Positions 1-64,000 of a DNA stretch of 64,000 nucleotides are shown in pieces. The stretch is from an uncultured bacterium (GTDB lineage: Bacteria; Zixibacteria; MSB-5A5; UBA10806). Position numbers and translations under genes: made by a program. The stretch lies in assembly GCA_965541585.1 (NCBI GenBank), contig CBEUCH010000002.1, positions 136,280 through 200,279 of the forward strand, given 5' to 3'. Position 1 is the first letter of the stretch. Each line of letters opens with the position of its first letter. The notes beneath the pieces are model-generated. The model had not been told where the DNA came from and made no database searches. It saw only the letters and a program-made list of their open reading frames with translations.

Positions 1-1750
1 CAAGCATATTGTAGGTGTGAAAATACTTTCGGATCTCACTATCGACGTAGCGTGGGAATGTATTGTACTGCTGTATCTTTCCCCTGACAGCAGCGGCTGC
101 GAAATGGTAGATGCCTTCGCCGAAGATGCCCCAGTAGTAACCGGTCATTATGGGGTTGTTCCAACGAGTATGCGTGTCGGGGTCAGATGCTCCGAAAAAT
201 GCCGGCCCGCCTTTATAGCTGGTAGGCGAGGAACCCATCTGGATCCACATCTCTCCGAAACACTGGTTGGAGCCAAAATTGCCTGTTCCGCATACTATGG
301 AGGCCATTACGCCGAGCTTGTTATTGTTCTGGATCTGCCCCAGGTTGCCGGTATTGAAACTGGGAGAATACCATCCCGAAGATCCTGCCCAGCCCCTATA
401 ACTGACAAAACAGGGCCCACTATTGAAATACCCAAGCAAGTAGGGATCGGATTGGCCGGAACTCCAACGGAATGAAGTATCAACGTGCGTGAAACCGTTT
501 TGCAGAAGGAGCTGGCGCACCCAGAGCACGGTAATCCTCGGAGTGGTGGCGATAACATTTCCGGCCACCGAGAGCCCTCTTAGCCAGTGAGCAGGGTCAT
601 CCATATTGGGGGTGGCTTCGTAGTTAAAGATCTTTGCCAGGCCCACCCTCAGCTGGCTCATATTATCAACCGAGTAACGGCTGACAAAGATATCCGGCAA
701 ATAATCGTTGCCGTCCACCATCGAATAGTGATGATCAGACGGGTAACCGCTGTATGGATAATCCTCGATACCGGTGTTATAGGTGTTGTCCTCATCTCCG
801 ACTATCATGACGTATTCGGGCGGCACTTCCCACGTCTCATATGCGTCCTGGATGTAATCGAATACCTCGTATTTGGTGGGATTGTCCCCGTTGGGATCGA
901 TCTCCGACGTCGGAGCTATGTAAACCGAGTATCCCTTTTTATGTTTCCAATCCGCCAGGGCCCGCAGTGTATCTACGAACATGTCTTTGGCCAGTATGAG
1001 ATATCCTCCGCGGCGGACCTCGGTGGTGGAGAATAATTCATCGAAGTTAGCCACCATGGATCTATATATCGGATAGAAACCGTCGGACAGATACTCATGC
1101 CGGGTTGTTTTCGGGTTCACGACGTTATCTCCGGTGAATGAAACCGAAACCGATAGATCGTGATAGACTTTTAGCTGGCGCCTGACGGGATTATATTGCA
1201 CCGGATACATTGATACCTGAACCATTCTCAGATCCCTCATTATCACCGGATCATGTACTTCCGCCAGGTTTCCGGGGTAGAACTCGTCACGGCTGTATGC
1301 GTCCTGATCCATCGTAAAAGGAACAAGTTCCTGTCCGGATTCCAGCTGAGACGGTTGCGTCGGTGCTATATCTACGTCTTCAATGATGTCATAGTCGGAA
1401 TACTCGATACTGAAATCGATCCCGGCCTGATCGGGAATGGCGAGATAGGTGGACAAGACCGGCAGGTCCGGCCTGCCTTCCTCAGCTATCTCCCCCGCGA
1501 ACAGATGATCGGCCTCGGGCAGTTGAACCTGCTGGTAATCAAGGCCGTTTAAGCTTACGGGCGTCATCCCGACGGCAGGTATTTCAAGATCGAGCTTTGC
1601 CTCGATATTATTGCTCTGATCTACACGTAGCCCGGCAGTCTCGTTTGCGATATCTGATACGATCCTGACCGCCTCAGCAGCGTTCACGGGCGCCATTGAC
1701 ACCGCAGATATCAAAATTGTCAGGGTTGCGAATCTTAGCATGTCCTTCAT
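1..1750 (-). CDS. Peptidase C25 (gingipain) family protein, runs off the left edge of the window
   Basis: Not in the ORF track; translated by hand from ATG at 1750 (GGGAGG RBS upstream). Signal peptide MKDMLRFATLTILISAVSMAPVNA, propeptide motif PVQYNP, then WKHKKGY, IVGD, SDHHY...DYLPDIFVSR, VSYRGWAG, ASIVCGTG and YNML at the edge. Paralog of 14731..18426. Confidence 0.9.
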   Translation of the reverse strand, partial: MKDMLRFATLTILISAVSMAPVNAAEAVRIVSDIANETAGLRVDQSNNIEAKLDLEIPAVGMTPVSLNGLDYQQVQLPEADHLFAGEIAEEGRPDLPVLSTYLAIPDQAGIDFSIEYSDYDIIEDVDIAPTQPSQLESGQELVPFTMDQDAYSRDEFYPGNLAEVHDPVIMRDLRMVQVSMYPVQYNPVRRQLKVYHDLSVSVSFTGDNVVNPKTTRHEYLSDGFYPIYRSMVANFDELFSTTEVRRGGYLILAKDMFVDTLRALADWKHKKGYSVYIAPTSEIDPNGDNPTKYEVFDYIQDAYETWEVPPEYVMIVGDEDNTYNTGIEDYPYSGYPSDHHYSMVDGNDYLPDIFVSRYSVDNMSQLRVGLAKIFNYEATPNMDDPAHWLRGLSVAGNVIATTPRITVLWVRQLLLQNGFTHVDTSFRWSSGQSDPYLLGYFNSGPCFVSYRGWAGSSGWYSPSFNTGNLGQIQNNNKLGVMASIVCGTGNFGSNQCFGEMWIQMGSSPTSYKGGPAFFGASDPDTHTRWNNPIMTGYYWGIFGEGIYHFAAAAVRGKIQQYNTFPRYVDSEIRKYFHTYNML

Positions 1751-1783
1751 GAATCCTCCCGAGATTGACTCAACGTAATTCTC

Positions 1784-3145
1784 TTATTGCGAAACCAAAT
1801 TTTCAAAAATCATCAAGCCCTCATCCCGATCACAAAGGAAAACGAAATCGGAATCGGCCCAGACACCCTGAGCGTAAGGAGTATCGTATCTCGCTATGAC
1901 GTGGGCCGAATCGGGCACCGAGGCGTCGATCACCTTCAGCCCGCTGGCGCCGTCCGCTATGTAGGCGTAATCACCGACAATATGGACATCCCGGGCTCGA
2001 CCGGAGGTGTTTATCTGAGTTGCCAGGAGGGGATTATGTCTATCGGTAACGTCCACTACGAAAATCCCCGCCCGGTCGGCGGCGACATAAGCGTAATCCC
2101 CCTCGACCCAGATAGAAAGAGCGCTTCCGGTCAGATCCAGCGAGGAGATCTGCACCGGATTAAGGATATCAGTGTGATCCACGATAATCAATCCCGCCAC
2201 GCCGTCGGCGATATAGGCATATTGGGCGTCCGAAAAGATGCCATTGGCATCGGCAGGCAAATCCATGGAGTGGACTTGAGTAATGTTGGTGGGGAACGGG
2301 TCATATATGATTCGATAATAGCTGTAGTTTGCCGGAGAAACCCCTCTGGAGCGGGCCGCAAATACATACAGGGTGTCCGATATATATGTGGCGTGGATAT
2401 CTTCGATATTCTGCTGGGCGAAAGAGGCGTATTCCGGGAAAATGGTATCTCCGATATTGAATACCTGAACATGGGCATCCATGTCCGCCACGAAAACGAA
2501 TGGGAACGTATCGGCGGGAGCAACGTAGACTCCTTTGGCGAAATCATCTGCGATGGTGTCAATATTCCTGATCATAAAAGGGCTATTCTTATCCGCTACA
2601 TCAATAATTGTAAGATCTGCCTGACCGTCGGCGATGTATGCCGTATCTCCCCGGACGAAAACATCCTGGGCTGTGCCGACGGTATTGATGCTCGATATAA
2701 GTTCTATATAGTTTACATAGTCGCTCTTGAAGAATGTCCGGATTTCGGCGTCCGACCAATCGCCCCAAATATCATCTCCGTTTTCCCCTCTGACCCGCCA
2801 GAAATAGCTGTCGTTGGCCAGTTCCGATAGGGTGGTATACGTGGTGTCGGTCGTCTGAATATCTATGGTCTTGCTGATAAAATTATCGGAGGGTGAAACC
2901 TGAAGCTGGTAGCGGACAGCCACATCGCCGGGACTCCAGAAGAAAGTTACATTTCCCTCGGTGACAAAAGCGTCAACAGCCGGCGATACCAAGTCAACGG
3001 GGGGCGGAATCTCAAGATAACGAATGATCACCTTCTCCTCGCCGCACCCGACAGTCATGATAAAAAAGACCATCAGGAACAGGACGGATCGATTGCGAAA
3101 GACCCTTGTCAAATCCATGCTTATCAGTTCATTACAGGGTCTCAT
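1784..3145 (-). CDS. Putative lipoprotein with Fn3/Ig-like domain and LVIVD-repeat beta-propeller
   Basis: Hydrophobic segment ending in MTVG-C lipobox, YFWRVRGEN..WGDWS Fn3-like motif, and repeated GDYAYIADG.SGL.VID units. Confidence 0.8.
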   Translation of the reverse strand: MRPCNELISMDLTRVFRNRSVLFLMVFFIMTVGCGEEKVIIRYLEIPPPVDLVSPAVDAFVTEGNVTFFWSPGDVAVRYQLQVSPSDNFISKTIDIQTTDTTYTTLSELANDSYFWRVRGENGDDIWGDWSDAEIRTFFKSDYVNYIELISSINTVGTAQDVFVRGDTAYIADGQADLTIIDVADKNSPFMIRNIDTIADDFAKGVYVAPADTFPFVFVADMDAHVQVFNIGDTIFPEYASFAQQNIEDIHATYISDTLYVFAARSRGVSPANYSYYRIIYDPFPTNITQVHSMDLPADANGIFSDAQYAYIADGVAGLIIVDHTDILNPVQISSLDLTGSALSIWVEGDYAYVAADRAGIFVVDVTDRHNPLLATQINTSGRARDVHIVGDYAYIADGASGLKVIDASVPDSAHVIARYDTPYAQGVWADSDFVFLCDRDEGLMIFENLVSQ

Positions 3146-3518
3146 ACTCCCTTCCGGAAAACCGGGCAGATTCCCTCATATACACTAAAGCAACATTCCT
3201 CGGGAATAACCACACTGCGAATATCCCGAGGAAATATTGCAGCTTCACCTAAATATAGATGTTGCCCTGTTATTGTCAAGTGCGAAGCATCGCGTTCAAT
3301 GAATAATATCGCAGCATCATGGTTACAACATGATATGGAGGGTAGAATGTTCCAGAAATAGGATCGGAAGGATTTTTATTTGAGCACAGGTATCCTGTTA
3401 ACCGGCCGGGGGAGATTTCCCCGGTCGCAGCAGGGGCATCGTCAATTCTCGAAATCAAGAGATCGCAAAAGCATTCGGATTGAAGCCGGCGACCTCTTTT
3501 GCCCTGACCCGGGCAGGT

Positions 3519-3929
3519 TTAACTCACCGATGATTTTTGAAGCGATTCTACAGTTTGCTTTATGAGGTTCAATCTCTTTTCCCATTCGAGGGAGACACGG
3601 GGCACCTCTTTGCGGGCCTCTTCCTGATCCACTATTTCCCATCCACTGATGGTTACCTTTAGAATCGTGCGTTTTCCCCTTGGTACGAGATCGCAATTCG
3701 TTGTTATGGATACCGCCCTGGATTCTCCGCTGAGGGAGAGATGCCTGGGCGGCTTGATGTTTTTGACTCTCAGCGTCTCCTTTGATCCGGAAAACTTCAC
3801 AAGGCCCCCCTTCTTAAAGCCGGCCCTGATTTTTGAATCCCAGATGCACCCCGATTTCCCCACGTCAGTAAGGCAAGACCAGACATCTTCCAGGCTTGCC
3901 TTGATGGCTACTTCTTTATTGATTTCCAT
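3519..3929 (-). CDS. SRPBCC/AHSA1-like domain protein
   Basis: I.ASLEDVWSCLTD start, T.LKVTISGW, and C-terminal helix W..RL..IK; GGAG RBS upstream. Confidence 0.75.
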   Translation of the reverse strand: MEINKEVAIKASLEDVWSCLTDVGKSGCIWDSKIRAGFKKGGLVKFSGSKETLRVKNIKPPRHLSLSGESRAVSITTNCDLVPRGKRTILKVTISGWEIVDQEEARKEVPRVSLEWEKRLNLIKQTVESLQKSSVS

Positions 3930-4299
3930 TATACGCTCCTCTTTGCTCCGCCGGTTTTCCCATAGTCTTCTGATATTACTGGCAATGTTCCGACGTCATG
4001 ATGTAATTCGGCAGATTTATGCCGCCCTGTATATGGTTCAGATCGCATCTTTTGAGTTTCATTTAGTGTGTTCTCACTGTAATCTATGACCTGCAGGCAA
4101 GTTCGATTCTGCTATGAAAAATACGGTTTCAGATAGCTACCTTTTGGCGGTTATTTTGATCAAAAGATAATCATACCGTTTTAGGTCGAGAATTTTTCAG
4201 AAGGAAACCCTGGTGAAAAAACGATGCAATTGAGAACAGGTTTCAACCGGCTTTTCCAGTTCTATTTTCCAGCCTCGTGACTGCCGGCCGGATTATTCC

Positions 4300-4328
4300 T
4301 TGACGGCGTTGCAGCGCGGTGATATGAA
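4300..4328 (+). promoter_or_regulatory. sigma70-type promoter for the DUF6519 gene
   Basis: TTGACG-N17-TATGAA with an extended -10 TG. Confidence 0.5.
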
Positions 4329-4415
4329 CAAAATGCGAATGCGGCGAGAGAGATCTCTGGATCCCTGGCGGCGCCGGCCGCTCTCCGCAAGCATTCTGAG
4401 CCGTAAGGAGACCCC

Positions 4416-5750
4416 GTGAAAGGCGATTTTTCGAGCTTCAATTTCAAGCCCGGCAGCAATTATCTATCGGTATTAAAGCAACAGGGGCGTGTTGATCTCG
4501 ATTCGGACTGGAATGAACAAGCCGAGATCTTAAATGAGAAACATAGACAGTTTATTTGCGATATTCTGGGATATCTGGCCGTGCCGCTTTGTCCCAACAA
4601 GATTACCCGGGATAACTCAGGTGCGCTCAGAATAGATAAGTTCAGCAGAGGCCCCGGCGGGATTATCGATTTTTTCATTGGGCGCGGTATCGCTTATATC
4701 GGGGGCTATCCATGCTTATTTGAAAATGATATGATGTTCAGAGCCCAGCCCGATTATCCCGAACCTGAGATTCCGGACGGAGCCGGTGATATACTGGTCT
4801 ACGTGGAAGCCTGGAACAAGACAATCAGCTATATAGACGATGAGACCATCCGGGAATCGGCTCTCGGGGGGCCGGATACCTGCCTCAGAAAGAAACTTTT
4901 GGCGCAGGTGAAATTCAAGTATGTGTCAGATGATATCGATACGCCCGGGCGGGCCTATAAGTATATTAATGACTCTTTTTCCGGGAACGATTTACTTCTT
5001 ACGCTGAAAATTGAAGAGACTGCCCATCAGATTCCAATAGGCTTCGGAGAGGTCGACCCGGGAGGAGGGCTTATACCGGGTAATCTGCATTTTCGGGTTG
5101 AGCTTCACCGGGGAGCCGAATCCAACGGCGGCTACAGCGAGGGATTTAAATGGTCCGATGAGAACGCCGCCACGGTGGTGAGAGTGTTGAAGGTGGCAGG
5201 TAACGACTCGTTGATCGTTGAGGAGGTGGAGGCCGTAACGGGTGAATCCCTGAAAAACGGGGATTGGGTTGAGATCTCGAATCTTATTACCGAGTATCAC
5301 CGGGAGGGTGGCCAGATGGCCAGAATAGAGGCTATAACGCACGATGAAACAGGTCTTCAGGTAACCCTCGATTCCGAGATTCACCCGTTATTGAGGAGAT
5401 CTCAGGTTGGCGGTAAATCGAAGTCTGAGTATTTCCTTGCCCCGAGACTGCGCCGGTGGTCAGGATATATTTCACCTGTATCTGCGAAAACGATTCACGA
5501 CCTGGGACGAGGAATCAAGGCAAAGTTCCACGACGAAAGCAAAAAAGAGATTTTTCGTCCGGGAGACTACTGGACATTCGCAATACGAGACAGGGCCTAT
5601 AACAAGCGGTTCGCTCCCAAGAAGGCGCCTGCGGACGGCATCGAGGTTTATCGTCACCCGCTGGCCATAATCAAATTCAAAGGCAAAAAGCAAATATCGA
5701 GGATCATAGACTGCCGGCGGTTCTTCAAACCGATAGCAGATTTTGATTAG
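4416..5750 (+). CDS. DUF6519-family protein (phage-tail/eCIS-associated N-terminal domain)
   Basis: MKGDFS...VLKQQGRVDLDSDWNE, ALGGPDT, FKWSDENA and FRPGDYWTFAIR...HPLAII..DCRRFF motifs. GTG start with AAGGAG RBS. Confidence 0.8.
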   Translation: MKGDFSSFNFKPGSNYLSVLKQQGRVDLDSDWNEQAEILNEKHRQFICDILGYLAVPLCPNKITRDNSGALRIDKFSRGPGGIIDFFIGRGIAYIGGYPCLFENDMMFRAQPDYPEPEIPDGAGDILVYVEAWNKTISYIDDETIRESALGGPDTCLRKKLLAQVKFKYVSDDIDTPGRAYKYINDSFSGNDLLLTLKIEETAHQIPIGFGEVDPGGGLIPGNLHFRVELHRGAESNGGYSEGFKWSDENAATVVRVLKVAGNDSLIVEEVEAVTGESLKNGDWVEISNLITEYHREGGQMARIEAITHDETGLQVTLDSEIHPLLRRSQVGGKSKSEYFLAPRLRRWSGYISPVSAKTIHDLGRGIKAKFHDESKKEIFRPGDYWTFAIRDRAYNKRFAPKKAPADGIEVYRHPLAIIKFKGKKQISRIIDCRRFFKPIADFD

Positions 5751-5835
5751 ATAAGTTTTCTAATATCAGCGCTTTCCGGATCTTGATCCTATGTTCAGTT
5801 TCGATTAGAGACTTACTTTAGATATCAACGCACTA

Positions 5836-8808
5836 TTAATCCGCTGTGGACTCCCGGCTAATCCCGGTTCTGGGATTTAATGAAGGGATTACAAGCAGCC
5901 CGTCCTCTCCCGGTGCTATCAAGCCGCCCTGCCCGGGGCAATCGGGACATCCGCTACCCGGCACAATTAAACCTCTGTATAAACCGATCTCGGTAACCAC
6001 GTCGCCGAGCTCATTGGGTACGCAGCTGCCGTTCGGGTCGGCATCAGGAGTGAAATCCTCGCCGTGGGACGGACAGTGGCACTCGTAAGTCGCTGTGATC
6101 GTGCCTCTGTACATACCGATCATGGCGATAGCGTCGCCCAGCTCCAGCGGGACGCCGTTGTGGTCGCAATCGCCCACGAGATATTGGCAACTCGAAAATT
6201 CGCCGCACGGCGGTGCCAGATTATCGCAGAGGGTGCTGGCGGCGAACCTGGTGCCGTCGCAGTCCAGAATGTGGACGTCATCCTCGCAATCACCGCTGGC
6301 GTCGTCGCAGCAGGCGCCGGCAGGGCCGACGACCTGGCAATCTACGATATCGATCTGGCCGATATAGGCTGCGCGGGCGATCATGTCCTCCTCGTTTGCG
6401 GCGCCGATGATTGCGATTTCAATGCTTACCGACTCCCCGTCATTGAGCGTATAGGGGCCGGTGCTCAAAAGCGATGACATATCATCATACCAATCATCTG
6501 CCACACGGTCGCCATCGTAGCTCATGAGGGTGTAAAGATCCTCCATGAGCCAACCACCGACCGGTGGGTAGATGTAATCCTCCTGGCTGACGGCAGTCAT
6601 GGAACGCAGGTTGACCTCATCGTCGTTAATCAGGCAAAGCCCCATAATATAAGAGAAGTCCGTAGCTCCCTGATACATGAGCTTATTTCCTCGGTCAAAT
6701 ACAACTGTGTCGAAAGAAGGATAGACAACGTCCCAATCGAAGTAGACACCGGCGTAGTAGTCGCTGATTGTCGCGCCGGAATTATTGGTGATGGTGAAAA
6801 TATGGATGAAGATATCGCCGGCCTGCACTACATCGGGGGGCTGGAATCCGATACCACAGTAATTGATATCAACACCACCCATAACGCCTTCATCGTCATA
6901 GGCGCACGTCGGGTGGAAGGGATCCAATAGATTCAGGCTCTCAGTTCCCCTGTAGCGATAGCAATCGGTGGGAGTAGCGCCTGTCTGATTGTAATGAGAA
7001 AACATCCTCGCAGGACCATCTCCCATTACGAAGGTAGCGCCATGATTTGCCGGATCGATGCCGTAGCTATAATTATCATCCTGGTAATCGGGGTCGCCGA
7101 GCGGTCCGTAATTGCTGACCGCACAGTCCGGTATGTTGCCGGTCTCGGCCAGCCCCCGAGGTGTCATGGCTTCCTCGATCCTCAGATCGAAACTGGAAAT
7201 ACAATCAGGAGAGGGATAGCTATCGATCATTATCCAGTAAGTGCCGGGCTGCAGGGTCAAATCTTCTAAACCGTGGGGAGCAGCTACGTTTGATGTCGAT
7301 GAGGCAATACATTCGTTCGAATCGGGCGGGCAAAAATCGTCTACCAGGATTCCTGTAAACGCATCGTCATGTGGGTCGAGAGTGATATCGAGCGTTATGA
7401 CCTCAGAAACCGTAAACTCATAGACGATATCCTCGCCGCCGTCATAGTCGTCAAGACAGGTATCGTCTTGGTCGTTTCCCGCGCCGCACGTCGTCCGACC
7501 TATATCGGAAAATGGCAATTGCGAGTTTATGTCGCCGATAACCACGTCCGGGTTGCATGGGGGCGTCGGCGTACATTCGACCCACATAGTATAATCGTTA
7601 CCCAGAACACCGTTTCCATCACATGCCAGATCCTCGGACCAGTCACTCGGCGCGATCCTTATCCAGTATATTCCGGGAAGCGCTTGCTCCAGTATCCGCG
7701 CCGTTTGGCAGCGGCCGACGATCCGGGAGGTATACTGATAATCCTCGCAATCTTCGTTGCCCACGTCGTCGATGAATAGAAGCTGGAGCGGGAATTCGGC
7801 AATACCTCCAATTTCCAGATCAGATGGTGCAGTCACCTCGAACCTGTACCAGTCGATGTCGCGGTAAAGCCGATCCTCGCCCGGATTATCCGGATCTTCG
7901 CCCAGGAAAACGCCGCTCTTGCCGCATATTGTGTCGCCACATGCAATTTCCGTCCAGATCGGTTCCAGCGGCGGAACGGCATTACATCCGATGTTGAACT
8001 GATCGATATAATTATAGTGGCAATCCGGTTCGGCCTCGGGAATGCCGTTATCGGGGCAGGTAAGTTCGCATAACTGATCGGTGATCACAACGTCATCGAA
8101 AGAACAGGCATAACCCCATTCGGCGTAATAATGCATCGTCAGGGTATGTATATTGCCATCGGCGTAGTCGTCCAGTATCACCGAACGAATTCCCATAAAT
8201 GGAATATTATCAGGCGCCTGGACGAGATCGGCCTGTTCGCCATCGATAAGGACCTCGAAGTAATCCACGGAAGGGACATAAGCCCTGAAATACAACCAGT
8301 AGCTCAGAGTTAGCTGGCTGCCAACAGGAGTTGAAAAGTCGACGGAAATTTCCTCATCTGTGGTCGATCCGAAGCCACCGCCGTAGGAATCTGAACCGAC
8401 CATATAGCCGCCGCCCTGGTTCTCGATGTGACCCCAGGCGTAGTCCCAGGGATCCGGGCGAATTACCCAGTCCTCGGCGCCGCTGCCATCGCCATTGCTG
8501 ACAGCGGTCCAGGCCGGGTCGTTTGTGAAATCGCCGTCCTCGAAATCATCGTAAAGCCAGTCAGTCAGGAAAAGGGGACGTTGCCCCGGTAAGAGGATAG
8601 AGGAATCGAAGAACCGTTCGGTCTTTATAGGGCTTTGCCGCACAGTGCCCCGGTTACTTGCTTGAGGCTTAACTGCGGTGGTCGGCAAACGAAGAATGCC
8701 CGTTCTCGCTGGTTCGGCCAGGGCCGAAACCGTCTTGCCTTCAGCAGCAAGAACGGCCTGCCAGGCGAACAAAGCGAGGGCGAGAGACGAAGTAAATCTT
8801 ATCTTCAT
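5836..8808 (-). CDS. Large acidic secreted multidomain protein with Cys-rich GACC module and dockerin-like C-terminus
   Basis: Signal peptide MKIRFTSSLALALFAWQAVLA, PPC-like modules (DIDWYRF, GEDIVYEF, PGTYWIMID), GACC...C module, and paired GDCDHNG / ADPNGSC EF-hand-like repeats. The start could instead be GTG at 8823. Confidence 0.75.
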   Translation of the reverse strand: MKIRFTSSLALALFAWQAVLAAEGKTVSALAEPARTGILRLPTTAVKPQASNRGTVRQSPIKTERFFDSSILLPGQRPLFLTDWLYDDFEDGDFTNDPAWTAVSNGDGSGAEDWVIRPDPWDYAWGHIENQGGGYMVGSDSYGGGFGSTTDEEISVDFSTPVGSQLTLSYWLYFRAYVPSVDYFEVLIDGEQADLVQAPDNIPFMGIRSVILDDYADGNIHTLTMHYYAEWGYACSFDDVVITDQLCELTCPDNGIPEAEPDCHYNYIDQFNIGCNAVPPLEPIWTEIACGDTICGKSGVFLGEDPDNPGEDRLYRDIDWYRFEVTAPSDLEIGGIAEFPLQLLFIDDVGNEDCEDYQYTSRIVGRCQTARILEQALPGIYWIRIAPSDWSEDLACDGNGVLGNDYTMWVECTPTPPCNPDVVIGDINSQLPFSDIGRTTCGAGNDQDDTCLDDYDGGEDIVYEFTVSEVITLDITLDPHDDAFTGILVDDFCPPDSNECIASSTSNVAAPHGLEDLTLQPGTYWIMIDSYPSPDCISSFDLRIEEAMTPRGLAETGNIPDCAVSNYGPLGDPDYQDDNYSYGIDPANHGATFVMGDGPARMFSHYNQTGATPTDCYRYRGTESLNLLDPFHPTCAYDDEGVMGGVDINYCGIGFQPPDVVQAGDIFIHIFTITNNSGATISDYYAGVYFDWDVVYPSFDTVVFDRGNKLMYQGATDFSYIMGLCLINDDEVNLRSMTAVSQEDYIYPPVGGWLMEDLYTLMSYDGDRVADDWYDDMSSLLSTGPYTLNDGESVSIEIAIIGAANEEDMIARAAYIGQIDIVDCQVVGPAGACCDDASGDCEDDVHILDCDGTRFAASTLCDNLAPPCGEFSSCQYLVGDCDHNGVPLELGDAIAMIGMYRGTITATYECHCPSHGEDFTPDADPNGSCVPNELGDVVTEIGLYRGLIVPGSGCPDCPGQGGLIAPGEDGLLVIPSLNPRTGISRESTAD

Positions 8809-9059
8809 ATCAATCTCGGCCACGATAGTTAAGGGAGTGACAAGACGCTTCTCACTGTCAAGCTTTTTTTAAGCCCGGGAGTTCAGGAATAGTCACCATT
8901 GATACTTGAGCTCTCTTAGTCTTCAAACTTCATTTTGCTTTATCAAAGGGGCGAGATATTTATAATTCTTGTTGTGAAATCTGCATGACTTATATAAATT
9001 GTCGAAAATAAAGGCGTGGTTTTCAGCCCCTGGCGGGTCAATCGTCAGCAATTCGGAGG

Positions 9060-9584
9060 ATGCTATTGAAGCTTAAGATCAAATCACCGGTACTGAAGTC
9101 TCTTGCAAAACTTTACATAGCCTTCGGCGCGATTCTGGTTTTTTTTATTGTCATCTTTAACACCCAGATCTTTTACTTGAATGTCAACGTCCCTTTTACA
9201 TCATTCATCGTTCTTTCATCCAGCTTTTTGATAAATCTGTTCGGAGGAACCTCGTTCGTTGACGGCACTCATCTGTCCACCGCGCAGTTCGGCATCAATG
9301 TCGTCGACGGCTGCAACGGGATCTATGCCACGGCCATACTACTGTCGGGCGTTATCGCGTATCCCGCCAGGCTGACCCATAAGATGCTGGGTGTGCTTGT
9401 TGGAATTGTCGCCATTTTCGTTCTCAACCTGGTGCGGGTGATAAGCCTTCTATATCTCGGGCAGTATTTCCCCGATATATTTAAAGAAATTCACGTTTTT
9501 ATCTGGCAGCCTATCATAATCCTGTGGGCGATCTATATCTGGTATTTGTGGTGGCACAAGATTGAAGGCAAAGAAGCCAAATAA
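9060..9584 (+). CDS. xrtH: Exosortase H (IPTLxxWG-CTERM-specific exosortase/archaeosortase family)
   Basis: Multi-TM protein with catalytic Cys (VVDGCNG), Arg (LNLVRVISL) and His (EIHVFIWQ). An IPTL-CTERM substrate is encoded ~1 kb away. Confidence 0.85.
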   Translation: MLLKLKIKSPVLKSLAKLYIAFGAILVFFIVIFNTQIFYLNVNVPFTSFIVLSSSFLINLFGGTSFVDGTHLSTAQFGINVVDGCNGIYATAILLSGVIAYPARLTHKMLGVLVGIVAIFVLNLVRVISLLYLGQYFPDIFKEIHVFIWQPIIILWAIYIWYLWWHKIEGKEAK

Positions 9585-10152
9585 ATGGTTTTTTCTTCTC
9601 AGGTTTTTGATCGCCTTTGCGATCATTTACCTGCTGTGGAATTTCTCGGCTCCCCTCGCGAATAGAGTGTTTACATTTTTCGGCGGAAATATCCTGATGC
9701 TGTTTGACGGCGCAAACTATACCAGGGCAGTTGAGCCCGACGGTGAATTCATTGTTGTTGTCTTCGGGGCCGGCAAAAATGTTGAAACGCTCAATCTTGA
9801 GTACAAGGGATTCACATTCAACACCGTATTATTGCTGGCGCTGATTCTGGCGGTGCCGGATGTGAATTATAAACTCCGCCTGAAGATATTGATTCTTGGT
9901 ATGGTAGTGCTATACCCGATACAGATTATCAGGCTGGTCATTTTCATTTTCAACTACTATTGCCAGAATATGGGGCGACGAGGCGGGGGTACCTTATACC
10001 CTCAGTTTACGCATAATGCGATCGGCTATGTCGATAAAACGCTGATAAGGATTGATGGCCAGATAATACCGGTATTCATATGGGCTGGATTATTTTATTA
10101 TTACAAGTGGCATAACGTATTTACCAAAATGATGAAAAAGAGATCCGCCTGA
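9562..10152 (+). CDS. Exosortase H-associated membrane protein (exosortase-like, lacks catalytic Cys)
   Basis: TTG start overlapping the xrtH end. Same TM pattern (LLLALILAVP...RLKILILG...IIRL) but YKGFTFN where XrtH has DGCNG. Confidence 0.7.
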   Translation: MKAKKPNKWFFLLRFLIAFAIIYLLWNFSAPLANRVFTFFGGNILMLFDGANYTRAVEPDGEFIVVVFGAGKNVETLNLEYKGFTFNTVLLLALILAVPDVNYKLRLKILILGMVVLYPIQIIRLVIFIFNYYCQNMGRRGGGTLYPQFTHNAIGYVDKTLIRIDGQIIPVFIWAGLFYYYKWHNVFTKMMKKRSA

Positions 10153-10202
10153 ATTCCGGAGCGGAATAAAATTTACACTAATAAAAAAGCTGTTATAAAA
10201 GC

Positions 10203-10300
10203 AAAGGGGCGCACTGCGCATCCATATTAGATTTCGCAATACGCCCCCGCTCCTTTTTAAAATGCCGGAGGCGTCAGGCTTTAGAACCTGACGCCCCTCC
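10203..10300. terminator. Two hairpins between converging operons (likely terminators)
   Basis: GGGGCG...CGCCCC followed by a T-run, and GGCGTCAGG-ctttagaa-CCTGACGCC. Confidence 0.5.
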
Positions 10301-10303
10301 AGA

Positions 10304-10513
10304 TTACTCTTCCTCCTTTGACCGTCTACCGTAGTAGATCCAGAGATGAACGATGTAGGCGATGATAATCATACTGATCAAAGTGCCCGCAAGATCCATA
10401 GTGGTAATTGAACCGGCTATCAGAACAACGCCGGTTATACCGGCGATAGCAACTACAAAAGCCACAGCCAGGACCCTGAAGAACACCGAGGGTATGAAAA
10501 TCGGTTCGCCCAT
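10304..10513 (-). CDS. Small two-TM membrane protein coupled to the IPTL-CTERM gene
   Basis: 69 aa, two hydrophobic helices and a basic/acidic tail. The start overlaps the upstream stop (TGATG). Confidence 0.7.
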   Translation of the reverse strand: MGEPIFIPSVFFRVLAVAFVVAIAGITGVVLIAGSITTMDLAGTLISMIIIAYIVHLWIYYGRRSKEEE

Positions 10514-13347
10514 CAGTTGGCTCTTGTCAAAGCAGTTTTACGCCTGCGAACAATAGCGATAGTTCCGGCGGTCAGCAACATCAACCCAAGTATGATCATA
10601 CCCCATTCGGAGAGGGTGGGGATGGCTTCGACGACATCATGCGGCGGCCAGATATCATGCTGCGCGCAACCGGCAGGTTCTACAAGCGATGTTATGGGTA
10701 TAGAGTGATTCACCGCCGGTTCGGCGCATTGGACACACGGTATTGCCTGAAGTCCGGGTATTAGATCAACAGCGCTGGGACCGATCGGTATGTCAGGTAT
10801 ATCGTCGCAATTACTCACTAAATCGCCGACGCTTGATGTATACACGCCGAAGCCCGGATCTGAAAACATCCAGTGACCGTCTTCGATATTCATTAAATCA
10901 ATGGCCGGGATTCCGTAATCACCGTAATCAACATAGTATTCTAAAGCGTCGGATACCCGGGTAAAGACGATTTTCGGGACTACGGGTACATAGGCAAAAA
11001 ACGTGCCTCCTTCTTCACAGACCCGGTCAAAGTTCATTCCGCCTGTTGGCTGCCCGCGGGATTCTGACAGGCACACCTTGACATCCCACGCTTCAGGATT
11101 TTGGCCGCCGTTGTAAGTTACCGTTATAGGTTGACTACTCACTAAACTCAGCGCCACTATCTCGATATCTATATTATGATCCTGAGAGGGACACTGAGGT
11201 AGATTTGCGACTCTACTTCGTTTGATTATTGTGTCGGTGGGCCCTAAATTCCCGTTAGTCGCCAGTGGCTCACCCTCTAAAGCAATAGTACCGGCGAAAG
11301 GATCCGAGCCGGGCCCGAAGAAGTCAGCCGGTATCGGGAGTGTGCTTTCCCCGCAGCCGAGATTCACAAATGTATTGTAGCCTTCCGGCGTTTCCCACAA
11401 GTCGTAAACCGGATCTTCTTGCACTGGACAATCTACATCAACACAGTTCAGGCCGGGGTAGAAGACGCCGCCGTTATCCTCGCAGATAGACTGGGTTTCC
11501 ATTGTGCATAAACCATCGGGCCAGCAGCAGGCGCCTGTTTCCTGAACCGGTTCACTGGTGATGCAGAACGACAGGTCGAGCGATTGCTGACCCGACGGCA
11601 GGCATTCGTGCTCGATAATCCCGGGCTCGTTATCCCAGATTACGAAGTTAAATCCCCTGACATCTACGGAGACCCACTCCGGGTTATACTCCTCAATTAA
11701 AAACCCGAAGAACTCAAATATTTCATAACCGTTTGGAAGGTCGCTCATAACAACCGGGAAGCGCTCAATATGTATTTCATCAGTCGGTTCAGTCGGTGGG
11801 GGCTCACCTGGCGGCCACTCAGGACCTGACCAGTTGATGGCGATCTCAACCCAGGCGGGAGCCCCGGGATCTAATTTCCATACCGAGCCCATTATGGAGA
11901 TTTCCTTGTAGCGCGTGAGATCGAGCGGGTCATTGTAGAACCAGATATTCCACCAACCGCTGGGGTACCAGAACCATCCATTGATACCACCAGGGCCATT
12001 GTAATAATCGGTACCTCCGCTCATCCCGGGAACGAGCTGCCCGCTTTGATCCATCCCCACCCAGAAGGAGTTGACGACCGGCCCGCCGCCTCCACCGGGC
12101 TCGTAAATCTCCGTCCAGAGGTCAGGAGGAAGCGGGGCATCGGGATCCGGGCCCCAAACCGCATCGTCCATCCAGTGATCCTGGGTTGATTTCCATCCCC
12201 AGTGTGTGTTAACCGGATCGACGACATCGGCCGAAATCCTCAACCAGTAAATTTGGCCGACTGTCTGCACGCATGGTTCAGGCAGGAAGTAATCGTAACG
12301 GAAATATTGCTGGTGGTCACCGGGGATAATCTCGCCCTGGACAGGATCATACCATCCCTGTGGAGACGGATCCATAAGGGTGGTGGTGTATTCCCCTTCC
12401 AGTATATACATCGGGGGGCAGACAATTTGGCCCGGTACGCTCCAGCCGTTTGGTCCCACGGGGATATTGTCGTGGATAGTGATCCAAAAGCCCCGGAGTT
12501 GGCCGATATCATCATGCCTCCACGAACCCCACCAATGGATATCCTCGAGCTGGCCCGTCTCCGTGCACTGCCAGTCATCCGCCAGAGAGATGGGAGCGGT
12601 GGCATTAACGTCCCAACCGTTGGGATCCGGCAGCTGCGGGAAATGCATCTTGTGGTTTGCGCAATCACCGTCTTGGCAATTGGGAGAGTTTGTCTCGGTA
12701 TCTACCCAGAAAAGCGGAGCGCCGCCAGAATAATAACTGCTCCACATATACCAAGTGCCCCCAGAATACGCCCAGTGCTCACATGGGACCGGGGGACAGA
12801 TGAGTGGTTCATCCATTAAAAATGAAGGAAGGCTTCCCCCAGGATCGCTATATTCAATACCGATATAGACCGGTCCGTTAACACAGCAGGGAGTCGAATA
12901 AGTTAATGGACCCACAGTGGGATACTCATAAGTGGCGGCATCACAGATAAAAGTCTCACGGCAGAGTTCCGCGCCGGGTCCCGCGCATGGATCTCCGGGA
13001 ATCAGCATATCGTATACCACGAAATCAACCTGAACCGGAAACGGCAAAGCGCCATCGTCATAAAGAGTAATCCACAGTGTAGTTATTTCAAGAGGGTATG
13101 TTGGAGCCGGGCAAACCGCCCATGGATCATAATATGTGATTGCGCGGTCGCCAGTAACCAAGCCTGGATTATAGTAGCCCGGAATATTGCATGTCTTCGT
13201 AAGCAGGCAATAATCAAGAGTGGTCTGCGGCTGTTCGATAGGCAGTACCTCGCCTATTCTCGAGCCTTTTAGTTCACCCTTCGCCATGGCTGCAGTGCCG
13301 AGGATCAGGACAAGGCCGAGGGTTAAAATCAATGACTTTTTAAGCAT
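10513..13347 (-). CDS. Secreted multidomain IPTL-CTERM sorting-domain protein
   Basis: Signal peptide MLKKSLILTLGLVLILGTAAMA (ATG 13347, GGAG RBS), HKMHFPQLPDPNGWDV domain, GACC module, and C-terminus AIPTLSEWGMIILGLMLLTAGTIAIVRRRK. Confidence 0.9.
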   Translation of the reverse strand: MLKKSLILTLGLVLILGTAAMAKGELKGSRIGEVLPIEQPQTTLDYCLLTKTCNIPGYYNPGLVTGDRAITYYDPWAVCPAPTYPLEITTLWITLYDDGALPFPVQVDFVVYDMLIPGDPCAGPGAELCRETFICDAATYEYPTVGPLTYSTPCCVNGPVYIGIEYSDPGGSLPSFLMDEPLICPPVPCEHWAYSGGTWYMWSSYYSGGAPLFWVDTETNSPNCQDGDCANHKMHFPQLPDPNGWDVNATAPISLADDWQCTETGQLEDIHWWGSWRHDDIGQLRGFWITIHDNIPVGPNGWSVPGQIVCPPMYILEGEYTTTLMDPSPQGWYDPVQGEIIPGDHQQYFRYDYFLPEPCVQTVGQIYWLRISADVVDPVNTHWGWKSTQDHWMDDAVWGPDPDAPLPPDLWTEIYEPGGGGGPVVNSFWVGMDQSGQLVPGMSGGTDYYNGPGGINGWFWYPSGWWNIWFYNDPLDLTRYKEISIMGSVWKLDPGAPAWVEIAINWSGPEWPPGEPPPTEPTDEIHIERFPVVMSDLPNGYEIFEFFGFLIEEYNPEWVSVDVRGFNFVIWDNEPGIIEHECLPSGQQSLDLSFCITSEPVQETGACCWPDGLCTMETQSICEDNGGVFYPGLNCVDVDCPVQEDPVYDLWETPEGYNTFVNLGCGESTLPIPADFFGPGSDPFAGTIALEGEPLATNGNLGPTDTIIKRSRVANLPQCPSQDHNIDIEIVALSLVSSQPITVTYNGGQNPEAWDVKVCLSESRGQPTGGMNFDRVCEEGGTFFAYVPVVPKIVFTRVSDALEYYVDYGDYGIPAIDLMNIEDGHWMFSDPGFGVYTSSVGDLVSNCDDIPDIPIGPSAVDLIPGLQAIPCVQCAEPAVNHSIPITSLVEPAGCAQHDIWPPHDVVEAIPTLSEWGMIILGLMLLTAGTIAIVRRRKTALTRAN

Positions 13348-13485
13348 TAAATTCTCCAATTCTAATTGCTTGAATTTATTGTGCTGTCGAGTCTCAATAT
13401 TCGGCAACTTTAATATCAGGTGCAGAGACTCAACACCGCATCTGGATGTTTAGCTCATCCCGGGAGGTTTAATCGGCGGCGCACG
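13346..13485 (-). promoter_or_regulatory. Putative ribosome-stalling-controlled translational attenuator (RAPP codons, anti-SD, hairpins, SD/start)
   Basis: Minus strand: CGT GCG CCG CCG (RAPP, 13485-13474), then ATTAAACCTCC (13473-13463), which can pair with GGAGAATTTAAT (13357-13346, SD plus AT of ATG). Between them lie a GGATG/CATCC hairpin and an 11-bp stem 13435-13425/13395-13385. Confidence 0.6.
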
Positions 13486-14136
13486 GAGATTAGGTAAATA
13501 GTCCCATCTCTTTGTTGAACTGATACCTTCAAAAAGCGGAAATAATTTTCTTGCCAAGGGAAATCTCAAGCCCGCAATTGAGAATCGGATTCGGCTTACA
13601 TACTCGATAAGCATGAGAATTATGGAGTTAACAAGCACGATGAAAAACGAGATCATCAATAAGCCGAAAAGAGATGCAAACCGGATAAGCTCGCTCGAAT
13701 CGGCCGTCGGGAAACTTAAGACGCCTCCCATGCCCGGGTACCTGATCAAGAAATATTCAAGAGGAACCCATATGGCGGCGACAAAAACAGGGTTAAATCC
13801 GATATATTTTTTTGCTCCATTGACGGCCATTCCGAAGATTGAAAAGACCAGGCTCAATAATAATAGATTAAGGAGAAAGTCCGCGGGAGCGGCCAGAGCC
13901 TCGCCAATGAAAGCGACGAAGGCATAGCAGCCGGCAAGAATCACACCCAGCAGAATAGAACCGGCCAAGGTTGTTCTGTTCAATTGCCACAGGAGTGGAA
14001 CCAGGGCAAATAGCGATATGAACCAGTATTCAGGATATATATGGGCAATCGATAGGATTAAAGCCGACGTTCCGGCGCAGATAAAATGAGCCAATAGTCT
14101 CACCGTGATATCGTTATGCCTTGAATCCGCATCCAT
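13450..14136 (-). CDS. Lnt (apolipoprotein N-acyltransferase) N-terminal TM-domain-like protein without nitrilase domain, with C-terminal RAPP motif
   Basis: WFISLFALVPLL, AAIWVPLEYF and LIRFASLFGLLMISFFIVLVN match the Lnt TM region. The protein ends ...WDYLPNLRAPPIKPPGMS with no CN-hydrolase domain. Confidence 0.75.
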   Translation of the reverse strand: MDADSRHNDITVRLLAHFICAGTSALILSIAHIYPEYWFISLFALVPLLWQLNRTTLAGSILLGVILAGCYAFVAFIGEALAAPADFLLNLLLLSLVFSIFGMAVNGAKKYIGFNPVFVAAIWVPLEYFLIRYPGMGGVLSFPTADSSELIRFASLFGLLMISFFIVLVNSIILMLIEYVSRIRFSIAGLRFPLARKLFPLFEGISSTKRWDYLPNLRAPPIKPPGMS

Positions 14137-14730
14137 TATTTTTGTCTGTCTCCGGCGATGAGGCTCCTCCCTCTATACCGTACCAGTGAGCGGGACCATT
14201 GACGCATAAATCTGCGGACGGATGCGCGGCTTTACCAATGAGCAGAAGGCGACTCCAGATAGGCTACTAATATTAATTTTGTGCCTCCTGTGAGGCTAAT
14301 CTGTTTCTCTGACAGCCTTGATCACGTGATGCGAAGTCTGTGAACCCGCCGTCAGATAATCAATTACAAGCCCTGGCTTCAGCCTGAAGAGATTTAGTTG
14401 TGAAAGTGTGTTGAGTCAGAAATGCTCAATCATCAATTTCTAATATTAAGATAGGCGACCCACATTTACTTGTCAAGAAAAAAATAGAGGGGATTATCAA
14501 CATAGGAGACCGGCGAGGTCGAAGGCCCTCACGGGGGCGGTGCGCCGGCCAAAAAGCGCCTGAAATTCTGGCGAAAGCCCGGAAAATATATTACATTGGT
14601 ATAATGAGCATCGGGCTTTTGGACGACAGCAAAGGCTGGAACGATGATCAGTTGTATTCTGTTGGATAAGAGAGTGCGAATCGGATTGGTGTGAGCATTT
14701 GAGTAGACCTTTTTCCGGGAGGTTGACAGC

Positions 14731-17700
14731 ATGGGGTTGCGTATAATTGTCCTTTCCTTATTTATCCGGGCCACAGCTCTCGGGGTCGAGAGTGGCGATT
14801 TTACTTTTTATGACGGCGAATCGACTGTAGCCGCCACCGTTCAGCAAGTGGATCGTACCGTTTTAAACCTTCAGATCTCGAACCTCGAATATGAAGTTGA
14901 TAGCGATAACGGAATAGACCAATACCGGATTCATTTGCCGGAGGTGTTTGGCGTATCGAGGGGAGCATTTCTGAGTTCGAATAATGTGTTGATCCCTACC
15001 ATAACCAGATCCATTGCCGTACCGTTTGATTCGGAGCCGGTGTTCCGTGTGACCTGGTCGAATTTTGTGGAATTGACGGATATAGTACTTGCGCCTGCAG
15101 GCGAGGAGGAATTGGATTCGTATTCCAACGGCAATGAGAATATCTCATCGAGCCTCGAGAGGGACCTGGTGATCGCGGAAACGGCGGGGATGATGCGGGA
15201 TGTAAGAATATATTCTCTGACGATCTCGCCGGTGCAATATGATTTGGAAAGCAAAGTCGTTAAAGTCTATAACGAAATTGAAATCGAGATCGACCATGGC
15301 GGTTCACGGATGGTACGTTACGAGGACCATATATCGGAGGCTTTCTTGCCGATCTATCGCTCGTTTCTGGATAATCTCCTGGTGTTCGACCCGATTGAGG
15401 TAACCCGTGGCGCCGACTGGATCATATACCCCGATCCTTTCCTCGAACATATACGGCCCATAGCGGAATGGAAAAGGGCCAAGGGTTATGATGTTGAATA
15501 TATTGCCAAAAGCGATATTGGCTCCAACCCATCGTATGTGGCTATAAGAGACTATATCTCGGCGCGTTTCGACTCGTGTCAGATTAAGCCGGATTATATT
15601 ACCATCCTGGGAGACGTCAGCATGCCGTCCGGTTATGGAATCCCTACGCGACACTATGATAATCCTCTGGGTTTTGGCGATATAGAATCGGATAATTACT
15701 ATACGTTTCTCCTGGGTGGCGATTATTTCCCGGATGTGTTAATAGGGAGAATAGCCATAGACTACGTTGCCGAGCTTGAGGATTACACGGATAAGCTTTT
15801 CACATACGAGAGAACCCCGTATATGGATGATACACGCTGGTATTTGAGGGGGACCATGGTCGCGTATTGGGAAGTCGAAGGCGACGGCGGCTGGTATGGA
15901 AATTTCACAAGCCCCAGAATCACGAAGCTCTGGTGTCGCGATCGCATGTTTGAAAGCGGATATATCCAGGTAGATACTCTTTTCGAACATCCCCGGTATT
16001 ATGTTCCTTCCAGCCAGATCAACGCCTCTATAAACAATGGCGTATCCTATGTGAATTACCGCGGCTTTGGCGATCCATCCGGATGGAGTTACCCTTATTA
16101 CACATTTAATGATATTAGCGATCTTACCAACGGTCCCATGTATCCTATAATGACATCCATCGTTTGCGGGACAGGAGACTATAATGACTACCGCGACATC
16201 TGTTTCGGCGAGGCCTGGATACGCTATCCGGACAAGGGCGGGGCAGGATTCATTGGCACCAGTAACCACGATGCTCACACGCGATGGACTAACGCTCTGG
16301 ATGTAGGTATTTACTGGGGCCTGTTCGTAGAACATGCAACGACTATTGCCCAGGCCCAACTAATGGGAAAGATGACGATGTACGACGCTTTCCCAACCGA
16401 CCGTTATCCCAACGGCCAGGTCGAGCTTTATTTCAATAGCTACAATATCCTTGGTGATCCGGAGTTGAATTGCTGGACCGGAGTGCCGAGAAGCATGTCG
16501 GTGGCTCATGCCGATTCGGTGGAATTCGGTCAGAATTATATAAGCGTATCCGTCACCGATAATATGGGGGGCACGCCTCTCGAGGGAGCTTATGTCTGTA
16601 TATGGAAAGATGGGGAACTGTTCCTTGGGGAATTTACTCCCGCGGACGGTGTCGCTGAATTCGCGGCCGGACCGGATACCAGGGGCGAGATGGCCTTAAC
16701 GGTTACTGCCCGCGACTTTGCCCCTTATGAGGGAACCGTTACCTATTTCACCAGCGAGATAACAGTGGGATACAATTCTCATACGGTTGACGACAACAAC
16801 GAAGGCGAGTCCTCAGGCAACGGCGACGGAATCTGCAGCCCGTCGGAGGTTGTAGAGCTCGACCTTACCCTTGAAAATTATGGCCAATCGGAAACCGCTA
16901 TCGGGGTGACCGCGGAGATATCGTCGGATAACTCTCATGTGGAGATTGTGCGCGCTACAGCCGGTTTCGCCGATATTTCTCCGGGCGAGAGCAGCCCCGC
17001 CGATAATCCTTTTTTAATAGAGGTTAGCCCCGACGCACCAAACGGGACAGGTATCGATCTTATCATTTCCATAAGCGATGAAGATGATAACGCCTGGGAA
17101 TCCATTATACAGTTGCCCGTTGAAGCGGCCGAATTCGCAATGGAAGAATTGATCATTCAGGATGACGGCAACGGTATGATAGATCCGGGAGAAACGGTCG
17201 AGCTTGTAATAACTCTCGAGAATGTCGGTGCACAGCCCATGGCGGGAGCGACCGCGGTATTGAGAACGTCCGACGATCAGGTGACGGTTATGGATTCGAC
17301 AGCCTTGTTCGGCGACTGCGTTCCCGGAGGGACTTTCGACAACGATGGCGACACGTTTATGTTAACGGTGGAATCCGATATTTATGTAGGACATTTGATA
17401 AACTTTACTCTGGAGTTCGAGGGCGAGGGGCCGCAAATAGTAACATCCGCTTTTGCCGAACAGGTAGGTGCTGTATCGTCGAGTGATCCCATCGGCCCGG
17501 ACGATTATGGGTATTACTGCTTCGATAACACCGATTCTGCCTATTCCGATCGCCCGGTATATGACTGGATTGATATCGATACTCAGAACTGGAATCACGT
17601 AACATTGGGCGACGACAACACGGAGACGATATCGCTGCCGTTTGAGGTTTGGTACTATGGGCAGATTTTCAGTGAGATCACCATCTGTGACAACGGCTTT

Positions 17701-18426
17701 GTGGCCCTGGGCGAATCCTGGTGGAACGCCTGGTACAATACGTCGATTCCCGCACCTCAGAACGCCGCCGCTATGATCGCGCCTTTCTGGGATGACTTCA
17801 ATCAGAGCAATCTTAGAGTATATTACCATCACGATACCGACAACTCCCGCTTCATAATCGGGTGGAATAATGCCTGGGACCAGGACGTTTACCGGTACCA
17901 GACATTCGAGATAATCTTTCTGGATCGAACCGCCTGGCCGTCCGCCACCGGCGATAACGAAATAATCTTCCAGTATGAGCTTGTTAATAGCGCTTATTCG
18001 TCGTCGGTGGGGATCTGTTCCCCCGATAGAAGAGATGGTATCGGTTATATTTTTAATGGCGATTACGCTGATGGTGCGGCAACCCTAAATAACACCCGGG
18101 CCGTGAAATTCACGACCGGATCTCTATACCAGACCGGTATTGAGGAAGAGCAGGAGTTGCCGGAGAGCATGGCGCTATCTCAAAACTATCCTAATCCCTT
18201 TAATGCCTCTACCTCCATCGATTTTTCGATTCCCGGGGAAGGACACGTAAAGCTCGAGGTATTCAATATCCTCGGGCAGAGGATCGCCATCCTGATCAAT
18301 GGTCATCTGGATGCGGGCTTCCATCGGATTGCATGGGGCGCTGACGATTTGCGTTCGGGGATTTACTTTTACAGGCTGGAGACCGGTGATCTGACCGAAA
18401 CAAAGAGAATGATGCTTTTGAAATGA
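14731..18426 (+). CDS. Peptidase C25 (gingipain) family protein with Ig-like domains and T9SS type-A-like C-terminal domain
   Basis: WKRAKGY, ILGDV, SDNYY...DYFPDVLIGR, VNYRGFG, TSIVCGTG and YNILGDPEL. C-terminus SQNYPNPFNAST...KRMMLLK. Confidence 0.9.
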   Translation: MGLRIIVLSLFIRATALGVESGDFTFYDGESTVAATVQQVDRTVLNLQISNLEYEVDSDNGIDQYRIHLPEVFGVSRGAFLSSNNVLIPTITRSIAVPFDSEPVFRVTWSNFVELTDIVLAPAGEEELDSYSNGNENISSSLERDLVIAETAGMMRDVRIYSLTISPVQYDLESKVVKVYNEIEIEIDHGGSRMVRYEDHISEAFLPIYRSFLDNLLVFDPIEVTRGADWIIYPDPFLEHIRPIAEWKRAKGYDVEYIAKSDIGSNPSYVAIRDYISARFDSCQIKPDYITILGDVSMPSGYGIPTRHYDNPLGFGDIESDNYYTFLLGGDYFPDVLIGRIAIDYVAELEDYTDKLFTYERTPYMDDTRWYLRGTMVAYWEVEGDGGWYGNFTSPRITKLWCRDRMFESGYIQVDTLFEHPRYYVPSSQINASINNGVSYVNYRGFGDPSGWSYPYYTFNDISDLTNGPMYPIMTSIVCGTGDYNDYRDICFGEAWIRYPDKGGAGFIGTSNHDAHTRWTNALDVGIYWGLFVEHATTIAQAQLMGKMTMYDAFPTDRYPNGQVELYFNSYNILGDPELNCWTGVPRSMSVAHADSVEFGQNYISVSVTDNMGGTPLEGAYVCIWKDGELFLGEFTPADGVAEFAAGPDTRGEMALTVTARDFAPYEGTVTYFTSEITVGYNSHTVDDNNEGESSGNGDGICSPSEVVELDLTLENYGQSETAIGVTAEISSDNSHVEIVRATAGFADISPGESSPADNPFLIEVSPDAPNGTGIDLIISISDEDDNAWESIIQLPVEAAEFAMEELIIQDDGNGMIDPGETVELVITLENVGAQPMAGATAVLRTSDDQVTVMDSTALFGDCVPGGTFDNDGDTFMLTVESDIYVGHLINFTLEFEGEGPQIVTSAFAEQVGAVSSSDPIGPDDYGYYCFDNTDSAYSDRPVYDWIDIDTQNWNHVTLGDDNTETISLPFEVWYYGQIFSEITICDNGFVALGESWWNAWYNTSIPAPQNAAAMIAPFWDDFNQSNLRVYYHHDTDNSRFIIGWNNAWDQDVYRYQTFEIIFLDRTAWPSATGDNEIIFQYELVNSAYSSSVGICSPDRRDGIGYIFNGDYADGAATLNNTRAVKFTTGSLYQTGIEEEQELPESMALSQNYPNPFNASTSIDFSIPGEGHVKLEVFNILGQRIAILINGHLDAGFHRIAWGADDLRSGIYFYRLETGDLTETKRMMLLK

Positions 18427-18596
18427 TATCCGGCAAGATAGTGGTTGGTCTTTCAGGAAGATGCGCAGCATTTAACATGTTGAAAGACAAAATGATAAGG
18501 GCGCAGATGACGCCCTTTTCATATTGACGAAAAAACGTTTTTGATTATATTGAATTGATGAAAGAAATTATCGATAAGTTGTTCAAGGAGTTTTCG

Positions 18597-20450
18597 ATGC
18601 GATCTGGCATGCTGATTTTCGCAGTATTGATCCTGCTCTCATATGCTCCCGAGTCTGGCGCTCAACTTCCTGAAATATATACCAGGTACAGCGATGCTCT
18701 GCAAACCCTGGCGGATCTGCAGGGAGATTATCCGGAGATCTGCAAGCTGGATACCATGGGTTATTCCACCCGTGACTCCATCCCCATGCTGAGAGTCAAG
18801 ATTTCGGACAACGTTAACATTGACGAAGATGAACCTGCGATCTTCTATTGCGGGGGAGTCCACGCCGACGAGGTGTTGAGCGTGGAGGTCGTTATGTCAT
18901 TTGTACAGGATATTCTGATTCGTTACGGGCGTGGAGATCCCGATGTCACCCGCTATATAGCCAGCCTCGAAATATTCTGTATCCCGTTCATCAATCCCGA
19001 GGGGCATATAGTGGTGGAGGAGGGGGATACCGAATGGCGCAAGAACAAATGTGACAACGACGACAACGGGATATTCGATTTTCACGACGGCGTCGACAAC
19101 AACCGCAACTATGATTTCGGCTTTTGGATAGACGACGGCCCCAACGCCACCACTCCGGAATCTCTCACGTACAAGGGCGAGGCTCCGTTCACCCAGACCG
19201 AGAATATCGCTATGGCGGAGTTCGGATGGAAGTATCGGCCGCTTATAGCGCTGGATTACCATTCGCCGACCTACGGCAGACCCAACGTGGCGTATTATCC
19301 GTGGTACTGGTATGCCAATGAAGGCGGTAATGGTTTCGGCCCCGATGAAACCCTGATGCAATCTGTCTGCGCATTATTTGCATCATTAATAGAAGCCATA
19401 CCGGATGATTCGGGCAACGGCACTTATACGGCCAGGAGGGCTCTGGTCAACAAAGGTGATTTCAAGACATATTTCTACGGTAACTTCGGAACTGCGGCCT
19501 TTTCGGTGGAGGTTTCCGACACTACGATCCAGAACCCTGCTCTGGTTGACACAATAGTCGCCGCTCATCTTCCGGGGCAATATTATCTTCTCGAGCGGGC
19601 TCTGGGTGCAGGTATTACAGGGGTCATCCGGGATTCTGTCACGCTGGAGCCGATCGAGGCGGAGGTGCAGGTTCTCCAGCATATTAACGCTGATATCAAT
19701 CCCCGTCTGTCCAGGCCTGATTACGGACGCTATCGCCGGCTGCTGTCTTCGGGAAGCTATACATTGAAGTTTCTCAAAGACGACTATAGAACCATAACGG
19801 TCTACAATGTCGGGGTGACGAACAGCGGGCCGACCGAGGTCAACATGCTTCTATCCCCGCTGTATCCGCGGCCGCCGGCGCCGGTTTTGAGCTACCCGCC
19901 CGAGGATACGACCTTAAATGACAACCTGGTGGTTTTCGACTGGAATCCATCGGATCTGGCGGATTTCTATCTCTTCGAGCTTTATCAGCATCCGGACCTG
20001 GAGACTCCGGTATATGTCGATTCCTCCTTAATTGATACATCGTTCACTCTCGACACCCCTCTTTCGGATACGGTTTACTACTGGATGGTTAAAGGGGGCA
20101 ACTCCAACGGCTGGGGCCCGTATTCGGATCTGTGGATGTTCGTTGTGAATACCGAGACGGGAACAGATGATCCCGTCCACCAGCCTCGCGCCTTTGAGTT
20201 GTATCAGAATCATCCCAACCCGTTTAATACCTCCACCCTGATCGAGTACAATCTGCCTTCAGCTTCGGATGTAACGCTTGAAATTTACAACATACTCGGT
20301 CAGAGGGTAGCGATACTTTTGGATAGAACCCTGCAGGCCGGGGAGCATAGTATCAAATGGGATGCATCCGGTTTTCATTCCGGCGTCTATTTTGTGAGGC
20401 TGGAGGCTGAGGGGTATACCGAAAATATCAAGATCGTATTGCTAAAATAG
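18597..20450 (+). CDS. M14 zinc carboxypeptidase with carboxypeptidase-regulatory, Fn3-like and T9SS-like C-terminal domains
   Basis: GGVHADE (HxxE), INPEG, WRKN, GVDNNRNY, DYHS and FSVEV motifs; QNHPNPFN CTD. Start moved to ATG 18597 after an AAGGAG RBS. Confidence 0.9.
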   Translation: MRSGMLIFAVLILLSYAPESGAQLPEIYTRYSDALQTLADLQGDYPEICKLDTMGYSTRDSIPMLRVKISDNVNIDEDEPAIFYCGGVHADEVLSVEVVMSFVQDILIRYGRGDPDVTRYIASLEIFCIPFINPEGHIVVEEGDTEWRKNKCDNDDNGIFDFHDGVDNNRNYDFGFWIDDGPNATTPESLTYKGEAPFTQTENIAMAEFGWKYRPLIALDYHSPTYGRPNVAYYPWYWYANEGGNGFGPDETLMQSVCALFASLIEAIPDDSGNGTYTARRALVNKGDFKTYFYGNFGTAAFSVEVSDTTIQNPALVDTIVAAHLPGQYYLLERALGAGITGVIRDSVTLEPIEAEVQVLQHINADINPRLSRPDYGRYRRLLSSGSYTLKFLKDDYRTITVYNVGVTNSGPTEVNMLLSPLYPRPPAPVLSYPPEDTTLNDNLVVFDWNPSDLADFYLFELYQHPDLETPVYVDSSLIDTSFTLDTPLSDTVYYWMVKGGNSNGWGPYSDLWMFVVNTETGTDDPVHQPRAFELYQNHPNPFNTSTLIEYNLPSASDVTLEIYNILGQRVAILLDRTLQAGEHSIKWDASGFHSGVYFVRLEAEGYTENIKIVLLK

Positions 20451-20515
20451 CGGCGGCACCAGTCTTGGTTTTACCGCCAGACCAAACTTGTTGATTTCCG
20501 GCAAGCACAAAAGGC

Positions 20516-20543
20516 TTGACTTCTAAATATCTTTTATTACAAT
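20516..20543 (+). promoter_or_regulatory. sigma70-type promoter, homologous to the one at ~23060
   Basis: TTGACT-N16-TACAAT; the context AAAGGCTTGACTTCTAA is repeated at 23054-23070. Confidence 0.55.
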
Positions 20544-20611
20544 ATTTATAGGCATAATCATGAAATAGCAGCGCGATTTGACCGCGAGAATAAGTACCTC
20601 AATTGGAGGTT

Positions 20612-22777
20612 ATGATGAGAAGGACTAAAGTTTTATTGTTGGCGATGTTATGCTTTTCAATCGCCGGTTTAGCATCCGCCCAGAATGTTGAGTATGTCAA
20701 CTCAACGCTCTGGAATGGCTTGGGGGAGGTCAAAATCGTCGGCGATTATGCATACTGTGCCTTTTACAATGGCTTGATGATTCTTGATGTCACGAATCCG
20801 ACCTCTCCATCTGTGGTGGGCCAGGTAGTTGGTCAAGGTCATGGAAATGGATTAGACGTTTCAGGTGATTACGCGTACCTGGTTAATACGTACGAGGATC
20901 TGCAGATAATAGACATCGCAAACCCTGCCCTCCCGATATTATTAGGAAGTTACAGCACGCCGAGTGACGCTTCCGGTGTTTTTGTGGTCGATAACTACGC
21001 ATACATAGCGGATGGCTATTCTGGCCTGCAGATCATAGACGTTGCCGATCCTATGAATCCGACATTTGTGGGGAGCTACGACACGCCGCACTTTGCCAAG
21101 GACATCTTCGTGGTTGGTAATTACGCCTACGTGGCTAATTCATCTACTGGCCTGCTAATAATCGATATCGCGGATCCTGAAGATCCAACATTGGCGGGAA
21201 GCTACAATACTCCAGGATACGCTCAAGCAGTCTTTGTGGTCGGCGATTATGCATATGTTGCGGATGGTAGCTCCGGCGTACGGATAATCGACATCTCTAA
21301 CCCGGCCTACCCCACACTGGAAGCAAGTTATGACACGCCAGGTTATCCTTCTGACATATATGTAATGGGTAGCTACGCTTTTGTAGCTGATGGTGATTCT
21401 GGCCTGTATATAATCGATGTCTCGAATCCTTCGAACCCCACTCATGTGGGGAATCACGATACGCCTAGGGATGCCACAGGGGTTTTCGTTACCGGCGAGC
21501 ATTGTTATATTATTGACTATGATCTTGTCCTGCAGATAATTGAGATCACCGATCCTTTCAATCCGATACTGGCAGGGAGTTTCGATACGCCTGGTTATGT
21601 ACAGAGTGTTTTCCTTGCCGGGAATTACGCCTATGTTGCAAATCACATTTCAGGCTTGTGGATAATCGATATCAGCGACCCCGCCAGCCCAACACCGGTG
21701 GGATTTCACGATACACCGGATAATGCTCGTGACGTTTTCGTGTCAGATAGTTACGCCTACGTGGCTGCTCATATTTCCGGCCTGCAGATAATAAACGTCG
21801 CCGATCCGGCCAACCCGACATGGGTAGGAGGTTACGATACACCTGGTTCTGCGACGAGCGTTTTCGTCGACGACAATTACGCTTATGTGGTTAATAGTAT
21901 TAGTGAGGGTGGCCTGCAAATTATCGACGTCTCCAATCCTGCCAGCCCGACACTGGCGGGAAGTTATGATACGCCCAATAATGCTTATGGGATTTTCGTT
22001 GACGGCGGTTACGCTTACGTAGTTGAGGGATATGCCAGCGTGGAGAGTTGGGGTCGACTGCACATAGTTAGCATTGCCGACCCTGCGAATCCGGCTCTGA
22101 TCGGAATTTATGAAACAGGTTTGCCCGGAGGTGTCTTTGTTGCCGGTAGTTATGCCTATGTAGTTTGCACTGATTATCGTCATTTCGAACCCGATATTTA
22201 TAGTCTGGTGATAATTGATATCGATGACCCTGCGAATCCCACAACAGTTGGAAGTTATGAAACACCAGAATTTGCCAGCCGCGTAGTTGTGGCTGGCAAT
22301 TACGCCTATTTGGCTGTCAATTATTATGGCGGCCTGCAGATAGTCGATATTGCCGATCCTGCGAATCCAACTCTGGCGGGAAGCTACGACACACCGGGCT
22401 GGGCTCGCGGCATTTCAGTGGACGGCGATTTTGTATATGTAGCTGATCGCCATTCGCTAATGGTCCTTAGTTTTGGACCTGAAAATGATATTGAGGAGTG
22501 GAATGATCTCCCCCGAGAGTTCTCACTTGGGCAAAACTACCCCAACCCGTTCAATGCTTCCACCCTGATCGAGTACAATTTGCCTTCAGCTTCCAATGTA
22601 AGAATCGAAATCTACGACATCCTTGGCCGCAAAGTTGAAACGCTTGTGGACCAAAAAAAGCAAGCCGGTTATCATCAGATTACGTGGAATGCCTTTGACA
22701 AATCCTCGGGAATGTATTTTTATAAGGTTCGGGCGGGGGAGTATACCGGGACGAAGAAGATGGTGTTGTTGAAGTAG
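20612..22777 (+). CDS. LVIVD-repeat beta-propeller protein (14 repeats) with T9SS-like C-terminal domain
   Basis: Signal peptide, 14 ~42-aa units (GSYDTPG.A..VFV.G.YAYVAD...GLQIIDV..P..P), and GQNYPNPFNAST...KKMVLLK. GGAGG RBS before ATG 20612. Confidence 0.9.
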   Translation: MMRRTKVLLLAMLCFSIAGLASAQNVEYVNSTLWNGLGEVKIVGDYAYCAFYNGLMILDVTNPTSPSVVGQVVGQGHGNGLDVSGDYAYLVNTYEDLQIIDIANPALPILLGSYSTPSDASGVFVVDNYAYIADGYSGLQIIDVADPMNPTFVGSYDTPHFAKDIFVVGNYAYVANSSTGLLIIDIADPEDPTLAGSYNTPGYAQAVFVVGDYAYVADGSSGVRIIDISNPAYPTLEASYDTPGYPSDIYVMGSYAFVADGDSGLYIIDVSNPSNPTHVGNHDTPRDATGVFVTGEHCYIIDYDLVLQIIEITDPFNPILAGSFDTPGYVQSVFLAGNYAYVANHISGLWIIDISDPASPTPVGFHDTPDNARDVFVSDSYAYVAAHISGLQIINVADPANPTWVGGYDTPGSATSVFVDDNYAYVVNSISEGGLQIIDVSNPASPTLAGSYDTPNNAYGIFVDGGYAYVVEGYASVESWGRLHIVSIADPANPALIGIYETGLPGGVFVAGSYAYVVCTDYRHFEPDIYSLVIIDIDDPANPTTVGSYETPEFASRVVVAGNYAYLAVNYYGGLQIVDIADPANPTLAGSYDTPGWARGISVDGDFVYVADRHSLMVLSFGPENDIEEWNDLPREFSLGQNYPNPFNASTLIEYNLPSASNVRIEIYDILGRKVETLVDQKKQAGYHQITWNAFDKSSGMYFYKVRAGEYTGTKKMVLLK

Positions 22778-22809
22778 GCCTTTAGTTATGTTTAAAGAGG
22801 GAGACAAGT

Positions 22810-22917
22810 ATGGGCGATAAGGGAAAAAAGGATAAGGGTAAAAGAGAGCAGCAGAAAAAGAGCAAGCATAGCTTATTGGAAAAGCGAAAACTTAAAAAAG
22901 AAAAAAAGAATAAATAG
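22810..22917 (+). CDS. Small Lys-rich protein (35 aa)
   Basis: Below the ORF-track cutoff: MGDKGKKDKGKREQQKKSKHSLLEKRKLKKEKKNK. GAGGGAG RBS upstream and a terminator-like hairpin downstream. Confidence 0.7.
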   Translation: MGDKGKKDKGKREQQKKSKHSLLEKRKLKKEKKNK

Positions 22918-22948
22918 AACCTAGAATAACTGAGAATGACAAAACCAT

Positions 22949-22978
22949 GGGGAGTTACATCGACTCCCCTCTCTTTTT
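22949..22978 (+). terminator. Rho-independent terminator
   Basis: GGGGAGT-tacatcg-ACTCCCC followed by TCTCTTTTT. Confidence 0.6.
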
Positions 22979-23156
22979 GCCCTGTCACTCGCCGGCTGGG
23001 CATTTGCCCGGCATGTTAAGTATGCGGGTGGCTACGATACGCCGGTCAACATTAAAGGCTTGACTTCTAAGTAGTTTCTATTATCTATAGTTGTAGACAC
23101 AATCAGGATATTGCAGTTGCGGTTGGCAACAAGGATAAATACCTCGCCCGGGGGAC

Positions 23157-25601
23157 ATGATGAGAAGAGTCATAATTATTTCGCTGGCATCTCTTTTGTT
23201 GTTGGCCGGAAATGCCTTTACCTTTGAGCCGTTATTTCATGCCAGGATTGATTACGGGGCCGGGGATGGTCCTAATTCAGTTTTCGCGGTTGACCTCGAT
23301 AACGACGGCGACAATGACCTGGCCGTGGCTAATGAGAACTCCAACAATGTCTCAGTCATCCTGAATAACGGTGACGGGACATTTCAGGCGGCGGTTAATT
23401 ACGGGGCCGGGGAAGCTCCTGTTTCGGTTTTCGCGGTTGACCTCGATGGCGATGGCGACAATGACCTGGCGGTGGCTAATAGGTTTTCCGACAATGTCTC
23501 AATCCTTCTGAATAACGGTGACGGGACATTTCATGCGGCGGTTAATTACGGGACCGGGGATGAACCTAGTTCAGTTTTCGCGGTTGATCTCGATGGCGAT
23601 GGCGATATTGACCTGGCAGTGGCTAATGCTGGCTCCAGCAATGTCTCAGTCCTTCTGAATAATGGTGACGGTATATTTCAGGCGGCGGTTAATTACGGGG
23701 CCGGGATTGGACCTCGTTCAGCTTTCGCGGTTGACCTTGATGGCGATGGCGACAATGACCTGGCCGTGGCTAATGAAGGTTCCCACAATGTCTCGGTTCT
23801 TCTGAATAACGGTGACGGGACATTTCAGGCAGCGGTTAATTACTTGGCCGGGGATAGACCTGTTTCAGTTTTCGCGGTTGACCTCGATGGCGTTGGCCAC
23901 AATGACCTGGCCGTGGCTAATGTTGGTTCCGACAGTGTATCAGTCCTTCTGAATAACGGTGACGGGACATTTCAAACAGCGGTTAATTATGGGGCCGAGG
24001 ATTTTCCTTCTTCAGTTTTCGCAGTTGACCTCGATGGCGATGGCGACAATGACCTGACCGTGGCTAATCGGTATTCCGACAATGTCTCAGTTCTCCTGAA
24101 TAACAGTGACGGGACATTTCAAGAGGCGGTTAATTACGGGACCGGGGGTGGTTCTGTTTTAGTTTTCGCGGTTGATCTCGACGGCGATGGCGATAATGAC
24201 CTGGCAGTGGCTAATGCCGGCTCCGACAATGTCTCAGTTCTTCTGAATAACGGTGACGGTATATTTCAGGCGTCGGTCGATTACGGGGCGGGGAGTTGGC
24301 CTATCTCAGTTTTCGCGGCTGACCTCGATGGCGATGGCGACAATGACCTGGCCGTGGCTAATGGTTATTCCTACAATGTCTCAGTACTTCTGAGCAACGG
24401 TGACGGGACATTTCAAGAGGCGGTTAGTTACGAGGCGGCGTATGGCCCCTCGTCAGTTTTCGCAGTTGACCTCGATGGCGACGGCGACAAAGACCTGGCT
24501 GTAGCTAATGATGGTGGCTTTTATGGCTACGAATGTGTCTCGGTGCTTCTGAATAACGGTGACGGTATATTTCAGGCGGCAGTCATTTATGATACCGGAG
24601 ATGGTCCTGTTTCTGTTTTCGCGGTTGACCTCGATGGCGATGGAGACAAAGACCTGGCCGTGGCTAATTATGACTCCGAAAATGTCTCAGTCCTTCTGAA
24701 TAACGGTGACGGGACATTTCAGCCGGCAGTTAACTACGGGGCCGGTAATTCGCCTACCTCAGTTTTCGCGGTTGACCTCGATGGCGATGGCGATAATGAC
24801 CTGGCCGTGGCTAATGAAGGTTCCCACAATGTCTCGGTTCTTCTGAATAACGGTGACGGGACATTTCAGGCAGCGGCTAATTACAGGGCCGGAGATTTTC
24901 CTTCTTCAGTTTTCGCGGCTGACCTCGATGGCGATGGCGACAAAGACCTGGCCGTGGCTAATCGTTTTTCCTACAATGTCTCAGTCCTTCTGAGCAACGG
25001 TGACGGGACATTTCAGGAGGCGGTTAATTACGGGGCCGGAGATTTTCCTTCTTCAGTTTTCGCGGTTGACCTCGATGGCGATGGCGACAATGACCTAACC
25101 GTGGCTAATCGTTTTTCCTACAATGTCTCAGTCCTTCTGAACAACGGTGACGGGACATTTCAGGCGGCGGTTAATTACGGCGCCGGAGGTTTTCCTTCTT
25201 CAGTTTTCGCGGTTGACCTCGATGGCGATGGAGACAATGACCTGGCCGTGGCTAATTATCGCGCTAAAGATATTTCAATATTGATAAATCTTTCAAGCAC
25301 GACAGGTGTGGATAATTCTCCCGAAGCATCTTTGCCTGAGAGTTTCGGTATTTCTCAGAACTATCCCAACCCCTTTAACGCCTCTACAGTAATTCAATAC
25401 AATATACCTTTAGCTTCCGATGTAATAATCGACATTTATGATATCCTCGGCCGCAAGGTTGAGACGCTGATTCAGGGAGAACAGCAAGCCGGGTATCATC
25501 AGATAACATGGGATGCGAAAGGTCAATCTTCCGGCATGTATTTTTACCGTATTCAGGCGGGGGAATATTCTGAAGCCAAAAAGATGTTGTTGTTGAAGTA
25601 G
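23157..25601 (+). CDS. FG-GAP/VCBS-repeat protein (14 repeats) with T9SS-like C-terminal domain
   Basis: Signal peptide, 14 copies of YGAG..P.SVFAVDLDGDGDNDLAVAN..S.NVSVLLNNGDGTFQAAVN, and SQNYPNPFNAST...KKMLLLK. Confidence 0.92.
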   Translation: MMRRVIIISLASLLLLAGNAFTFEPLFHARIDYGAGDGPNSVFAVDLDNDGDNDLAVANENSNNVSVILNNGDGTFQAAVNYGAGEAPVSVFAVDLDGDGDNDLAVANRFSDNVSILLNNGDGTFHAAVNYGTGDEPSSVFAVDLDGDGDIDLAVANAGSSNVSVLLNNGDGIFQAAVNYGAGIGPRSAFAVDLDGDGDNDLAVANEGSHNVSVLLNNGDGTFQAAVNYLAGDRPVSVFAVDLDGVGHNDLAVANVGSDSVSVLLNNGDGTFQTAVNYGAEDFPSSVFAVDLDGDGDNDLTVANRYSDNVSVLLNNSDGTFQEAVNYGTGGGSVLVFAVDLDGDGDNDLAVANAGSDNVSVLLNNGDGIFQASVDYGAGSWPISVFAADLDGDGDNDLAVANGYSYNVSVLLSNGDGTFQEAVSYEAAYGPSSVFAVDLDGDGDKDLAVANDGGFYGYECVSVLLNNGDGIFQAAVIYDTGDGPVSVFAVDLDGDGDKDLAVANYDSENVSVLLNNGDGTFQPAVNYGAGNSPTSVFAVDLDGDGDNDLAVANEGSHNVSVLLNNGDGTFQAAANYRAGDFPSSVFAADLDGDGDKDLAVANRFSYNVSVLLSNGDGTFQEAVNYGAGDFPSSVFAVDLDGDGDNDLTVANRFSYNVSVLLNNGDGTFQAAVNYGAGGFPSSVFAVDLDGDGDNDLAVANYRAKDISILINLSSTTGVDNSPEASLPESFGISQNYPNPFNASTVIQYNIPLASDVIIDIYDILGRKVETLIQGEQQAGYHQITWDAKGQSSGMYFYRIQAGEYSEAKKMLLLK
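23250..25290 (+). repeat. Intragenic tandem repeat, 147-bp unit x14
   Basis: Near-identical DNA units (GTTTTCGCGGTTGACCTCGATGGCGATGGCGACAATGACCTGGCCGTGGCTAAT...) at a 49-codon period. Unit 9 has a short insertion. Confidence 0.95.
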
Positions 25602-25699
25602 TGGCTGCACTTCAGGCAGTGTTTTGCCTTCGCACCTTCTTTAAAGCTACCGAATTCTATTATTATATCCCTGTTTAATTATGATATCCACATTTCCGA

Positions 25700-25727
25700 T
25701 TGACAAGTAGATAGCCTCCGTTAAATT
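25700..25727 (+). promoter_or_regulatory. sigma70-type promoter immediately before nadC (probably leaderless)
   Basis: TTGACA-N16-TAAATT ending 6 nt before ATG 25734; no SD visible. Confidence 0.5.
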
Positions 25728-25733
25728 ACCGCT

Positions 25734-26582
25734 ATGAAGAAAATGCCCGACGATATCGAACTTATCCGGCTCGCGCTGGCCGAGGATGCAGGCCGCGGAG
25801 ATATCACCACCCAGGCCCTGAAACTGAAAGGCCGGAAGGGCGAGGGGGTGGTGATAGCCAGGGACGCAGGAGTGATCTCGGGTATCGGGCCGTTAAAAAA
25901 GGTTTTCCAAACCCTGTCCCCGTCGTTTTCGTTTAAGGTATTGCAAAATGACGGCCGTCCGGTAAAGCCGGGCGATGAGATCATCCGGATAAAAGGGCCT
26001 CTGGATTCAATGCTCACCGGAGAGCGTACGGCGATGAATATTATCGGCCATCTATCCGGTGTGGCAACTCTGACGAGAGCTTTTGCAGATGCGATCGAAA
26101 CACCTCCTGCAAAAATATATGATACCAGGAAGACAACTCCCGGGATGCGGGCCTGGGAGAAAAAGGCCGTCCTCCATGGCGGCGGGGCCAACCATCGTAT
26201 GGGCTTACATGATATGTATCTGGTCAAAGAGAATCATATCGCCGCAGCCGGAGGGCTTGAAGCGGCCATGCGGCTGGCAATCGCGCACAGGCGAAAGACG
26301 AGAGCTAGGCTGGAAGTGGAAGTTCGCAATCTCTCCGAATTGAAAAAGGTACTGCCGTTTAAGCCTGATTACATTCTTCTCGATAATTTCACGGTCCCGG
26401 GGCTAAGAAAGGCCGCTAAGCTTGCGAAATCTATTCGTCCGGGGATAGTCCTCGAAGCTTCAGGACGAATCGATTTGAAAACAGTCAAAAAGATCACCGC
26501 TACCGGTATCGATCGTATCTCGATCGGTAAGCTCACGCATTCGGCGCCGGCGCTGGATCTATCGTTTAAGGTGATAGGTTGA
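25734..26582 (+). CDS. nadC: Nicotinate-nucleotide diphosphorylase (quinolinate phosphoribosyltransferase)
   Basis: EDAGRGDITT, GERTAMN..HLSGVAT, DTRKTTPG, HRMGL..KENH, EVEV, ILLDN, EASG and ISIGKLTHSA motifs. Confidence 0.97.
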   Translation: MKKMPDDIELIRLALAEDAGRGDITTQALKLKGRKGEGVVIARDAGVISGIGPLKKVFQTLSPSFSFKVLQNDGRPVKPGDEIIRIKGPLDSMLTGERTAMNIIGHLSGVATLTRAFADAIETPPAKIYDTRKTTPGMRAWEKKAVLHGGGANHRMGLHDMYLVKENHIAAAGGLEAAMRLAIAHRRKTRARLEVEVRNLSELKKVLPFKPDYILLDNFTVPGLRKAAKLAKSIRPGIVLEASGRIDLKTVKKITATGIDRISIGKLTHSAPALDLSFKVIG

Positions 26583-27574
26583 TACAGCAGTCATCCCCGC
26601 AATCGAACAATATCCAGGCAGAGGTGCTCAAGGCGCTCCTGGATTCGCGCGGCCAAAAGGCGACGATAGCAGAGATATGCAAATCAACAGGGCTCAATAG
26701 AAAAGATATTAGGGTAGCGATCAAAGAGCTACTTAGCTCCGGTATTCAAATCGATAGCCGAAAAGGCTATGAGATAATGAGTCTTCCGGATTCTATTCCG
26801 GCTCCATTATTTCTGTGCGGGCTCAAGAGTCGCGTAATGGGGAGGCAGATTTATTCGTATAAGACAATCGGCTCGACCAACGAAACTGCCCGCAGAATGG
26901 CGGAATCGGGTGCGCCGGAGGGAACAATAATTCTATCAGATAAGCAGACAAAGGGCCGCGGGCGGCTGGGAAGATCCTGGCATTCACCGTCCAGCCTCGG
27001 ACTGTATTTCTCGCTTATACTGCGTCCCCGAATCCCCTTCGATAAGGTGCCGGCGTTATCGCTGGTAGCGGCGCTGTCGGTTTGCCGGGTTGCAGACCGC
27101 GCAGCGGGCCTTAGCTCCATGATCAAATGGCCGAACGATTGTTTCATAGGCACGAGAAAAATGGCCGGCATACTGGTGGAGGTATCGGCCGAACTCGACA
27201 GTCTGAGCTACGCCGTGCTGGGGATTGGTATCAATATAAATCATCGGGAAAAGGACTTTCCCCGGGAGTTGAGGTCGGTGGCGACGTCTGTGGCAATCGA
27301 AGCCGGCCGGACAATTGAAAGGGTCGGTTTCCTGCAAAAACTGATCTATGAGTTCGAGAAATCCTATAACAATTTTACCAGGTATGGCCTGCGCTTTATC
27401 GGGCCGGAGCTGGTGGAGCGTTCCACCGTAATAAACCGGGATATTACGGTGCGGGTCGGAAAGAAGAAGATCTCCGGCAGAGCGGTGGGGTTGGATCAGA
27501 ATGGAGCTTTGAGAATGCTGACCGAGGATGGTGTCCGGATCATCTCAGCCGGGGAGGTCACCCTTCGGAGTTAA
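26579..27574 (+). CDS. birA: Bifunctional biotin--[acetyl-CoA-carboxylase] ligase with N-terminal HTH
   Basis: STNE, QTKGRGRLGRSWHSP, KWPND, KMAGIL and GIGININ motifs. TTG start overlapping the nadC stop. Confidence 0.95.
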   Translation: MIQQSSPQSNNIQAEVLKALLDSRGQKATIAEICKSTGLNRKDIRVAIKELLSSGIQIDSRKGYEIMSLPDSIPAPLFLCGLKSRVMGRQIYSYKTIGSTNETARRMAESGAPEGTIILSDKQTKGRGRLGRSWHSPSSLGLYFSLILRPRIPFDKVPALSLVAALSVCRVADRAAGLSSMIKWPNDCFIGTRKMAGILVEVSAELDSLSYAVLGIGININHREKDFPRELRSVATSVAIEAGRTIERVGFLQKLIYEFEKSYNNFTRYGLRFIGPELVERSTVINRDITVRVGKKKISGRAVGLDQNGALRMLTEDGVRIISAGEVTLRS

Positions 27575-27606
27575 GCTGATATTATTGATCTGTAATTATG
27601 GACAAT

Positions 27607-27637
27607 AAAAAAGGCGGGTTATAAATCCCGCCCTTAT
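27607..27637. terminator. Terminator hairpin, stronger for a minus-strand transcript
   Basis: AAAAAA-GGCGGG-ttataaat-CCCGCC-cttatt. Confidence 0.55.
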
Positions 27638-27943
27638 TGCGCGAGGCGCTGTTGTATTACCCGTTGTCGCTCGAAGATGTCATTCCGTTGCTGCGCCTTA
27701 GCTCAATACTTGTGATTTCAAGTAAACTACTTCAGTTGTTGCCGCATCCTCACCTAATAAGAGGGATTCCGATTTTCAATTTCATTCATTACGATTTCCT
27801 CAAACAATTAAAAACTGCCCCCGGTTCCCCGAAAATAATTGATCGGGAAATATTTTTCGTTATCATGGCACGTGGCTCGGTATGGAACAACGGCCGGTTT
27901 TAAGCCGTTTACTAATCTGACGATATAAACAAAGGGTAAGCCT

Positions 27944-29218
27944 ATGAGAAAATCCTTCGCCATCGTAATAGCAATCATGATTTCCGTCACCGGTACGCCC
28001 GCTCTGGGGTCCAAGATATTGGTCCCCATGGATTTGACGCAAACCGATCATCTCAAGGCCTATGGCCTGGCCTATTGGTGCCTGCAGAATGGTATCGATG
28101 TTGAATGGCTTTTGAATTACCGAAGTGGATCTTTTTTGACCGATGACCTGGAGCAGATAGCCGAGGCATGCAGGCTCAAGGGCGTTTCTTACGAACAGAT
28201 AAGCGGGGCTGAGGAAGCCAGAATCATGAAGATCATGGAAGAAAGCAACATGGAATCCGTCCTTCTGGAAAAAGCGCCCGTGGTTGCCATCTACGCTCCG
28301 CCATCGAGAAGAAACGAGCCGTGGGATGATGCCGTAAACCTGGTATTGGAGTACGCCGAGATTCCCTTTGATATAATCTGGGATCCGGATGTTCTCCTGG
28401 GGAAGCTTGCCGAATATGATTGGATTCATCTGCATCATGAGGATTTCACCGGCCAGTACGGGAAATTCTATGCGCAATATCGCGGGACACTCTGGTATAA
28501 GCAGGATAAAGCGTTAAACGAGACCACCGCCCGCGAATTGGGATTTGTAAAAGTTTCCGCACTGAAGCTGGCAGTGACGAATGCTATCGAAGATTACGTG
28601 GCAGGCGGAGGATTTCTATTTGCCATGTGCAGCGCCGCCGACACCTACGATATCGCCCGAGCCGCCTGGAGGACTGATATTGTCCCTGCTGAATCCGACG
28701 GTGATGGTATCGACTCCGATTACATCTCGAAACTCGATTTTCGAAACACTTTTGCTTTCGAAAATTTCGATGTGGTTACAAATCCTTTCATATACGAGCA
28801 TTCAATGATCGATACTTCGCCGGTCCGGGGAGGGAGGGGTCTCTCCCCGCAGGCCGATTATTTTACCCTGTTCGATTTCTCGGCAAAGTGGGACCCGGTT
28901 CCGACAATGCTGGTGCAGGATCATACCGATGTAGTCAACGGTTTCTGGGGCCAGTGCACAGGGTACAACAAGCGGTATATCAAGAAAAACGTGATATTGC
29001 TGGCGGAGACCCCGGGGAAGAGCGAAGCAAAATATATTCATGGTAATTATGGAAAAGGAACATTCACGTTTTTCGGAGGGCACGATCCGGAGGATTATCA
29101 GCATATGATCGGAGATCCGCCTACCGATCTGAGGTTGCACAAGCACTCACCGGGTTACAGGCTGATTTTGAATAACGTTCTTTTCCCGGCAGCCAAGAAA
29201 AAGGAGAGAAAAACCTGA
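27944..29218 (+). CDS. Conserved secreted protein of the FCB family usually mislabelled 'asparagine synthetase B' (class I glutamine-amidotransferase-like)
   Basis: QTDHLKAYG..WLLNYR.GSF, PWDDAV.LVLEYAEIP, WIHLHHEDFTGQYGKF, GGFLFAMCSA, GGHDPED and SPGYRLILNN motifs; signal peptide. Confidence 0.75.
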   Translation: MRKSFAIVIAIMISVTGTPALGSKILVPMDLTQTDHLKAYGLAYWCLQNGIDVEWLLNYRSGSFLTDDLEQIAEACRLKGVSYEQISGAEEARIMKIMEESNMESVLLEKAPVVAIYAPPSRRNEPWDDAVNLVLEYAEIPFDIIWDPDVLLGKLAEYDWIHLHHEDFTGQYGKFYAQYRGTLWYKQDKALNETTARELGFVKVSALKLAVTNAIEDYVAGGGFLFAMCSAADTYDIARAAWRTDIVPAESDGDGIDSDYISKLDFRNTFAFENFDVVTNPFIYEHSMIDTSPVRGGRGLSPQADYFTLFDFSAKWDPVPTMLVQDHTDVVNGFWGQCTGYNKRYIKKNVILLAETPGKSEAKYIHGNYGKGTFTFFGGHDPEDYQHMIGDPPTDLRLHKHSPGYRLILNNVLFPAAKKKERKT

Positions 29219-30063
29219 TTACCGGGATCGACAGCGTTTTCAAAGGTCGTCTTGGATTCACCAGCTTCGCTATAGGCGGATCGTTCGACGAGATGCAGAA
29301 GTTCGCCTCCCGCCACGGTTTCGGCCTGGTGCAGGTTGCTCTTGATGATGGCCGGTATTTTCCCGAGAGGATAAATCCCGACGAAAGGCGACGAATTTCG
29401 GAGAGTTACCGAAGCCGGGGTATCGGGTTATGTTTCCACGGGCCATCGGATATCCCGCTGATGAATCGCCATCGCAGCGTGCGTCTGGCAGGACTGGAGC
29501 GCTTGTATGAAATGCTCGATATGGCGATTGATATGGGGGGTGAATATTTTGTATTCCATCCGGGGCGGCTGGCCTTCTATTCGATTTCCTCGCACCGGGT
29601 TATTTTCATGGAGCAGAAAATACCGGGAAGGCATATCGAGTTATTTTCGGATTCAGTTATCCGGCTTCTGGATTACGCCGGGGACCGCATAAAATTATGT
29701 ATCGAAAACACCCATACCTTACCGCAGCAATTCCTCGACACCATCGCGCGGATGGCTATGGAGAACGGGCTGAATCTCGTCTGGGACGTCGGGCATACGG
29801 AGCTTGCGCCGCCGGCCGAAAGGGAAAAGACCATAAAATTCTTTGAGGAAAATATCCGGAGGGTGAAGCTCGGCCACTTGCACGATGTTTCCAACGGCGC
29901 TGTTCACAAGGCCCTGGGAACCGGCAAGGTTAACGTTGCCGGTTATCTCGAAATCTTTGATACTATCGGGGCCGACGTGATACTCGAAGTGTTTCCGGAA
30001 TCCGAGCTTTTGAAATCGATGGAATATATCAAGAATCTGGAAACAGTTCATAGACCGAAATAG
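29215..30063 (+). CDS. Sugar phosphate isomerase/epimerase / AP-endonuclease-2 TIM-barrel protein
   Basis: FHGP, VFHPG, IENT, WDVGH, HLHD..H..LG.G and ILEV motifs. The reading frame extends to a CTG at 29215 (the ORF track uses ATG 29293). Confidence 0.8.
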   Translation: MITGIDSVFKGRLGFTSFAIGGSFDEMQKFASRHGFGLVQVALDDGRYFPERINPDERRRISESYRSRGIGLCFHGPSDIPLMNRHRSVRLAGLERLYEMLDMAIDMGGEYFVFHPGRLAFYSISSHRVIFMEQKIPGRHIELFSDSVIRLLDYAGDRIKLCIENTHTLPQQFLDTIARMAMENGLNLVWDVGHTELAPPAEREKTIKFFEENIRRVKLGHLHDVSNGAVHKALGTGKVNVAGYLEIFDTIGADVILEVFPESELLKSMEYIKNLETVHRPK

Positions 30064-30074
30064 GACAGGTCGGA

Positions 30075-31004
30075 ATGAAATGGATTAAGCCTCCTGTTCT
30101 ATTTCTCATAGTTGCAATAATCCTCATCGTCGCTGGTATCGCCAACGCTGATCCAAAATGCGATCTTTGCAGCAAAACTATTACCGGCAGCTATACTCAT
30201 TATCCCGATATCGGGATTAACGTGTGCTCGCAGTGTGAGCAGACCAGGCCAAGATGCGATAATTGCCGGCGGCCGGTGAACAAACCTCTGCGGGTGGGCC
30301 TGGCCCGGCTATGCGAGAGATGTGCCGCCAGTGTTGAACGATGTAATTCATGCAGTACCGCTCTTCTGAGCGATTATCACTATTTCGAGGGAAATGAGGC
30401 CTTAAAATATTGCTCTGAGTGTGTGGCAAGGTATCCGATCTGTTCCAACTGCGGAGCGCCGTCCGGTTCGCGCGGGACGAAGCTCGATGATGGGCGATAT
30501 CTATGCCCAGATTGCCGTAGAGTGGCGTTGTTCCAGCCCGGCCTGGTGACCCCCATCAAAAAAAAGGTGCTCTCTTACCTCGATAGCGGGATGGGGATAA
30601 GAATAAAACATGATATCAAATATTCCCTGCAGGATAAGGATTTTCTGAAAACAAAATCGAAGGATATGCACGGTGATCTCAATGCCCTTTTTTACCGCAA
30701 GGGCGACGACTATAACATATATGTGCTTTATGGTTTGAGGAAGAAGGACCTGATAGGCGCGATCGCTCATGAGATCACTCATGCCTGGCAGGCCGAGAAC
30801 TGCGAAAACGATCTGCAGCTTGAGGATCTCGAGGGATTCGCGCAATGGGCAGCCTATCATACTCTATTATATTTCGACTATGAACAATTGGCAAAGAACA
30901 TGCGATCGGGAAGCAGCACTTATGCAAACGGTCTACGCAAAATGCTTGAAATCGAGAAGCATGGCGGTTCGAACGCGGTGTTCGTTTATATTAAATCTAA
31001 ATAG
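30075..31004 (+). CDS. Secreted LIM-like zinc-finger plus DA1-like zincin metallopeptidase
   Basis: Signal peptide, eight CxxC pairs, AIAHEITHAWQ (HExxH), LEGFAQWAAY and Y..GLRKM. Confidence 0.8.
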   Translation: MKWIKPPVLFLIVAIILIVAGIANADPKCDLCSKTITGSYTHYPDIGINVCSQCEQTRPRCDNCRRPVNKPLRVGLARLCERCAASVERCNSCSTALLSDYHYFEGNEALKYCSECVARYPICSNCGAPSGSRGTKLDDGRYLCPDCRRVALFQPGLVTPIKKKVLSYLDSGMGIRIKHDIKYSLQDKDFLKTKSKDMHGDLNALFYRKGDDYNIYVLYGLRKKDLIGAIAHEITHAWQAENCENDLQLEDLEGFAQWAAYHTLLYFDYEQLAKNMRSGSSTYANGLRKMLEIEKHGGSNAVFVYIKSK

Positions 31005-31108
31005 ATTTACTTTGTAAGCGAAGAAATAAAGAAACAGCTATGAAAAATGTAAAATAGTAAACGAGGCTGATAAATAATCCACAAAACTACAAGTATTACA
31101 AGTTATTA

Positions 31109-31629
31109 CTAAATAGTAACTAGAGGTTGCGAAGAAACGCTAGATTGCTTTTTGCCGGAAGAACCCGATTCAATCTCAAATATTTCAGCTTCCTCAATGT
31201 CCTTTGTAAAATCAAAGCACAAGTTAATGGGCTCATTTTTGTTGTAATTATCATTGTAACTATCTATATCCGTTTTTAGCAAGCAACAATCACCTACAAC
31301 TTCCCTTCTGCGCTGCTGAAAAGAAACCTTCATGTGATTATGATTGGCTGTATCAATATCACCCATAACCATAACGTATGGCCGTTCTTTTCTTGTCTTA
31401 TTGCATGATATTTACGAATCCTTCGCCCCTGTGGATCGGTAATACGCTCTTCACGTAATGCACGAGATAAAAGCTCTCTACATTGTCTTCTAATTTCAGC
31501 CTGTTGGGGAGCCCATTTTTTTTCACGAATAGCCCAAAGAGCAACCTCATCCAAATCGACTACATCCACACCATATTTGCGCTTATAGTCATTGATGATG
31601 CGTAGGGCCTGCTTTTTCAATGTCGCCAT
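31109..31629 (-). pseudogene. Frameshifted conserved hypothetical gene (third gene of the higBA module)
   Basis: ORFs 31330..31629 and 31109..31372 join into one protein (...ITDPQGRRIRKYHA...HTLWLW-GDIDTA...SFQQRR..VGDC..LKTDIDSYND...FDFTKDI) if one G is added to the GGG run near 31362-31364. Confidence 0.75.
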
Positions 31630-31641
31630 TTCCGTAATTCC

Positions 31642-32778
31642 TTATAGTAAAACTGTTCTGCTCCAGCCATCAGTTAGGGTGGAGACGGTTATAATATTTC
31701 TTATTTTTACTAACATTGGTCTAAAATGCGAATAGGGAATAGTCCCACGACGATGTAGTTGTCCAACTATTATACCTGGATGAATCCCAATCCGGCGTGC
31801 AAAACCCATAATGTCTTTCTTAGAAAACATACTGTCATGCCGCTTTATAAAATGATGCAATTCGCCTTGATCCACAAGAAACTTTATAGCGAACCGGTCT
31901 GCTTGTTTTTCTTGGGGCGGTTTCTGATCATCGGGTTGGGCATCGTCTCCCACTATTTTTGTTTCCAATAGAGGTGATTTTTCTAGTTCGTTTTGTTTCA
32001 AATGGCTCAATTCATGACAAAGAGTGTGCCAGAACCAATCGATGCGGTCATAACGCAAGGAAAGAACTACTACCGGGGAGTATTTATTAAGCCAAAAACA
32101 AGCACCATCAATCTTTGTCTTTGGTAGATGTTCAACTATTAAAAATCGAATACCATATTTCATAAGAAGTCTCGGTATTTCGTAAACACTTTCTGGTTCT
32201 AGGCGAAGTACACCTAACTCCCGCATCATTGAATCGAAATTACGACTTGAGTACCTATTTCTTACCTTCAAAGTTTGTGATAATTTCTTAGCCCTCATTA
32301 ACCATGACAGTTGCGAAGCGCTTGGCTTTTCACGATAATCAGTAGATTTTCTTGCCGCATGAGTAAATTGAACTTCATCATTGATGTCGGAAACCTCTAA
32401 GAACTGACAAACTTGTGCCTCCAAAACATCTACGTTGGTTGACCCTTCGAGCCAACCGCGCTTTTGCATTTCTCTTATTGGGGCTTTCTCGAATAACTTT
32501 GCTCGCCTAATTACCGCATCGTCCTTTTTAACTGAAATAGCTAATCTATATGCGGCCTGTAAATTCAACCACACCTGAGGCCCCGTGCCAAATGCATCAC
32601 CAAGTGCTTTTGCCATCTCCGGTGAGATTGACCGTCTCCCATTAAGAACATCACTGATTTCGTTACGCTTGTATCCCAGGATTTCTGCTAAATCACTTGA
32701 TGACCATCCTCGCTCATCTGCTTCTTCGCGAACATACTCACCGGGATGGAAAGCTTCGGGAACTATTCTCTTTTCCAT
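31642..32778 (-). CDS. higA: HigA-family HTH antitoxin fused to ImmA/IrrE (peptidase M78) domain
   Basis: FHPGEYVREE...WLNLQAAY HTH; KIDGA, LSLRYDRIDWFWHTLCHELSH (HExxH), EKQADRFA and IHPGIIVGQL. Confidence 0.9.
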   Translation of the reverse strand: MEKRIVPEAFHPGEYVREEADERGWSSSDLAEILGYKRNEISDVLNGRRSISPEMAKALGDAFGTGPQVWLNLQAAYRLAISVKKDDAVIRRAKLFEKAPIREMQKRGWLEGSTNVDVLEAQVCQFLEVSDINDEVQFTHAARKSTDYREKPSASQLSWLMRAKKLSQTLKVRNRYSSRNFDSMMRELGVLRLEPESVYEIPRLLMKYGIRFLIVEHLPKTKIDGACFWLNKYSPVVVLSLRYDRIDWFWHTLCHELSHLKQNELEKSPLLETKIVGDDAQPDDQKPPQEKQADRFAIKFLVDQGELHHFIKRHDSMFSKKDIMGFARRIGIHPGIIVGQLHRRGTIPYSHFRPMLVKIRNIITVSTLTDGWSRTVLL

Positions 32779-33074
32779 TAGTGATAATCCTCAATTTTAA
32801 AAATAACTACTTTTTCCTCTCCGCCTTGCTTTACAAACTGAAAGATTAAACGGAATTGGTCGTTTATTCTAATTGAGTGTTTATTTTTCATTTTTCCTTT
32901 CAACTTTTCCAGTCGTAATGCCTTAAATGCATACAGTACCTGCCTGTTCGGTGCCTGCTTTATTTGATTTATTCGTTTCCGAAACGATCTTGTCAAGATA
33001 GGTGACCACTTAGCCGTGTAAGCAGGATCGAACGCTAATTTTTCAAGGTCCGAATCATGAAATTCAACAACCAT
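32778..33074 (-). CDS. higB: HigB/RelE-family toxin (plasmid maintenance killer)
   Basis: LRLEKLKG, HSIRINDQFRLIF and C-terminal EDYH. Upstream of and coupled (TAATG) to the HigA gene. Confidence 0.9.
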   Translation of the reverse strand: MVVEFHDSDLEKLAFDPAYTAKWSPILTRSFRKRINQIKQAPNRQVLYAFKALRLEKLKGKMKNKHSIRINDQFRLIFQFVKQGGEEKVVIFKIEDYH

Positions 33075-33082
33075 CCTTGCCT

Positions 33083-33111
33083 ATTATAATTATTAATATC
33101 GGATTTGTCAA
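33083..33111 (-). promoter_or_regulatory. Consensus sigma70 promoter of the higB-higA operon
   Basis: Minus strand TTGACA (33111-33106)-N17-TATAAT (33088-33083), 8 nt before the higB ATG. Confidence 0.8.
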
Positions 33112-33339
33112 TATATAAATTTAAAAATATTGTAAATTGATAAATAAAAAATGTTAACCCTTTCAACTGCATAAGGTTAAGCTTTTACCTTACAGCTATA
33201 GCATGGGCCAAATGTTAAGAATATTAGGCAACATATATTAAATAGGCTTACTACACATCTTGCCTGTTGCGTTTGATGATCGGTTTCCTGATATTGGCAG
33301 GGATTGAAATAGTGAATCCTCCTGAAAATGCTCGAGGAG

Positions 33340-34116
33340 ATGATAATGACTGAAACTAAGCACGAACATCTCGATCTTTTAGCTTTCGGCGCTCATCCCG
33401 ATGATGTGGAGGTCGGTTGCGCGGGGCTTTTAATAAAGCTGAACAAACGCGGTTATAAAACCGGACTGGTCATTCTCACCGAGGGCGAGATGGGCACCGG
33501 CGGCACGAGGGAGCTTCGCAAAAAAGAGGCGGCAGACGCCGCAACGATCATGAAATCGAAAGTGGTTGCCCATCTTAACCTGGGAGACTGCAAACTCGAG
33601 GACAATTACGATACCCGTTTGATAGCCGTCGAATATATCAGGCGGTACAGGCCATCTATTGTGCTGGCGCCATGGTGGAAAGGCGGCCATGGCAAACGGC
33701 AGTCGCATCCCGATCACCTGTCCTGCGGTCGGATAGTGGTCAATGCCGTCAATTACGCCACCTTCAAGAAGATCCCCATCGATCTGCCGCCGCATCGGGT
33801 CAAGGCTCTCTTCCATTATTTCCTGCCGCCGGATGTGCCGCCGACTTTTGTAGTGGATATCACAGACGAATTCGACCAGTGGATGAAGGCGCTCTCTGCT
33901 CACCGCTCGCAGTTCCTTAACCCGGAAAAAGAGAGAGATTATCTCTGGGCGCTGGAATCCATGGCGAGAACCTACGGCAATTTGATCGGCGCCAAATACG
34001 GGCAGGGATATGGCATCGGCGAGCCATTAAAAATCGAGGACCCGTTTTGTTTAGTGGGTAGATGCAGCCGCATACCGGAAATGCTGATAGAAAAGAAAGC
34101 AAGCGATGAGGAATGA
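33340..34116 (+). CDS. bshB1: Bacillithiol biosynthesis deacetylase (PIG-L family)
   Basis: LDLLAFGAHPDDVE, LTEGEMGTGGT..R..EA, HPDH, PTFVVDIT and AHRSQF. Start could be 33340 or 33346. Confidence 0.8.
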   Translation: MIMTETKHEHLDLLAFGAHPDDVEVGCAGLLIKLNKRGYKTGLVILTEGEMGTGGTRELRKKEAADAATIMKSKVVAHLNLGDCKLEDNYDTRLIAVEYIRRYRPSIVLAPWWKGGHGKRQSHPDHLSCGRIVVNAVNYATFKKIPIDLPPHRVKALFHYFLPPDVPPTFVVDITDEFDQWMKALSAHRSQFLNPEKERDYLWALESMARTYGNLIGAKYGQGYGIGEPLKIEDPFCLVGRCSRIPEMLIEKKASDEE

Positions 34117-34193
34117 ATTGACAGAGGCGTCAGGCTGTTACGGTCTGACCTGGGCGGGATATAATCTCAGTCCCGAAAGGTGGGAAAGAGGCG

Positions 34194-34394
34194 TCAATTT
34201 CCCAGGGGGCACATTCCGGAAAACGTAATTAGCGCGCCGATAATCGGAATAATCAATGCAACTATAAATACCCATATCGCCAGGATCTCGCCGAATCTGC
34301 GTTTGGCTCCTGTAGCCTTAGCGGAAGAAACGGAGACAATATACCCTATGGCTAAGAAAAGAGTGGCGGGGACGATACTCAAGATCAAACACAT
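34194..34394 (-). CDS. Small two-TM membrane protein
   Basis: 66 aa, two hydrophobic helices separated by KATGAKRRFG, with a perfect AAGGAGG RBS upstream. Confidence 0.65.
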   Translation of the reverse strand: MCLILSIVPATLFLAIGYIVSVSSAKATGAKRRFGEILAIWVFIVALIIPIIGALITFSGMCPLGN

Positions 34395-34641
34395 TTAAGG
34401 CCTCCTTATTTCTCGGAGGATAGGACATGGGAAGCGGGTCTGTCAAATCTATTGACATACCTCGCAATAGGTCACTGATTTTAAATTCCTTCGGATACTC
34501 TTAGTTTTTGAGAATTAAGGATTTTATTTCTCTGGAATCGTCTACCGGTATTTATTAACTTAACCTCTATGGAATCCCGGGGTCTAATACTGTGGTTAAG
34601 TATGCCGGGAATGGTCGCAAATAATTGATGGAGAAATTCTG

Positions 34642-35904
34642 ATGAAGAAGATATTCACAGTAATCGTAATCATCGTTGTGGTGGCGATAGCCTACAACCT
34701 CTGGTGGCCCTCGGATTCCGCCGAAAACGGCAGCAACGGCGCCACTCGGACATCGACATCAGTCATAAAAAAGGGCAATCTGACCATTGCAGTTAACTCC
34801 ACCGGCGTAGTGGAGCCGATCCTGACGGTCGATTTGAAATCGAAAGCCTCCGGCGAGATAATCGAGCTTCCCATAGAGGAAGGGGATATAGTCGAGGAGG
34901 GCCGGCTCATCGCCAGGCTCGATGCCACCACCACGAAGAACGCTTACGACCAGGCGGTTGCTGATCTGGAGGTTGCCAGGTCGAGCCTGTCTCTCGCTAT
35001 AAAAGAGACGAAAAGGCAGCAGGAGCTTTACGATCAGGGATTGATCTCCGAGCTCGAATATGAAAACGCTCTACTAGAGAAAGAGAGAGCCAATTCCAGC
35101 CTGGTAAAGGCCGAGGTCAACCTCGAGGATTCCAGGGAAAGGCTTTCGGATACGGTCATTAAATCGCCTATCGACGGTATCGTTTTGAAGAAATATGTGG
35201 AGAACGGTCAGATTATCGCCTCCGGTATCTCGGAGGTCTCGGGCGGCTCCATCATAGCCACCGTGGCCGACCTCTCCCGGGCCTATATCAAGACGGCGGT
35301 GGACGAGGTCGATATCGGGCAAATCACACCGGGTCAGAAGGCGACCATCATAGCGGAGAGCTATCCCGACCGGGAGTTCCTGGGCGAGGTGCAGCGAATT
35401 CATCCGCTGGCACGTGAAGAGCAGAATGTAACCACCTTCGACGTTACCATAGAGGTCGATAACTCCGAGAGGCTACTTATGGCTGGCATGAATGCCAGCG
35501 TGGAGATAATTGCGGGTTTCAGAGAGAATGTCCTTTTGGTTCCACGGGAGGCGCTGACCGATATTCGGAGTTTATCGCGGATGATGGGCGGGCCGCCGGG
35601 AGGTTCCAACCGTGAGGGCATGATGCGAATGGCCGGCGGCGGTAGCAGAGGGCATCGCCCCGACGGTGATAGCAAAAAAGGAAATCCCACCAAAATGGTG
35701 ATTGTGACCAACGGCGGCCAGCAGGAGCCCCGCCAGATTGAGATCGGCATGTCTAATTTCGAGATGGCGGAGGCGCTCTCCGGGTTGTCTGAGGGCGATA
35801 CTGTTCTGACAACTATCACATCGAAGGCGCTGCTCGACCGCGAGGCGTTTATGGAGCGTATGCGACGCTGGAGCCGTATCCCCGGCATGGAAAAGAAAAA
35901 ATGA
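34642..35904 (+). CDS. Efflux RND/MacA-type periplasmic adaptor subunit
   Basis: N-terminal anchor, VDLKSKASGEI, IKSPIDGIV, VDEVDIGQI, L.AGMNA..I and VLLVPREAL. Confidence 0.92.
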   Translation: MKKIFTVIVIIVVVAIAYNLWWPSDSAENGSNGATRTSTSVIKKGNLTIAVNSTGVVEPILTVDLKSKASGEIIELPIEEGDIVEEGRLIARLDATTTKNAYDQAVADLEVARSSLSLAIKETKRQQELYDQGLISELEYENALLEKERANSSLVKAEVNLEDSRERLSDTVIKSPIDGIVLKKYVENGQIIASGISEVSGGSIIATVADLSRAYIKTAVDEVDIGQITPGQKATIIAESYPDREFLGEVQRIHPLAREEQNVTTFDVTIEVDNSERLLMAGMNASVEIIAGFRENVLLVPREALTDIRSLSRMMGGPPGGSNREGMMRMAGGGSRGHRPDGDSKKGNPTKMVIVTNGGQQEPRQIEIGMSNFEMAEALSGLSEGDTVLTTITSKALLDREAFMERMRRWSRIPGMEKKK

Positions 35905-37118
35905 AATGGCGTGAGTTCTTCAGTGTCAGCATGGCTTCATTGCATGCCAACAAGGTGCGCTCGCTTCTGACCATGTTAGGTATCATAATCGGCGTGGGTG
36001 CGGTTATCGTGATGATATCACTCGGCCAGGGGGCCAAGAAGGCAGTGGCCGATAGACTGGAGGCCCTGGGAACCAACCTATTATATATCCGTTCCGGCGC
36101 CCCGCACACGAGGCGGGTCAGAGGCGCAGCCGGCACTTCACAGCGTCTCGACGAGCGCGACCTGCGGCGGCTCAGGGCGGAAACGATGGCCGTGGATAAT
36201 ATCATCCCCGAGATCCGCGGCGGCAAGCAAGTCATATATGGCAATAAAAATTGGAACACCACCGTAATCGGCACCGGCCCGGAGTATCTGGAGCTTCGCA
36301 GCTACACTCTGGCCGACGGCGATAACTTTACCGAACGCGATGTTAATTCCATCAAGCGGGTGGCGATTGTGGGGCCGAAGGTGGTGGAAAATGTATTTGA
36401 AAATATCAATCCCATCGGCCAGACCATCCGTATCGGCAGGATTCGTTTCGAGGTCATCGGTATGACCGAATCCAAGGGCGTATCCGGCGGCTGGCTCGAT
36501 TTCGACGATGTAATATTGATACCGTATACCACGGCGCAGAAACGGGTTTTCGGATTGACACACTTAGACCGCCTGATCGCCCGGCTCAAGGATGAATCCC
36601 TGATAACCAACGCTTATTTCGAGATCGAGAAGATCCTGCGCAAATCGCACAAGCTCCGCCCCGACCAGGAGAACGACTTTTTTATTCAGTCGCAGTCGGA
36701 TTACGCCGCCGCCCGGCAGGAGACCACCGAGACCATGACCTATCTGTTGGCCGGTGTGGCATTGGTTTCGCTTTTAGTCGGCGGGATCGGGATTATGAAT
36801 ATCATGCTGGTCTCCGTCACCGAGCGGACCAAGGAGATCGGCGTTCGCATGGCGGTGGGGGCGCGCCGTCGTGACATACTGATTCAGTTCATCATGGAAT
36901 CGGTAACCCTGGCGCTTTTCGGCGGCCTGATCGGCATCCTTACAGGCGTGGGCGGTTCTTTCGGCCTGACCGAGTTTTTCGGCTGGAGCACGTTTATTCC
37001 GGCGCCGGCAGTGGGGATGTCGTTTGCATTCGCCTTCGCCGTGGGCCTGTTCTTCGGCATCTACCCCGCACGCAAAGCCTCGCTCTTAGATCCGATAGAG
37101 GCGTTGAGGTGGGAGTAG
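35901..37118 (+). CDS. MacB-family ABC transporter permease (no fused ATPase)
   Basis: RSLLTMLGIIIGV, VGGIGIMNIMLVSVTERTKEIGVRMAVGA and FFGIYPARKAS.LDPIEALR; ATGA overlap with the adaptor gene. Confidence 0.93.
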   Translation: MKWREFFSVSMASLHANKVRSLLTMLGIIIGVGAVIVMISLGQGAKKAVADRLEALGTNLLYIRSGAPHTRRVRGAAGTSQRLDERDLRRLRAETMAVDNIIPEIRGGKQVIYGNKNWNTTVIGTGPEYLELRSYTLADGDNFTERDVNSIKRVAIVGPKVVENVFENINPIGQTIRIGRIRFEVIGMTESKGVSGGWLDFDDVILIPYTTAQKRVFGLTHLDRLIARLKDESLITNAYFEIEKILRKSHKLRPDQENDFFIQSQSDYAAARQETTETMTYLLAGVALVSLLVGGIGIMNIMLVSVTERTKEIGVRMAVGARRRDILIQFIMESVTLALFGGLIGILTGVGGSFGLTEFFGWSTFIPAPAVGMSFAFAFAVGLFFGIYPARKASLLDPIEALRWE

Positions 37119-37179
37119 GGCGAGATTAGATTTCATTCTATAAAGGATATTTTAGATATTCAGGTAAGGGGGAAATATA

Positions 37180-38109
37180 ATGCGTTATATGGTTGAACTT
37201 GGGTTGACGAGTCCAATTAGCAGGGAATGTGAGGACGTGCGAATAAAAAAAGACAATATAGAAGTCATATTCGATTTTAGGGGAGATAAAGGATATACTG
37301 GGGAGCCGAATATCAAGTTTATTGTAGCAGCTGTTGATTTCGATGAGGCAACTAAAAAATTAGACAAGTACGGTCTACCATACATAGAAAAGATAATGAT
37401 GGTTAATAGAATAAGATTAACTATTTCACAAATCCACTTCATTTTGGAAGGTGCCAAAGGACATATTGAAAGATCTTGCTTCGTGTCTAAATTGTGGCGT
37501 GGCGGCTCATCCTTTTATCATGAGCACTTTTCTCAACAAAGGATTGATGCTATAATTAATACAGAGTTCAAGAATCTTAATGAAAAGGCGCTTGGATATT
37601 TTAGATTCGCTATGTTTTCTACGACAGACATAGATCAATTCAGGAATCTAAGGCTTGCGCTAGAATCACTCATACCGAAAAGGGATGATCCAAAAGTTAG
37701 GAAATGTGAGAAATGCGCTGCAGACCTTTATTGTAAAAAATGCGCTCATGTCGTTAGTCATACTGGGGTTTTGGATGAAGATATAAGAGGCTTTTGGATT
37801 GATGAAATGCACGGAGATAAAAACCTAATTGATGAAATATTAAAATTACGGCATAAGGCTTTTCATGCTTCTCCTATATCAAGTATTTACAAACACAAAC
37901 TTCCCCATATCAATCATAAACTCGAAATTGGGCTCGGCTTCTATTTTTCGCAGGGCACGCAATTTGTACCTATGATGGCTGATCATGGAAGAAATTATTA
38001 TTCAAAATTGACTTTTGAAACGAGCTTTCCTGATCAAGAGTTTCCGGAGGATTTTCCAAAAGAGGATTACTGGAGAGAAAAAATACTCACCCCTCCAGAT
38101 GATGGATAG
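37180..38109 (+). CDS. AT-rich hypothetical protein with HEPN-like Rx4H motif and Zn-ribbon insert
   Basis: ALGYFRFAM...QF.NL.LALESL, CEKC..LYCKKC and LKLRHKAFH. Visibly more AT-rich than its flanks. Confidence 0.6.
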   Translation: MRYMVELGLTSPISRECEDVRIKKDNIEVIFDFRGDKGYTGEPNIKFIVAAVDFDEATKKLDKYGLPYIEKIMMVNRIRLTISQIHFILEGAKGHIERSCFVSKLWRGGSSFYHEHFSQQRIDAIINTEFKNLNEKALGYFRFAMFSTTDIDQFRNLRLALESLIPKRDDPKVRKCEKCAADLYCKKCAHVVSHTGVLDEDIRGFWIDEMHGDKNLIDEILKLRHKAFHASPISSIYKHKLPHINHKLEIGLGFYFSQGTQFVPMMADHGRNYYSKLTFETSFPDQEFPEDFPKEDYWREKILTPPDDG

Positions 38110-38190
38110 TATTTTAATTGCGATGTTAGGAATCCTTTCCTGACAGACCATCGTCTGGAAAGGGCTCCCGGCGGCGGGTGATAAATCACG

Positions 38191-38544
38191 TTAAAGTAAT
38201 GGCAATCCTTTGGTTGTTGTGAAATCTAATCCTAAGTGACTCGCATACCCAGCCGCAAAAACTCTAGTAGCCATCTTCAAATTGTCATTTACATTATCTT
38301 TCTTAAGAACGCGGCAAATTAAATGTCCACCACCTAATACGATAGCGTAACTGTGAAAAAATCGCCTATGATTGTATGAGGTTGCAGGTTCAATAATATC
38401 AGGTAGTGCTCCAGAAAATGCTCCTATAGCAACAGCGCCGAGGGTGCCAAGGACAGAGGGTTTGTTTCCTGTCTTCTTTCTGCTGGCTATATAGGTGTAG
38501 GTCCCGGCTGCTATTGAAGCCAAAATGTGAGAATTTCGATTCAT
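38191..38544 (-). CDS. YdjM/LexA-binding-type membrane metal-dependent hydrolase
   Basis: N-terminal H, GALPDI.E, HRRFFHS and GYASHLGLD..T..GLPL. Confidence 0.8.
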   Translation of the reverse strand: MNRNSHILASIAAGTYTYIASRKKTGNKPSVLGTLGAVAIGAFSGALPDIIEPATSYNHRRFFHSYAIVLGGGHLICRVLKKDNVNDNLKMATRVFAAGYASHLGLDFTTTKGLPLL

Positions 38545-38638
38545 AACGCCCCATTTCTTTCGTTACTTCAGTCAATATATTCTGGCATATTTTAGTTGCG
38601 GGAGAAGAAAGTGTCAACAAATAATTTTATTCTAAGAA

Positions 38639-38867
38639 GTAGGTGGGAGGCTCGTCTCCCCGCCCGCGTTTCTCGGGGTCGGCAGACAAGTCCAACGGAC
38701 CGGTAGAGGGCTACCGACCTACGACTGATTAAATCGAATATTTCCCGTAGGGGTCGATCTTGGATCGACCCGAAGAAAGCGGGCAGGTCCGAATGAGCGA
38801 AGCGAATGAGAAACCCGACATTATGCAGAAGTGTCGGCCTTCTCACTTCGTTCGGAGGCCGACCTAC
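38639..38867. repeat. Cluster of GTAG-family REP-like palindromes
   Basis: GTAG-GGGTCGATC-ttg-GATCGACCC (38747-38771), reverse GTAG-GTCGGCCT...AGGCCGAC (ending 38867), reverse GTAG-GTCGGTAG...CTGCCGAC (ending 38722), and GTAG-GTGGGAG...CTCCC (38639). Confidence 0.7.
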
Positions 38868-39011
38868 TTTTTTTGCAGAATCGCGCATTAACGCCGTTAG
38901 GCCTTGACAACAATGGTTATCGTTTGCTATAGAGCGTTGTCAATAATATATTTGGCGACCGGTACACAACCGTGTGCCCGACGACAATGGGAATCGAACA
39001 CCGGAGAGCAA

Positions 39012-40046
39012 ATGGCAAGAAATATCTCGACACGTATGGCCTTTGGGATTGGGGCCCGGACATTAAAGAATATAATGGTAAACAAGCCGATCTCTATTGC
39101 TCTCGAGGTAACGCATAACTGCACCGCCAATTGCCGTCATTGCGACAAGGGCGCGCCTGTCGAGGACAACGCTATCGGCGTAGCCGAATATAAGAGGATC
39201 TGCGAGAGTCTTACTCCCAGCGTAATTCAGATAGCCGGCGGCGAGCCGCTAAAACGCAAAGAACTGCCGGAGATAGTGCGGGCGTTGCACAGGCCCCACC
39301 GGCCGCCGCTTCTGGCGGTGGTCACCAACGCCTCGCTTCTGACGAAACAGATATATCTCGAACTCAGGGATGCGGGCGTAAATGAATTTTCGATATCGCT
39401 GGATTTCCCCGATAGCCGTCATGACGATTTCCGCCGCATCCCGGGATTGTTCGAAAAACTCGACAAACTGATCCCGGAACTTCATGCGCTTGGGAATAAT
39501 GACGTTATAGTCAACTGCTGTATAACGCGGGCCAATTACCCGTATCTCCTGGATATCGCCAGAAAGGTCTCGGACTGGGGCGTGAGGCTGAATTTTTCGA
39601 CCTATACCGACCTTCGCACCGACGATAAACAGTATAACCTCCGCCACCCGGAGGACACCGAAAAATTGAGCGCCATAATCGACGAGATGTATTCCCGTCG
39701 AAACGGCTACCACTCCGTAATGAATCCCGAGCGGGTGCTGCGTCGTTTCAACCAGTTTTACAAGAACGGCTGTTATATGCCGGGTTGTGATAATGGCAGG
39801 AGATTTTTGATTGTCAACCCTGACGGCAGGTTGACGCCGTGCGCCATGTTTTTTGAGCCACGTTATGACAGCCAGAAAGAGCTTATCGAACAGTTTTCAG
39901 ACAAAAAGGCCTGCGGCGGATGTTACATAGCGCTGCGCTCGAACACCGAAAAATCACCCTGGCATCTGCTATTTGATAACCTGAAATATGTCAGGGTCAA
40001 CGGAAAAAGACGCAGGCAAGTGGCGGGGAGAGCGACCGGCCGATAA
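39012..40046 (+). CDS. Radical SAM protein with twitch/SPASM-like C-terminus
   Basis: CTANCRHC, GGEPL, VTN, SISLD, CDNG...VNPDGRLTPC and CGGCY. Start moved to ATG 39012 (GGAG RBS). Confidence 0.9.
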   Translation: MARNISTRMAFGIGARTLKNIMVNKPISIALEVTHNCTANCRHCDKGAPVEDNAIGVAEYKRICESLTPSVIQIAGGEPLKRKELPEIVRALHRPHRPPLLAVVTNASLLTKQIYLELRDAGVNEFSISLDFPDSRHDDFRRIPGLFEKLDKLIPELHALGNNDVIVNCCITRANYPYLLDIARKVSDWGVRLNFSTYTDLRTDDKQYNLRHPEDTEKLSAIIDEMYSRRNGYHSVMNPERVLRRFNQFYKNGCYMPGCDNGRRFLIVNPDGRLTPCAMFFEPRYDSQKELIEQFSDKKACGGCYIALRSNTEKSPWHLLFDNLKYVRVNGKRRRQVAGRATGR

Positions 40047-40072
40047 AAAAACCCCGGCCTGATTGACCGGGG
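40045..40072 (-). terminator. Rho-independent terminator (minus strand)
   Basis: A7-CCCCGG-loop-CCGGGG on the plus strand. Confidence 0.55.
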
Positions 40073-40265
40073 CCCGGATGCCGGGTGCCTTGTGGGCATG
40101 GCGCTTCGCAGGTTATCCCGACAATTCCTTCAAAGATCTCGCTGAATAGAACTATGTTTTGATATGTATGGTTTCTACTTTTCAGCAGGTTTTTCGCAGG
40201 GTTATCTTACAGATCTCCATGATATTATGATATCCATGCGGGTCCATTTAGAACTTCCCTTAATA

Positions 40266-41153
40266 TCATTTTAGATATTCAGAAAGGCTTTCGCCGAAGC
40301 TTCGCGGGCGGAAATCGAAAAGCTCAAATAATGACCTGTCATCGGTATAGTTATCATCAAGCAGCATGGTTATCTGCTCGCCGGTGACGGGAAACCATGA
40401 GAACCGTCCCCATAGGGCCGCTTTCAATCTCATTATTCCCACAGGCGTATGGATCTTCCGGACCTTCTTTTTTCCGATAGCTTCTCCGATAATATCCAGG
40501 ATCCGGTTAAATGATAGAACCTCCGGCCCGCCGAATTCGAATACCTTTCCGATGGAGCGATCATCGCTGATTGCTCTTACGAAGCCTGTGCAGACATCAT
40601 CGATATGCACCGGCTGCAGCCTGTATTCACCGTCGCCTATCACCGGCACGACGGGCAGGTATTTGATCATGCGAGAGAACATGCCGGTCAGATGGTCACC
40701 CGGCCCGGTAATCATGGATGGCCTGAAGATAGTCCAGTTCAACCCGGATGATCTCAAATATTCTTCGGCTTTGAATTTTGATCTAATATAGCCGGTTTTC
40801 CCGTCGGGTCCCACTCCCAAGGCTGACATCTGCAGAAAACGAGAGATGCCTCTCGCTTTTGCAAAATCTACGAGATTCTTGGTGACCAGGGAATGAGCAT
40901 TTTCAAAAGTCACGCCCCTTGATGGAAACTCCCTGATTATGCCGACCAAGTTGATGATAACATCGCTGCTTTTATCCAGATCGGTAAGCGGTTGGCCCGG
41001 ATCAAGCGAAACAGTTTCGACTTCAGAGCGCTCGGGGATTTTCGCCTTCGAGCCGGGTTTTACAACGAGGGTTACGTGATGCCCGTCTCCCACCAACATT
41101 CTTACCAATGCCGAGCCGACAAAGCCGGTGCCTCCGGCGATGATTATTCTCAT
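40266..41153 (-). CDS. NDUFA9-like atypical SDR (NAD(P)-binding epimerase family)
   Basis: MRIIIAGGTGFVG, INLVGIIRE, QMSALG, Y..SK..AE, WTIFRPS and QPVHIDDV. Start moved to ATG 41153. Confidence 0.9.
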   Translation of the reverse strand: MRIIIAGGTGFVGSALVRMLVGDGHHVTLVVKPGSKAKIPERSEVETVSLDPGQPLTDLDKSSDVIINLVGIIREFPSRGVTFENAHSLVTKNLVDFAKARGISRFLQMSALGVGPDGKTGYIRSKFKAEEYLRSSGLNWTIFRPSMITGPGDHLTGMFSRMIKYLPVVPVIGDGEYRLQPVHIDDVCTGFVRAISDDRSIGKVFEFGGPEVLSFNRILDIIGEAIGKKKVRKIHTPVGIMRLKAALWGRFSWFPVTGEQITMLLDDNYTDDRSLFELFDFRPRSFGESLSEYLK

Positions 41154-41303
41154 TCCCTGGTCCTCATTGCAATGAGATGAATATATTAAATAGATGCAAA
41201 GATGCAAATTAATTAGGAATTAAGGAGATGACCTAAAATCGATTGACCGATACGCAATCCCCCGGTAATATTGTGAAAAGGATCTTAACGGGGAGGCGAT
41301 CTT

Positions 41304-41951
41304 ATGCTGCCGAATTTGATCTCCTTAGTACGAGTGGCCCTGGTGTTTGTGGCTATCTGGCTTTTCACGCTGGGATTCTACTCCAGACTTTCGGCTACAC
41401 TCTTGACCATATTGATAATCTACATGGATTCCCTTGACGGCTATGTTGCTCGCAAGCTGAATGTCGCCTCCGATTTCGGCGCACTCTTAGATATCGCCGG
41501 CGATCGTATAGTAGAGGCTGCTTATTGGATATTTTTTGCCTGGCAGGGGCTTTTCAGTTTCTGGGTGCCGATGATTGTTGTCACCCGCGGCTTCATGACC
41601 GACCTGATCAGAAGCGCCGCCTTCGCCGAGGGTAAGACCCCTTTCGGCAAGAAAACGCATCTGGAATCGAAAATCGCCCGCTTTATCTGCGCCAGCCGGT
41701 TTTCCCGCGGGGTATATGCGGGCACTAAAGTGGTCGCCTTCGTCTGGTTGGGGATATATCTGACGGTCATTTCCGGCATAGAAAGGTTTGGCTGGAGTAT
41801 TGCGGATTCGATCGTGCAAATCATATATACGGTTGGAATCGTACTGGTCTATATTACGGTCGTGATGTGTATAATCAGGGGAATTCCCATAATCTGGGAA
41901 TCGAGACATCTGCTTCTGGCGAAGAAATACCCATGGAAAACCCCCGATTGA
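41304..41951 (+). CDS. CDP-alcohol phosphatidyltransferase (PgsA-like)
   Basis: PNLISLVR and the signature DSLDGYVARK...FGALLDIAGDR. Confidence 0.92.
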   Translation: MLPNLISLVRVALVFVAIWLFTLGFYSRLSATLLTILIIYMDSLDGYVARKLNVASDFGALLDIAGDRIVEAAYWIFFAWQGLFSFWVPMIVVTRGFMTDLIRSAAFAEGKTPFGKKTHLESKIARFICASRFSRGVYAGTKVVAFVWLGIYLTVISGIERFGWSIADSIVQIIYTVGIVLVYITVVMCIIRGIPIIWESRHLLLAKKYPWKTPD

Positions 41952-42589
41952 TCGTTTTCGATATCGATGGTACGCTTTTGCCCGGCACCTCCTGCGAGCG
42001 GCTGTTTTTCAGGCATTTATTGCGTAAGAGAATAATCGGCCTGCGGAATTTATTCAGTTTCGGAAAAAGAGCGATAGCCCTGGTACCCAGGGGATACGCC
42101 TATGCCCTTAAAGCCAATAAGGGCTACCTGCGCGGATTCTCGCCGGATTATATGGCTGGAATCGGGCGGGAGTTTTTTAAAGATCAGGTATCAAAAAGAA
42201 TATCGGCGAAAGGAATCTCGCGGATCGAGGAACACCGTCGAAACGGTGACAACATAATATTACTATCGGGCATGTCGGATTTCCTGTTACGAAATTTCTC
42301 AGAATATCTCAACGTTGATGAACAGATTGGCAGCACACTCGAGATCGATGCCGGTAAATTCACCGGCCGGACAATCGGTCACTTTCCCCTGGCCAAAGGA
42401 AAGATCGAGGTATTAATGCCGCTGCTTGAAAAATACCGCCTTGACTGGTCCGATCTGACCGCCTATGCGGATCATGGTCTCGATAGATACCTGCTGGAAA
42501 AGGTCGGTCATCCGGTGGCGGTCAATCCCGGAGCGGATCTTAAGAAGATAGCTAAGAGTAATGGCTGGCCTGTAGAGAGTTTCGATTAG
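41933..42589 (+). CDS. HAD-IB family phosphatase
   Basis: VFDIDGTL, LLSG, GKFTG, K, AYADHGLD..LL..VGHPVAVNP. Start moved to ATG 41933. Confidence 0.9.
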   Translation: MENPRLIVFDIDGTLLPGTSCERLFFRHLLRKRIIGLRNLFSFGKRAIALVPRGYAYALKANKGYLRGFSPDYMAGIGREFFKDQVSKRISAKGISRIEEHRRNGDNIILLSGMSDFLLRNFSEYLNVDEQIGSTLEIDAGKFTGRTIGHFPLAKGKIEVLMPLLEKYRLDWSDLTAYADHGLDRYLLEKVGHPVAVNPGADLKKIAKSNGWPVESFD

Positions 42590-42645
42590 GCGCTTAACTT
42601 TATTTTTCGCTTCAAAATAACCTTGCATTGCCATATCTTCCGCCT

Positions 42646-44163
42646 ATGCGTGTACTGTTATTGAATCCTCCGTTTCTGGCGCCCGGAGATGCAGGTCTCG
42701 GATTGTCCTTTCCCATGGGTCTGGCATATCTGGGGGCGGCGTTAAAGAAAGCCGGTATCGAAGTGGAAGCCCTCGATGCGGCGGCGGAGGCCTCGCCTGT
42801 AGAGGTCGAAAAAGGTCTGATGTGCTACGGCCTGGAGCCAGATGAACTTCATAAACGTATTGCAGATATCAAACCGGACGTGGTAGGCATAAGCTGTTTT
42901 TTCTCATCCCGTTTCCCGGCCGTGCTGGAAGCGGCCAAGATCATAAAAGAGATCGATAACAAGATAATAACCATAACGGGAGGAATACATCCGTCATTAA
43001 TGCCCGAAGGCGTCTGCTCGCATCCGGAGATCGATTTCGCCGCGGTCGGCGAGGGCGAGCGGATCATCGTTGACTTTGTCGATGCGGTATCCGGTGAAAC
43101 ATCTTTCGATGATATCGAGGGCCTGGCTTTCAAAAAGGATGGACAGGTCATCGTCAACTCCAGGAACAGCTATATAGAGGATCTCGATGACCTCGGCTTC
43201 CCCGCCTGGGACCTGTTCGATATGGAACGCTATCTCACTATAGGCGAAGGCCGCTGGGGATTGGGCTACGGCCGTTATGCCCCGGTTGTTACATCCCGCA
43301 GTTGCCCCTACCGATGCACCTTCTGCAGTATTCATTCGGTTATGGGGCCGAAATACCGCGCCCATTCCCCCGGTTATGTGGTCGATATGATCGAAACTCT
43401 CGTTAGGAAATACGGCGTCGATGAGATCTCATTCGAGGACGACAATCTAACGTATGATAAGAATAGATTCGTTGATATCTGCAAAGGTATAGCGGATCGG
43501 CAGATAAAAATCCGCTGGAATACACCTAACGGCGTTCACGTGGGATCGCTGGATCGGGATTCGCTGGAATGGGCAAAAAAAGCCGGATGCGATTCGCTGA
43601 ACCTGGCGGTTGAATCGGGCGATGATTTCATCAGGAATAAAGTCATAAAGAAGGGCTTGAACTCTGAGAAGATCTACGAGGTCGCGGAGGCTTGCCGGGA
43701 GGCAGGGATCAGGGCCAACGCTTATTTTGTCATCGGGATGCCGGGCGAGACCGAGGATTCGATAAGTAAATCGCAAAAGTTTATCAGAGATCTCAAGTTC
43801 AATAACCTCTCCATATTCATCGCCACGCCGATGCCCGGCACGAAGCTATATGATGAATGTATCGAGAAGGGATATATCGACGTGGATTCGTTTGATACCG
43901 ATTTCATCAGCTACCAGGCGACGATCTTCACACAGCCGTCGATCCGGACGCCGGATTTCGACAGGGAAAAGATTATGATCTGGCGTCACCGTTTATACGT
44001 GGCCTATTACAGGGCGACGCTGAGAGACAGATTCTGGGGCTGGCTGTTCACCAGTCCCCGGGCCTGGGTATCGATGATGATGAAGATTGCGCTGTATGCC
44101 TTATTCGGAGCGCGGCGGAGCTATAAGCTGACGGAATTTATCAAGAGCCTGGTAAAAAGATAA
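42646..44163 (+). CDS. Cobalamin-binding radical SAM protein (class B)
   Basis: RVLLLNPP, PMGLAYL, DVVGISC, GGIHPS, GEGE, TSRSCPYRCTFC, FEDDNL, AVESG, IGMPGET and PMPGT.LY. Confidence 0.92.
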   Translation: MRVLLLNPPFLAPGDAGLGLSFPMGLAYLGAALKKAGIEVEALDAAAEASPVEVEKGLMCYGLEPDELHKRIADIKPDVVGISCFFSSRFPAVLEAAKIIKEIDNKIITITGGIHPSLMPEGVCSHPEIDFAAVGEGERIIVDFVDAVSGETSFDDIEGLAFKKDGQVIVNSRNSYIEDLDDLGFPAWDLFDMERYLTIGEGRWGLGYGRYAPVVTSRSCPYRCTFCSIHSVMGPKYRAHSPGYVVDMIETLVRKYGVDEISFEDDNLTYDKNRFVDICKGIADRQIKIRWNTPNGVHVGSLDRDSLEWAKKAGCDSLNLAVESGDDFIRNKVIKKGLNSEKIYEVAEACREAGIRANAYFVIGMPGETEDSISKSQKFIRDLKFNNLSIFIATPMPGTKLYDECIEKGYIDVDSFDTDFISYQATIFTQPSIRTPDFDREKIMIWRHRLYVAYYRATLRDRFWGWLFTSPRAWVSMMMKIALYALFGARRSYKLTEFIKSLVKR

Positions 44164-44174
44164 ATCCGGCCTGT

Positions 44175-44948
44175 TTATCTCAGCAGGATCATTTTCCTAT
44201 CGAACGTTCTATCGGGAGCGGTCATCCTGACAATATAGATGCCTGAGGCGACCGGCTTGCCGGCGCTGTTTTTGCCGTCCCAGACTGCCAGGTGGTATCC
44301 GGCCGGCATTACCCCATGGACCGGGACGTCGACCCTTCGCCCGACTATATCGTAGATCACGATTTTGACCTCCGACTCCTCCGGCAGGCCGAATTTTATG
44401 CTGGTCGAAGAATTAAAGGGGTTGGGATAGTTCTTATCCAGAACGTAATCGGCGGGGATGGACAGCGGGTCTTCCTCCTCCAGGCCGGTAAGAGGCTCGC
44501 CTATTACCTCGACCTTCCAGTAATACCAGGTAACGACGCGGTCGGGAAACATATCGAAGCTGTTCATGACCCAGGGGCCGTAGGAATCCAGGCCGACGTA
44601 ATCGTCGAGGTGGCCGGGGCCGTCCACCTCCCTGTCGGTGTCATACCAGAAAAAATACCAGTTCACGCGATCCCCGCCCCAGTCGTTGAGCCTGACAGTG
44701 GCTCCGCTGGGCGAAAATATGTCGATCCAGACCTGCTCCGCCCAGGCATTGTTTTCATCGGTTCCGATGGCGATGAAGAAGTTTATATCCTCTATCATGA
44801 CATGGACCGGCACGAATATGGTATCTGATATGCCGGTGGAATCGAAATCGGGGATCTCCAGGTTGACGTCGGACCGATATTCATACCTGTCGCCGTAAGC
44901 CGGCGAGGCCAGAAGCAATAGCGCCGTAATAATAAATATATATTTCAT
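44175..44948 (-). CDS. Proprotein-convertase P-domain-like protein with T9SS/FlgD-like C-terminal domain (copy B2)
   Basis: Signal peptide, IPDFDSTGISDTI..IEDIN..SPSGATVRL..L....G....G.W P-domain pattern, and NYPNPFN...WDGKN..GKPVASGIY. Confidence 0.85.
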   Translation of the reverse strand: MKYIFIITALLLLASPAYGDRYEYRSDVNLEIPDFDSTGISDTIFVPVHVMIEDINFFIAIGTDENNAWAEQVWIDIFSPSGATVRLNDWGGDRVNWYFFWYDTDREVDGPGHLDDYVGLDSYGPWVMNSFDMFPDRVVTWYYWKVEVIGEPLTGLEEEDPLSIPADYVLDKNYPNPFNSSTSIKFGLPEESEVKIVIYDIVGRRVDVPVHGVMPAGYHLAVWDGKNSAGKPVASGIYIVRMTAPDRTFDRKMILLR

Positions 44949-45697
44949 GGCATCACCTCCGGATCGATGAATTTGGTGATTTCGATGAGGTTGTATTTTT
45001 TCTCTCTGTCACCAGAAACACCATACATGAATCGTGCATAGATCTGATAATTTCTAATCCTCATTTTGTTCGGTTTATCAACATATTCGAGAAAATAATT
45101 AATCTCCTCGTCGATCCGCTTGAACGCTTTTTCTTTAGCTATCATAAATGACGGCGAGATTTTTTCCACTTCCTTTTGCAAATTCGTCGCGTCGTATCTG
45201 AAATCGCCCGGGACAGCCCTGTAGAAAGAAAGGAATTTACCCAGCCAGCCGGATAAGACGTAGACGGTATCTCCGCGGGCATACTTGACATAGCATTCGC
45301 GCCGCCAAACCCCGCTATCGCCCATCGTAAATTCGTAACCGGTCAAGTTCTCCAGAACGAAATCATCGTAGTAAGTAGCGCGTATATTTCGCGTAAGTAA
45401 ACTCTCGATCTCGGAAAATTCCGCATCTGTAAAGTTCGTAGTATCGGCGCCCTCCGGCGATCGGAAGTAATCAGCCGGGCTTTCAGGGTTTTCTCCCCTG
45501 GCCCAATCTTGTACTCCTATACTAGCAATCGAAGATGGGAATATGCCGAGGTATATTTGCTGACTTCTGGAATATATTCTTATTGGCCCCACTAATCTAA
45601 ATTCACTCTCACCTGCGTAAACTGGTTGTAAAGAGAATAAAAGTAGCTGACCTATTATAATCCAGATTGCCTTATTTGTAAAAAATCGCCTTTTCAT
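44945..45697 (-). CDS. Secreted hypothetical protein (paralog A2)
   Basis: Signal peptide; shares P.DYFR.P.GADTT, YDDF.LENL.GYE.TMG, YARGDT.YV.SGWLGKFLSFYRAVPG and KYNLIE.T.FID with 46501..47244. Confidence 0.85.
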   Translation of the reverse strand: MKRRFFTNKAIWIIIGQLLLFSLQPVYAGESEFRLVGPIRIYSRSQQIYLGIFPSSIASIGVQDWARGENPESPADYFRSPEGADTTNFTDAEFSEIESLLTRNIRATYYDDFVLENLTGYEFTMGDSGVWRRECYVKYARGDTVYVLSGWLGKFLSFYRAVPGDFRYDATNLQKEVEKISPSFMIAKEKAFKRIDEEINYFLEYVDKPNKMRIRNYQIYARFMYGVSGDREKKYNLIEITKFIDPEVMP

Positions 45698-45730
45698 GGC
45701 ATCACATCCTCATCCATGAATCCGGCCTGT

Positions 45731-46504
45731 TTATCTGAGCAGGATCATTTTCCTATCGAACGTTCTATCGGGTGCGGTCATCCTGATCATATAGATGCCT
45801 GAGGCGACCGGTTTGCCGGTGCTGTTTCTGCCGTCCCAGACTGCCACGTGGTATCCGGCCGGCATTACCCCATGGACCGGGACGTCGACCCTTCGCCCGA
45901 CTATATCGTAGATCACGATTTTGACCTCCGACTCCTCCGGCAGGCCGAATTTTATGCTGGTCGAAGAATTAAAGGGGTTGGGATAGTTCTTATCCAGAAC
46001 GTAATCGGCGGGGATGGACAGCGGGTCTTCCTCCTCCAGGCCGGTAAGAGGCTCGCCTATTACCTCGACCTTCCAGTAATACCAGGTAACGACGCGGTCG
46101 GGAAACATATCGAAGCTGTTCATGACCCAGGGGCCGTAGGAATCCAGGCCGACGTAATCGTCGAGGTGGCCGGGGCCGTCCACCTCCCTGTCGGTGTCAT
46201 ACCAGAAAAAATACCAGTTCACGCGATCCCCGCCCCAGTCGTTGAGCCTGACAGTGGCTCCGCTGGGCGAAAATATGTCGATCCAGACCTGCTCCGCCCA
46301 GGCATTGTTTTCATCGGTTCCGATGGCGATGAAGAAGTTTATATCCTCTATCATGACATGGACCGGCACGAATATGGTATCTGATATGCCGGTGGAATCG
46401 AAATCGGGGATCTCCAGGTTGACGTCGGACCGATATTCATACCTGTCGCCGTAAGCCGGCGAGGCCAAACGCAATAGCGCCGGTATAATGATTAAATACC
46501 TCAT
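45731..46504 (-). CDS. Proprotein-convertase P-domain-like protein with T9SS/FlgD-like C-terminal domain (copy B1)
   Basis: Nearly identical to 44175..44948; ATGA overlap with A1. Confidence 0.85.
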   Translation of the reverse strand: MRYLIIIPALLRLASPAYGDRYEYRSDVNLEIPDFDSTGISDTIFVPVHVMIEDINFFIAIGTDENNAWAEQVWIDIFSPSGATVRLNDWGGDRVNWYFFWYDTDREVDGPGHLDDYVGLDSYGPWVMNSFDMFPDRVVTWYYWKVEVIGEPLTGLEEEDPLSIPADYVLDKNYPNPFNSSTSIKFGLPEESEVKIVIYDIVGRRVDVPVHGVMPAGYHVAVWDGRNSTGKPVASGIYMIRMTAPDRTFDRKMILLR

Positions 46505-47244
46505 GGTATTACATCCTCGTCTATGAATCTGGTTACTTCTATTAAATTATATTTTAATGTCTCGCCCTGCCTGGTGTCATCAAAGATGAAGGTTGCATCT
46601 ACCAGATAGTTCCTGACCCGCATCATGTTTTCCTTATCAACGTATTCGAGCAGGTAGTTGCGTTCCTCGTCGATTTGCTTAAAAGACTTCCCTTTGGTTT
46701 TCCGATACGAAGGTGAAATAAGTTCAACCTGATTCTGCAATTCGTCAATATCATATCTGAAATTGCCCGGAACGGCCCTATAAAATGAAAGAAACTTCCC
46801 CAGCCAGCCGGATATGACATATATTGTATCTCCCCGGGCATAATAAATGTGGTATTCGCGCCTGTGAACAGATCCTTTGCCCATGGTGTATTCATAGCCG
46901 TCTAAGTTTTCCAGGATAAAGTCATCGTAAAAGGAGTTATAGACGTTTTCTGTCAGCAACTCTCTTACTTCCGAAAATTCTCTGTCTATAATGGTCGTTG
47001 TATCGGCGCCATCGGGCTCCCGGAAATAATCACCGGGGGTCTTGGGAAATCGCTGCCGTATCCAGTCTTGCATATTTCCATCCGGCATTGGAAATTGATA
47101 TGGGGTTAGATAATGAATATGGAGTGTATAGCCCTCCAGCGGTCTCTTTATGATCTTGAGCTCGCTGTCCGCCGCAACGGAGCTTTGAAGCAAGTTAATT
47201 GAGAACCATAACATTAGAACATATTTAGCTTTTGAGATCATCAT
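46501..47244 (-). CDS. Secreted hypothetical protein (paralog A1)
   Basis: True start at 47244 (GGAGGAG RBS, signal peptide MMISKAKYVLMLWFSINLLQSSVAA); paralog of A2. Confidence 0.85.
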   Translation of the reverse strand: MMISKAKYVLMLWFSINLLQSSVAADSELKIIKRPLEGYTLHIHYLTPYQFPMPDGNMQDWIRQRFPKTPGDYFREPDGADTTTIIDREFSEVRELLTENVYNSFYDDFILENLDGYEYTMGKGSVHRREYHIYYARGDTIYVISGWLGKFLSFYRAVPGNFRYDIDELQNQVELISPSYRKTKGKSFKQIDEERNYLLEYVDKENMMRVRNYLVDATFIFDDTRQGETLKYNLIEVTRFIDEDVIP

Positions 47245-47263
47245 CTCCTCCAAAAGATAGTAA

Positions 47264-49240
47264 TTAAGGATGATAGAAATTAGTATGATGAACATCCACA
47301 TGCGGAGGAACTGGACGTTGCGGAGTATATTCCGGCCAATCATAATAGGTCGGTTCAAAAGGCGGTGGTTCATCGTGAGAATAGGGAGGATTCCAGGTCC
47401 GCGGGTGAAGATAATACTTCCACCACGAGTCATAGTTCGCCCTAGTGTCTGCGACTTCCAAAGCTGCATCACACAGCATGCCAGCCGCATAGCTCGTTAC
47501 ATGGTAGTTAAAGGGCCATTCCTTAGTGGTGCCGTTGCATGACGTTAGCTCCTTGCTAAGGATACACACGCGGCCGTAAGTTAAAGAGTATATCCAGAAA
47601 AGCCGATATTCCGTACCAAGGAAAGTGGCGCTATTATAAATAGTAACCGAGTTAGCGGGAATGCCGATACTTTTGTAGAGATATGTTAAGAGATTAGCAT
47701 AATCGGCGCATTGCCCTATTCTTTGCCTTATCACGTCCAGAGGATCTGGAAAAACAGGATGATTTGGATTATAAGTCCATCCCTCACCATAAACGCCGCC
47801 TACACCCAACTCGGCGATTGCAGATGGCTCGTTTTCTCCCTGCGCGTAATCACAGATCTTATCCAGTGCGATTATGTTAATCTCTGCCAGCAGGGGCGTA
47901 TCGTAAGTAAGATATATCTTGTGAGAACTGCTGTTCATAAATTTGAAATTGTTTAGATCCGGATTGCCGACTTTATTTCCATACCAGTTATAATTAAGAG
48001 GGTCGATTATCCCCACATAATCGGGGAAAGGGCCGTCCCTCGGGGCAACATAGCATATGGTGCTGAGATTGGTCGAGTTGAAATTGCCTTCATAGATTCC
48101 TGTAGAATATGTACCCTGGCCAGAGCCGCCTGCACCCATAATCCAGTACTGGAAGTCATGGTAAGGCGTTCTGTTGGACTCGACCACGACATTCATTGAG
48201 AGCGTATTTTCCCTTATGTAAGCAACGGGCTCGTTTTTTGTATCCTTTATCCAGACCGGGTCCAATATAGGTACACCGCTACCCGATCCCGGTGTGGGCC
48301 CGGGGCCGTCTTGGGAAAGATCTTCATCGAACTCGAAGCTTATTTCTTCCACCCATAATACAAAGTTAGCAATGGGGAGTATATCTTCGGGTCCTGTCGA
48401 TGGTTCCTGGCTCTCGCAAAAAGATAATATCGGGGTGGCTATTATTTCACCCTGGCTGAAGGGTGGAAGAGTCTGTTCGGGATCTCCGATGATGTCAAGA
48501 AAGAGCCCCTCCATCAATCTTCCACTGTACGTCGCTGTATTCCATTGGGAACCTTCAAGTGGGAGATTTATAATTATGGAGTCCGAAGTCAGATCAGACT
48601 TTAGTTTTACTCCTACCGCCTGTGCCGGTTCATCACCCTCAAAATCAGCTGCGACCTGTATAGCAACCGCCTCCATGGCATCAAATATATCGTTGTATTG
48701 TATCTCAGAAAAGTCCTTATTCAAAAACCGTATATCCGTAAATTCCATAATAGGTATATCATCCTCTTCGGGATAATCGAATTCCTGACTGAATACTTCT
48801 ATTCCCTTAAATACTACAATGAATTTCCCTTTACCCCATAGAGGATGAAGTACAGTATAGGCATCGCATGAGTGGGAATATAAGTTAGGACAGCCAAAGC
48901 AGCCTATGTTTTCAGGGCAATCAGCGGGAGAGCCGCAAATTACCATGCAGGCATGTTTCAGGTTTTCTGTCGGGTGAAGCAGTCCGGCAAGCTCATCTCC
49001 GCACTCCCGCCTGAGAATGAATTCCACCGGCTGATCACATCCATCCTCGAAGGTTGCGAATATGTCTATACGAAGCTCTATCCAGCCGCCAATGGGTTCC
49101 CGAGGTCTCATATCTATCAAGGTCACGAACAACATGTCAAAGCTGCCCCCGCCGCAACAAGATGTTGGGCAACCACTCTGAGCAAAAGATGTCCCTGAAA
49201 TAGAGATTAATGCAATCATCGAAAAGAATATAGTTTTCAT
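47264..49240 (-). CDS. Secreted protein with C-terminal transglutaminase-like (Cys-His-Asp) domain
   Basis: Signal peptide, Cys-rich N-terminus, GQCADYANLL..L.KSIGIPA, FNYH and LCDA. Confidence 0.8.
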   Translation of the reverse strand: MKTIFFSMIALISISGTSFAQSGCPTSCCGGGSFDMLFVTLIDMRPREPIGGWIELRIDIFATFEDGCDQPVEFILRRECGDELAGLLHPTENLKHACMVICGSPADCPENIGCFGCPNLYSHSCDAYTVLHPLWGKGKFIVVFKGIEVFSQEFDYPEEDDIPIMEFTDIRFLNKDFSEIQYNDIFDAMEAVAIQVAADFEGDEPAQAVGVKLKSDLTSDSIIINLPLEGSQWNTATYSGRLMEGLFLDIIGDPEQTLPPFSQGEIIATPILSFCESQEPSTGPEDILPIANFVLWVEEISFEFDEDLSQDGPGPTPGSGSGVPILDPVWIKDTKNEPVAYIRENTLSMNVVVESNRTPYHDFQYWIMGAGGSGQGTYSTGIYEGNFNSTNLSTICYVAPRDGPFPDYVGIIDPLNYNWYGNKVGNPDLNNFKFMNSSSHKIYLTYDTPLLAEINIIALDKICDYAQGENEPSAIAELGVGGVYGEGWTYNPNHPVFPDPLDVIRQRIGQCADYANLLTYLYKSIGIPANSVTIYNSATFLGTEYRLFWIYSLTYGRVCILSKELTSCNGTTKEWPFNYHVTSYAAGMLCDAALEVADTRANYDSWWKYYLHPRTWNPPYSHDEPPPFEPTYYDWPEYTPQRPVPPHVDVHHTNFYHP

Positions 49241-49752
49241 CTTTGTCTGCCTCCGCTATAAAGCAGTTCAAATATACTTTCTAACGGAAATTATATTTAT
49301 GCAGACCCTTTTGTCAAGTTTATTTTCATATTTTTTTCATATAAGCGATTCCTGCCGGTACTTTCATGCTTTTCACCGTGATATTCGATTCCCGGCATAG
49401 CTAACGGGCGCTTTCTTTTTTCAGAAACTACCCGCGCCGGTTCTTAGTTCTGACCAGAGAAATATGAACCTGTGTCTCCGGCTTGAGTTACGGTCGAAAC
49501 CCAAAAGATCGCGGATTTGATGTCGAAAAACAGTAAAGTGGATTGACAATGCCGACATTAGGAATATATTGGTTGATTATTGCGAATTCGAAAGATCTCT
49601 TTGATTGAGAATAGACCGTCAATATCCGGAGGATAGATGCCAGCAAAGCAGACTTTGAAAAAACCAAAGATAGAGAAGATCGGTGTGCCTGAAGAAGCGT
49701 ATTGCGACGTTTATTCCGACGCATTTCCGGTTGCAAGGGACGAGCGATAGCC

Positions 49753-50247
49753 ATGGCCGCTGAAAAATCGCTGTCGCCAAAACGCCCATCGGAATCCGAG
49801 GTTTCCATGACCGAATTGGTGATTCCCAACGACGCCAATATCCTCGGCAATGTCCTTGGCGGTCGGGTTATGCACTGGATCGACTTGGCTGCGGCTACCG
49901 CCGCTCATCGCCATTGCAACAGTCTCTGTGTTACGGCTGCAATAGAGGGTTTATCGTTTTTAAGTCCCATAAAGGTCGGATACTTAGCACACTTGAAGGC
50001 GCAGGTAGTGTGTGTCGGTAAAACGTCGTTGATAGTAAAAGTCCTGGTTCATTCGGAGAATATGGATACTGGTTCCATAAAGAAAACATCGGAGGCATAC
50101 CTGACTTTCGTCTCTCTCGATAAGAATGGTAAGCCAAAGGCTGTTCCGCCATTGACGCTTGAAACCGATGAAGAAGAAGCAGAATGCCAGAGAGCCAAAG
50201 AGATTCGAAAGAAGAGTCTTCAGATAAGAGGACTGGAGAAGGAGTGA
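49753..50247 (+). CDS. Acyl-CoA thioesterase (hotdog fold, YciA-like)
   Basis: VIPNDANILGNVLGG.VM.WID, VTA, FLSPI.VG, GKTSL.V.V and AYLTFV.LD..GKP..VP. Confidence 0.92.
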   Translation: MAAEKSLSPKRPSESEVSMTELVIPNDANILGNVLGGRVMHWIDLAAATAAHRHCNSLCVTAAIEGLSFLSPIKVGYLAHLKAQVVCVGKTSLIVKVLVHSENMDTGSIKKTSEAYLTFVSLDKNGKPKAVPPLTLETDEEEAECQRAKEIRKKSLQIRGLEKE

Positions 50248-50430
50248 AAAAGACCACATATATCGAAGTCATCACCGAGGCGCTGGGCGAGGAGTTGGTC
50301 GGGATCTCCCGTTACACGTGTTTGCGGTCTGGACGTTCCGATGCTGCTGTTCGCACCGCCAATGGAGCACTGTTTCCTGCCCAATGCCGAGAAGATCGCC
50401 GGGGCCGCCGGGGAAATGATGGATTATTAA
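50244..50430 (+). pseudogene. Internally deleted 2-oxoacid dehydrogenase E1 beta subunit remnant
   Basis: GTG 50244 gives VKKTTYIEVITEALGEEL (E1-beta N-terminus). A shifted frame from 50308 gives PVTRVCGLDVPMLLFAPPMEHCFLPNAEKIAGAAGEMMDY* (E1-beta C-terminus). Confidence 0.8.
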
Positions 50431-50437
50431 GGGAGGG

Positions 50438-51724
50438 ATGATGGATTTCAAAATTGTAGTGCCCCCCCTGGGGGAGTCGGTAGTCGAGGGTACAATAGTC
50501 AAGTGGCTTAAGAATGAGGGCGATTCCGTTAAGATAGACGAGGCGCTGGTGGAGATTATGACCGACAAGATCAATATAGAGATACCATCGTCTCATAACG
50601 GTGTTATGAAAAAGCATCTCGTAACAGTGGACACGGTGGTGGAGATCGGCTCCGAGATTGCAATCCTTGAAATAGAAGGCGAGGGCATCGAAACCAAAGC
50701 GTTAGAGACAGCGGCGGACGATGGCGAAGAGCATATCCCCGCCGAGCAGGAAACATCTGCGGCGGCGGAGGAATTCGTTGCTATCACGGCTCACCACGAG
50801 AAGATGGGTATTCATGCGGATAAGGAATCTATAGAGGCGGGCATAAAGGCGGTAAAATCATCACCGCTGGTTCGACGTTTGGCCCGGGAGCATTTCATCG
50901 ATCTGCGTATGGTTCACGGTACCGGCAAAAACAGCCGCGTCACTAAAGAGGACGTCATCAAATATATAGACAGCCGTCACACCGTGGATAAGAAAAGGGC
51001 GGATTTCATGTGGCCCGATGCGGAACCGGAGGAGATTATACCTGTTACCGGCGTACGTAAAGTGATAGCCGAGCACATGGTCAAAGCGGCATTCTCTATC
51101 CCCCATGTAACCACGTTCGACGAATGCGATATGACCAAACTGGTCTCATGGCGCAGGAATTATGTCGATAAAATCGAGCAGGAACATGGTGTCAGGATAA
51201 CTTATCTCCCCTTTATCGCCAAGGCGATCATATTCGCGGCTAAGGATTTCCCGTGGATTAACGCCACCTTCGTGGGCGATAACCTGCATGTCAAAAAATA
51301 CTTTAATATAGGTATCGCGGTGGGCAGGGAGAATTCTCTTATTGTTCCCGTAGTCAAGCATTGTGAGCAGAAATCGATTATCCAGATCGCCAAAGAGATG
51401 AGGAAGCTTGGCGAGAAAGCCAACGACGATACGCTGACCCTGGAGGAGATCACCGGCGGAACGATTACAATTACCAACGCCGGCATGTATGGAGCGACAG
51501 CGTCGACCCCCATTATTGCTCATCCGCAGGTGGCCATACTGGGGGTTCATAAGATCACTGAGAAACCAGTGGTACGCGACGGAGAAATGGTCATCAGGCC
51601 GATATTGAATTTTGGCCTGTCGTTCGACCATCGGGTAGTGGACGGTGCTTACGCAGTGCAATTTTTACGCAGGATGATAGAACATTTAGAGGATGTTGAT
51701 AGCTGGCTGATCGGGGTGATGTGA
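50438..51724 (+). CDS. Dihydrolipoamide acyltransferase (E2 of a 2-oxoacid dehydrogenase)
   Basis: Lipoyl domain (EIMTDKINIEIPS), E3-binding SSPLVRRLAREH..GTG..RVTKED, and catalytic FDHRVVDG. Confidence 0.95.
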   Translation: MMDFKIVVPPLGESVVEGTIVKWLKNEGDSVKIDEALVEIMTDKINIEIPSSHNGVMKKHLVTVDTVVEIGSEIAILEIEGEGIETKALETAADDGEEHIPAEQETSAAAEEFVAITAHHEKMGIHADKESIEAGIKAVKSSPLVRRLAREHFIDLRMVHGTGKNSRVTKEDVIKYIDSRHTVDKKRADFMWPDAEPEEIIPVTGVRKVIAEHMVKAAFSIPHVTTFDECDMTKLVSWRRNYVDKIEQEHGVRITYLPFIAKAIIFAAKDFPWINATFVGDNLHVKKYFNIGIAVGRENSLIVPVVKHCEQKSIIQIAKEMRKLGEKANDDTLTLEEITGGTITITNAGMYGATASTPIIAHPQVAILGVHKITEKPVVRDGEMVIRPILNFGLSFDHRVVDGAYAVQFLRRMIEHLEDVDSWLIGVM

Positions 51725-53121
51725 TGGTTGATAAATATCAGGTGGTGGTGATTGGCGCCGGGCCGGGTGGATACGTAGCGGCCATCCGTGCCGCTCAACT
51801 GGGATTGAAAACCGCAATTGTCGAAAAAGAATATGTCGGCGGGGTCTGTCTCAACTGGGGATGTATACCCTCGAAGGCGCTTCTGTATGTAACAGAACTG
51901 AAAAGGACGATCGAGGCTTCCAAAAGGCTTGGTATCAAGGCCGACAACGTTGAAATCGATATTGATAAGCTTCGCCAGCATAAAGATGCTACTATCAAAC
52001 GTCTCACCGGCGGAGTGAGACTTCTTCTGGAGAAAGCCAATGTCAAGATCTACAACGGGCAGGCGGCGTTTACATCCAAAAACCGAATCGAGATTATCAA
52101 GGGTGTTCACAAGACATATATAGATTCCGATAATTTCATCATCGCAACCGGATCATCGACCTGGAGTCTTCCGGGGCTAAAGATAGACGGCAAGACAATT
52201 ATCGGCGCTCGCGAGGCGATTGATCTTCCGGAGATCCCGAAAAGACTCGGTGTGATCGGGGCCGGTCCGATCGGTGTTGAGATGGCCACGGTATATAACA
52301 CCCTCGGCTCGAAGGTAACGATAATCGAACTTCTGGATTCGGTTCTGCCGATGCTGGATCAGGATATCTCAGCCGCCGCAGAGAGGGCTTTCGGGAAACA
52401 AGGGATGGAGATATTTACATCATCGCAGGTGATATCGTCGGACAGGAGAGATGACGGTATCGATCTACAGGTAAAGACGCCCGAAGGCGATAAGTCCATG
52501 TCGTTCGATACGATCTTGATGGCGGTGGGGATGAAGCCCAACTCTAAGGGCCTGAAACTGGAAAAGGTCGGCGTCAAGACCGATGATAAAGGTTTTATCA
52601 ATGTGGATCAGCGGATGCGGTCTAATGTATCAAATATATTTGCCATCGGCGATGTAACAGGCGGTTTGCTTCTGGCACACAAGGCTTCGCACGAGGGAAT
52701 CGTGGCTGCCGAGGCTATAGCCGGATCGTCTGCAGAGGCGGATTGGAAAGCGGTTCCGTATGCCGTCTTCACCGATCCCGAAATTGCAGGAGTTGGAATT
52801 ACCGAAAAAGAAGCGAAGGAAAAAGGCCGCAAGATCAAGATCGGTAATTTTCCGTATCGAGCGGTCGGTAAGGGAATAGCCACGCTGGCCACGGACGGTT
52901 TTGCCAAGGTCATATCAGATGCCGAGACCGACGAGATTTTAGGTATCCATATATTCGGCCCTCATTCGGGTGATATCATTTTTGCCGGAACCGCTATCAT
53001 GGAATTCGAGGGGACATCCGAGGATCTGGGACATATCATGGCCATCCATCCGACTCTCTCAGAGGCGTTGATGGAGGCCGGATTGAATGTGCATAAAAAG
53101 GCGATACATATTATCAATTGA
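51721..53121 (+). CDS. lpdA: Dihydrolipoyl dehydrogenase (E3)
   Basis: IGAGPGGYVAAIRAAQLG, GGVCLNWGCIPSK, IFAIGD, LAHKASHEG and HPTLSE. Confidence 0.97.
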   Translation: MMVDKYQVVVIGAGPGGYVAAIRAAQLGLKTAIVEKEYVGGVCLNWGCIPSKALLYVTELKRTIEASKRLGIKADNVEIDIDKLRQHKDATIKRLTGGVRLLLEKANVKIYNGQAAFTSKNRIEIIKGVHKTYIDSDNFIIATGSSTWSLPGLKIDGKTIIGAREAIDLPEIPKRLGVIGAGPIGVEMATVYNTLGSKVTIIELLDSVLPMLDQDISAAAERAFGKQGMEIFTSSQVISSDRRDDGIDLQVKTPEGDKSMSFDTILMAVGMKPNSKGLKLEKVGVKTDDKGFINVDQRMRSNVSNIFAIGDVTGGLLLAHKASHEGIVAAEAIAGSSAEADWKAVPYAVFTDPEIAGVGITEKEAKEKGRKIKIGNFPYRAVGKGIATLATDGFAKVISDAETDEILGIHIFGPHSGDIIFAGTAIMEFEGTSEDLGHIMAIHPTLSEALMEAGLNVHKKAIHIIN

Positions 53122-53234
53122 TCGACCGGATGATTACCCTCTTTTGACAGGGAATAGGCATTTTACTCCATGCGTCAGGATGGAAATAATAATGACACTC
53201 CTCCGGATCTTTAAGACCTGACACCGTTTGAGCG

Positions 53235-53690
53235 ATGTCAGAAAGTAAAAGGCTTGCCGAGTTTTCCCAGGCGGTACGAGAATCCACATTAAAAAGGCTT
53301 CGGCTGGTCCCCGAGAGATTTGAAAACTGGCGCATATCCTCAGAGACCATGTCATTCGCCGATATGGCAAAGCATTTGATCGATGCTGACAACTGGCTTT
53401 TTGAAAAGCTCAAAATTAAGAATCTAAAAGCGATGACAGGGCAACCCAATCTTGTGGAGATAACTGATCGAAACCAATATGACGATCTGCTCGGCGAGCT
53501 GGAGCAGACAGGTGAGCGGCGCAAAAGCATGCTCGATAAGATCACCGAGGAGGAACTCTCGGAGATGATCCATGATGATCGATTCGGCGGCGAGGCCAGC
53601 GTCTGGTGGATTATTATGAGAGGATGCCTCGATCACGAGATTCATCATAGAGGTCAGATCTCCGCATATTTGAGAGCCATCGACCACTAG
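53235..53690 (+). CDS. DinB-family protein
   Basis: MSFADMAKHL and HEIHHRGQISAYLR metal-binding His pattern. Confidence 0.85.
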   Translation: MSESKRLAEFSQAVRESTLKRLRLVPERFENWRISSETMSFADMAKHLIDADNWLFEKLKIKNLKAMTGQPNLVEITDRNQYDDLLGELEQTGERRKSMLDKITEEELSEMIHDDRFGGEASVWWIIMRGCLDHEIHHRGQISAYLRAIDH

Positions 53691-53822
53691 AAATAGATTG
53701 CAGCTTACTCTCCTGCGTCCTGACATTATTTTATCGATCCTCAAATCGTCCTGGATATTGACAGCTACTATTAAAAAGTATTAGATTATCCTCAATCGAA
53801 ACCCATAAGCAAAAAGGGGATA

Positions 53823-55082
53823 ATGATGGGACACATGGTTGGAAAGGATATTTATCGGAAACTCGGCAAGAAGATCGATAACCTTACAATGCGGGTTCCC
53901 TGGACCGATTCGTTTTACGAGATCTTAAAAGAGCTATATACGACCGAGGAAGCCGAATTGATAATCAAGATGCCTTACGGTCTATCAGCCGTAGAGCAAA
54001 TCGAAAGAGTGACCGGTTACGAGGGATCGAAATTGAAAAGGATGCTCGATGGCCTTTGTGCAAAGGGCCTCGTTATAGACATCTGGACCGGGAAAGACTT
54101 TCGCTATATAATTTCTCCTCTGATCATCGGGATATTCGAATTCACCATGATGAGGACCGGCGAGGGACTCAACTCGAAAGAGTGGGCGAAGCTTTTTTAT
54201 AATTATCTGAACGAAGAAAATACATTCTATAAGGCGAATTTTAAGAATGGTCAGAAGGTCATGCCGTTGAGGACACTGCCGCACGAGAAAGCTATCGAAA
54301 CCGATCAATATGTTGAGATCCTGGATTACGAGAAGGTTTCCGCTATAGTAGAGAATTCGAATAAATTCGCCGTTGGTATCTGCTCCTGCCGTCATGAAAA
54401 ACAGCATCTGGGCAAGAAAGAATGCGACGCCCCTCTCGAGGTCTGTTCGACTTTCGACGGTGCGACAAATTATATGATCAGACACAAATTCGCCCGGGAG
54501 ATATCGAAGACAGAAATGATGGAAAACCTGGCTCGCTCCAGGGAGATGGGGCTTGTATTCTGCGCCGATAATGTCAAAAAGAACGTCTCATTTATCTGCC
54601 ATTGCTGCGGGTGCTGCTGTAATGCGTTAGCGGGGATAGCGAAATTCGGGTATCCCAATGCGGTGGTAACATCGAGTTTTATCGCCAACAACGATCATGA
54701 TACCTGCGCCGAATGCGGCACCTGCGCCGACGTTTGCCCGGTGAAGGCCATCACCATGCAGCCCGACGGCAAACCCGAAATCGATTCGAAATTCTGCATA
54801 GGCTGCGGAGTATGCGGCCTCAAGTGCACCACGGAGTCGATGAAACTGGTCAAACGTAAACAACGGGTGCTCCATCCGGAGGATACTTTTGAGAAGGCGA
54901 TATTGCAGAGCCTTGAAAGAGGGACACTGCAGAACCTGCTGTTTAATAATCCCCAGAGCGTCACCCATACGTTTATGCGCGGCTTTGTAGGGGCGTTTTT
55001 GAAACTCCCGCCGATGAAGAAATCGTTGATGAGCGACACCCTGCGCTCGAGATTTCTGGAATTTATGAAGCGGGGAGGTTAG
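53823..55082 (+). CDS. 4Fe-4S dicluster domain protein
   Basis: GIFEF, CSCRHE, ICHCCGCCC, CAECGTCADVCP and CIGCGVCGLKC. Confidence 0.9.
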   Translation: MMGHMVGKDIYRKLGKKIDNLTMRVPWTDSFYEILKELYTTEEAELIIKMPYGLSAVEQIERVTGYEGSKLKRMLDGLCAKGLVIDIWTGKDFRYIISPLIIGIFEFTMMRTGEGLNSKEWAKLFYNYLNEENTFYKANFKNGQKVMPLRTLPHEKAIETDQYVEILDYEKVSAIVENSNKFAVGICSCRHEKQHLGKKECDAPLEVCSTFDGATNYMIRHKFAREISKTEMMENLARSREMGLVFCADNVKKNVSFICHCCGCCCNALAGIAKFGYPNAVVTSSFIANNDHDTCAECGTCADVCPVKAITMQPDGKPEIDSKFCIGCGVCGLKCTTESMKLVKRKQRVLHPEDTFEKAILQSLERGTLQNLLFNNPQSVTHTFMRGFVGAFLKLPPMKKSLMSDTLRSRFLEFMKRGG

Positions 55083-55155
55083 CGGATAGTTTTTGCAGGC
55101 GTGGATTGAGCTTGTATGCCGAGGTAAGCGATCCGTTATCAGACGATAAAAAGAG

Positions 55156-56034
55156 ATGAAATCTAACTGTCAATCCGAAGTAGGAAAAATCGAGAGACTC
55201 TTATTAAAGCATCCCCGAGATGCTTTCTTGAATCAGGAAAATATCAACAATCAATGGCAGAAGCTCAATTATTCCGGTTGTCCGGATTATGATCCGGTGA
55301 TGGTGGAATACGATAGCTTCGTAGATCTTTTGAAACGGGATGTGTCGGAAATCCATTTTCTTCCTCAAAGCGGCAGAACAGGTCTCGATTCTGTCTATGT
55401 GCACGACCCGGTGATAATTGCACAAAAGGGTGCCATCCTCTGCAGCATGGGCAAACAGGATCGCCGGGGGGAACCGGCGGCGGTGGCAGAATTTCTGGTC
55501 AATCAGGATATCCAGATCGTCGGCGCCATAACCGGTGCGGGAAGACTGGAGGGAGGCGATGTCTTATGGCTGGGTGGACGGACTCTGGCGGTCGGGCTGG
55601 GGTATCGAACCAACGAGGACGGCATCCGGCAGCTGAAGGAACTCACGGAAGATATTATCGATGAGTTCATGGTGGTTCCGCTGCCCCACTGGTCGGGGCC
55701 GGACAACGTCCTCCACCTCATGAGTCTCATCAGTCCCGTCGATTTTGACCTGGCGGTGGTATACTCGAGATTGCTCCCGGTGCCTTTCAGAAAATGGCTT
55801 ATCGATCGGGGGATGAAGCTTATCGAAGTGCCGGATACCGAATTTGAAACCATGGCCTGCAACGTTCTGGCCGTCGCCCCCCGGAAATGTATCGTACTTT
55901 CCGGAAATCCTATAACAAAACGAATGCTTGAAGATGAGGGTGTCGAGGTCCGGGAATTTCGAGGTGATGAGATTTGCAGAAAAGGCGCCGGCGGCCCGAC
56001 ATGCCTTACCAGGCCGTTGCTGAGGGTAGAGTGA
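55156..56034 (+). CDS. Amidinotransferase/arginine deiminase/DDAH-family (pentein) protein
   Basis: DSVYVHDP, R.GE, LEGGD, GYRTN, LHLMS, CNVL and GGPTCLTRPL (catalytic Cys). Confidence 0.9.
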   Translation: MKSNCQSEVGKIERLLLKHPRDAFLNQENINNQWQKLNYSGCPDYDPVMVEYDSFVDLLKRDVSEIHFLPQSGRTGLDSVYVHDPVIIAQKGAILCSMGKQDRRGEPAAVAEFLVNQDIQIVGAITGAGRLEGGDVLWLGGRTLAVGLGYRTNEDGIRQLKELTEDIIDEFMVVPLPHWSGPDNVLHLMSLISPVDFDLAVVYSRLLPVPFRKWLIDRGMKLIEVPDTEFETMACNVLAVAPRKCIVLSGNPITKRMLEDEGVEVREFRGDEICRKGAGGPTCLTRPLLRVE

Positions 56035-56142
56035 AACGGCGGGTTGATCACAGATGAACACCTGCGGAAAACAGTAAAAAATGGTCGCCAGGCGATCCCG
56101 CCCGCCACAACAGAATCTATATAGGAATCAGATCTGATGTTC

Positions 56143-56787
56143 TTATACAATGACAGTTCTGCGTCTGCGAACGGCGACCGTGCCAATCGCCAGTATCAGC
56201 AGGGCCATTATTAACATTCCCCATTGGGAGAGGGTGGGGACGTTATTTTCCTCTTGCACGAATACGAAAAGAGTATCGGATGTGGTAAAAAAGCCACTAC
56301 CATCTCCGTAAAAGCAGACGGTATGAAAAGGCAGGATATAGTCGCCGGGTGCTTCGAATAATATTTCGTATTGCAATGATAGCACCTGGCCTGTTCCGAC
56401 AGTATTGTCGAATGGACCGGGTTCACCGGGGAAACCAAGTACCCACCTGTACGTATCGAAACAGCGTATCATCTGGTCAGGCAATGCTCCCGAATAATAG
56501 AATGAGATCGGAAAGCCGTCGATGGCAATATGTGAAGAAACTATAACGAATTCAGGAGGTAAATTTTCAGCCAGATACATGCCCGACAGATGGAACGGTT
56601 CACTATTGGCAACAGTCCGGGTAATCACCAGCGTATCGGAGATCCCCGGGTACGTTGCAGATAATTCATATTCACAGGTAATATCGTAGCCGGATGGATG
56701 CAGTGTATCCTGACCGGATGAGGTGGACGGAAAAAGGATCAGACAACTCGATATATATAATATAGATCTAGTGATCCTGGCCAGCAT
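56143..56787 (-). CDS. Small secreted IPTL-CTERM sorting-domain protein
   Basis: Signal peptide, DUF11-like beta domain, and C-terminus VPTLSQWGMLIMALLILAIGTVAVRRRR. GGAGG RBS. Confidence 0.85.
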   Translation of the reverse strand: MLARITRSILYISSCLILFPSTSSGQDTLHPSGYDITCEYELSATYPGISDTLVITRTVANSEPFHLSGMYLAENLPPEFVIVSSHIAIDGFPISFYYSGALPDQMIRCFDTYRWVLGFPGEPGPFDNTVGTGQVLSLQYEILFEAPGDYILPFHTVCFYGDGSGFFTTSDTLFVFVQEENNVPTLSQWGMLIMALLILAIGTVAVRRRRTVIV

Positions 56788-56938
56788 GGCCATTCCTCCG
56801 ATTTTGCGCCTTTTTCGATTGACCGGGAATGATCCTGGACGTTTGCCGAAGTTCTCAACAACTAAGATTCAAACCCCTCCCTTTTAAAATAACCTGCAGA
56901 CGCCGGACCCTGCAACTGATTTTTCCGGATTAAATTAC

Positions 56939-57026
56939 CCCTAACGATACGCATCACCTACCGCTTTGGCGCGGAGCGAGGAACCAGCGCAGCGGAAAAG
57001 CGGCCGGGTGAATGGCCATGTCAGGC
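56939..57026 (-). mobile_element. Integron attC-like recombination site
   Basis: Minus strand: GCCTGAC (R'')-atggcc-ATTCACC...CCGCTTT...AAAGCGG...GGTGATG-cgtatc-GTTAGGG (R'), an 88-bp imperfect palindrome just downstream of the FkbM stop. Confidence 0.75.
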
Positions 57027-57053
57027 TACTTGTTCTTCCTGATTACAAGAACT

Positions 57054-57815
57054 TCAGATCTCTGTTTTCACAAAAATATCGCCATAAATAAATCCTTTCC
57101 ATGATGAAATCTTATTAGGGAATAAGTCTAGAAATTCTTCTTTAGCCATCCAGTCGTGACATGCAAACACGAGATTCTCTGCCGGTGTAATATTAATCAG
57201 CAGCCTCCCGAAATTTGACAGATAATCGATACAAGCAATCGTTTTCGCAACATCACCTTTTTTGCTAAGATGATACTCAAGCGAAATATGTGTAATTGGC
57301 TGGCTTAGCCCTCTGAGAACTTCAAATTCAAATCCTTCCACATCAATCTTAATGTACAAAGGCTTACCATATTTTACTATCATCTCATCTAAAGTAACAA
57401 TAGAAGCTTCAATGGTTGACTCAATTCCAACGTTCCAGTCTTCAAGGAAACCAGATTCCCCTCTATCTGCGCGTACATGAAACACACGTTTTTCAGTTTT
57501 AGAGCCCAAAGCTAGTTCCGATATATTTAGATTTCTATTGTTCCCACATCGCGCTTTTAGTTCCTTTCTACAATCTGGTTGTGGCTCAAATGCAATAACC
57601 TTTGCGTCCAACTCTAGAAATATTCTTGTTTTCTCCCCGTAGTTTGCTCCAACGTCGAAAACAAGATCGCCCTTCATTATGAGGTTAGAGTAAAAGGCCA
57701 GATCTTTCTTCTCTCGGCGCAATTCTTCTCTATGCAAAAAATTCCGATTAAACCATCTTGCCTGCCGATACAAACCGAATCTACGCGAAATGTTCTTTAT
57801 AATTGTGTAGCTCAT
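57054..57815 (-). CDS. FkbM-family methyltransferase (integron-cassette gene)
   Basis: VFDVGANYG, IAFEPQP, LALG, TLDE and IKIDVEGFE.EVL.GL. AT-rich, preceded by GTTAGGC at 57873-57867. Confidence 0.92.
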   Translation of the reverse strand: MSYTIIKNISRRFGLYRQARWFNRNFLHREELRREKKDLAFYSNLIMKGDLVFDVGANYGEKTRIFLELDAKVIAFEPQPDCRKELKARCGNNRNLNISELALGSKTEKRVFHVRADRGESGFLEDWNVGIESTIEASIVTLDEMIVKYGKPLYIKIDVEGFEFEVLRGLSQPITHISLEYHLSKKGDVAKTIACIDYLSNFGRLLINITPAENLVFACHDWMAKEEFLDLFPNKISSWKGFIYGDIFVKTEI

Positions 57816-58035
57816 CCGAAACTTTTCCTTTTACACTGCGGATGGTCAGCAAGATTGATTTGTTCAGCCTAACATAATATCATACAAATCGCCCTCATAT
57901 CAAGGTAGTCTACCCGATAGCAATGTCAACAAGAATCAAGGAAAAAGATAAAATCCTCACCGCGTATCAGCATCTTCTCTTTAAGTAGAAAAAAGACCTA
58001 TGTGCTTGTATGGTAAAATATACAGATTGTATGGA

Positions 58036-58998
58036 TTATAACCCCAGCGGCGGTTTTCTCAGATATTCCGTAGTTCGCCTTTTCTGATCGATATCGTGCC
58101 AGACACGCTCCACCTGTTCCACAGTCAAACCCATGACCCCGGCAACTTCTGAAGCCGGGAATCCACCCTCTTTGGCAAGCCATAGATGATCCATGATCGC
58201 AAACTCCAGGCCGAAAAAGAATTCCTCCTGGCTCACCTCGGATGGATAGGTCTCGGCGGATGGGATTCGTGATCGTATCTTCTCGGAGATATCGAGGTAT
58301 TCCGCCAGCTGGAAAATCTGAGTCTTATAGAAACCGACTATCGGTTTGAGATCGACGCCGCCATCGCCGTATTTGACGAAGAATCCCTGGTCGTATTCGT
58401 TTTTGTTGGCAGTACCGATCACGGCGTAGTTGCGGGATTCAGCGTGGTAATAAAGCGTCAACATCCTGATCCGCTGTTTCATGTTGGAGGCCGCCACAAT
58501 CTTGAGGAAGGGTTTCAATGGCAATCGCTTCTCCATTTTCTCACCATCCGGCGATTCCACTGCCAGCCGAAAAACATTGATTCTATCTGACTGGAGTATA
58601 TTGGATGGCAAAACTATTTTGGCTTTCCAGCCTTCCACCCATTCGGGGAATACCTGTCTGAAGCCGTCGTCGCGATTCTTATAACATCCTGCGGCCTTAA
58701 GCGGCTCGGTGACGTTATTGATTTCATATTCGAATCCCATTGTCCTGGCGAGATCGATAGCCAGTTCCGTCGATTCGGGTGAGTTATCCTGGTCGGGCAA
58801 GATGAGGCCTCTCACCTTTTCCGGGCCGAAAGCCTTTACACATAGCGCTGCTACCACGGAAGAGTCGACTCCCCCGGATATTCCCACAATTGCCCCGTGA
58901 CGTTTAAGCTGCTTAAAAACCTGGTGTTTTAGTTTCTCGATAATATCGCCGACTACTTTTTGGCAGTCGATCTTTATTAAATCCCTGGAAAACTTCAC
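58036..58998 (-). CDS. nadE: NAD(+) synthase-like ATP pyrophosphatase (NadE paralog of AsnB/ACP clusters)
   Basis: GISGGVDSSV, NMKQRIRM, VIGTANKNE, GFFVKYGDGG and YKTQIFQLA. The subfamily-type SQEEFFFG tail and the cluster context suggest it may not be the housekeeping NadE. Confidence 0.75.
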   Translation of the reverse strand: MKFSRDLIKIDCQKVVGDIIEKLKHQVFKQLKRHGAIVGISGGVDSSVVAALCVKAFGPEKVRGLILPDQDNSPESTELAIDLARTMGFEYEINNVTEPLKAAGCYKNRDDGFRQVFPEWVEGWKAKIVLPSNILQSDRINVFRLAVESPDGEKMEKRLPLKPFLKIVAASNMKQRIRMLTLYYHAESRNYAVIGTANKNEYDQGFFVKYGDGGVDLKPIVGFYKTQIFQLAEYLDISEKIRSRIPSAETYPSEVSQEEFFFGLEFAIMDHLWLAKEGGFPASEVAGVMGLTVEQVERVWHDIDQKRRTTEYLRKPPLGL

Positions 58999-59011
58999 GC
59001 CGACAATCCCA

Positions 59012-59260
59012 CTATTTAGATTGTTTCTTCTGAATGAATTTTACAAGATTGTTTATCGAATCGAGGTTCTCCGGGACGAGTTCCTCGTCCTCGATCTGGA
59101 TATGATAATTCTCCTCGAGAAAGCCTACGAGTTCCAAAACTCCCGTGGAATCGATTATCCCTTTATCCAAAAGGGAATCTGAATCGGTAAGCTCTTCCGG
59201 ATTCATGCCCAGCATGAAATTTTCGACAATGAAGTTTCTGATTTCCGCAGGTAGCGCCAA
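59012..59260 (-). CDS. Acyl carrier protein
   Basis: SLLDKGIIDSTGVLELV (phosphopantetheine Ser) and ELVPENLDSI. TTG start with AAGGAGG RBS. Confidence 0.92.
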   Translation of the reverse strand: MALPAEIRNFIVENFMLGMNPEELTDSDSLLDKGIIDSTGVLELVGFLEENYHIQIEDEELVPENLDSINNLVKFIQKKQSK

Positions 59261-59472
59261 GATTCCTCCTTAAAAGCCTCTTCGCCCCGATCTGATTTAT
59301 CGTTCTATTCGAATCCTGTTTCTACGCCGACGGCCTTAAGCGCTTCAACCGATCAGGTCGGATGGTCGGCAACACCCACATAGAATCGTCGACCCTAATT
59401 CGTCGTTCTTTATTAAGTATAAATAACGCTTTTGTAAATTTAAAAGATCCAATTCCCGAACGATTGGCCATA

Positions 59473-61476
59473 CTATATTCTATCATCCGGTGCCTCCACT
59501 GAGGAGTCGTGCCAGACTTTGAATGAGGCTCTGTCTAAATCTTCGGCGACCGGGAAATTGTCGATAAAACGGTCAATCAGAAGCTGTGTAGACATGATGC
59601 CGATAAACGACATGTTATCCTTGAAAGAGAGATGAGCATGATAAAGCCTGGCGCACTTAGCTTTCAGCCTGGCCACAAAGGCAGGGTTGAAGATCCCCGC
59701 TTTTTCCAGAGACGTCTCCGATAGCATCTCATCGATGTACGATGGAGAATCCGGTTGAAAGAAGCTGTTGGAGTCCGGGGCCATATAGGGTTGCTTGACC
59801 CGTTCGGTAATCTCAGGAGGCAGCTCTTCTCTCATGGCTTTCTTGAGAACCAGCTTTTCTTTCAGGCCGAGGATTTTGTGCCAGGGAGGGATGCTGGCTC
59901 CGAACTCGACGATCCGGTGATCCAGAAACGGAAATCGCCCCTCGACGGAGTTGGCGGCTGAGACTCTATCTCCTTGGGAGGAAAGCAGATACCCGGAAAG
60001 CAGGGAGCTGGCCTCCAGAAATTGAGCCCTTGAGAGATGATGCCATTTGAAAAAGTCCTCGGGGATATATCTCGCGTATGACTCAACGGAGTCGTAATCC
60101 CCTATTTGCGTTTTCACATCCTCAGTAAAATAATCCTTAACCTTGGTGGTCGTGTTTATCCTGGGAATATGAGAGAAATAAAACTTATCGGTTTCCGAAA
60201 GGCCGGCCTTGTAAAACGTCTCCAGGTAGAATCTGGCTCTCGCCGCTGAAAGAGGCAACGTTGGATACAGCCGTCGGAGAAGCGCCGGGCGCCAGGAAGA
60301 TTCGGGATTCTTTGCCCAGAATCTACGAATCAGCGTTTCCTTGAAAATGTCATATCCTGCGAGGATCTCATCGGAACCCTCGCCGGTCAGGACCACCTTG
60401 AAATTGTTTCGCCTGACCAGACCGGAGAGCATATAAAGCGGCGTGGGGGCGGTTCGCAGGATAGGGCGTTCCGTGTGCCAGATGACTTTCGGGAAATTTT
60501 CAGCTATGTCGTGATAGGTGCACTCTATTTGATGGTGGTTGGTACCCAGGAATTCCGACATCTGCTTTTGGTAGCCCGATTCATCGTAGGCCTTGTCATG
60601 AAAAGCGATGGAGAAGCTCTCGACTTTGGTGTCGGTGAAGTTTTTTATCAGGGCAGTGGTCGCCGACGAATCCAGCCCGCCGGAGAGGTAGGCCCCAACC
60701 GGAACATCCGCCCTCAACCGCAGCCTGACGGAATCCACCAACAAGGCATGAAGCTCCTCGGCCCAGGAATCGAGGCTTCTTTTATGGTCGAAGCTCTCGG
60801 GAAACTCCATCCGCCAATAGCGGTCGATGTTAACCTTGCCGTCTCTGATATCAATATATGAGCCCGCTTCCAATTCGTTGATGTTCTCAAAAGCAGTCCG
60901 CGGCGCCGCCGTTGTCCACCAGGTGAAAATCTCGTCCAACCCCGATAGATCCAGTCTCCTGGGAATCGAGCTATCACAGAAGATCGATTTTATCTCCGAG
61001 GCGAAATAGAAACGACCGTTATGAGTGGTGTAGAAAACCGGTCTGATTCCCAGTCTATCCCGGGCGATGAATAGAGACCTCGCCCGCTTATTATAGATGG
61101 CAAATGCGAATTGGCCGTTGAAATGGTTCATGCAGTCTCTGCCCCACTCCTCGTAGGCGTGGACGATCACCTCGGTATCCGATCGGGTCTTAAATTTATG
61201 CCCCGATTTTATCAGTTGAGCGCGCAGTTCTATATAGTTGAATATTTCACCGTTAAATGTAATCCAGACAGTGCCATCTTCGTTGCACAGAGGCTGCGAG
61301 CCTGTTTGTAGATCGATGATAGACAGGCGCGCCTGGCCTAAAACAGATTTATTATCGAGATAGACGCCGAATTCGTCGGGCCCCCGATGGCGGATAATAT
61401 TGACCATACGCCCGATAAGCTCTCTATCCGGAGGCGCTTCGCCCCGGAGCTGAAAATATCCCGCTATGCCGCACAT
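59473..61476 (-). CDS. asnB: Asparagine synthase (glutamine-hydrolysing)-family amidotransferase
   Basis: MCGIAG, HRGPD, RLSIID, FNGEIFN, SDTEV, RDRLGIRP, YLSGGLDSS, LTGEGSDE and RFPFLD. Confidence 0.93.
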   Translation of the reverse strand: MCGIAGYFQLRGEAPPDRELIGRMVNIIRHRGPDEFGVYLDNKSVLGQARLSIIDLQTGSQPLCNEDGTVWITFNGEIFNYIELRAQLIKSGHKFKTRSDTEVIVHAYEEWGRDCMNHFNGQFAFAIYNKRARSLFIARDRLGIRPVFYTTHNGRFYFASEIKSIFCDSSIPRRLDLSGLDEIFTWWTTAAPRTAFENINELEAGSYIDIRDGKVNIDRYWRMEFPESFDHKRSLDSWAEELHALLVDSVRLRLRADVPVGAYLSGGLDSSATTALIKNFTDTKVESFSIAFHDKAYDESGYQKQMSEFLGTNHHQIECTYHDIAENFPKVIWHTERPILRTAPTPLYMLSGLVRRNNFKVVLTGEGSDEILAGYDIFKETLIRRFWAKNPESSWRPALLRRLYPTLPLSAARARFYLETFYKAGLSETDKFYFSHIPRINTTTKVKDYFTEDVKTQIGDYDSVESYARYIPEDFFKWHHLSRAQFLEASSLLSGYLLSSQGDRVSAANSVEGRFPFLDHRIVEFGASIPPWHKILGLKEKLVLKKAMREELPPEITERVKQPYMAPDSNSFFQPDSPSYIDEMLSETSLEKAGIFNPAFVARLKAKCARLYHAHLSFKDNMSFIGIMSTQLLIDRFIDNFPVAEDLDRASFKVWHDSSVEAPDDRI

Positions 61477-61561
61477 AATATGGTTCTAAACCGCAACAGA
61501 AATGATCTCTGCTTCCTCCTTGATTATCGGGACCGAAAAGAACGATCGATGCGAATCCCGG

Positions 61562-63082
61562 CTATTTCTTCAATATCTTCCCGGATTCTGATTTTGGAAG
61601 GTTTGCAACCATTTCGATATATTTGGGCACCATCAAATCCTCGAGATTATCCCGGCAGTGATGAAAAATATCATCGATCGATATTTTTGATCCATCGCGG
61701 ACTACAACTTCGGCTTTGATGGCATTGCCCAGGATTTCATCCGGAACTGCAGTCACCCTGGCATCGACCACGTCCTCGATCTGATAAAGAACGTTCTCGA
61801 TTTCCTTCGGGGATACTCTTTCTCCACGGCTTTTTATAATATCGTCCATGCGCCCCATGAAATACAGAAATCCATCTTTATCGATTCTAAATAGATCGCC
61901 CGTATGAAGCGCTTTCTCCCAGGGGAATTTTCCCGGCTTGAGTACTTTCGCAGTGCCCTCCGGGTCGTTCCAGTAACCCCGCATGACATTCGATCCTCTG
62001 ACGACCAGCTCTCCCGTAGCATCGCGCTCCCGGATATTGCCTTTGTCGTCTATCACATAAACCTCGGTATTGGGCATGGCTATGCCGACCGAGTCCGGCT
62101 TCCTGTCGACCAGATCCGGAGGCAGGTACGAGACCCGCTTACATTCGGTCAGGCCGTACATGGAATATACTTTTGCACTGGGGAAAATTTTCTTGAGCCT
62201 GGGGAAATAGCTTGGCGGCAACGCCGCTCCTGTATTGCTTATATACCGGACACTTGTCAGATCCTTCTTTCCCAGACCCTCCATCTGCAGGAATATGGCC
62301 ATCATGGTCGGAACGCAGGGGAGTCCCGTGATCCGTCTGGCCTGGATTAATTTTATCAGCTTGAACGGATAGCCGAATTTCTTTTCCAGCACCACGGTGC
62401 CGGAGAAAAGAAATGACATCAGCACCTGATACAGGCCGTAATCGAAAGATAAGGGCAAGACGCAAAGGACTATATCGGAGGTCACATTCTCCAGATATTG
62501 CGTAATGGACTTAGCGGCGGTCACCATATTACGATGGGAGAGGGTTACGCCCTTGGGATCGCCGGTTGATCCCGAGGTGTAGATTATTGCCGCCAGATCG
62601 AGATCGATGATGCGGAGATCGGGGAGCTGCGAATCCTGTTCGATAACTTCATGGAAAGCAATGCCCGCCTGCGAGTCTTTATCTATGGTCAAGATGGGCG
62701 GAAGATCGATCTGTTTTTTAAGTTCATTGAGCATCTCGATTTTGGAATTATCGGTTACGATGAAGGCTGGAGAACAGTCTTTCAAGATATACGAGAATTT
62801 ATTGGACTTGATGGTCTGATTTACGACCGAGAAAGCTCCTCCGGCCAACAAGGTTCCGAAAATCGAGATGACTGTCTCCGGACTGTTTTCAAGGTAAGTT
62901 ATTACGCGATCGCCTTTTTTTATCCCGTTTTTAAGGAGAAAGGCAGCCAGGTTATGAGAATACCTGTCCAATTGGCTATAGGTGTAAGTATCGTCCCCGA
63001 AATACAGAGCGGTCTTATCCGGATACTCCCTCGCAGATTCCAACAGGAAATCACTTAGTAGATTAGCATTCATCTTTACCAT
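61562..63082 (-). CDS. AMP-dependent synthetase/ligase (acyl/aminoacyl-ACP ligase type)
   Basis: IIYTSGSTGDPKGV, LPLSFDYGLYQ, MYGLTECKR, TGDL, GRMDDIIK and LPKSESGKI. Confidence 0.92.
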   Translation of the reverse strand: MVKMNANLLSDFLLESAREYPDKTALYFGDDTYTYSQLDRYSHNLAAFLLKNGIKKGDRVITYLENSPETVISIFGTLLAGGAFSVVNQTIKSNKFSYILKDCSPAFIVTDNSKIEMLNELKKQIDLPPILTIDKDSQAGIAFHEVIEQDSQLPDLRIIDLDLAAIIYTSGSTGDPKGVTLSHRNMVTAAKSITQYLENVTSDIVLCVLPLSFDYGLYQVLMSFLFSGTVVLEKKFGYPFKLIKLIQARRITGLPCVPTMMAIFLQMEGLGKKDLTSVRYISNTGAALPPSYFPRLKKIFPSAKVYSMYGLTECKRVSYLPPDLVDRKPDSVGIAMPNTEVYVIDDKGNIRERDATGELVVRGSNVMRGYWNDPEGTAKVLKPGKFPWEKALHTGDLFRIDKDGFLYFMGRMDDIIKSRGERVSPKEIENVLYQIEDVVDARVTAVPDEILGNAIKAEVVVRDGSKISIDDIFHHCRDNLEDLMVPKYIEMVANLPKSESGKILKK

Positions 63083-63452
63083 CTTAAAAAGACAATAGCC
63101 TCCGCTCGAAAAAACATTCGGCAGCCAAAATAAACCAATCCGCAGTCAGTGTCAATTTCAAATTTCCCCCGACTATGCTGCCAATATATTCTTAATCGGG
63201 AAAAAATGACCGCCGCTTTATTCAGAATCGATGTAGATGAAGTCTTGCCTGCTGCTAAGTGGACTGGGAATCGAGGAGGACGACCAACCCTCGCCGATTA
63301 AAGGCACGGCAAATCTGCGGATTAAGGTTATCGATTCGTTAACCTCCCCCCAATATTCCGCTTTGTTTATTGCATCCCTGGCTATATAATAGGCATGTTT
63401 TTGCCGATTACTCTGGTGGAATATTTGCAGGGCGAGTTTTAAGGAGGTTTCG

Positions 63453-64000
63453 TTGAGATATCTGGTTACGGGCGGGGCCGGGTTTATCGGCTCCAATATA
63501 GTCAAAGGGCTGGTTGAAAGAGGATACCGGGTCAGGGTTCTGGATAACTTTGCCACGGGCCAGCGATCCAATATCGAACCCTACCTCAAGGATATCGAGC
63601 TTATAGAGGGAGACATACGCGACTTCTGGACGGTTGTTAAAGCCACCAAGGGTATCGACTATATCCTCCACCAGGCAGCCCTGCCATCGGTGCCGCGTTC
63701 GATCGACAACCCCCTGACCACCACCGAGGTGAATATCAACGGCACGTTGAATGTCCTCGAGGCGGCGCGGTTTAACGAGGTCCAGCGGATAGTCTACGCT
63801 TCCTCCTCGTCGGTATACGGCGATTCCCCCGAAATGCCGAAAAAGGAGGAGATGAAGCCGATGCCCAAATCTCCTTATGCCATAACCAAACTGGCCGGTG
63901 AGGAATATTGCATGAGTTTCCATAATCTTTACGGTCTGGAGACGGTAGCTCTGAGGTATTTCAACGTCTTCGGCCCCCGGCAAAATCCTTTTTCCCAGTA
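63453..64000 (+). CDS. NAD-dependent nucleotide-sugar 4-epimerase (WbpP/GalE-like SDR), runs off the right edge
   Basis: Not in the ORF track. TTG 63453 after AAGGAGG; YLVTGGAGFIGS, HQAALPSVPRSIDNP, ASSSSVYG, SPYAITK and LRYFNVFGPRQ. Confidence 0.92.
   Translation, partial: MRYLVTGGAGFIGSNIVKGLVERGYRVRVLDNFATGQRSNIEPYLKDIELIEGDIRDFWTVVKATKGIDYILHQAALPSVPRSIDNPLTTTEVNINGTLNVLEAARFNEVQRIVYASSSSVYGDSPEMPKKEEMKPMPKSPYAITKLAGEEYCMSFHNLYGLETVALRYFNVFGPRQNPFSQ

Follow-up and report, generated by a model that had tools for sequence, protein, structure and literature searches.

The window, a 64,000-nucleotide stretch of DNA from an uncultivated Zixibacteria lineage, carries a short gene whose product resembles the membrane domain of Lnt, ends in an Arg-Ala-Pro-Pro (RAPP) motif and is followed by a gene for a surface protein. 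The question that this arrangement raises is whether the product is an arrest peptide, and, if so, how a pause in its translation could act on the downstream gene. Exosortase systems are widespread, but to our knowledge almost nothing is known about control of their substrates. Judging from sequence comparisons, the protein, here called LntN-RAPP, and its relatives probably constitute a new family of translation-arrest regulators.

An Lnt-like membrane protein precedes an exosortase substrate

The genes concerned are the following.

13450-14136, minus strand: LntN-RAPP gene, encoding a 228-aa, LNT_N-only membrane protein ending in RAPP (ORF, Pfam and homologs)
10513-13347, minus strand: gene for a 944-aa signal-peptide protein with DUF7901 (PF25470, 148.8 bits) and an IPTL-CTERM sorting signal (PF18203, 28.9 bits; TIGR04174, 27.3 bits)
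9060-9584, plus strand: exosortase H (xrtH), convergent with the LntN-RAPP operon (TIGR04177, 97.6 bits against a cut-off of 86)
9562-10152, plus strand: XrtH-associated membrane protein (NF041730, 40.9 bits against a cut-off of 35)

LNT_N (PF20154), the N-terminal membrane domain that LntN-RAPP has in common with Lnt, is its sole Pfam domain (41.7 bits over residues 24-171; cut-off 27.1). Pfam detected no nitrilase (CN-hydrolase) domain in the 228 residues, and the TIGR00546 score of 21.5 bits is below the cut-off of 132.9, whereas a genuine full lnt elsewhere in the same genome scores 311.6 bits. Residues 43-175 align with residues 44-179 of that Lnt, at a distance (hhalign E = 0.0065), and no Lnt match was found among PDB sequences. 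Because helix 7, the periplasmic nitrilase domain and helix 8 of Lnt are all missing, LntN-RAPP is not an Lnt-type acyltransferase. A Kyte-Doolittle scan identified six hydrophobic segments; the remaining tail, residues 182-228, is assigned to the cytoplasm because it holds nine K/R and two D/E. We found 58 homologs of similar length, mostly 210-280 aa, and the family occurs in 56 of the 201 genomes in a sample of the phylum. Identity across the membrane domain is 36-87%, with S24, A25, P47, W123 and E127 invariant.

A signal-peptide ORF comes next after the LntN gene in 44 of 47 loci, as it does in the window. These downstream genes are a diverse set of mostly IPTL-type substrates: an IPTL-like C-terminal signal is present on 34 of the 39 complete proteins, and Pfam backs IPTL-CTERM for 10 of the 20 proteins sampled as well as the window protein, whose PF18203 and TIGR04174 scores both exceed their cut-offs. 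XrtH and its partner are present in the examined flanks of 11 of the 47 loci, and also in the window. Three genomes carry seven, six and five LntN copies against two XrtH matches in each, so that copy number tracks the substrates and not the sortase; all 18 of these copies have R[AG]PP, and 13 were seen before an IPTL-type gene. Within its own genome the LntN leader precedes only one of 32 IPTL-CTERM matches, a count that weighs against the arrest reading preferred below. The original prediction of an Lnt-N-only protein upstream of an exosortase substrate gene agrees with these data, which describe a real family and no broken gene.

Conservation of the RAPP motif and linker

The C-terminus of LntN-RAPP reads ...KRWDYLPNLRAPPIKPPGMS, and its last residues through the stop codon are ...WDYLPNLRAPPIKPPGMS. 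From the last helix onward, the gene divides as follows.

13594-13695, minus strand: codons 148-181, which encode the final one of the six hydrophobic segments (Kyte-Doolittle scan)
13486-13593, minus strand: fixed-length, basic cytoplasmic linker of 36 residues, 182-217 (R-x-PP-anchored alignment)
13486-13512, minus strand: conserved block [KR]-R-W-Y-Y-F-P-D-x directly before RAPP (family alignment)
13474-13485, minus strand: RAPP codons CGT GCG CCG CCG, residues 218-221 of 228
13474-13479, minus strand: predicted stall, placed by analogy to ApdA, ApdP and CruR as described in part of PMC12992588; P site, Pro220 (13479-13477); A site, Pro221 (13476-13474)
13450-13473, minus strand: unconserved tail IKPPGMS and stop codon (0.46-0.97 bits per position in the family)

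When the 58 homologs were pooled with 48 translated loci, 94 distinct C-ends were obtained. R-x-PP is found at the equivalent position in 93 of them, the only exception being a 130-aa fragment. The variants are RAPP (77), RGPP (7), RDPP (4), RSPP (4) and RTPP (1), so 84 are RAPP or RGPP, and R218, P220 and P221 are each at least 90% conserved across the 58 homologs. Information content, in an alignment where R, P and P are fixed by anchoring on R-x-PP, drops from 3.35-4.3 bits at the motif positions to less than 1 bit immediately past the A-site Pro, and the tail after the Pro-Pro pair varies from 0 to 49 aa with a median of 7. On the N-terminal side, positions -9 to -2 hold 1.9-3.0 bits. An Asn in the last helix stays at position -48 in 89 of the 93 anchored sequences, indicating that the linker is free of indels; from the end of this helix to the P-site Pro is about 40 residues. 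The original prediction, which described RAPP followed by seven more codons, had staked its case on conservation of the C-terminal motif and of a spacer of about 40 aa among homologs, and both are kept.

The motif is otherwise scarce in the genome that carries LntN-RAPP. RAPP occurs four times where 9.2 are expected and RGPP is absent where 9.8 are expected, and LntN-RAPP has the sole RAPP/RGPP near the C-end of a membrane protein.

Spacer RNA and pairing of the ribosome binding site

The RNA elements between the motif and the downstream start codon are listed below.

13348-13449, minus strand: structured intergenic spacer, 102 nt (MFE -25.9 versus -17.3 for shuffles, z = -2.86)
13345-13357, minus strand: SD GGAG (13357-13354) and ATG (13347-13345) of the 944-aa protein gene
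13485-13488, minus strand: CUCC in the codons of L217 and R218, within the stretch that a RAPP-stalled ribosome would cover; favoured local partner of the downstream SD in the computed fold
13463-13473, minus strand: AUUAAACCUCC, the anti-SD proposed earlier, complementary to the SD

No promoter-like or terminator-like site lies inside the spacer on the LntN-RAPP strand, and Rfam gave no match for it. Spacers across the family are structured as well, with a mean z of -1.89 and 15 of 39 below -2. The ribosome binding site (RBS) in the window is unusually strongly paired. At 0.158, its mean unpaired probability compares with a median of 0.457 among 250 control genes from this genome, and only 1.2% of the controls lie as low. 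Accessibility of the RBS family-wide is ordinary (about 0.16-0.71), and the downstream start is at very different distances from the P site in different loci, 64 to 302 nt.

According to the original prediction, the nucleotides just after the RAPP codons (13473-13463) hide the SD by pairing with 13357-13346. The proposed 6 bp plus 4 bp are correct base for base, and the hairpins described between the two arms are present, but the pairing is not the favoured one: of the 3.93 units of SD pair mass in the ensemble it takes 0.06. A structure forced to adopt it has -35.3 kcal/mol against an MFE of -39.4, that is, 4.1 kcal/mol higher. CUCC holds 3.85 of the 3.93 units in the 171-nt context, with a pair probability of 0.96-0.97 per base in contexts of 165 and 171 nt; in contexts of 231 and 371 nt this pairing is gone and the SD takes other partners. 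When 150 nt upstream are included in the fold, none of the RBS pairing falls within the stalled-ribosome footprint (share 0.00). The duplex between footprint and RBS, at -7.9 kcal/mol, ranks at only the 26th percentile of 199 other 31-nt windows in the LntN-RAPP gene. None of these values sets the proposed pairing apart from chance.

Nor did comparison among homologs reveal the expected covariation: the pairing of anti-SD and SD is neither enriched nor covarying in 40 non-redundant loci. Complementarity between footprint and RBS in these loci has a median percentile of 0.43, with 4 of 40 at or below 0.05 (KS p = 0.47), and the share of RBS pairing within the footprint is above expectation in just 10 of 40 (Wilcoxon p = 0.26); the loci are related, so the statistics on the family overstate independence. 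In one subgroup of five loci the Pro-Pro codons and the SD are joined by a CCUCC/GGAGG helix, which has no compensatory changes; another subgroup of six has no such helix.

Comparison with known arrest peptides

Arrest by the RAPP class is experimentally established for other proteins, including some with four transmembrane (TM) segments, and RAPP/RGPP near the C-end of small secretory or membrane proteins, four-TM ones among them, has been reported upstream of genes other than Sec and YidC, in the part of Fujiwara et al. (EMBO J 2025, PMC12992588) that is used here. The novelty claimed in the original prediction was therefore overstated. Cases outside Sec/YidC operons in the same part of that source are Bordetella CruR and a set of seven proteins from Streptomyces lividans, among them the four-TM SLIV_33595/33605, 18480 and 27375 (PMC12992588; Roy et al. 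2022 as cited there). Like them, LntN-RAPP is a membrane protein of less than 300 aa with conserved helices and R-[AG]-P-P a few residues from its C-end, the motif is depleted in the rest of the proteome, and the next gene, co-directional and 102 nt on, lies outside the protein-localization machinery; conservation that ends at the A-site codon is a further feature of the class that the LntN family shows. It differs from the proteins described there in that its N-terminal part is a recognisable six-helix, enzyme-related domain (Pfam LNT_N), in that its next gene encodes an exosortase-H-type substrate and some genomes carry several copies, and in its origin from an uncultivated lineage whose named relatives carry the label Zixibacteria.

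ApdA and ApdP, encoded upstream of secDF (cryo-EM by Morici et al. 2024, PMC10951233), share the core motif and the inferred stall, in which Pro occupies the P site and Pro-tRNA the A site. Saturation mutagenesis of these peptides, as far as it is given in the part of PMC12992588 consulted, found Gly fully permissive at the Ala position and Ser and Asp partly so, with Thr not among the permissive residues listed there; the substitutions seen in the LntN family agree, except for one Thr. In the same account, Arg and the P-site Pro of ApdA are irreplaceable, and for ApdP only P133G partly retained arrest. Residues N-terminal to RAPP add collectively to stalling, according to the portion of PMC10951233 consulted, and in ApdA/ApdP as in LntN-RAPP a contributing stretch of 5-12 residues precedes the motif, although the residues themselves are unrelated. 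ApdA and ApdP have a signal peptide and control secDF, whereas LntN-RAPP has a polytopic domain and precedes a substrate gene.

SecM, MifM and VemP are likewise exported or membrane proteins whose translation arrests close to the C-end, with a second gene on the transcript, as predicted for LntN-RAPP, and the paired RBS in the window would be covered by a stalled ribosome as in those systems. Trp at -7 is reminiscent of the SecM motif FxxxxWIxxxxGIRAGP (as quoted in the part of PMC12992588 used). In contrast to those systems, where the second gene encodes a Sec or YidC component that itself relieves the arrest, the gene downstream of LntN-RAPP is not Sec, YidC or SecDF but a DUF7901/IPTL-CTERM surface protein, no conserved SD-hiding helix was found in the family, and the targeting element is about 40 residues from the stall site instead of far upstream.

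A proposed mechanism and its alternatives

Our preferred reading, which we hold with somewhat better than even confidence, is that LntN-RAPP is a cis-acting, RAPP-class arrest "leader protein", built of six Lnt-like TM helices, a 36-residue linker and [KR]RWYYFPDxRAPP, in which a pause sets expression of the co-transcribed substrate. We infer the stalling, its release by force, and both the direction and the means of downstream control as follows. With Pro220 in the P site and Pro221-tRNA in the A site, peptide bond formation would fail and the ribosome would pause. The end of helix 6 (about residue 180) would then be about 40 residues from the peptidyl-transferase centre; having just left the tunnel, this helix could pull on the chain, and its integration or packing would end the pause. 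The length of the pause would determine expression of the IPTL-CTERM, XrtH-sorted surface protein, most likely through remodelling of the structured spacer RNA that keeps the substrate RBS paired. Why a cell should respond to failed insertion by inducing a substrate that itself depends on Sec and sortase is not obvious, which counts against this scheme. The invariant membrane-domain residues, which suggest a function of the domain beyond insertion, were counted against a pure leader as well.

The stall at RAPP could be real and serve another end than SD unmasking, an improbable alternative. A paused ribosome might tether the bicistronic mRNA at the membrane through the six inserted helices (XBP1u-like), so that the large secreted substrate would be made beside Sec, XrtH and LntN, or it might shield the transcript from Rho or RNases. 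The whole of the motif and synteny evidence fits tethering or shielding too, as do the downstream products, which are always exported, the lack of a conserved anti-SD pairing and the spread of distances to the downstream start, while the strongly paired RBS in the window and the structured spacers fit an RNA switch better. We know of no bacterial precedent for arrest-based tethering of mRNA, which also counts against it.

We give a similarly low probability to the idea that LntN serves the sorting pathway as a functional accessory dedicated to the neighbouring substrate, for example holding its C-terminal anchor or presenting lipid to XrtH, with RWYYFPDxRAPP as a cytoplasmic docking motif and pausing incidental. 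The membrane domain of Lnt handles phospholipid and lipoprotein substrates, and this background, the invariant residues and level of identity in the LntN membrane domain, and the presence of XrtH with its partner near some loci and in the window suit such a role. Against it, the motif is precisely the one that proteomes avoid, that of the host genome included; position-2 residues, apart from the single Thr, agree with arrest mutagenesis in the part of PMC12992588 used; conservation ends at the A-site residue, with tails down to 0 aa; and LntN copies exceed those of XrtH.

A more ambitious form of the arrest reading, which we regard as improbable, gives the sensing role to the Lnt-derived six-helix bundle itself: as the bundle folds around a membrane lipid, or docks to free exosortase H, it would supply the pull that ends the RAPP arrest, and each paralogue would gate its own surface protein by membrane or sorting capacity. 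Finally, a decayed lnt remnant, with RAPP and pairing arising by chance, has almost no probability left, for although only the N-terminal Lnt domain is present and a full lnt lies elsewhere in the genome, such a truncated pseudogene is refuted by the 58 homologs, most of them similar in length, by the spread of the family over the phylum sample, by the conserved motif and linker and by a kinship to Lnt that is only distant.

Implications

A conserved cis element before selected exosortase substrates, in up to seven copies per genome, offers a handle for asking which substrates bear it and at what times these are produced. For work on arrest peptides, the LntN-RAPP family is useful in being well populated and polytopic, with a fixed distance from helix to stall. 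It is a natural force-profile construct, suited to testing helix integration against bundle folding as the release of RAPP arrest. The family also indicates that the membrane domain of a housekeeping enzyme can be reused as a putative leader protein. If the bundle does act as sensor, LntN-RAPP would be the first arrest peptide with a repurposed enzyme domain as its sensing part, and its signal the first known regulatory input to any exosortase system.

LntN carries a conserved motif at a fixed distance from its last helix

The genes discussed here are arranged in the window as follows.
13450-14136, (-) strand: LntN ORF, 228 aa, with LNT_N as its single Pfam domain
9060-9584: exosortase H (XrtH), convergent with the LntN operon; 97.6 bits against a cut-off of 86
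9562-10152: XrtH-associated membrane protein, convergent with the LntN operon

Pfam assigns LntN residues 24-171 to LNT_N, which forms the N-terminal membrane part of apolipoprotein N-acyltransferase (41.7 bits, cut-off 27.1). With TIGR00546, which models Lnt over its full length, the score reaches only 21.5 of the 132.9 bits required. LntN is not an Lnt enzyme, as the catalytic domain is absent, and a genuine Lnt of 516 aa (311.6 bits) is encoded elsewhere in the window's genome. Residues 43-175 of LntN align weakly with residues 44-179 of that protein (hhalign, E = 0.0065), and a profile search found no Lnt among the PDB sequences matching the LntN profile, the sole match being spurious (E = 0.063); the link between LntN and Lnt therefore rests on Pfam. 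A hydropathy scan divides the protein into six hydrophobic segments, of which residues 148-181 form the last. The tail beyond it is basic (9 K/R, 2 D/E), which places the C-end, ...KRWDYLPNL-RAPP-IKPPGMS, in the cytoplasm. In a simple consensus scan the LntN start is preceded, at a distance of about 310 nt, by the operon's best promoter-like site, TTGACA-17-TATCTT at 14476-14448 (-), which would imply a long untranslated leader (14137-14476); in some homologs (proteins P0003, P0005 and P0007) N-terminal extensions are annotated instead.

Among 5.8 billion proteins searched there were 58 LntN relatives, most of them 210-280 aa long, and in their alignment R218, P220 and P221 are kept in at least 90%. 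Scans of genome and metagenome contigs yielded 49 loci, two of which were excluded as non-members (L049, a 100-aa cut ORF, and L050, a 529-aa Lnt-like protein). All 47 remaining loci and the window have R-x-PP near the C-end: 38 RAPP, 6 RGPP, 2 RSPP, 1 RTPP and 1 RDPP. When relatives and loci were pooled, the motif was found in 93 of 94 distinct C-ends, the exception being a 130-aa fragment; the C-ends were aligned by anchoring on R-x-PP, so that R, P and P reach 100% by construction and 93 of 94 is the actual result. The second motif position is A in 77 of the 93, G in 7, D in 4, S in 4 and T in 1. Conservation in the anchored C-ends extends over the nine positions before the motif (1.9-3.0 bits, consensus [KR]-R-W-Y-Y-F-P-D-x) and falls below 1 bit past PP, where 0-49 residues follow (median 7). 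A conserved Asn in helix 6 stands exactly 48 residues ahead of the motif Arg in 89 of 93 C-ends, indicating a linker without indels. The original prediction had proposed, from one protein, a terminal RAPP arrest motif some 40 residues past the membrane domain; both the motif and the spacing prove to be properties of the family.

The motif is also unusual within the genome. Counts from a greedy ORF set, rather than from gene-caller output, gave 4 RAPP against 9.2 expected from composition and no RGPP against 9.8 expected, while AAPP and AGPP occurred 10 times each (12.4 and 13.2 expected). In this set the sole R[AG]PP near a membrane-protein C-end is the LntN copy, and no R[AG]PP protein lies upstream of the sec or yidC genes.

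These features can be compared with known arrest peptides. Saturation mutagenesis of ApdA and ApdP (PMC12992588) showed that neither tolerates a replacement of Arg; ApdA likewise required its P-site Pro, and ApdP kept partial arrest with P133G only. At the Ala position Gly was fully permissive or better, and Ser, Asp and Pro were partly permissive (PMC12992588). The A, G, D and S variants of the LntN family match this list, whereas the single Thr does not. Residues N-terminal to RAPP add collectively to stalling (PMC10951233). Proteomes are depleted of RAPP-like motifs, which concentrate towards the C-ends of small proteins that are secreted or membrane-bound (PMC12992588), and since 2025 the RAPP/RGPP class takes in small membrane proteins that precede a variety of genes. 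Judged at the sequence level, LntN has every feature of this class, and comparative support for assigning LntN-RAPP as a putative arrest peptide is solid.

The adjacent substrate gene is the constant partner

After the LntN stop comes a 102-nt spacer, then GGAG, then the ATG at 13347 (-) of a gene whose 944-aa product combines a signal peptide, DUF7901 and an IPTL-CTERM sorting signal. A simple consensus scan found no promoter-like or terminator-like site in the spacer. With downstream start codons picked by a heuristic, a signal-peptide ORF is next in 44 of 47 loci and in the window; of the other three loci, L019 and L023 have contigs that end 219 and 136 nt past the stop, and L030 has no such ORF within 3997 nt. 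The original prediction made LntN the regulator of an exosortase substrate, and the genes downstream of its homologs are mostly of the IPTL type: a regular expression devised for the present analysis found IPTL-like ends ([IVLM]P..-type, then a helix and an Arg cluster) in 34 of 39 downstream ORFs flagged complete. Among the five others, the ORF of L026 actually runs off the contig, the wrong ORF was picked at L017 (an ORF fragment with a VPTLTEWG-type end lies 344 nt downstream), the signal of L010 is in the next-but-one gene, that of L007 is a variant, and L048 has none. Of 20 downstream proteins sampled, 10 score above the Pfam cut-off for IPTL-CTERM. DUF7901 is present in 7 of 8 sampled from the window's closer relatives; passenger domains in other relatives vary (caspase-like, SdrD_B, DUF6073, or none).

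XrtH, its partner or both were found in the available flanks of only 11 of the 47 loci, and in the window. The family occurs in 56 of 201 sampled genomes of the phylum and 34 of 108 genera, at 1-7 copies per genome. In the three copy-richest genomes R[AG]PP is present in every one of the 18 copies; 13 precede an IPTL-type gene, 3 have downstream genes that run past the fetched stretch, and 2 are followed by first genes without the IPTL-type signal. Since each of these genomes has 2 XrtH matches, the constant partner of LntN is the adjacent substrate gene and not the sortase, which is more in keeping with a cis-acting element or a dedicated partner than with a part of the core machine. LntN precedes just one of the 32 IPTL-CTERM genes in the window's genome.

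These 32 genes match the IPTL-CTERM model above cut-off and several are clustered (for example at C3:169911-174438, and on C24 and C29), but the genome has only one LntN-RAPP gene, linked to xrtH. A 69-aa ORF with two hydrophobic segments (10304-10513 (-)) has its first base in common with the last base of the stop codon of the IPTL-CTERM gene, an overlap typical of translational coupling; its family matches are weak and sub-threshold. One LntN subfamily (L042-L044, L047, L048, L059-L062) precedes very large proteins (>930 to >1280 aa) whose N-terminal signal peptide leads into A(Y/F)PP(S/A/T)GYDV, and one of them matches DUF6073. The complete ones, at L048 and L062, have a Cys/Pro-rich end and no recognisable sorting signal. 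Two more very large secreted proteins flank the locus in the window, of 995 aa (5836-8823 (-)) and 1231 aa (14731-18426 (+)); the latter ends in a motif resembling the C-terminal sorting domains of the Por/T9SS type.

RNA structure in the spacer

In the original prediction an anti-SD right after the RAPP codons (13473-13463 (-)) pairs with the SD and the first two bases of the start codon of the downstream gene (13357-13346). The base-for-base complementarity is present, but it is not part of the favoured fold: forcing it in constrained folding costs 4.1 kcal/mol (-35.3 versus -39.4), and of the 3.93 units of SD pair mass in the ensemble it accounts for 0.06. When 165 or 171 nt are folded, the preferred partner of the SD is CUCC at 13488-13485 (p = 0.96-0.97 per base), a site that a ribosome stalling with its P site on Pro220 would likewise cover; in 231- or 371-nt contexts the SD takes other partners. 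The ribosome-binding site (RBS) in the window is unusually paired, with a mean unpaired probability of 0.158 versus a median of 0.457 for 250 control genes, 1.2% of which are as low. The spacer is structured (z = -2.86), and no Rfam family matches it. The codons of the anti-SD, CCUCCC, belong to a second Pro-Pro (K-P-P-G, 13459-13470 (-)) in the unconserved LntN tail, and this second Pro-Pro is not conserved in homologs. Pro-Pro motifs of the K-P-P-G type require EF-P.

Besides the folding of the window, the switch was examined across the family by masking of the stalled ribosome's footprint (44 loci), duplex energies and partner profiles (40 non-redundant loci) and RNAalifold (two subgroups). 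The set of 40 leaves out duplicates (L018, L034, L035), gaps below 0 or above 300 nt, and loci with N (L008, L017). In short context, footprint-RBS pair mass reached at least 2 units in 15 of 44 loci. The footprint was no better an SD partner than other windows of the same gene (median percentile 0.43, 4 of 40 loci at or below 0.05, KS p = 0.47), and its share of RBS pairing exceeded expectation in just 10 of 40 loci (Wilcoxon p = 0.26). In a subgroup of 5 loci RNAalifold joined the Pro-Pro codons (CCUCC) to GGAGG in a consensus helix that shows no compensatory changes; a subgroup of 6 gave no such helix. Covariation of anti-SD and SD did not emerge in either subgroup, and the specific pairing was dropped as a conserved mechanism, as it had no family-wide support in the folding, masking, duplex or RNAalifold tests.

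Family spacers nonetheless fold more stably than their shuffled counterparts (mean z = -1.89, with z under -2 for 15 of 39; t-test p = 6e-7, a value that overstates independence because the loci are related). The 242-nt spacer of L011 (identical to L034 and L035) is by far the most structured, at -97.3 kcal/mol versus -65.4 for shuffles (z = -7.5). Because the window RBS is paired and the spacers are structured, RNA structure in the spacer probably takes part, while SecM-style SD pairing is not established.

Proposed mechanism and alternatives

We consider it likely that ribosomes stall at the RAPP of LntN, at Pro220/Pro221. The end of helix 6 would then be about 40 residues from the peptidyl-transferase centre, a distance at which, in biphasic pulling-force work (Ismail et al. 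2012), a membrane-partitioning helix reportedly pulls the nascent chain. The fixed length of the linker is consistent with this geometry. The stall might report on how much insertion capacity is available in general, on whether the Lnt-like bundle has folded, on a lipid or on a contact made with XrtH, and it may either raise or lower downstream expression.

A LntN stall might alternatively tether or protect the mRNA. LntN might instead be a dedicated accessory protein in which the motif serves for docking. That LntN is a pseudogene, a decayed lnt, is contradicted by the family data and was rejected.

An arrest peptide of this kind would differ from monitoring substrates in the strict sense, whose downstream genes encode Sec or YidC machinery; LntN is not one of these, because its downstream gene encodes neither. 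In the literature on arrest peptides, exosortase H/IPTL-CTERM, LNT_N and Zixibacteria we found no Lnt-like protein or exosortase substrate tied to an arrest motif. PMC12992588 makes no mention, in its main text and figure legends, of Lnt, apolipoprotein, acyltransferase, CTERM, sorting, exosortase or Zixibacteria, though its figure labels and supplements could list this downstream class. The interest of LntN-RAPP lies in a proposed polytopic sensing part derived from an enzyme, in its tie to exosortase substrates, and in a multi-copy layout with one LntN per substrate.
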